Source of the DNA: a virus
Lineage: Duplodnaviria > Heunggongvirae > Uroviricota > Caudoviricetes
Virus record (IMG/VR): IMGVR_UViG_2713896736_000008
Direction: 5' to 3' (one strand)
Length of the DNA stretch: 6,277 bases
The notes under the pieces: generated by a model
Seen by the model: only the letters and a program-made list of their open reading frames with translations
What the model was told of the DNA's origin: nothing
Database searches by the model: none
Program-made: the position numbers and the translations under genes
Shown: positions 1-6,277 of the stretch, in pieces
Layout: the number at the start of each line of letters is the position of its first letter
How positions within the stretch are numbered: the first letter of the stretch is position 1

Positions 1-25
1 CCTCTGCAAAACCCCTCTGCAAAAC
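1..25. repeat. Tandem direct repeat: CCTCTGCAAAAC at 1-12 and again at 14-25 (1-nt spacer), at the window edge just 3' of int
   Basis: Exact 12-mer duplication read directly from the sequence. Position immediately downstream of int is where att-core or Int/IHF-binding sequence would be expected, but the window is truncated. Confidence 0.5.
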
Positions 26-49
26 TGGTCATCAAATGACCAGTTTTTT
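25..49. terminator. Candidate bidirectional intrinsic terminator overlapping the int stop codon
   Basis: Perfect 8-bp stem CTGGTCAT (25-32) / ATGACCAG (36-43) with 3-nt loop CAA, preceded by AAAA (21-24) and followed by TTTTTT (44-49), so either strand's transcript has a hairpin plus U-tract. The int stop codon (32-34) lies inside the stem-loop. Confidence 0.5.
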
Positions 50-1162
50 CCATTCCTTACCGCGTGCGTCGTTGTAAATATCGGTCATTTTTTGATTCGA
101 ATGGCCTAGCAAAATTTTGGTATCAACCCCCTGCTCTCTGAACAATCGCTCTGATAAAGATCTCTGCTCATGGAAAGAGGGAGGGGTGCCATTAGCACGC
201 CAGTTGTAATCCACAGAATCCCGGGCTTTTTTAAATGCAACGGTTAATGTTGCTGGCTTAACCATCCCGCCGCGCTTAGCTGTCCCTTTCGCGTGATGGT
301 GGTGCAATAGCCACGGACTAAGAACGCAATCGCGGCAGGATGACACCACATCATCCAGGGTGAGATTTAATTTATCGCAACGCAGAGCCAGAGGGATGGC
401 AATCCGGGTTCCTGTTTTTTGCTGTTCGACATGAAGATAACCATCCCGGATATCCGAAAATTGCATTTTGCAAATATCTGAAAGGCGCTGGCCTGTCATC
501 AGTGCCAGCAGCATACCGCGCTGTAAAAAGTAACCATCCTTTTCCGCTGCGTTATAAATCATCATCCACTCATCAAAAGTCAGTCGCTGTCTTGATATCC
601 GCACCTGCGGTTTTTTTGCCGATTCTGCAGGGTTAAAGCCTGGCGGGACATCGCCCGTTTGCTGAGCTTCCCGGAAAACATCGATCAGTACTTTCCTGAA
701 AATTTGTCCCATTCTGTTATGTCCTCTGGCCTTGTACTCTTCCAGTACTGATACCACATCTTTTACGGTTATGGCATCTAACGGTCTGGTGCCAAAACGT
801 TCATCAAATACCCTGAGAGGGGCCGCTTTCTGTTTCAGCGTGTTGAGTTTGATCTCGCCGTTTTCATATCTTTCCTGTTGAATTTTTCTGTAATTATTCA
901 GAAAAATGGTAACGGTTGATGAACCGCCGGTATCACTAATAATTTTCTCCTGCAGACTGAGCATTTGTTCCATTTGCTGCCGGGCAAGACGGCTGTTCGC
1001 TTCTGCTGCAATAGTTTCTGCCAGTTTCTGGTCAATACTGCCGAGACCGTGATTTTTGCCTGTTATGGGATGCCTGTAACGCCAGTAAACTTTGTTATTT
1101 CTTTTGTCAAAATACGGAGATAATCCCGGAACATCGGTTTTATATTTTCGCGGGCGCGCCAT
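32..1162 (-). CDS. int: Lambda-family tyrosine integrase (site-specific recombinase), 376 aa
   Basis: Full-length ORF. Translation aligns by eye along its length with lambda Int (e.g. RQRLTFDEWMMIYNAAEKDGYFL...TGQRLSDICKMQFSDIRDGYLHVEQQKTGTRIAIPLAL vs lambda RSRLTADEYLKIYQAAESS...TGQRVGDLCEMKWSDIVDGYLYVEQSKTGVKIAIPTAL). Catalytic-type residues present: Arg in TGQR, His-x-x-Arg in FHEQRS, His in LLGHSNQ, and the C-terminal Tyr in MTDIYNDARG. Confidence 0.93.
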   Translation of the reverse strand: MARPRKYKTDVPGLSPYFDKRNNKVYWRYRHPITGKNHGLGSIDQKLAETIAAEANSRLARQQMEQMLSLQEKIISDTGGSSTVTIFLNNYRKIQQERYENGEIKLNTLKQKAAPLRVFDERFGTRPLDAITVKDVVSVLEEYKARGHNRMGQIFRKVLIDVFREAQQTGDVPPGFNPAESAKKPQVRISRQRLTFDEWMMIYNAAEKDGYFLQRGMLLALMTGQRLSDICKMQFSDIRDGYLHVEQQKTGTRIAIPLALRCDKLNLTLDDVVSSCRDCVLSPWLLHHHHAKGTAKRGGMVKPATLTVAFKKARDSVDYNWRANGTPPSFHEQRSLSERLFREQGVDTKILLGHSNQKMTDIYNDARGKEWKKLVI

Positions 1163-1388
1163 CTTCCAGTATCCTCTTCAAAGCAGGGTGATCTGTGGCG
1201 ATCACCTCCGGCTTGTTTACCATTCCGACAAAGCGAGCTTGCGGATCCACTCGCCAGCGTCTTCCAACTTTTTTGGGGAGAGGAAATATCATTCCGGCTT
1301 TAGCGTATTTACTTAACGTACTCGGAGTAGGGACCGGTTCACTGAATTCCTCTTTTGCCCACTCAGTGAGCAGAATAAGTCTTGCCAT
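1140..1388 (-). CDS. xis: Excisionase (Xis-like), 82 aa
   Basis: Small ORF directly upstream of int and overlapping its start by 23 nt, as xis/int do in lambda. Sequence pattern LILLTEWAKEE...AGMIFPLPKKVGRRWRV resembles lambda Xis (LTLQEWNARQ...CRIFPPPVKDGREY). The ribosome-binding site is weak. Confidence 0.78.
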   Translation of the reverse strand: MARLILLTEWAKEEFSEPVPTPSTLSKYAKAGMIFPLPKKVGRRWRVDPQARFVGMVNKPEVIATDHPALKRILEDGAPAKI

Positions 1389-1424
1389 GAGCGTCGTTCG
1401 CTAATCATGGTCGCCGCCACTATA

Positions 1425-1432
1425 GCTGGTGG
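1425..1432 (+). other. Chi octamer 5'-GCTGGTGG-3' in the exonuclease-xis intergenic region
   Basis: Exact match to the E. coli Chi sequence, read directly. The motif is certain; whether it functions here is not. Confidence 0.5.
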
Positions 1433-1452
1433 GCAACGACCGGGGTTGAACA

Positions 1453-3073
1453 TTAAAAATCAGCCTGATTCGGGATCAGTTTTTGCCAGATAACTGAAAC
1501 GTATTTTGCCTGGTAACGGGCGTCATCAAGTGCATTATGGCGCTCACCTTCGAATGGAATAGCCGTTCTGGCATCGAAGTCTATGGCTTTCCCCAGCTCA
1601 ACGATTGTGCGTACATCGCGATCGTTGTAGTAACGCCACGGGCAGGGGATCCCCTGCCGTTCGTATGAACGGCGCAAAATCGTGTTGTCGAAGTTGGCTC
1701 CATTTCCCCAGACCTGAACAAAAAATTCACCGGAGTTTTCGTCGATAAATTCCCGCAATTGTAATAGTGCATCATCTAACGGGATTTCATCGGTCATAAT
1801 GGCAGATTGCGCTTCGCGTGATTGCTTAAGCCACCATTTAATGGTGTCCCGATCAATGACCCCGCCAGCAGTTTCCAGATCGATAGTCTTACTAAATTCC
1901 GGTCCCATATCTCCGGTTTGCGGATCGAAAAATATTGCACCTATTGAGATGATCGGGGCATCAGGATTTTTTCCCATGGTTTCAAGGTCGATCATTAGAT
2001 GGTCACACGTCCTGCTGGTGGATGTGATTTCTTGATGACCGTTCACCTTAATTGAGTGATCTGCCGTCTCGCCAGTTTCATTATCGCTATCGTGATGCTG
2101 ATTGCCGTCAGTGTTCTCCTTGTGTGGATGTTCAGCGCCTTCCATTTCCTCCGGATCATCTTCCTGAACTTCAACCTGATACTCTTCATCGAATGTTTCC
2201 TGGTATGTTGCGTCGCCCATCACCGCGCCACAATCAGGGCAGTTGCCGCCGCCGGTCTGACCGCAGGCGGTGCAGACTTTTTCCGGTTCCTGTTGCGCTA
2301 CTGGCTCAGGTTGTTTCGTTTCTGGCTCGTTTTGTTGCGTATTTGGGCTGTTTTGTTCCGCTTTCTGGTCGTTCTGTTCCGTTTCTTGCTGGTTCTGGTT
2401 CACAGAATCGCGGGTTTCAATCCCCTTCACCCATTTCGGATCATTCGGGTCGCTAATCCCTGCAACAAATTCACCACGTGATGCGGCGAGCAACTGATTG
2501 GCGTCAGGCTGGCTGATATTGGCTGCCTGCATAATTTTCTTTACTTCGTCAGCGGTAACTTTTACCGGTTCTGGTTGTTCAGAATTTTGTGCGGTATTTG
2601 CATTTTGCGGTAAGCCTGTGTATGTGCCATTTTTTCGGGCAAAATATTCTTCTTTTGTGATTTCAGTAGCCCCGGCAGCCAGCGCCTTATCCAGACCAGA
2701 AAGTTTGTTTGCGCGACCGTATTTTTCGCCATCCTTGTCGGTGAAGAGGAAGTAGAACGGCCCCTCACGTTCTACAGATGGTTCGACTTCCACTTTGCAT
2801 TCGGTTTTTTCGTTGTCTGGAATTGCCGTTTCCACTGCATCAGTTTCTGGTACTGGCGACGAGAGAGTATCAGTTGCGCTCTGATTTGTTCCTTCATCTT
2901 CAAACACGCCCTTTGTAGTCAGGTATTCAGTAATGTATTTGTTCAGTGCCACAGGGTCTTTGTGAATGTCGATCGGACGTTCACGGACAAGGCCAAAAAT
3001 AGTCTGGCGGTCGTAGCGAAGGGCATCAGGCTGTTTGCGCATTGATGCCGAGATACGCTTCCAGTCTTCGCGG
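1453..3073 (-). CDS. RecE-family (exodeoxyribonuclease VIII-like) protein with C-terminal DnaQ-like DEDDh 3'-5' exonuclease domain; partial, 5' end lies in the N-masked region (about 539 codons visible)
   Basis: Long minus-strand ORF ending at the stop at 1453-1455. The central part (QLLAASRGEFVAGISDPNDPKWVKGIETRDSVNQNQQETEQNDQKAEQNSP...CTACGQTGGGNCPDCGAVMGDATYQETFDEEYQVE...PEEMEGAEHPH) matches, by recollection, the non-catalytic middle of Rac RecE. The C-terminal ~185 aa (about nt 1456-2010) carry DEDDh motifs: MIDLET (Asp-x-Glu), WGNGANFDNTIL (Asp), HNALDDARYQAKY (His...Asp). The 21-aa N-terminal extension the ORF track adds at 3480-3543 is discarded because that stretch is in the coding frame of the upstream gene. 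Confidence 0.85.
2014..2021 (+). other. Second Chi octamer 5'-GCTGGTGG-3', inside the exonuclease coding region, same orientation as the first
   Basis: Exact match read directly from the sequence. Confidence 0.5.
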
Positions 3074-3479
3074 NNNNNNNNNNNNNNNNNNNNNNNNNNN
3101 NNNNNNNNNNNNNNNNNNNNNNNNNNNNNNNNNNNNNNNNNNNNNNNNNNNNNNNNNNNNNNNNNNNNNNNNNNNNNNNNNNNNNNNNNNNNNNNNNNNN
3201 NNNNNNNNNNNNNNNNNNNNNNNNNNNNNNNNNNNNNNNNNNNNNNNNNNNNNNNNNNNNNNNNNNNNNNNNNNNNNNNNNNNNNNNNNNNNNNNNNNNN
3301 NNNNNNNNNNNNNNNNNNNNNNNNNNNNNNNNNNNNNNNNNNNNNNNNNNNNNNNNNNNNNNNNNNNNNNNNNNNNNNNNNNNNNNNNNNNNNNNNNNNN
3401 NNNNNNNNNNNNNNNNNNNNNNNNNNNNNNNNNNNNNNNNNNNNNNNNNNNNNNNNNNNNNNNNNNNNNNNNNNNNNNN
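3074..3479. other. 406-nt run of N (masked or unresolved sequence)
   Basis: Read directly. It hides the 3' end of the ORF at 3480-4051 and the 5' end of the exonuclease ORF. Every X run in the six-frame track comes from this block. Confidence 1.
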
Positions 3480-4051
3480 TCTGCCTGAATTTCGGGCCAT
3501 TTGGCACCAGGCTTACATTTATGCTTAACCCACCCGATGGCATGCAGCTTAAGCTCCGGATACATGGCGTTAACTTCTGGCATTTTCATCAACGCTTCAA
3601 CGATATGTCCGTCGAATGTTGCCATGTCTTCCTGCAACAATTCCTGCGCGCTAATCACCATATCAACGGTGATGTTTTCACATGTGTCGAACTTAACCAT
3701 GACAGCGTTCTGTACTTCAGGGGCCAGCTTGTCAAAAGCGACGTTCATCGGATCGGATTCAGTCTCAACCGGGACAAAGGAAGCAGCCCCCTCATCCCAG
3801 CGGTTTTCCTGCATATATTCAGCATCCCAGGAATCGAGGGCAGGGCGGGGTATACCGGGTTTATCCTCGCAAACAAGAAATTTATAAGCGCAGTCCTGAG
3901 CAGCCGGATAATGCTCCAGGAATTGCCAGTGAAATTTTGCGCGGGCGCGACGTTCATCACCGGCTTCAATGGCAGTGGCTACAGCGACTGCACCTTCTTC
4001 CTTTATTGCCTGTTCGTCCGGAATGGCGGCGCAAATAAAGACTTTACTCAT
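3480..4051 (-). CDS. Hypothetical prophage protein, at least 190 aa, 3' end hidden in the N run; positional equivalent of Qin ydfE (equivalence is tentative)
   Basis: ATG at 4051-4049 with GAGG Shine-Dalgarno 9 nt upstream (AATGAGGTAAAACAAA-ATG). Protein-like translation (MSKVFICAAIPDEQAIKEEGAVAVATAIEAGDERRARAKFHWQFLEHYPAAQD...). Sits immediately downstream (in transcription order) of ydfD/dicB. Reading frame differs from the exonuclease ORF, so with the N run at its stated length these are two genes. Confidence 0.7.
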
Positions 4052-4143
4052 TTTGTTTTACCTCATTACAGATTTAAGGGTGAACAAATCCCTGCCATTG
4101 CTGGCATATAAGAATGAAATCGGATGTTTATTACGGAACTGTT

Positions 4144-4335
4144 TTAAAGACCTGCCGGGATTTCGTTATTATCATGGTGAATAACTTTATCGACAGGGTA
4201 ACAGTTACCGGGAATTTTCTGTTCGGTTGCTGCAGTCACACACTCCTGCATTGTCCTGTGAACACTGACTGCAATATCAACTGGCTCTCCGGAAACAAGA
4301 AAAACTGTCAGAACAAGTGCAAATGCTGTATTCAT
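4144..4335 (-). CDS. ydfD: YdfD-like small membrane (lysis) protein, 63 aa
   Basis: ATG at 4335-4333 overlaps the dicB stop TGA (4334-4332) as ATGA, implying translational coupling. N-terminus MNTAFALVLTVFLVSG is a single hydrophobic helix. Size and position directly downstream of dicB match ydfD of the Qin prophage. AAGGA Shine-Dalgarno 8 nt upstream. The track's longer 81-aa form (start 4389) and an ATG at 4344 are alternative starts. Confidence 0.68.
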   Translation of the reverse strand: MNTAFALVLTVFLVSGEPVDIAVSVHRTMQECVTAATEQKIPGNCYPVDKVIHHDNNEIPAGL

Positions 4336-4520
4336 TGCCAGCATCCTTTTTGTATCGGACGTAAACGGGCCAGCATTGAAAGAATGCATATTTTATTTAA
4401 TAACTCCCGTTCGTGTTTTCTCTTGTTAATGGCATCTTCAGTAAATACAGGGTTACTGATAGTGACACCAATTTCAAAACAACCTTCAGACGTATTAACG
4501 TTTGGTAATAACGTTTCCAT
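4332..4520 (-). CDS. dicB: Cell-division inhibitor DicB homolog, 62 aa
   Basis: Translation METLLPNVNTSEGCFEIGVTISNPVFTEDAINKRKHERELLNKICILSMLARLRPIQKGCWQ is near-identical, by recollection, to E. coli K-12 Qin DicB (MKTLLPNVNTSEGCFEIGVTISNPVFTEDAINKRKQERELLNKICIVSMLARLRLMPKGCAQ). GAGGA Shine-Dalgarno 7 nt upstream of the ATG at 4520-4518. The track ORF 4332..4625 extends this frame upstream to a GTG. Confidence 0.88.
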   Translation of the reverse strand: METLLPNVNTSEGCFEIGVTISNPVFTEDAINKRKHERELLNKICILSMLARLRPIQKGCWQ

Positions 4521-4689
4521 TATCGCGTCCTCAACAATGAATTTTGTGATGCGGTGCCTGGTGCCTCCAGGTGACGTTAACCAGTTAACAATTAACGCCG
4601 GATACAGAGAATCCACCCATAACACTGTTTTTAGCTTTAACTGTTCCGCGTGCGCTCAGCCGCATTCACTGCATCACAAAATTCACTTT

Positions 4690-4745
4690 AAAAAGGGCGG
4701 ACATCAGTTCATGGGCAAACAGATGCCGCCAAACGTCACCAGAAA
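4690..4745 (-). ncRNA. dicF: DicF small RNA homolog (about 56 nt) ending in an intrinsic terminator
   Basis: Minus strand reads UUUCUGGUGACGUUUGGCGGCAUCUGUUUGCCCAUGAACUGAUGUCCGCCCUUUUU. The 5' part UUUCUGGUGACGUUUGGCGG matches DicF as recalled from K-12. The 3' part forms a 9-bp stem with one bulged A (GGCGG(A)CAUC at 4696-4705 paired with GAUGCCGCC at 4722-4730 on the + strand) followed by U5 (4690-4694). Location just upstream of dicB matches the dicF-dicB arrangement. Confidence 0.72.
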
Positions 4746-4746
4746 A

Positions 4747-5078
4747 TTGATAACAGAGGGCGTTGCAGCGGGGTTGTCACTTAAGCGTATGGTCAACCTG
4801 ACAACCCGGTGTCCTCAACGGGGAAGGAATAACCCCGCCATACTTACCGCTGCGCCATTTCGCGGAGTGCCACAACCGGAAGCGCACGGTCGACGAAAAT
4901 TTAACGACAGGCTATCTATGAACCAGCAACCTCGCCGTGCGCTTTCGCGTTATGCTCTGACTTTTCAGAGAAATATCCTTTCAGTAAACTGTCAGTGCCG
5001 GATGTTCACCCGTGTCCGGCGCACGCACTCCACTTCACCCGTGGAGAACTCCTTAATTACCAACCCTCAGGAGGGTGA
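4747..5078 (-). promoter_or_regulatory. GC-rich, ORF-poor, hairpin-dense segment upstream of dicF; candidate structured precursor/leader RNA or regulatory region
   Basis: No minus-strand ORF with a usable start; stops are dense in all three minus frames. Hairpins on the + strand numbering: 4771-4779/4799-4807 (9 bp), 4819-4823/4833-4837 (5 bp), 4876-4889/4935-4948 (13 bp with one G-U), 4995-5004/5013-5022 (10 bp with G-U pairs), 5028-5033/5041-5046 (6 bp). Short motifs repeat within it (see findings). Confidence 0.4.
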
Positions 5079-5312
5079 ATGTTAAAATCAACTCTTATTG
5101 CTAAATGCCTTTATCAAAATCGCATGGTAAGCAGCATTTCAATAGGCGAGTCTGCAGTTAAAAGTATTTTCGAAGAGTACTTTCCCGGGCATGATTTTAA
5201 TAAATGGAATACCAAATTACCGCCAGCAGTTTCAACGCGTATTCTGAAAGCAACCGAAAGAGCAAGTACAATTCGCGTTAACTATTTCATTAAAGATTTG
5301 TGGGATCTTTGA
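5079..5312 (+). CDS. Hypothetical small protein, 77 aa, on the strand opposite the surrounding operon
   Basis: ATG at 5079 preceded by a strong Shine-Dalgarno AGGAGG (5069-5074, 4-nt spacer). AT-rich codon usage contrasts sharply with the GC-rich sequence immediately upstream. Its 3' end overlaps the convergent 135-aa gene by 23 nt. No family recognised. Confidence 0.55.
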   Translation: MLKSTLIAKCLYQNRMVSSISIGESAVKSIFEEYFPGHDFNKWNTKLPPAVSTRILKATERASTIRVNYFIKDLWDL

Positions 5313-5697
5313 TATCCACAGAGCCTAAAGTATGTGCATATGGATGTGCTATTATGCGCCCTCGCAGATTTGCATCATTTTCTAAATTCACTGAACGAAA
5401 CAGGGCATCAACAAGGCTCTGTACAATGCAAAGGCAATCGAAGACTGTCGCCGTTTCTGTTTTGATTGATGAAAGAACATGGCCATTCACGCAAACAGAA
5501 ATTACCCGTTTATTAACATCGCTTTCCTGCTTTTGATTATCAGAACCATATAGCCCAGAAAAAGCATTGCGCACATTACGAACCATATTATCGATGGTTT
5601 CTTTTTCTGCGGTACTAAGGTCAAGAGTAGCCAGTTGTGAACGAACTATATTCGATGCCATTTCCTGTAATGGCGTTGGTAAATCTTTAAATTCCAT
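5290..5697 (-). CDS. Hypothetical protein, 135 aa
   Basis: ATG at 5697-5695 with GAGG Shine-Dalgarno about 7 nt upstream, only 22 nt downstream of the 72-aa gene stop (operon-like). No helix-turn-helix or other motif recognised. Confidence 0.65.
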   Translation of the reverse strand: MEFKDLPTPLQEMASNIVRSQLATLDLSTAEKETIDNMVRNVRNAFSGLYGSDNQKQESDVNKRVISVCVNGHVLSSIKTETATVFDCLCIVQSLVDALFRSVNLENDANLRGRIIAHPYAHTLGSVDIKDPTNL

Positions 5698-5719
5698 TAT
5701 TAGCCTCGTTGGTTAGCTA

Positions 5720-5938
5720 TTAACGTGGGTATGTAATCATTCTGGCAATGCTTAATGCCGCTGCTTTTTCCAGATTGGTGATATCCTGCTCCAGAGCGGA
5801 CAGATTTTCAGCCTGCTTAGCCCTGGCTTCATTGGCCCATTTCAGGTCCTGCACCGCCTTAATTTTCTGGTGCATCCACTCATAAAGTTCATCATCGGTA
5901 TAGTCTGGCGCGATGATGACGGGGTCTCGTTTCTGCAT
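5720..5938 (-). CDS. Hypothetical small protein, 72 aa, predicted helical/coiled-coil
   Basis: ATG at 5938-5936 with a strong Shine-Dalgarno AAGGAG 4 nt upstream. First gene of the leftward gene string in this window. Occupies the position of the small ydfA/B/C-type ORFs of Qin, but its sequence is not confidently recognised. Confidence 0.7.
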   Translation of the reverse strand: MQKRDPVIIAPDYTDDELYEWMHQKIKAVQDLKWANEARAKQAENLSALEQDITNLEKAAALSIARMITYPR

Positions 5939-5970
5939 GTCGGCTCCTTGTGGTTAGCGTTGCCTGCTTT

Positions 5971-5998
5971 TTAACCACGTCAGGCGAGGTGGTATCCT
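5971..5998 (+). promoter_or_regulatory. Candidate sigma70 promoter for the zinc-ribbon gene in the divergent intergenic region
   Basis: TTAACC (5971-5976), 16-nt spacer, TATCCT (5993-5998), about 35 nt upstream of the ATG at 6032. Hexamers are weak (4/6 each); by eye only. Confidence 0.3.
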
Positions 5999-6031
5999 CT
6001 GAGGGGTCTGTTACTCGAGAGGAAATTGGTT

Positions 6032-6232
6032 ATGAATACAATCAAGTTTTCTTGCCCAGAATGTGGTGGCGAAGTCTTTGACACATCCTTTAAGCCGCAG
6101 GGCTCTGACAGTTTCGCGGGAGCCATCTGCAAAAATTGTGGTCACCTTGTAACTGAAGATGAGTCCTCGCAGTTCGATGACGAAATCGTTGACAATATCT
6201 TCGGTGCACTCACCAGAGACTTTCTGAAGTAA
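6032..6232 (+). CDS. Small zinc-ribbon protein with acidic C-terminal tail, 66 aa
   Basis: ATG at 6032 with GAGAGG Shine-Dalgarno 9 nt upstream (the track begins at an in-frame TTG at 6026). Two CxxC pairs (CPEC and CKNC, 22 residues apart) followed by an acidic tail EDESSQFDDEIVDNIF. Divergently transcribed from the 72-aa gene. Confidence 0.65.
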   Translation: MNTIKFSCPECGGEVFDTSFKPQGSDSFAGAICKNCGHLVTEDESSQFDDEIVDNIFGALTRDFLK

Positions 6233-6277
6233 AGGCGCATACCGCTTAGTTACCGCTCTGATAACTCTTACCTGCCC

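Follow-up and report, generated by a model that had tools for sequence, protein, structure and literature searches.

[quoted passage not shown] The K-12 small RNA DicF pairs through its 3′ region with the ribosome-binding site of ftsZ; control of ftsZ is lost in the 3′ mutants DicF9 and DicF23, whereas the 5′ mutant DicF3 keeps it and loses control of xylR and pykA. The dicF-dicB RNA of K-12 has been described as a target of RNase III processing. Downstream, K-12 DicB blocks cell division in a MinC-dependent manner and phage entry in a ManYZ-dependent manner, and K-12 YdfD acts via IspG. Qin has, as the original prediction held, a decayed and IS-interrupted end, where ydfE is a pseudogene with IS2E, and insD7 and intQ are pseudogenes as well. 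In Shigella phage 75/02 Stx and in other Stx and lambdoid phages, a terminator hairpin at the DicF position and an STnc100-like leader are found upstream of kil. An "intact version" of the dicB locus is already represented in phage genomes: Escherichia phage Tritos carries CI/Cro, three small ORFs, DicF, DicB, YdfD, exonuclease, excisionase, and integrase, and phage mEp460 has at least dicB.

We analysed a stretch of 6277 nt from a tailed phage or prophage (IMG/VR record IMGVR_UViG_2713896736_000008; hereafter the window). Positions 4144–4745 on its minus strand represent, with a probability that we put at roughly 0.8, the part of an early-left operon that holds dicF, dicB, and ydfD, in a lambdoid prophage integrated at ompW in the E. 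coli O157:H7 lineage. The coordinates originally proposed for the module are exact, with the ydfD stop at 4144, the 5′ end of DicF at 4745, and all three elements on the minus strand. Over all unmasked bases, the window is 99.9% identical to O157:H7 chromosomes, and 269 records match the whole window at an identity of at least 99%. The int gene of the O157:H7 strain TW14359 lies 45 bp from ompW, and genes for a DicA-like repressor and a Cro-like protein lie in this strain outside the window, ~1.2 kb to the right of its end; a DicA-like repressor gene just upstream of the operon is also a feature of relatives. In strain Sakai, the prophage at yciD, the old name of ompW, is Sp9. Judged by its integration site, the window prophage is of the Sakai Sp9 type, and "PPompW" is the same architecture as deposited.

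The gene order of the window is that of Qin. The upstream gene of the operon is ydfC (5720–5938, minus strand; annotated as ydfC in TW14359), with 68 of its 72 residues the same as in K-12 YdfC. Between ydfC and the leader lies an insert of 634 bp with two ORFs (5066–5699), which is missing from K-12, and this is followed by the untranslated leader of 320 nt itself (4746–5065, minus strand), which adjoins dicF and from whose RNA DicF would be cut out. The DNA of Qin and of the window is 94% identical over 3480–5065 and 5700–5938, i.e., over ydfC, the leader, the 5′ half of dicF, the dicF-dicB spacer, dicB, ydfD, and the ydfE-like start of the exonuclease gene. On the plus strand, antisense to ydfD, dicB, dicF, and the leader, runs an ORF of 323 aa (4114–5085); stops or frame changes interrupt it in K-12, E. 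albertii, Tritos, and others, and it was dismissed as a chance ORF.

The locus is already known: it is annotated in many O157:H7 genomes, and temperate phages with this gene order have been sequenced. With near-identical annotated O157:H7 prophages and the gene order of Tritos at hand, it is therefore not new. Tritos is 95% identical to the window over the module; unlike the window, it has a K-12-type DicF, no two-ORF insert (the alignment breaks at 5065/5681), and a different immunity region. PPompW_14040 has the order of the window (dicA/dicC, ydfC, the two-ORF cassette, dicB, a ydfD-like gene, exonuclease, xisE, and intE) and is 92–98% identical to it, but its DicF hairpin is of the K-12 type and its exonuclease gene is frameshifted by a 4-bp deletion. 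The idea that the window might hold a newly functional version of the locus fails on the comparison with K-12, where dicF, dicB, and ydfD are intact and active already and only the flanking arm differs.

The assignments of DicB and YdfD were upheld by profile scores above the curated cut-offs. DicB (62 aa; 4332–4520, minus strand) scored 127.4 bits against PF05358 (cut-off 27) and 132.7 bits against NF049927 (cut-off 100), with the Pfam and NCBIfam matches covering residues 1–62 of 62. It is identical to K-12 DicB at 56 of the 62 residues, and four of the about 6–7 substitutions (L55P, M56I, P57Q, and A61W) all fall within the C-terminal eight residues, which can be deleted from DicB with its toxicity kept. 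The protein starts with METLLPNV, so that K2E distinguishes it from K-12 DicB and L5 is retained; position 2 tolerates A, G, and R in published tests, and L5 is critical. The N-terminus and the residues up to -8 from the C-terminus, which division inhibition needs, are present. YdfD (63 aa, ending in IPAGL; 4144–4335, minus strand) scored 88 bits against DUF1482 (PF07358, cut-off 25), with an alignment over residues 4–61. It is full length and has 58 of 63 residues, including both Cys, in common with K-12 YdfD (five residues differ). Lysis by YdfD requires the full length, and the loss of even one terminal residue weakens it.

The dicB stop overlaps the ydfD start in an ATGA at 4332–4335, as read from the sequence; the coupling that had been singled out in the window is there, but it does not distinguish the window from K-12, where dicB (5610–5798 of locus L002) and ydfD (5795–5986) share the same 4-nt overlap. 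PADLOC scans of the small proteins of the window returned no defence-system match. By analogy with K-12, both proteins should be functional, DicB via MinC and ManYZ and YdfD via IspG.

The window was also thought to have a complete int-xis-exonuclease arm, which holds for int and xis. Both are full-length ORFs with full-length profile matches. The int gene (32–1162, minus strand) encodes a lambda-type tyrosine integrase of 376 aa, specific to the ompW site, in which Pfam finds both the N-terminal arm-binding domain (Arm-DNA-bind_1, PF09003, 77.7 bits) and the C-terminal catalytic domain (Phage_integrase, PF00589, 61.3 bits). Its translation contains the motifs GQRLSD, QQKTG, HEQRS, LLGHS, and DIYND, which we take, by comparison with lambda Int, to carry the catalytic residues R-K-H-R-H-Y. 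The xis gene (1140–1388, minus strand) encodes an excisionase of 82 aa (Pfam Exc, PF07825, 31.9 bits; phrog_629, "excisionase", E = 4e-35).

The exonuclease gene (1453–4051, minus strand) is masked by a run of 406 N at 3074–3479, and the ORFs that flank the run (1453–3543 and 3026–4051) are one base out of register. The closest genomes, TW14359 among them, have 279 bp between the same flanks and a single ORF of 823 aa, and the surplus of 127 N gives exactly the one-base frame offset seen in the window. The N run is probably not true to length, and the gene is probably intact beneath the mask. Its product matches phrog_2082 ("exonuclease") in the N-terminal part, which is homologous to K-12 YdfE, and PF16473 (227 bits) in the C-terminal part, which is an Rv2179c-like 3′-5′ exonuclease domain and presumably belongs to the DEDD family. 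The homology to ydfE extends into the masked part and ends at the IS2E junction of K-12. Against the RecE/exodeoxyribonuclease VIII model NF007259, the protein reached 278.7 bits, under the cut-off of 1269, in a match restricted to residues 452–625; the name "Exonuclease VIII" is used loosely in phage records.

Where Qin has ydfE with IS2E and the insD7 and intQ pseudogenes, the arm of the window continues with exonuclease, xis, and int. An alignment to K-12, proposed as a way to find what Qin has lost, gave a different answer: a tblastn comparison detected no similarity between the int of the window and intQ, and because the two are unrelated, the arm of the window is, as far as the alignments go, a different mosaic module rather than the part that Qin lost. 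For the prophage type, a working integration arm is supported because Sp9 was scored Int+ and Xis+ and because its circular form, arising from attL x attR recombination, was seen by PCR even without mitomycin C. Sp9 DNA was furthermore found in packaged, DNase-resistant form, and Sp9 was scored as defective in its repressor (cleavage), in general recombination, and in head functions.

The DicF of the window (4690–4745, minus strand) has the same place in the early-left operon as K-12 DicF, with ydfC on one side and dicB on the other. Its match to Rfam RF00039 (4695–4744) covers the full model from 1 to 52 with E = 3.3e-7; the 43.5 bits fall below the gathering score of 48, but the assignment holds. 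Nucleotides 1–20 (UUUCUGGUGACGUUUGGCGG), the single-stranded 5′ seed, are the same as in K-12. The two RNAs differ in the hairpin of the 3′ half, GGCGGCAUCUGUUUGCCCAUGAACUGAUGUCCGCC with a U5 tail in the window as against GGCGGUAUCAGUUUUACUCCGUGACUGCUCUGCCGCC in K-12. The loop of the window hairpin, UGCCCAUG, has no ACUCC, so that, against the original claim, this RNA is not an "intact" DicF by K-12 standards. The terminator hairpin has a predicted energy of -17.3 kcal/mol and is followed directly by U5; a simple terminator scan missed it owing to an internal mismatch.

The duplex of K-12 DicF with ftsZ from -35 to +25 has an energy of -37.6 kcal/mol, which is equalled by 1.8% of shuffled sequences. 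The corresponding duplex of the window DicF has -24.1 kcal/mol, equalled by 70% of shuffles, i.e., it does not stand out from shuffled sequence. In an O157:H7 strain with the window allele, the initiation region of ftsZ is unchanged (100% identity), and the 5′ half of the window DicF retains some complementarity to ftsZ at about +9 to +24. Accessibility-corrected energies had implausibly large opening penalties and gave no usable ranking; they were dropped, and plain complementarity and the published mutants were used. Repression of ftsZ, which the original prediction had carried over from DicF in general, is probably absent in the window copy because the ftsZ-pairing 3′ region has been replaced. 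The targets of the 5′ seed (xylR, pykA, and perhaps manX) would be kept. A pairing of the seed with codons 6–9 of dicB (10 bp, -13.6 kcal/mol, also seen in minimum-energy folds) was considered and rejected, as 22% of shuffled seeds equal it.

The window allele of DicF is a minority one: of 5426 complete E. coli genomes, 289 carry it and 3945 carry the K-12 type. Judged from the listed records, the carriers of the window allele belong mostly to the O157:H7 and O55:H7 lineage. In one O157:H7 genome, in which copies were counted as places, the conserved 5′ region was found four times, once in the window allele and twice in the K-12 type; this fits the four DicF copies reported for EHEC. Melson and Kendall are said to have characterised these four EHEC copies in 2019. 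In an RNA-seq table for EDL933, four copies of DicF are listed, some with almost no reads.

A scan of IMG/VR with the DicF seed returned 117 copies, 114 of which keep ACUCC and two of which are the window allele. The same scan with the 3′ arm of the window hairpin returned 120 copies, most of them with unrelated 5′ sequences. When the usable copies were pooled, other seeds joined to the generic stem were found 75 times upstream of kil and 14 times upstream of dicB, and the DicF seed joined to this stem four times, each before dicB. The phages of the kil type share with the window the hairpin stem (GGCGG(A)CAUC...GAUGUCCGCC with a U tail), the early-left position, and the outer helix and hairpins of the spacer, but their 5′ single-stranded sequence is different and lacks the DicF seed, and they mostly have kil instead of dicB downstream. 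From these sequence comparisons, the most fitting description of the window DicF is a chimera that joins the DicF seed (nt 1–20) to the generic GGCGGCAUC...GAUGUCCGCC hairpin of other lambdoid phages.

In E. albertii, the DicF allele is identical within a region that is 86.5% identical overall. The non-coding block at 4456–5018 is 97–100% identical between E. albertii and the window, in contrast to 58–90% for the flanking coding DNA, and the leader at 4746–5065 is 97–100% identical as well. Such a pattern points to an RNA under constraint or else to a block that was exchanged recently.

We tentatively suggest that the natural chimera acts as an "ftsZ-blind" DicF, which may have kept its metabolic 5′-seed targets and lost division inhibition, and that the site upstream of dicB or kil may be a modular sRNA slot at which phages exchange seeds, hairpin loops, and the conserved STnc100-like leader. 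Should the allele spare ftsZ, nature would have supplied a separation-of-function variant, with which the metabolic and virulence roles of DicF could be told apart from division control. "DicF" copies are not interchangeable: treating the four EHEC copies as one regulator may mislead for the window allele, and so may annotating every DicF match as an inhibitor of ftsZ.

Against the loss of ftsZ repression stands the reading that the window DicF is equivalent to K-12 DicF and still represses ftsZ, via its conserved 5′ half on the early ftsZ coding region. We regard this as unlikely. Nucleotides 4–17 do pair with ftsZ at about +9 to +24 in the full-length K-12 duplex and are unchanged in the window, and the four EHEC copies are treated collectively as DicF orthologs in the literature; DicF9 and DicF23, however, lose ftsZ repression in K-12 despite an intact 5′ half, and DicF3, altered in its 5′ half, does not. 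The ACUCC loop in 114 of the 117 seed-bearing copies suggests that the loop is the selected element, and the unremarkable duplex energy of the window allele points in the same direction. A regulatory RNA might be doubted altogether, given the Rfam score below the gathering threshold, a generic type of hairpin that is joined at this site to many unrelated 5′ sequences, and the near absence of reads for some of the EDL933 copies. The dicF-like sequence would then be a mere intrinsic terminator or processing site rather than a trans-acting sRNA, and the allele a neutral product of recombination. The identity among the 289 E. coli carriers is uninformative here, as most of them belong to one clonal lineage. 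Such a reading is nonetheless distinctly improbable in view of the 100% conservation of the 20-nt seed, the hairpin and U5 tail that make a standard 3′ end of an Hfq-dependent sRNA, the identity of the allele in E. albertii next to coding DNA of 58–90% identity, and reports that O157:H7 makes four DicF orthologs when grown microaerobically.

That the module is instead a decayed remnant like K-12 Qin, with dicB, ydfD, or the integration genes inactivated, seems to us barely credible. The out-of-register exonuclease frames on either side of the mask, the functions for which Sp9 was scored as defective, and the frameshifted exonuclease of PPompW_14040 could all be read as signs of decay; yet none of dicB, ydfD, xis, and int is truncated, and each is matched by its profile over the full length; where the window is masked, the closest genomes carry 279 bp within a single exonuclease ORF of 823 aa; and circular Sp9 DNA has been detected experimentally.

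Transcription of the early-left operon would enter from the right of the window and proceed through ydfC, the two-ORF insert, the leader, DicF, the spacer, dicB, ydfD, exonuclease, and xis to int. If K-12 is a guide, RNase E would generate the 5′ end of DicF, and an intrinsic terminator of its own would set the 3′ end; the chimeric DicF lacks the ACUCC anti-Shine-Dalgarno loop that K-12 DicF applies to ftsZ. DicB would bind MinC and block Z-ring formation as well as ManYZ-dependent phage entry, and YdfD, translationally coupled to dicB via the ATGA, would inhibit IspG and lyse dividing cells, as expected from their K-12 counterparts.

The spacer between dicF and dicB, which is also the leader of dicB (4521–4689, minus strand; 169 nt), is structured, with a fold z of -4.9 relative to shuffles. 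An outer helix of 20 bp (4667–4686 with 4537–4556) encloses hairpins at 4651–4664, 4573–4599, and 4557–4571, and this long-range helix is shared with K-12 Qin. Nearly all of 51 distinct phage sequences keep the outer helix paired, and the stem at 4573–4599 has several two-sided compensatory changes among them; the window copy has one A-C mismatch in the outer helix. The spacer is a sub-threshold match to the Rfam family STnc100 (33.5 bits, gathering score 47), of which multiple copies are annotated and expressed in EDL933. The outer helix is likely an RNase III substrate, and the enzyme would be expected to cut this conserved 20-bp helix that brackets the spacer.

The spacer between DicF and dicB (4521-4689, minus strand) forms a conserved structured RNA, which consists of three hairpins and a 20-bp outer helix. 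One of the hairpins has a covarying stem and a loop (UUGUUAACUGG) that is kept in nearly all of 51 sequences. The spacer RNA is common to lambdoid phages, both those with dicB and those with kil directly downstream, and it matches Rfam STnc100 at a sub-threshold score. It is a likely site of RNase III processing. We also compared O157:H7 with Escherichia albertii (locus L006) over the surrounding region. The non-coding block from the start of dicB to upstream of dicF (4456-5018) is 97-100% identical between the two, whereas the coding DNA beside it (ydfD, the 3' part of dicB, and the exonuclease gene) is only 58-90% identical. Such high identity next to more divergent coding DNA means that either the RNA is under strong constraint or the block was exchanged recently by recombination.

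In many lambdoid phages, kil is preceded by a hairpin that has the stem of the DicF allele found in the window, but with different 5' single-stranded sequences (e.g., ...AACAACAUUGCUGUGUGUAG...). These hairpins at the DicF position, which were seen at 2501-2753 of L016 (Shigella phage 75/02 Stx) and in IMG/VR loci, appear to form a family of seed-variable sRNAs that have yet to be named. On the plus strand, a 323-codon open frame (4114-5085) lies opposite the entire module in antisense orientation; relatives do not conserve it, and we therefore rejected it as a chance ORF.

Relative to K-12, the window has 634 extra bp (5066-5699), located precisely between ydfC and the leader of dicF. The insert is likewise present in PPompW_14040, a related ompW-integrated prophage, but is absent from both K-12 and the temperate Escherichia phage Tritos. 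Its two ORFs are convergent and overlap by 23 bp, one encoding 77 aa (5079-5312, plus strand; phrog_10348) and the other 135 aa (5290-5697, minus strand; phrog_1363). Neither ORF had a match in Pfam, NCBIfam, or PADLOC. A second pair of ORFs, at 6032-6232 (plus strand) and 6011-6277 (minus strand, running off the window), is antisense with complete overlap, and there is family support for each: the plus-strand ORF encodes a 66-aa CxxC...CxxC protein (NCBIfam ECs_2282_CxxC, 57 bits, cut-off 37), and the minus-strand ORF a 99-aa hypothetical protein (phrog_21318, 199 bits). RefSeq annotates the 99-aa protein and not the 66-aa ORF. At least one annotation of this pair is probably wrong.

The exonuclease gene is interrupted by a run of 406 N (3074-3479), which corresponds to 279 bp in the closest genomes. 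As the window stands, the exonuclease frames on either side of this run are one base out of register, so the run is probably not length-true. An Rv2179c-like 3'-5' exoribonuclease domain (PF16473, 227 bits) lies at the end of the C-terminal part of the protein (1453-3072, minus strand), which also contains a long low-complexity linker rich in Q, E, and N, as well as a Cys-rich CxxC...CxxC segment. In these prophages the protein is named "exonuclease" or "exonuclease VIII"; its score of 278 bits falls far short of the RecE equivalog cut-off of 1269.

A 121-bp duplication arising from PPompW insertion is annotated in a related record, and its counterpart would fall just outside the window. Within the window, the left end (1-50) begins with the direct repeat cctctgcaaaa, present twice (1-11 and 14-24), and continues with a perfect hairpin (actggtcat-caa-atgaccagt) and then with a T run, which overlaps the int stop codon. 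This hairpin and T run at the prophage junction probably act as a terminator for the incoming ompW transcript.

Follow-up and report, generated by a model that had tools for sequence, protein, structure and literature searches.

A probable DicF precursor leader in an O157:H7 prophage, with a hairpin assignable to the published RNase III cut and a candidate conserved RNA domain

The minus strand of positions 4747-5078 of the window, by which we mean the whole 6277-bp stretch of DNA that was analysed, is probably the untranslated leader of the DicF precursor, located between the cistrons ydfC and dicF in the dicBF operon of a PPompW-type prophage of E. coli O157:H7. This leader most likely belongs to the leftward early operon, of dicBF type, of a lambdoid prophage that is integrated at ompW, and there are good grounds for assigning the RNase III cut published for K-12 to a hairpin which, in the window, two of the four copies of a repeated heptamer are predicted to form. 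The structure and the repeats that a first-pass annotation described in this segment are real, and they are largely explained by known biology, namely the RNase III stem of K-12. What is new is a conserved domain of four predicted helices, supported by covariation, which would begin the 190-nt DicF species, is common to P1/P7 and lambdoid phages, and for which we infer a function. DicF is among the oldest known bacterial sRNAs and controls cell division, metabolism and EHEC virulence. The release of the active 53-nt DicF from the operon transcript, and the timing of that release, are only partly understood.

Results

E. coli O157:H7 LSU61 carries a sequence 100% identical to the window, and the RefSeq annotation of that locus gives the gene order int-xis-exonuclease-DUF1482-dicB-[DicF]-leader-77aa-135aa-ydfC-repressor; to the PPompW phages the window is 97-99% identical. 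The leader shares 94-98% identity with the ydfC-dicF spacer of the Qin prophage of K-12, which bears out the earlier suggestion that the region belongs to a leftward DicF precursor. Positions 4640-5065 align over 426 nt with the dicB-ydfC spacer of Qin at 94.4% identity, and the two leaders are homologous (Faubladier, Cam & Bouché 1990; Ragunathan et al. 2023, PMC10448788). A 681-nt query covering the leader and its flanks (4640-5320) is matched by 4356 of 5426 complete E. coli genomes. Annotation, open reading frames, Pfam and Rfam agree in placing the leader between ydfC on one side and dicF-dicB on the other, on the same strand of a lambdoid early-left operon. Downstream of the precursor is dicB (4332-4520, minus strand; RefSeq; Pfam DicB, E 1.7e-37), and ydfC (5720-5938, minus strand; RefSeq; phrog_1744, E 9e-39) is the last coding gene upstream of the leader that is shared with K-12. 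Homology to K-12 stops at 5065. Between ydfC and the leader lies an insertion relative to K-12, made up of a 135-aa gene (5290-5697, minus strand; phrog_1363, E 5e-47) and, on the opposite strand, a 77-aa gene (5079-5312, plus strand; phrog_10348, E 1e-47) that marks the distal boundary of the leader.

Between 4700 and 5050 the GC content is 0.51-0.58, compared with 0.37-0.46 on either side, and the minus strand holds only a 30-aa frame starting with TTG and a 36-aa frame starting with GTG, both hit by 1-nt indels in homologues, in keeping with the first description of a GC-rich, structured and non-coding segment. The folding-energy z-score is -3.45 for the minus strand and -3.77 for the plus strand, and the functional strand is therefore not identified by thermodynamics alone.

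The heptamer CGTGCGC/GCGCACG occurs exactly at the four sites first reported, which we call A (5019-5025, minus orientation), B (4936-4942, plus), C (4882-4888, minus) and D (4649-4655, plus); in the minus-strand RNA, A reads CGUGCGC and D reads GCGCACG. All four lie within 377 bp, in both orientations and at irregular spacings of 47, 76 and 226 bp, and the window has no further copies. The whole window would be expected to hold 0.69 copies by chance, and four were reached in 1 of 200 shuffles. Within 430 nt this specific heptamer never reached four copies in dinucleotide-preserving shuffles (0/5000), and when any 7-mer on either strand was allowed, as a correction for the post hoc choice, at least four copies were seen in 71 of 5000. 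The clustering exceeds chance, as had been claimed, even if B and C are not independent copies, because both are arms of one helix. Copies B, C and D have an 8-mer in common. Among 106 distinct DicF loci, to which all counts out of 106 refer, A is kept in 74 and absent in 32, where B, C and D are retained; D is kept in 102. Copy D is also found in the Rac prophage of K-12, upstream of kilR, in a locus whose counterpart of the copy C hairpin arm has diverged. In the window, D sits inside a separate stem-loop downstream of DicF, and neither A nor D is needed to explain the known processing.

The 13-bp hairpin that had been proposed from the copies at 4882 and 4936 is recovered as a helix of 10 bp (4944-4935 x 4889-4880, minus strand, containing B at 4942-4936 and C at 4888-4882), a bulged A4890 and 3 bp more (4934-4932 x 4893-4891). 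It is nested in a longer imperfect hairpin of 84 nt (4954-4871, minus strand), a putative RNase III substrate delimited from folds, variants and the Rac homologue. The lower stem of this hairpin is formed by 4954-4949 x 4876-4871 and then 4947-4946 x 4878-4877, and the upper part has a hypervariable apex with a conserved GUCGUUAAAUUU on its 3' side. In all, 21 pairs are predicted (6+2+10+3) in addition to an apical helix, which provides the roughly two helical turns around the cut that RNase III demands, and the B x C duplex has an energy of -34.3 kcal/mol. Folding of the minus-strand transcript, as the first-pass annotation had recommended, gives a structured RNA, and in the minimum-free-energy structure of the whole transcript the partner of B is C, while A and D are not paired with each other.

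Across 53 close variants, 98.5% of the cells in this stem are paired (28-39% in slid controls); ten pairs carry one-sided, wobble-compatible changes, none carries a two-sided change, and the one-sided substitutions are G·U-compatible only in the minus-strand RNA. The Rac homologue of K-12, a single divergent case, keeps all ten pairs of the helix with two compensatory and two wobble changes. Compensatory changes in this stem come from Rac only.

Among the DicF species of K-12, one of 190 nt has its 5' end produced by RNase III, and another, of 53 nt, by RNase E (PMC10448788, citing Faubladier 1990). According to that paper the longer species disappears in an rnc mutant and builds up in an rne-ts mutant, and no internal promoter was found. 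Counting 190 nt back from the 3' end of K-12 DicF (CCC, plus 3 U or plus 5 U) and aligning the result to the window, we place the putative RNase III cut at 4877-4882 (minus strand), a position good to a few nt at best, because "190 nt" is a gel estimate and the site is carried over from K-12. The long species would be about 188 nt here, as compared with 190 nt in K-12, and would start some 137 nt before DicF. In the B:C hairpin the transferred end falls on the 3' arm, where heptamer C has its 3' edge. The first-pass annotation was therefore right in kind when it invoked RNase III; the substrate it proposed, a duplex between 4649 and 5019, is not supported.

The distal part of the leader (4955-5078, minus strand) is a mosaic. 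Folds place in it the hairpins H1 (5046-5041 x 5033-5028) and H2 (5020-5015 x 5002-4997) and a small hairpin H0 (about 4968-4955), which shows U-A to C-G changes among variants, and heptamer A (5025-5019) is located between two hairpins. The loops of H1 and H2 both contain CACGGGUGA (5043-5035 and 5014-5006), and a natural deletion between these repeats eliminates copy A in two loci (L072 and L087). Homology among about 100 loci breaks at 5079, 5065, 5043, 5025, 5014, 4968 and 4954, the identity per position is 0.32-0.86, the mosaic part carrying copy A is replaced in about 30% of the loci, and this part of the leader is dispensable. A long-range helix in the minimum-free-energy fold of the window (5035-5027 x 4868-4860) was rejected, as its 3' side varies (ACU, AAU, AAC) against a fixed 5' side.

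The conserved four-helix domain, which we call the scaffold, occupies positions 4876-4762 (minus strand, about 115 nt) and would form the 5' body of the long DicF species. Its predicted helices are P1 (4876-4869 x 4769-4762), P2 (4865-4861 x 4854-4850), P3a (4849-4846 x 4810-4807), the variable hairpin P3 (4837-4833 x 4823-4819) and P4 (4806-4799 x 4779-4772), which has a conserved 19-nt loop and the inner pairing P4i (4798-4797 x 4785-4784). The scaffold is present in 105 of the 106 distinct DicF loci, near-invariant among them (identity 0.91-0.99), and has homologues in P1/P7, cdtI, Stx2c phages, 2H10 and Salmonella F1055. In a MAFFT alignment, pairing reaches 96% and six pairs show two-sided changes, against 1.8±0.9 in shuffled alignments (0/500) and 0-3 in slid controls; in a model-fitted alignment the values are 97.2% and nine pairs, against 3.0±1.1 (0/500) and 0-2. 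P2 has no compensatory changes in the model-fitted alignment, and neither phage P1/P7 nor pPE4 has the P1 helix. Testing every pair of alignment columns for covariation by brute force produced too much noise to be useful, and RNAduplex predictions for long segments were sprawling and of no diagnostic value. The folding energy of the scaffold by itself does not stand out: z is -0.49 for 4880-4759, and it is -1.89 for the 190-nt species. The window variant can also form an alternative helix, GCAGCGG/CCGCUGC, in competition with the scaffold model. As a closing helix this alternative was rejected, being confined to the window variant, and the variants of the 3' arm (CUG, CUA, CCA, ACCAC) fit the pairing with GUUGUGGC.

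We found no published description of the scaffold, and Rfam 15 (E of 1 or less) gave no match to it in the window and none over the scaffold in 11 related loci. The order of its four arms is like that of a cloverleaf and their sizes are not; a tRNA-like scaffold was discarded, since ARAGORN found 0 tRNA genes in the window and Rfam no tRNA match, the only hit being a noise-level one to mascRNA (14.3 bits, E 1.4). Downstream of the scaffold there are 11 types of cargo, all with a terminator hairpin and a U run, and one of them is a tRNA-like gene. A search for a second scaffold copy in K-12 Rac yielded none and led to a scaffold-less homologue; the scaffold is accordingly not strictly required for such a locus to persist, because Rac has a DicF-like sRNA without it.

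Behind the scaffold follows the linker GCCCUCUGUUAUCAA (4746-4761, minus strand), which is predicted to be single-stranded and ends at the RNase E cut that would make the mature 5' end of DicF. This end was placed by Rfam and the alignment with K-12, and its dependence on RNase E is a K-12 result. DicF and its intrinsic terminator span 4690-4745 (minus strand) as a 51-nt variant plus a U tail, with the terminator hairpin visible in the folds. DicF proper (4745-4695, minus strand) matches Rfam RF00039 with 43.5 bits and E 3.3e-7, under the gathering score of 48; its 5' 26 nt are identical to K-12 DicF and its terminator loop differs, and we treat it as a presumed DicF variant. The Rfam search that had been proposed for this region thus returned DicF below threshold, together with a weak STnc100 match at 4501-4706, and no family over the leader scaffold.

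In the dicF-dicB spacer another stem-loop (4536-4687, minus strand; fold z -4.0) encloses heptamer D. Its basal duplex, 4687-4671 x 4552-4536, has 17 bp, extendable to about 21 bp, with an energy of -31.2 kcal/mol, and closes right before the ribosome-binding site of dicB. It is kept in 23 sequence combinations, mainly via wobble-compatible changes, and phage cdtI has the same architecture in unrelated sequence. A 72-nt DicF species arises when RNase III cleaves read-through RNA (PMC9438474, PMC5069750). The published 3' end of this species maps to about 4674-4676, within the basal duplex, which is likely the RNase III site that produces it.

Discussion

We consider it probable, for the pathway as a whole, that the leader is processed as follows. 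Transcription would begin at a repressor-controlled early-left promoter and cross ydfC and both inserted genes before reaching the leader, where copies B and C would pair as the 10-bp core of the 84-nt imperfect hairpin (4954-4871). RNase III would cut the 3' arm of the hairpin at about 4877-4882, a step that has its experimental basis in the K-12 sequence and that we infer here. This would release an RNA of about 190 nt whose first nucleotides, GUUGUGGC (4876-4869), had previously been sequestered in the lower stem of the hairpin; once freed they could pair with 4769-4762 and close the P1-P4 domain, whose helices are suggested by the covariation. RNase E would cut in the AU-rich linker about 16 nt downstream of the domain (4746/4745) and leave mature DicF with the intrinsic terminator at its end. 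RNA that reads through the terminator would fold into the stem 4687-4671 x 4552-4536, and there RNase III may cut to give the 72-nt form.

The role of the scaffold in this pathway is less certain. The chances are nearly even that it is a maturation and stability platform for the seed-plus-terminator sRNA that follows. Its task might be to position or gate cleavage by RNase E, or else to shield the long form. More tentatively, we hypothesize that the domain of about 115 nt at 4876-4762 represents an undescribed phage-borne RNA family, a portable "launch platform" for sRNAs distributed from lambdoid prophages to P1/P7. The 5' end of such a domain could be fixed in one of two ways, by a promoter or by an RNase III hairpin in which the P1 strand stays locked in the lower stem until the cut; we offer this with the same reserve. 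Interchangeable cargos, i.e. DicF, other seed-plus-terminator types and a tRNA-like gene, might then be carried behind it, and its conserved loops could bind a host factor that controls the maturation of the cargo.

It is quite unlikely that the conserved two-arm core of the scaffold (P3a/P3 and P4, about 72 nt) works in cis as a processive antiterminator RNA like put of HK022, and just as doubtful that polymerase would in this way pass the intrinsic terminator of the sRNA into dicB/kil, the recombination genes and int. The early operon in which the element is found is always under repressor control, and an intrinsic terminator behind the element has to be passed if the downstream genes are to be expressed; it begins about 25 nt after the P1ban start in phage P1 and about 280 nt after a consensus-like pL promoter in cdtI, and a scan of the early-left-operon proteins of two loci (the window's prophage and cdtI) gave no recognised antiterminator annotation. 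Like put, which also has about 70 nt and two adjacent stem-loops (PMC9378689), it lies in early operons upstream of terminators. However, there is no sequence similarity to HK022 (blastn-short gave chance matches only), a covariance model of the element (R1) had no match in the HK022 genome, Rfam has no put model, and in dicBF-type operons the element is at least about 0.8 kb from the promoter. The K-12 terminator of DicF is also efficient: the terminated ydfABC-dicF RNA is the main K-12 species (PMC10448788) and read-through accumulates only on RNase E inactivation, which argues against efficient antitermination.

The long-range duplex across DicF that was originally proposed, in which A (5025-5019), or else C, would pair with D (4655-4649) in an rRNA-like stem that RNase III cuts on both sides, is very unlikely. 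As isolated duplexes A x D and C x D reach -28.1 and -23.6 kcal/mol, folds starting at C pair it with D when B is absent, D is the copy kept in 102 of 106 loci, and an 8-mer is common to B, C and D. A weak RNase III-dependent coverage signal in the table of Gordon 2017, at K-12 1649470 (about window 4659), also maps 4 nt from D, but it consists of 26 reads of low positional resolution. Against the long-range duplex stands the absence of A from 32 of 106 loci that retain D, and neither A and D nor C and D covary. B pairs with C in the full-length minimum-free-energy fold, and the 9 bp of C:D and about 12 bp of A:D are short for RNase III. The mapped 5' end is at C and not at A, and a different duplex of far greater length contains the 3' end of the 72-nt form (about 4675). 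In Rac, finally, the flanks of the helix have changed so as to preserve B:C, and C:D falls to 6 bp. An attenuator-like switch between A:B plus C:D and B:C was also tried and rejected: the A:B pairing amounts to 7 bp (-18.1 kcal/mol when flanks are included), loci can do without A, and there is no covariation.

That the heptamers instead act as DNA sites, each one half of the palindrome CGTGCGCACG and recognised by a protein of the phage or the host, was once held to be equally possible and now appears extremely improbable. Four copies in both orientations within 377 bp, above chance, would suit such sites, but their spacing is irregular, copy A is dispensable, C-to-U changes in B keep the RNA pairing via G·U yet alter the DNA site, and the Rac homologue alters both arm sequences and retains the pairing. 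The wobble pattern specific to the minus-strand RNA and the compensatory changes in Rac make binding at the DNA level unlikely, and we know of no regulator that uses this motif. There is next to no chance that the segment is a decayed or unannotated protein gene, or that it serves the plus-strand 77-aa gene as promoter and 5' UTR. A 323-aa plus-strand frame (4114-5085) spans it, a strong Shine-Dalgarno accompanies the start of the 77-aa gene at 5079, and the homologous stretch is annotated with "hypothetical proteins" in some phage records, but the 323-aa frame has no family in Pfam or PHROG searches, every frame is broken by 1-nt indels among close homologues, no plus-strand promoter-like site was found in 4747-5078, K-12 has the same leader without the 77-aa gene, and the substitutions follow the RNA pairing.

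The interpretation as a DicF precursor leader draws its strength from the likeness to Qin of K-12, where the neighbours on the DicF side (DicF, dicB and the ydfD/DUF1482 family) are identical in kind and the hairpin around the RNase III site, the RNase E junction and the stem after DicF are all shared. The processing is known from the K-12 copy and is transferred from it to the window. The two loci differ in the insertion of the 77-aa (plus) and 135-aa (minus) genes that separates ydfC from the leader here, in the terminator loop and length of DicF (51 nt here, 53 nt in K-12), in a G·U in heptamer B of K-12 (GCGCAUG) and in a C·A mismatch in P2 here.

As in the RNase III stems of rRNA (16S/23S), the lambda N leader and sib, long imperfect duplexes would be cleaved to define the ends of stable RNAs, and the stem 4687-4671 x 4552-4536 is a long-range duplex of this type. 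The upstream DicF site, in contrast, is a local hairpin and not a stem enclosing the product; the 5' end of DicF needs RNase E and its 3' end is mostly set by the terminator, so no single enclosing stem is involved as in rRNA-type excision. In the "dicF-like region" of P1/P7, in the ban operon leader (GenBank AF234172), the domain is present with P2, P3a, P3 and P4 at 76-81% identity, with compensatory changes in P3, P3a and P4, and a terminator hairpin comes next. It differs in its start, which lies about 25 nt behind a promoter where the DicF leader has an RNase III hairpin, in being without the P1 helix, the DicF seed and the heptamers, and in having tRNA genes downstream. The 3'-UTR or intra-operon sRNAs that RNase E releases beside guiding stem-loops (MicL, CpxQ and SroC, for example; reviewed in PMC9438474) are likewise seed-plus-terminator units, cut from a longer mRNA directly downstream of structured RNA. 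Compared with these, the structure upstream of DicF is a large covariation-supported domain, conserved across phage lineages while the seed swaps, and an RNase III step precedes.

Conclusions

The published RNase III cut can now be tied to one conserved hairpin, and the published 3' end of the 72-nt form to a second conserved stem. The 190-nt DicF species would consist of a discrete conserved RNA domain and an exchangeable seed, and P1, P3, the P4 loop and the B:C stem are concrete targets for asking what limits DicF maturation. The relatives in which the seed has been swapped are candidates for new prophage sRNAs, which may have other targets.

Setting of the leader

The window is one arm of a lambdoid prophage. 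Its minus strand carries an integrase (32-1162), followed by an excisionase, a RecE-like exonuclease gene with a masked run of 406 N inside it (3074-3479), a DUF1482/YdfD-family gene, dicB (4332-4520), the small RNA DicF (4745-4695), a 135-aa gene (5290-5697, phrog_1363) and ydfC (5720-5938), while the plus strand has a 77-aa gene with a strong Shine-Dalgarno sequence (5079-5312, phrog_10348). Identity of the window to E. coli O157:H7 LSU61, in which the prophage adjoins an ompW fragment, is 100%, and to the 'PPompW' phages 97-99%. Compared with K-12, the phrog_10348 (plus) and phrog_1363 (minus) genes are inserted between ydfC and the leader, and homology stops at 5065-5079. The 3' ends of these two genes overlap by 23 nt; transcription of the 77-aa gene would run antisense to the dicBF-type operon, and no promoter-like site serving it was found in the leader. 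Two overlapping antisense ORFs at 6011-6277 both match phage protein families: a RefSeq-annotated 99-aa gene (minus, phrog_21318), cut by the window end, and a 66-aa zinc-ribbon ORF (6032-6232, plus; phrog_4852, E 1e-9, weak DUF5795).

The first-pass annotation had described the segment between the 77-aa gene and DicF as GC-rich, non-coding and structured, and it is all three: its GC content exceeds that of the flanks, neither strand has a credible ORF, and it folds better than shuffled sequences on both strands. Coding explanations are weak. A 323-aa open frame (4114-5085, plus) that crosses ydfD, dicB, DicF and the leader antisense is a mechanical ORF, rejected as a gene because it has no family match and is broken by indels in homologues. 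The segment is the leader of the DicF precursor, a nature already known from K-12, and the present copy is another member: 4640-5065 is 94.4% identical to the dicB-ydfC stretch of K-12 Qin, and a 681-nt query (4640-5320) is matched in 4356 of 5426 complete E. coli genomes, at a median of two places per genome.

The probable RNase III hairpin

Four copies of a heptamer were found exactly where they had been reported, and no others occur in the window. In the minus-strand RNA they are A (CGUGCGC, 5025-5019), B (GCGCACG, 4942-4936), C (CGUGCGC, 4888-4882) and, 3' of DicF, D (GCGCACG, 4655-4649). When the 430-nt span was shuffled with dinucleotides kept, some strand-symmetric 7-mer reached at least four copies in 71 of 5000 cases, a count over any 7-mer that corrects for the post-hoc choice of the word. 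An explanation of the heptamers as DNA sites is weak.

Copies B and C make a 10-bp core (4944-4935 x 4889-4880) within an imperfect hairpin at 4954-4871, and the minimum-free-energy structure predicted for the entire 5078-4515 transcript pairs them as well. The 13-bp hairpin claimed previously exists as this core, a bulged A and a 3-bp extension; below it are a 2-bp step and then a lower stem of 6 bp (CAUAAC/GUUGUG). The apical part is wholly different between lineages. The 21 lower pairs are 98.5% paired over 53 distinct variants, against 28-39% in slid controls: eight are invariant, ten have one-sided changes that always give G·U or U·G on the minus strand, three depart just by a few unpaired cells, and no two-sided change was found among them. 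K-12 Rac has, upstream of kilR, a divergent homologue of the same architecture throughout, in which 10/10 core pairs are kept with two compensatory changes (A-U to G-C and G-C to U-A) and two wobbles.

In K-12, the dicBp transcript is the sole source of DicF; the 190-nt and 53-nt species owe their 5' ends to RNase III and RNase E, respectively (PMC10448788, confirming Faubladier 1990), and the 190-nt form is lost in an rnc mutant and builds up when RNase E is inactivated (PMC10448788). RNase III processing of the precursor, as the earlier annotation proposed, is an established mechanism in that strain. Counting 190 nt back from the K-12 DicF 3' end, with 0-5 terminal U allowed, places the 5' end at 4882-4877 of the window, i.e. 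in the B:C hairpin, at the 3' edge of copy C plus the next nucleotides. The published forward primer for the primer-extension template begins at the equivalent of 4911, which fits this position. By homology the B:C hairpin would be what RNase III cuts to produce the 190-nt species, with the enzyme dependence taken from K-12.

The stem-loop after DicF and the outer heptamers

The DicF copy here (4695-4745, minus) is a variant of 51 nt whose terminator loop differs (GGCGGCAUCUGUUUGCCCAUGAACUGAUGUCCGCC) and whose score is under the gathering threshold of Rfam; the stem of its terminator (GGCGGCAUC…GAUGUCCGCC) recurs in a Rac sRNA candidate. DicF is followed by a stem-loop (fold z = -4.0) at whose base is a perfect 17-bp duplex (4687-4671 x 4552-4536), which can be lengthened to about 21 bp and closes just 5' of the dicB ribosome-binding site. 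The duplex is maintained in 23 sequence combinations, mainly by wobble-compatible changes, even with other genes in place of dicB, and phage cdtI has the same architecture in unrelated sequence. A sub-threshold Rfam STnc100 match (33.5 bits, gathering score 47) covers the dicF-dicB spacer at 4501-4706 (minus), and the spacer module with copy D is also found in front of kilR in Rac and, at other loci, in front of different genes, behaving as a self-contained leader cassette for genes that inhibit cell division.

Long-range pairing across DicF between the copies at 4649 (D) and 5019 (A), suggested earlier as a processing duplex, is unsupported. The predicted duplex energies (-28.1 kcal/mol for A:D, -23.6 kcal/mol for C:D) make it possible on paper, and a weak RNase III-dependent K-12 signal (26 reads) lies 4 nt from copy D. 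No A:D or C:D covariation was found among the compared loci, and the changes in Rac keep B:C pairing and weaken C:D. The 72-nt form of DicF arises by RNase III cleavage of read-through RNA (PMC9438474, PMC5069750), and since its 3' end, at about 4674-4676, is midway along the 4687-4671 x 4552-4536 duplex, neither pairing is needed to explain it. Copy D is kept in 102/106 loci as part of the separate stem-loop; copy A is found in only 74 of the 106 distinct loci. It lies in a mosaic distal leader (5078-4955), where homology breaks at 5079, 5065, 5043, 5025, 5014, 4968 or 4954 (about 100 loci). Two loci (L072, L087) have lost it by deletion between CACGGGUGA repeats, present at 5043-5035 and 5014-5006 (minus) in the loops of the hairpins flanking copy A. 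The sequence around A and D is similar to that around C and B (CGUGCGC..CCGG; AGCGCACG..GCG), a likeness that suggests an ancient duplication of hairpin arms, from which the shared word may stem.

A conserved four-helix domain

Between the RNase III site placed from K-12 and DicF, identity over 4876-4760 is 0.91-1.0, compared with 0.48-0.68 for DicF's own terminator. Comparative folding gives a four-helix junction on the minus strand: P1 (4876-4869 x 4769-4762), P2 (4865-4861 x 4854-4850), P3a (4849-4846 x 4810-4807), which continues into the variable hairpin P3 (4837-4833 x 4823-4819), and P4 (4806-4799 x 4779-4772), whose 19-nt loop is conserved. With 50 sequences aligned by MAFFT blind to structure, pairing holds in 96% of cells and six pairs vary on both sides, versus 1.8±0.9 in shuffles (0/500) and 0-3 for slid partners. 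A covariance-model alignment of 82 distinct sequences gives 97.2% and nine such pairs (3.0±1.1 in shuffles, 0/500; slid 0-2), but it favours the model, which makes the MAFFT figures the safer ones. P3 holds most of the compensation (CGGGG/CCCCG, CUGGGG/CUCCAG, CAGGUG/CACCUG, CUGGG/CCCAG, GGGGU/ACCCC); P1 shows UG, UA or CA against a fixed partner and one C-G to U-A change, and is absent from phage P1/P7 and from pPE4; P2 has no compensatory change in these alignments. The folding energy is unremarkable, and no Rfam family matched the domain in the window or in 11 other loci.

The domain is present in 105 of 106 distinct DicF loci. K-12 Rac is without all of it, and L010 and L152 have a natural deletion between CGCGAAA repeats (window 4949-4943 and 4864-4858, minus) that sit in the B:C hairpin and in P2. 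The domain also occurs without DicF, in P1/P7, cdtI, Stx2c phages, 2H10, Salmonella phage F1055 and others, and 119 distinct contexts came to light when viral contigs were scanned for its pattern. In P1/P7 it lies just 3' of the C1-controlled P1ban promoter, annotated merely as a 'dicF-like region'.

Eleven cargo clusters follow the domain, each ending in a hairpin and a U run; most have the DicF terminator stem (UUUGGCGG...CCGCC) in common and differ in their 5' seeds. The cargo of phage P1 is a short terminator hairpin. In E. coli A34 (L134, 1550-1624) a 75-78-nt tRNA-like gene (Rfam tRNA, 46.6 bits; PGAP 'tRNA-OTHER'; ARAGORN negative) takes the place of DicF between the retained domain and downstream stem-loop. 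In K-12 Rac, between sieB and kilR (L196, 22507-22680), the hairpin homologue is directly followed, with no domain between, by a DicF-like seed and terminator (…CGACAUUGCUGUGUGUAGUCCUGGCGGCAUCAG…CUGAUGUCCGCCCUUUUU), and after these come the stem-loop bearing copy D and then kilR; the arrangement suggests a candidate sRNA of the DicF family that lacks annotation in K-12. A few hundred nt further downstream in L137, L165, L152 and L134 are isrK and C4 antisense RNA (Rfam 60-82 bits), so these early operons bear several processed RNAs in series.

Proposed maturation of the precursor

The 5' strand of P1 begins immediately after the position computed for the 5' end of long DicF, and in the RNase III hairpin that strand (GUUGUG) doubles as the 3' half of the lower stem. 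The two pairings are therefore mutually exclusive, and RNase III cleavage would free P1 to form. A 16-nt AU-rich linker 3' of P1 ends at the RNase E site, as placed from K-12. The best-supported reading is a two-nuclease maturation on a modular precursor, in which the B:C hairpin would define the 5' end of a structured pro-sRNA, RNase E would free the part with seed and terminator, and a second RNase III stem would trim read-through RNA. Nuclease dependences and species sizes come from K-12; homology, stem positions and domain covariation come from the present analysis.

The most interesting rival is that the domain is an antiterminator like the put RNA of HK022. In every case an intrinsic terminator lies 3' of it, within an early operon under repressor control, and the scanned operons contain no protein with a recognised antiterminator annotation; similarity to HK022 put is however absent, and the K-12 data indicate efficient termination at DicF. 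Under two-nuclease maturation, the domain may instead guide or gate the process, or stabilise the long form. No account of this conserved domain and its exchangeable cargos seems to exist in the literature searched, and it is the domain that lifts the locus above a routine re-identification.

Follow-up and report, generated by a model that had tools for sequence, protein, structure and literature searches.

A conserved convergent gene pair occupies a variable cassette slot beside dicF and dicB in an Escherichia coli O157:H7 prophage

The DNA analysed here, a stretch of 6277 nucleotides that we call the window, matches Sp9, a lambda-like prophage of Escherichia coli O157:H7 integrated at ompW, and phage Evi and the 'PPompW' phage records contain the same region. 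Its left part carries the integrase, excisionase and exonuclease genes, all running leftward (a run of Ns at 3074–3479 covers the middle of the exonuclease gene, and the open reading frames listed there are masking artefacts). A DUF1482 gene lies between the exonuclease gene and dicB (4332–4520, minus strand; Pfam PF05358, E = 1.7e-37, in agreement with annotation). Next come a copy of the DicF small RNA (4695–4744, minus strand), a conserved GC-rich region of 334 nt that is also present in the Qin prophage of K-12 and separates dicF from the cassette that is our subject (4745–5078; alignment A4), and then the cassette genes themselves: gene A, of 77 codons (ECs1762; 5079–5312, plus strand), and gene B, of 135 codons (ECs1763, WP_000394552.1, phrog_1363; 5290–5697, minus strand), both evident as ORFs and in annotation, the latter also from its PHROG match and alignments A5 and A6. 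Immediately upstream of B in the leftward operon is a ydfC-like gene (ECs1764; 5720–5938, minus strand; ORF and annotation), dicF lying downstream in the same operon. The first-pass annotation had all neighbours of A running leftward, which does not hold, as there is a second rightward ORF, a 66-aa zinc-ribbon protein with a CxxC...CxxC pattern (6032–6232, plus strand), that scores 57.3 bits against NCBIfam NF047912 (the ECs_2282 family), above its cut-off of 37; over the same DNA the Sakai annotation has a leftward 99-aa ORF, ECs_5719.

The small RNAs of the region deserve brief comment. The DicF copy scores 43.5 bits against Rfam RF00039 (E = 3.3e-07), below the gathering score of 48, and its terminal stem-loop is unlike that of the K-12 copy (alignment A4). 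Between dicB and dicF there is an STnc100-like match (4501–4706, minus strand; 33.5 bits, gathering score 47). The AgvB and AsxR RNAs were dropped as candidates for the window for want of any Rfam match, and the Pas RNAs likewise, the Pas paper making no mention of dicF, dicB or ydfC. Also set aside was a stop-free plus-strand frame of 323 codons (4114–5085) that covers, in antisense, the DUF1482 gene as well as dicB, dicF and the leader: related loci do not keep its length (114–206 codons there), and it is a shadow ORF rather than a gene.

Gene A begins with ATG and corresponds to the RefSeq hypothetical protein WP_000920491.1 (Sakai locus ECs_1762). The profile of phrog_10348 covers all of its residues (1–77 of 77, E = 1.1e-47) and matches distant paralogues too. 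Homology searches and a structure prediction had been proposed as checks, and both bear out that it is a genuine gene. At least seven further genera (Klebsiella, Dickeya, Xenorhabdus, Salmonella, Morganella, Yersinia, Serratia, Proteus) have homologues of the same length with 55–72% identity, the family extending through the Enterobacterales and outside them, and a profile search of 1.84 billion representatives yielded a family of 163 clusters at 50% identity (E ≤ 0.001), mostly of 74–79 aa. Pairwise dN/dS in the plus frame ranges from 0.0 to 0.34; gene A encodes a real protein under purifying selection, and the original description of a rightward gene lying antisense within the leftward early operon stands. 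The AlphaFold2 (AF2) model is a compact five-helix domain (mean pLDDT 96.8), for which no relative of known fold was found. One public source labels the 77-aa protein (5079–5309, plus strand) a 'dGTP triphosphohydrolase', a label that our results do not support.

What kind of protein might this be? Searches against PDB sequence profiles gave no match for A or B, and Pfam and NCBIfam gave nothing significant for either, nor did Pfam for 74 members of the A family. There was no match to A or B in PADLOC-DB 2.0 at E values up to 10, none to known anti-defence families in BFVD and Pfam, and A has no sequence or fold similarity to Hfq/Sm, CsrA, ProQ/FinO, KH, S1, CSD, Rop or ARM proteins. Neither protein is hydrophobic (GRAVY −0.13 for A, −0.17 for B). 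ECs1762 is basic (pI 9.46), whereas the family is mostly acidic (median pI 5.7, with values above 8 in only 10 of 74 members), and the idea that A proteins are basic, and hence nucleic-acid binders, was dropped as a trait of the family because most of its members are acidic.

The rightward gene has its own ribosome-binding site and leader. Apart from the AGGAGG at 5069–5074, which precedes the ATG by 4 nt, neither strand of the window has a full AGGAGG, and the claim that this is its strongest Shine–Dalgarno (SD) sequence is upheld. The SD sequence lies in a structured leader of three predicted hairpins (4990–5078, plus strand), found also before unrelated cassettes, whose folding is strand-specific (for 4990–5095, z = −2.97 on the plus strand and +0.47 on its complement); in the last hairpin a CUCCU is predicted to pair with the AGGAG of the SD sequence. 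A candidate promoter, TTTTCA-17-TAAACT, was picked out by eye at 4962–4990 (plus strand); with 8 of 12 consensus positions it falls below the threshold of a sigma-70 scan of 4745–5078 (plus strand), which found no match of 9/12 or better. No terminator was found in the A/B overlap and no LexA box near A, and Rfam had nothing for the leader, whether here or at six further loci. As to base composition, the abrupt change from GC-rich to AT-rich DNA that had been noted at the start of the ORF is real (GC 0.536 in 4745–5078, 0.363 in the 77-aa ORF), but it does not single out that gene: the AT-rich tract runs on through the 135-aa gene (GC 0.39–0.40), and the compositional island is therefore the pair.

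The two genes converge and overlap by 23 nt, as first described, the shared segment (5290–5312) encoding ...IKDLWDL (stop) on the plus strand and ...IKDPTNL (stop) on the minus strand. A similar arrangement turned up in nine lineages examined (four metagenomic phage contigs besides Proteus, Photorhabdus, Serratia, Dickeya and Yersiniaceae): every A homologue there converges on, and overlaps, a leftward ORF of 77–104 aa. These leftward partners are homologous to each other and to residues ~60–135 of ECs1763, sharing the motif VNG..V..I.T..A.A.DYL...LE.EAN.SGRTI.H...GS. ECs1763 itself matches phrog_1363 over its full length (E = 4.8e-47) and phrog_23433 over residues 55–128 (E = 1.7e-08), and the stand-alone partners match phrog_23433 with E values down to 5.7e-28. 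From these alignments gene B can be recognised as a fusion, in which a constant N-terminal module of ~50–55 aa (MEFKDLP...GLY; 5533–5697, minus strand), acidic and with two predicted helices, precedes the partner domain of A (the B-domain, residues ~60–135; 5290–5520, minus strand), homologous to the stand-alone 77–104-aa proteins of phrog_23433. The AF2 model of B, built from a shallow alignment, reached a pLDDT of only 46 and was left out of the fold search.

An automated check for the pair, to which 80 IMG/VR loci were added, brought together 105 loci with an A ORF (many of them near-identical E. coli copies, with ~30 from other taxa), 98 of which have a convergent B homologue, including every intact phage locus. 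In 84 loci the overlap measures 23 nt, and in 96 of the 98 paired loci it falls within 20–35 nt, the remaining two being loci in which A is broken and B intact (L005 and L112). Convergence is retained at A identities as low as 28%. In the phage loci B lies within an early operon adjoining genes of the cI/Cro type, and A opposes that operon; in two cases (L027 and L028) the pair sits in the other early operon, between cro-like and cII-like genes. ECs1762 and the C-terminal domain of ECs1763 thus make up a conserved two-gene module of temperate phages, situated beside the immunity switch. Gene A, which had been taken for a single insertion, is instead one half of this module, the other being the C-terminal half of the 135-aa gene. 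Nor does a dedicated switch of dicBF expression now seem likely, since prophages of Serratia, Dickeya, Proteus and Yersiniaceae have the pair although neither dicF nor dicB could be detected: an Rfam scan of six loci gave no DicF match, and those loci that come with gene calls include none for DicB. We found no description of a conserved convergent A/B module in the searchable literature.

Within E. coli the pair is far from universal. It is present whole in 645 of 5426 complete genomes (~12%), with only its edges matched in a further ~850, which agrees with the expectation that it would be mobile, occurring in some and not all syntenic prophages. It is not part of the dicB operon set of Qin (ydfABC-dicF-dicB-ydfD), and in K-12 there is no cassette at all, ydfC directly abutting the conserved 334-nt dicF leader. 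Other Rac/Qin-like prophages have different convergent overlapping pairs at the same position. The alternative rightward ORFs (91, 92, 73 or 63 aa) are unrelated in sequence and begin after a common leader and ribosome-binding site (RBS), ...CCCTCAGGAGGGTGAA-ATG, while the alternative leftward ORFs (106, 133, 124 or 201 aa) have the same N-terminal ~50 residues as ECs1763 and different C-termini; the overlaps in these cassettes are 23, 41, 11 and 23 nt. Altogether, no fewer than six unrelated C-termini follow the N-terminal module among E. coli prophages (alignment A6). Nucleotide homology with the other cassettes resumes at about 5549–5585 of the window, and the common leader and RBS on one side and the constant N-terminal module on the other delimit a variable unit, from ~5079 to 5549–5585, that comprises the rightward gene and the C-terminal part of the leftward gene. 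In the 201-aa variants the B-domain is kept, a 66-aa extension is added and the rightward partner is a different ORF, so that the B-domain can exist without A and is not strictly dependent on it. The comparison of cassettes shows the A/B pair to be, in E. coli, one allele of a variable cassette slot; a slot with a constant leader and a constant N-terminal module is not described in the searchable literature. When the window was compared with L020, L113 and L114, the overlap proved to be exactly 23 nt in three unrelated slot cassettes, as it is in most A/B pairs elsewhere, with different overlap sequences.

The ~80 nt that precede A in other genera keep 75–90% identity, even between loci whose A proteins share as little as 28%. 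A covariance model of this non-E. coli leader (R1) finds it before A homologues there and, unexpectedly, also matches the window (27.3 bits) at 5953–6034, directly before the zinc-ribbon ORF; the leader type at 5953–6031 (~80 nt) is that preceding A homologues in Serratia, Yersiniaceae and Proteus prophages. In one locus (L025) the leader type occurs three times (3425–3503, 4172–4247 and 4808–4890): before the A homologue, weakly (17 bits) before a sieB gene, and before a remnant ORF of 12 codons. The second helix of R1, whose 3' arm abuts the SD sequence, has 4 of 8 pairs changed on both sides and 91.7% of cells paired, counts biased toward structure because the alignment was fitted to the model. 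An invariant GTGGTATCTT inside the R1-type leader resembles an extended −10 element. Kinship between the leader of ECs1762 and the R1 leader is no more than an impression from one hairpin, since R1 does not detect the former. The R1-type leader looks like a reusable expression element for rightward genes of early-left regions; the searchable literature contains no description of a common leader type before several such genes.

Seven A loci have no B, one of them being cut by the end of its contig and the other six lying outside phages. Such orphans occur in Psychrosphaera; in a Cyclobacteriaceae contig, beside an MmeI-like type IIG restriction–modification enzyme (L016, 60–3872); on three Colwellia plasmid contigs, immediately before the gene of an FRG-domain protein with a match to the PADLOC candidate PDC-S15 (L017–L019, 4360–5100); and beside a cluster of SIR2, MazG and dNMP-kinase genes (L031, 4297–7234). 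In the locus with three leaders, the sieB gene (PF14163) adjoins the pair and is oriented as A, opposite to the early-left genes; A and B themselves have no SieB domain (no Pfam match). The hypervariability of the slot, the sieB neighbour and the contexts of the orphans (three loci) are hints of a defence-like role. An accessory function, as suggested by the first-pass annotation, is plausible; no known defence or anti-defence family was matched.

Gene A had been thought to encode an unrecognised protein; in fact it is already annotated, clustered in PHROGs and flagged as RNA-associated. When proteins UV-crosslinked to RNA were purified (TRAPP) from Sakai stx(−) cells that had been cultured in MEM-HEPES to an OD of 0.8 without inducer, ECs1762 was among 443 significantly enriched proteins (at least twofold, FDR < 0.05; Zammit et al., NAR 2025, doi 10.1093/nar/gkaf749, PMC7618764). 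It was one of four island-encoded proteins that were retested, and its tagged form carried more PNK-labelled crosslinked RNA than the sfGFP control; the authors state that it lacks detectable RNA-binding domains (PMC7618764). In the same paper, DNA-binding proteins such as cI were enriched by TRAPP too, and ECs1762 was expressed from pBAD in Sakai, the accessible text making no mention of toxicity (PMC7618764). Detection by TRAPP without inducer means that the protein is made in uninduced enterohaemorrhagic E. coli cultures, which calls for a rightward promoter that does not depend on the repressed early operon. As most A-family members are acidic, the RNA binding may be a local trait and not the function of the family. 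Literature found through the accession, PHROG identifier and locus tag was confined to typing papers, a phosphotyrosine proteome and the TRAPP paper.

With its polymorphism, its own RBS and leader, and a product in uninduced cells (the last from TRAPP), A has the attributes of a lysogeny-expressed accessory gene, or moron in the broad sense. The explanation that we favour, tentatively and at somewhat less than an even chance, is that A is an accessory factor expressed in lysogeny, which its partner B, made from the early operon, switches off. A would be driven by its own promoter and act in the lysogenic state. On loss of repressor, transcription of the early operon would read through B and, in antisense, through A, which would be shut off by polymerase collision and duplex formation at the 3' end; the same readthrough would yield B protein, which would counteract any A protein. 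Speculatively, the role of A in the lysogen would most likely be exclusion of, or defence against, other phages, or some related action at the level of RNA, in which case B might serve as the immunity of the prophage to its own factor during the lytic cycle. The hypervariable slot, the lysogenic timing of A, the co-oriented sieB gene of L025 and the orphans in defence-like neighbourhoods are what make this the best reading; it is held no more firmly because the model of B is unusable (pLDDT 46) and because ECs1762 is basic in a mostly acidic family.

Certain known systems show something of the same logic. SieB (of lambda, P22 and Rac), which is expressed from the prophage and is paired with a self-protecting product, Esc, is also the product of an accessory gene by the immunity region, on the early-left side, and a sieB gene is the neighbour of the pair in L025. 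SieB is, however, a membrane protein of ~190 aa with no sequence or fold relation to A, and Esc is an internal product of sieB, whereas B comes from a convergent overlapping gene. Nun of phage HK022 binds RNA. Like A, it is a small prophage protein made in the lysogen from beside the repressor gene and is RNA-associated (for A, see PMC7618764), but the two are not homologous, an arginine-rich motif is missing from A (4 Arg in 77 aa) and Nun is not known to have a convergent partner. The BstA/aba system (PMC8585504) also lies beside a lambdoid prophage repressor, and its logic, a lysogen-active factor with an antidote carried by the prophage, is the one proposed here for A and B; BstA, though, is a large protein, with aba as a DNA element within its gene, and A and B have no PADLOC match.

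Other explanations have to be set against this one. A might be an RNA-binding brake on the prophage's own early-left transcripts, binding leaky pL-type RNA (including the precursor of B, dicF and dicB) and promoting its decay or termination, and thereby reinforcing the silencing of toxic early genes until, on induction, B titrates A. The crosslinking of ECs1762 to RNA and its production without inducer (PMC7618764) fit this, as do the antisense geometry and the position of A within the early operon, with toxic dicB or kil genes downstream. Such self-regulation is nevertheless rather unlikely: most of the family is acidic, the orphan homologues outside phages have no early operon to regulate, and both K-12 Qin and the prophages with other cassettes manage without A. 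Alternatively, the RNA signal may be incidental and A a DNA-binding regulator of the promoter of the slot or of the immunity switch. In favour of this improbable reading are the small size (77 aa), helical fold and basic nature of A, its location adjoining regulatory genes, the enrichment by TRAPP of DNA-binders such as cI (PMC7618764) and the placing of orphan A genes before defence genes, as is often the case for small regulators. Equally improbable is a pair devoted to anti-defence or host takeover, in which A, B or both inhibit an immune or other cellular protein of the host, in the manner of ral, gam and kil, which belong to the same operon in other lambdoid phages. A hypervariable slot among early-left accessory genes would suit such a role, and small, mostly acidic helical proteins are typical of protein inhibitors, but a gene that is antisense to the early operon and whose product is present in uninduced cells has the wrong timing for an infection factor, and the known families in Pfam and BFVD were not matched.

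The layout of the pair invites comparison with addiction modules, in which B (or A) would be harmful and the other would neutralise it, the 3' overlap adding antisense RNA control of type I kind. The pairs txpA/RatA and bsrG/SR4 of Bacillus prophages are likewise prophage-borne, convergent and overlapping at their 3' ends by tens of nucleotides, a layout that A/B shares (23 nt; 20–35 nt elsewhere) as known from the genes alone, and A and B strictly co-occur in phages. Type I systems, however, have a hydrophobic or membrane toxin and a non-coding antisense antitoxin, whereas neither A nor B is a small hydrophobic peptide (GRAVY as above), A being a predicted soluble helical protein, and both strands are coding and conserved. 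Type II systems are co-directional bicistrons with recognisable toxin or antitoxin domains; A and B are convergent, and no such family was matched in Pfam, NCBIfam or PADLOC. The slot further resembles polymorphic toxin–immunity loci, in that a constant N-terminal module of ~50 aa is followed by a C-terminus that changes together with the partner ORF, but in those loci the partner is downstream and co-directional, and here it is convergent and overlapping, with no toxin domain and no secretion-related N-terminus. Since, moreover, A can be broken with B intact (L005, L112), the B-domain can exist without A, and the accessible account of pBAD expression of ECs1762 in Sakai mentions no toxicity (PMC7618764), we consider addiction distinctly unlikely. 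Least probable of all is a cis-acting switch of dicF and dicB, in which polymerases transcribing A rightward would run into leftward transcription, the proteins playing a secondary part. Any rightward promoter here would indeed oppose RNA polymerase heading for dicF and dicB, and there is a certain parallel in the oop RNA of lambda, a convergent transcript over the 3' end of an early gene, cII, by the switch (compare the position of the pair in L027 and L028); oop, however, is a non-coding RNA of 77 nt, and A encodes a protein. Against such a switch, purifying selection acts on both proteins, which are conserved to identities as low as 28%; the pair is found in prophages with no DicF match (six loci scanned) and no DicB gene (loci with gene calls), and in L027 and L028 it belongs to the other early operon, between cro-like and cII-like genes; and K-12 Qin makes DicF without it.

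Several features of the locus seem to us of wider interest. Retention of a convergent 3' overlap between two coding genes over identities from 100% down to 28% is rare, and suggests that the overlap is itself functional. Rac/Qin/Sp9-like prophages of E. coli exchange cassettes in a slot bounded by a constant leader and RBS and by a constant N-terminal module, an arrangement that tends to house functions in exclusion, defence or counter-defence, and the slot is immediately upstream of two inhibitors of cell division, DicF and DicB. ECs1763 already serves as a PCR marker in typing panels for Shiga-toxigenic and enterohaemorrhagic E. coli (STEC/EHEC), and ECs1762 has an experimentally observed association with RNA (PMC7618764) yet no recognisable RNA-binding domain and no structural relative. 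In its most far-reaching form, which we put forward as doubtful, the proposal would be that A founds a new small helical fold, RNA-binding at least in E. coli; that A and B constitute a new kind of two-protein phage switch, whose overlap would make lysogenic A and lytic B mutually exclusive at the RNA level while the proteins are antagonistic; and that the slot may be a hypervariable hotspot for factors and anti-factors, such as exclusion with self-immunity, driven by a shared leader that sequesters the SD sequence.

Follow-up and report, generated by a model that had tools for sequence, protein, structure and literature searches.

The window analyzed here, a 6,277-nucleotide stretch of the virus record IMGVR_UViG_2713896736_000008, is the left arm of a lambdoid prophage of the DicA/DicB type that adjoins ompW in Shiga-toxigenic Escherichia coli (STEC); the same DNA is also annotated as 'PPompW' phages and within many STEC chromosomes. 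From the left, the minus strand carries genes for an integrase, an excisionase and a 3'-5' exonuclease (partly N-masked in the window), followed by a DUF1482/YdfD protein and DicB (PF05358, 6e-37), together with a DicF-like RNA, and lastly by a 135-aa protein and YdfC. The ydfC gene (5720-5938, minus strand, 72 aa; annotated YdfC, phrog_1744) is the first conserved gene of the leftward operon after a cargo slot, which in this prophage is occupied by a small plus-strand gene encoding a zinc-ribbon protein (6032-6232, stop codon included). Beyond the right end of the window, the minus strand carries the gene for a 135-aa HTH repressor, after which cro, a YdaT-like gene and the replication genes follow on the plus strand.

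The zinc-ribbon ORF begins with an ATG at 6032 and its TAA stop ends at 6232, giving a 66-aa product, MNTIKFSCPECGGEVFDTSFKPQGSDSFAGAICKNCGHLVTEDESSQFDDEIVDNIFGALTRDFLK; an in-frame TTG at 6026 is an alternative start that would extend it to 68 aa. A Shine-Dalgarno sequence, GAGGA, is found at 6019-6023 on the plus strand, 8 nt 5' of the ATG and within the right arm of the second leader hairpin described below. The start codons of ydfC and of this gene are separated by 93 bp (5939-6031), a distance that the preliminary description had given accurately. The protein has two CxxC pairs (C8-P-E-C11 and C33-K-N-C36), no membrane segment and no enzyme domain; it contains 12 D/E against 5 K/R residues, for a net charge of about -7, with eight acidic residues within 42-63. 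The preliminary description had recorded a small acidic four-cysteine ORF transcribed away from the leftward operon and had called it not recognisable. The ORF is indeed a real gene, on the evidence of the reading frame itself, its substitution bias at third positions and the 81 distant clusters of relatives described next, but it can be recognized: it matches NCBIfam NF047912 (ECs_2282 family putative zinc-binding protein) at 57.3 bits against a cutoff of 37, with residues 4-59 on profile positions 1-56 of 60. All 45 relatives that we aligned match the same profile, and PGAP gives the ORF this name in NZ_CP034801. Since its length, its CPxCG...CxxCG(H) spacing and its full-length match are those of NF047912, with no structural difference, we consider the product a selected cytoplasmic four-cysteine zinc-ribbon protein of that family, for which zinc binding is predicted from the cysteine motif.

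A word-indexed search reached only 12 enterobacterial clusters of the family. An exhaustive profile search (E<=1e-3) recovered 81 representative clusters, nearly all of 60-75 aa and aligned end to end, and the lengths of nearly all family hits fell within 58-83 aa. A distant alignment of 24 sequences was too diverse for locus searching, and a scan of genome contigs returned two spurious loci only. In the 45 aligned sequences C8, C11, C33 and C36 are invariant; the consensus reads x4-F-x-C-P-x-C-G-x-E-x-F in the N-terminal part and S-x-D-D-F-x-G-A-x-C-x2-C-G-H-x-(I/V)-T-E-D-D in the second part, followed by an amphipathic helix. Most of the family has a basic or amphipathic helix at this C-terminal position, and the enterobacterial clade an acidic one; therefore, the strongly acidic tail that had been emphasized at first holds for the window's protein and its clade and is not a feature of the family. 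The family occurs in temperate phages of Klebsiella, Citrobacter, Enterobacter, Serratia, Pectobacterium and Edwardsiella. The zinc-binding protein YdaE of the K-12 Rac prophage was also considered as a relative and proved to be unrelated (hhalign probability 0.3%).

An antisense ORF lies directly opposite this gene in codon register. It spans 6011-6277 on the minus strand and continues past the window end to a full length of 99 aa (7312-7611 of locus L001, in which the sequence extends beyond the window). It is annotated as a gene elsewhere (118 aa in phage Evi, HK639_45 in phage HK639, and phrog_21318), most related loci keep it open, and its direction is always that of the operon around it. 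Coding by the minus strand, alone or together with the plus strand, was weighed because of this openness in most lineages, and we rejected it on the substitutions and on the lineages in which the frame is broken. Among 33 distinct E. coli-type sequences, variable sites in the overlap are distributed 5/1/15 over plus-strand codon positions 1/2/3, and the third positions of the zinc-ribbon ORF are about as variable as the flanking non-coding DNA; on the minus strand this variation falls on the first codon position, at a roughly neutral rate. In a second, independent clade, the comparison of loci L143 and L144 gave 6/3/24 differences on the same three positions and pN/pS values of 0.20 in the plus frame and 1.18 in the antisense frame, and cross-genus dN/dS favoured the plus frame only mildly. 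Furthermore, the H-x-V-T-E-D-D segment is kept through synonymous changes in homologues at 59% and 41% identity, and those changes turn the FSY of the minus frame into VGD or LRH, which are radical replacements. The minus frame is interrupted by stops in three lineages (L145, L135 and L137), all of which keep the plus ORF intact. Finally, the invariance of the four cysteine codons, in 45 sequences at about 30% identity, would oblige the minus frame to have A without exception at third positions that are fourfold degenerate. From these substitution patterns, broken frames and invariant cysteine codons, we conclude that the minus-strand ORF is a shadow ORF and not a gene.

Two stronger versions of minus-strand coding can be judged on the same evidence. 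An antiparallel overlapping pair, in which a minus-strand gene of about 93-118 aa would enclose the zinc-ribbon ORF, would fit several features of the minus frame: most phage lineages keep it open, it always runs with the host operon, it often starts at an ATG after a purine-rich stretch and, in the non-E. coli lineages, third-position differences in its 26 non-overlapping N-terminal codons are roughly twofold higher. However, a pN/pS of about 1 or higher in the overlap, the near-neutral variation at its first codon positions in E. coli and its stops in three lineages make such a pair very unlikely. Besides, in this register the minus frame can be closed only by TTA, CTA or TCA codons in the zinc-ribbon gene, which are rare in the plus frame, and the apparent conservation of the shadow N-terminus (x-D-A-S, I-D-I-T) arises because an arm and the loop of the 3' hairpin described below are read as the D-A-S / I-D-I motif. 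It is more improbable still, to the point of being hardly credible, that the annotations of Evi, HK639 and PHROGs are right, the minus-strand ORF being the sole gene and the zinc ribbon an artefact: the minus ORF is the longer one and is called by several pipelines, but the substitutions favour the plus frame, the invariant cysteines demand the degenerate-position A already mentioned, and in the one non-phage homologue, which runs in the same direction as its neighbours, the minus frame is broken. Many phage records and one PHROG family thus describe an antisense shadow ORF and not a gene, an annotation that should be corrected.

The protein occurs in about one in six complete E. coli genomes, as at least 80% of the query was found in 921 of 5,426. 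The window's copy of the gene is intact. Among 111 E. coli-type copies sampled, 86 were intact, 23 carried E14* (GAA>TAA), one carried E44* and one an indel. The frequency of the codon 14 stop indicates that the gene is dispensable in at least one lineage. These broken alleles could suggest a decaying passenger, that is, a once-functional cargo that has become irrelevant in largely defective STEC prophages. We think this unlikely, as the remaining copies show strong third-position bias, the copies with a stop at codon 14 represent one allele, probably of one lineage, and the copy under study is unbroken.

The position of the gene relative to the early promoters was established from the operators. 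The repressor-cro intergenic region contains TTAGG-N5/6-CTAA operators, with the OR copies at L001 8284-8322. Inverted operator copies at L001 7747-7763 and 7786-7800 mirror those at OR and bracket a pL-like promoter on the minus strand, TTGACC-18-TAAATT (L001 7776-7747). This places pL/OL at L001 7747-7800, equivalent to 6446-6499 in window numbering, past the window end and to the right of the zinc-ribbon gene. The gene thus lies within the pL transcription unit and antisense to it, with pL/OL on one side and ydfC on the other. The arrangement had previously been read as divergent transcription across the 93-bp region; given the location of pL/OL, this region is not a control region shared with the leftward operon. 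Directly downstream of pL/OL, L001 7683-7741 is a 60-nt, 95%-identical remnant of a leader and the first codons of a ydfA-like gene. In phages PhiR42_1 and Tritos, collinear relatives that lack the zinc-ribbon gene, the slot is filled by ydfA-ydfB, and homology to such relatives breaks exactly at the ydfC ATG and at L001 7683. The ydfA remnant, together with homology that resumes at the ydfC ATG, therefore indicates that the zinc-ribbon unit replaced ydfA-ydfB.

The same orientation recurs elsewhere, as the family member faces against the surrounding operon in the 11 phage contexts examined. Members antisense and proximal to pL were found in C. freundii prophages, in HK639 (just after putL), in Klebsiella ST974-OXA48phi18.2 and in Edwardsiella Edno5; others lie just after cro, in K. 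variicola and C. amalonaticus, or in myovirus-type prophages, between the tube and chaperone genes or between the spike and sheath-initiator genes. One non-phage metagenomic locus is the only context in which the member is co-directional with its neighbours. Given such varied contexts, we rejected a partnership of the protein with YdfC or with the repressor. A conserved partnership with the 72-aa gene had been put forward as a point to examine and found no support from the E. coli genomes either, most of which have YdfC without the zinc-ribbon gene (3,844 match the query, and the 921 mentioned above hold at least 80% of it), nor from the relatives in which the same slot holds ydfA-ydfB.

The 93 bp between ydfC and the zinc-ribbon gene contain two hairpins in tandem. 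Hairpin 1 consists of ACCAC (5974-5978) and GTGGT (5989-5993) separated by 10 nt; it is the invariant core of a sieB/sas-type module and the reverse complement of ACCACCGAGCCUGACGUGGU in the P22 sas RNA, whose sequence was taken from PMC13397905. Directly after it, hairpin 2 (5995-6023) pairs TCCTCT (5995-6000) with AGAGGA (6018-6023) across a 17-nt loop and aligns with P22 sas and with the lambda leader. Read on the minus strand, the conserved block GCCTG..TTTTAACCAC-N10-GTGGT (5962-5993) shares homology with the P22 sas antisense RNA, over the 3' half of that RNA. Read on the plus strand, the motif ACCAC-N-TCAGGC-NN-GGTGGTAT precedes every E. coli-type copy of the zinc-ribbon gene, and its reverse complement corresponds to the 3' half of P22 sas (...GAACCACCGAGCCUGACGUGGUUAAAAGACAGGCAC...), with 34 invariant columns in the alignment. 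The antisense RNA sas switches the translation of sieB (PMC12197685), and sieB itself belongs to the four exclusion systems that P22 expresses as a prophage (PMC10883804).

Several lines of evidence show that this leader is not private to the zinc-ribbon gene. A blastn search of phages with the leader gave 140 records, including P22 and lambda (34388-34428); in the latter, the motif lies 54-94 nt 5' of sieB (34482-35036), a plus-strand gene that the annotation places between N and orf28/ral, in antisense orientation to pL, and Rac has sieB antisense at the equivalent position. The slot had been noted as one where lambdoid phages often place morons, and it is precisely that of sieB. In the C. 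freundii prophages, a second copy of the motif stands before unrelated ORFs of 66 aa and 147 aa. A pattern scan of IMG/VR for the leader motif found at least 120 loci and, among the matches listed, at least 30 unrelated ORF clusters behind it. SieB (PF14163) and the zinc-ribbon family were tied as the commonest cargos, with at least 16 matches each among those listed, and the SieB cluster matched PF14163 at 3e-25; the same matches included a 105-aa membrane protein (at least 12), a 76-81-aa protein (at least 10), a 143-174-aa protein (at least 9), the SfII gene 36 type (at least 5) and many singletons. The cargo ATG stood 37-40 or 69-73 nt past the motif in these matches, and none of the cargo clusters listed matched a known defence family. 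The zinc-ribbon gene thus carries a sieB/sas-type leader and is one of many alternative cargos at the slot.

The second hairpin is conserved as a structure and not as a sequence. Its stem differs between leader variants, and Watson-Crick stems of at least 6 bp were present in 45 of 83 unique variants, compared with 1.5 in shuffles. In the short-leader class its right arm is the Shine-Dalgarno sequence itself, which is of the AAGGA or AGAGGA type in other cargo variants. As part of the mRNA, hairpin 2 would sequester the Shine-Dalgarno sequence; read from the minus strand, it would provide a sas-like RNA with its second stem. Regarding the promoter, no site in the leader reached a score of 9/12 in a consensus scan for sigma-70 promoters; a candidate read from the sequence, TTAACC-16-TGgTATCCT (5971-5998), falls below the threshold of that scan, and its -10 element is absent from the lambda and P22 leaders. 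Rfam had no family for the leader or for the 3' hairpin. The family members in tail or baseplate operons, or after cro, have other upstream sequences and lack the sieB-type leader, so the protein is not tied to sas-type control.

These observations bear on the possibility, raised in the preliminary description, of a local regulator; such a protein would bind the 93-bp region, or act as an antirepressor on the adjacent DicA-like repressor, and so control the leftward operon. The repressor is a 135-aa HTH protein without a Peptidase_S24 domain, which makes an antirepressor plausible, and the ACCAC-N10-GTGGT palindrome of the leader could be taken as a binding site. However, that palindrome belongs to a portable leader common to at least 30 unrelated cargos and to the sieB genes of lambda and P22, which removes the intergenic region as a site specific to this protein. 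The family, moreover, also adjoins cleavable repressors of the S24 type, follows cro, and is found in tail operons and at a non-phage locus; pL/OL lies elsewhere; and the 66-aa protein matched no DNA-binding family in profile searches. We consider such a regulator quite improbable; the gene is probably an accessory gene of the prophage.

A conserved structure also follows the gene. Conservation of the DNA extends about 85 nt beyond the stop, with no indels; this conserved 3' flank, on the plus strand, starts at 6233 and runs through the end of the window (6233-6277). A terminator-like hairpin begins 2 nt past that end (L001 7580-7614, equivalent to 6279-6313, plus strand), with arms ATGGCGCT and AGCGCCAT separated by 13 nt and followed by CGCTGTTTCTTT. 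Such a hairpin, about 45 nt after the zinc-ribbon stop and followed by a U-rich tract, folds in 15 lineages, and its stems differ by clade (GGCGCT/AGCGCC, GGGGTGAT/ATCACCCC, GGGGTAAG/CTTACCCC, AGCGGTG/CACCGCT and TGGTGTT/AACACCA), with compensatory changes at 2 of 9 and 3 of 12 pairs. Its G-U pairs work only on the plus-strand RNA. HK639 and locus L147 have a textbook hairpin followed by a T-run; in the window's lineage, where the loop has 13 nt and the U-tract is weak, a terminator scan did not flag the hairpin.

Structure and fold searches added nothing to the family assignment. AlphaFold2 gave the family a pLDDT of 58.6 with 7 sequences and 52.0 with 45, and Foldseek against the PDB found generic zinc ribbons only (best E=0.49), so that the structure prediction proposed earlier as a check was uninformative; a profile search of PDB sequences with the family likewise returned generic zinc-site matches only. 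No Pfam family exceeded its gathering score, the best being DUF5795 at 23.4 against 27 bits. Three family members weakly matched the N-terminal part of the PADLOC candidate PDC-M14A (E 2e-6 to 2e-3), and phrog_4852 matched the family at E 1e-9. The N-terminal 60-odd residues of both resemble the family's zinc ribbon, but their profiles, 152 and 194 positions long, are unlike a family of about 66 aa. Literature searches on ECs2282, on the protein accession and on PDC-M14 returned nothing relevant.

The proposals initially advanced for the protein, namely a DNA mimic, an anti-restriction factor or an inhibitor of a transcription factor, gained no support from these searches, the only hint being a weak similarity to the zinc ribbon of Lar/RalR (TIGR03655, PF14354). 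On that basis the protein might be a distant Lar/RalR member that alleviates type I restriction, or one that acts as a DNase toxin and is paired with an antisense RNA in a type I toxin-antitoxin system. Lar/RalR is also a small four-cysteine zinc ribbon of prophages; both are early-left genes of about 65 codons associated with an antisense RNA, 12 of the 45 family members match TIGR03655 at E<=1e-3 (best 3e-6), and hhalign of the family profile with K-12 RalR gave a probability of 53% over 31 zinc-ribbon columns. Nevertheless, the window's protein scores 15.7 bits (E=0.014) against the TIGR03655 cutoff of 39.6 bits, and the two resemble each other only at the CPxCG...CxxC knuckles, with unrelated C-terminal halves. 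We therefore doubt that the protein acts in either of these ways.

Altogether, our preferred reading, to which we assign a probability of roughly 55%, is that the zinc-ribbon gene is an exchangeable cargo, or moron, of the sieB slot, expressed in the lysogen under sas-like antisense control, with exclusion as its likeliest role. By analogy with sieB, a promoter of its own would drive the gene in the lysogen while pL is repressed. When pL fires, upon induction or in an incoming related phage, the leftward transcript would yield a sas-like RNA; Ranade and Poteete (1993) reportedly showed that sas derives from the pL transcript. This RNA would cover the Shine-Dalgarno sequence and start codon of the zinc-ribbon gene and so switch off its translation, and the carrier phage's own lytic growth would thereby escape its cargo. 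As the protein has neither a membrane segment nor an enzyme domain, we propose that it most likely binds a protein or nucleic-acid target through its zinc ribbon, with S-x-D-D-F-x-G-A and C-G-H-x-V-T-E-D-D as candidate binding surfaces. With less confidence, the likeliest role, by position and by the same analogy, would be one that benefits the prophage, such as superinfection exclusion or abortive infection of competing phages.

A more general proposal, which we put forward only tentatively, is that the sieB/sas leader may be a plug-in module of lambdoid phages that combines cargo expression in the lysogen with self-immunity through the antisense RNA of the phage's own pL, and that its cargos form a reservoir of exclusion and abortive-infection effectors of which the zinc ribbon would be a new, minimal one. 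The literature searched contained no description of this plug-in nature, although one might exist in older subscription literature. If the proposal is true, this reservoir would be as yet unmined and would comprise dozens of unrelated cargos, with the ECs_2282 family among the commonest. The placement of the gene in the sieB slot, behind the sieB/sas leader, makes its product, so far an anonymous hypothetical protein, a candidate for exclusion by the prophage that can be tested, and TTTTMACCACNTCAGGCNNGGTGG suggests itself as a simple sequence handle for harvesting many more candidate cargos.

The closest known counterpart is the sieB/sas locus of P22, lambda and Rac, which occupies the same slot, antisense in the pL operon and close to pL, with a homologous ACCAC-N10-GTGGT hairpin followed by a second hairpin and with a complement that matches the 3' half of sas. 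The cargos themselves are not related: SieB (PF14163) has about 190 aa and is a membrane protein, whereas the zinc-ribbon protein is soluble, has 66 aa and does not match PF14163. The two genes also differ in that the zinc-ribbon ATG stands 39 nt past the motif and that of sieB about 70 nt, and in that no internal Esc-like product is evident in the former, unlike in sieB. Lar/RalR shares the early-left operon, the similar size and the four-cysteine ribbon with the protein, and differs in its C-terminal half. Morons are units of promoter, gene and terminator, such as HK97 gp15 and lambda bor and lom. The zinc-ribbon gene likewise has its own leader and a terminator-like hairpin and faces against the host operon, and the genes that flank it are adjacent to one another, or separated by a different filling, in relatives. 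Unlike the private 5' part of a moron, however, its leader is a conserved docking and regulatory module common to many cargos.

The two-hairpin leader of the sieB/sas type that lies 5' of the zinc-ribbon gene occupies window positions 5962-6023, and its lambda counterpart occupies lambda 34388-34428 (positions 1501-1541 of our lambda locus, L154). Among the viral contigs recovered from IMG/VR by scanning for the leader pattern (loci L156-L275), at least 30 unrelated ORF clusters have such a leader upstream, and the matches listed favour two spacings between leader and start codon, of either 37-40 or 69-73 nt. Taken together, the leader looks like a portable cargo slot and not a feature of one particular gene. 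The C. freundii-type prophages (L003; also L004-L007, L119 and L120) have two cargo slots in tandem: the leader is present twice, about 940 bp apart (L003 5004-5025 and 5943-5964), with plus-strand cargo behind each copy. These cargos differ, the first being a 66-aa or a 147-aa ORF and the second the zinc-ribbon gene. As regards the fold of the leader, GCCTG (window 5962-5966) could pair with CAGGC (5981-5985) as an alternative to hairpin 1, since CAGGC sits in the loop of that hairpin; both motifs are invariant, and covariation is therefore uninformative on their pairing.

Members of the zinc-ribbon family are also found in myovirus-type prophages (L134 4998-5279, L135 and L145), where they lie between spike and sheath-initiator or tube and chaperone genes. 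Their upstream promoter-like sequence differs (TTTACG-16-TATATT), although the 3' hairpin is unchanged in kind. Within the E. coli-type copies sampled, 23 of 111 share a single nonsense allele, E14* (GAA>TAA; codon 14 of the ORF, window 6071), which occurs among loci L066-L090, L107-L112 and L162 and probably explains the 53-55-aa proteins labelled "partial" at NCBI (P0003 and P0004). Public annotations and the PHROG family phrog_21318 describe the antisense shadow ORF and not the real zinc-ribbon gene, as seen in LR597642 (Evi), NC_016158 (HK639_45) and phrog_21318 itself.

Elsewhere in the window, a second plus-strand ORF opposed to the leftward operon (77 aa, hypothetical protein WP_000920491; window 5079-5312, positions 6380-6613 of L001, the longer locus with the same prophage) overlaps with the 135-aa gene at the latter's 3' end and is without a sieB-type leader. 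The 696-aa and 341-aa ORFs are fragments of a single 823-aa 3'-5' exonuclease gene (L001 2881-5352), part of which is hidden by a run of N at window 3045-3480. Immediately upstream of dicB, a DicF-like RNA is encoded on the minus strand (window 4695-4744, L001 5996-6045); its score of 43.5 bits (E=1e-7) is below the Rfam gathering score of 48, so that the default scan of the window gives no match. Finally, to the right of the window, operator-like repeats of the form TTAGG-N5/6-CTAA, among them the perfect palindrome CCTTAGGAAAATCTAAGG, are found at L001 7747-7800 (window-equivalent 6446-6499) and, beyond these, at 8284-8350, and so occur at the putative OL as well as the putative OR of the prophage's DicA-type immunity region.
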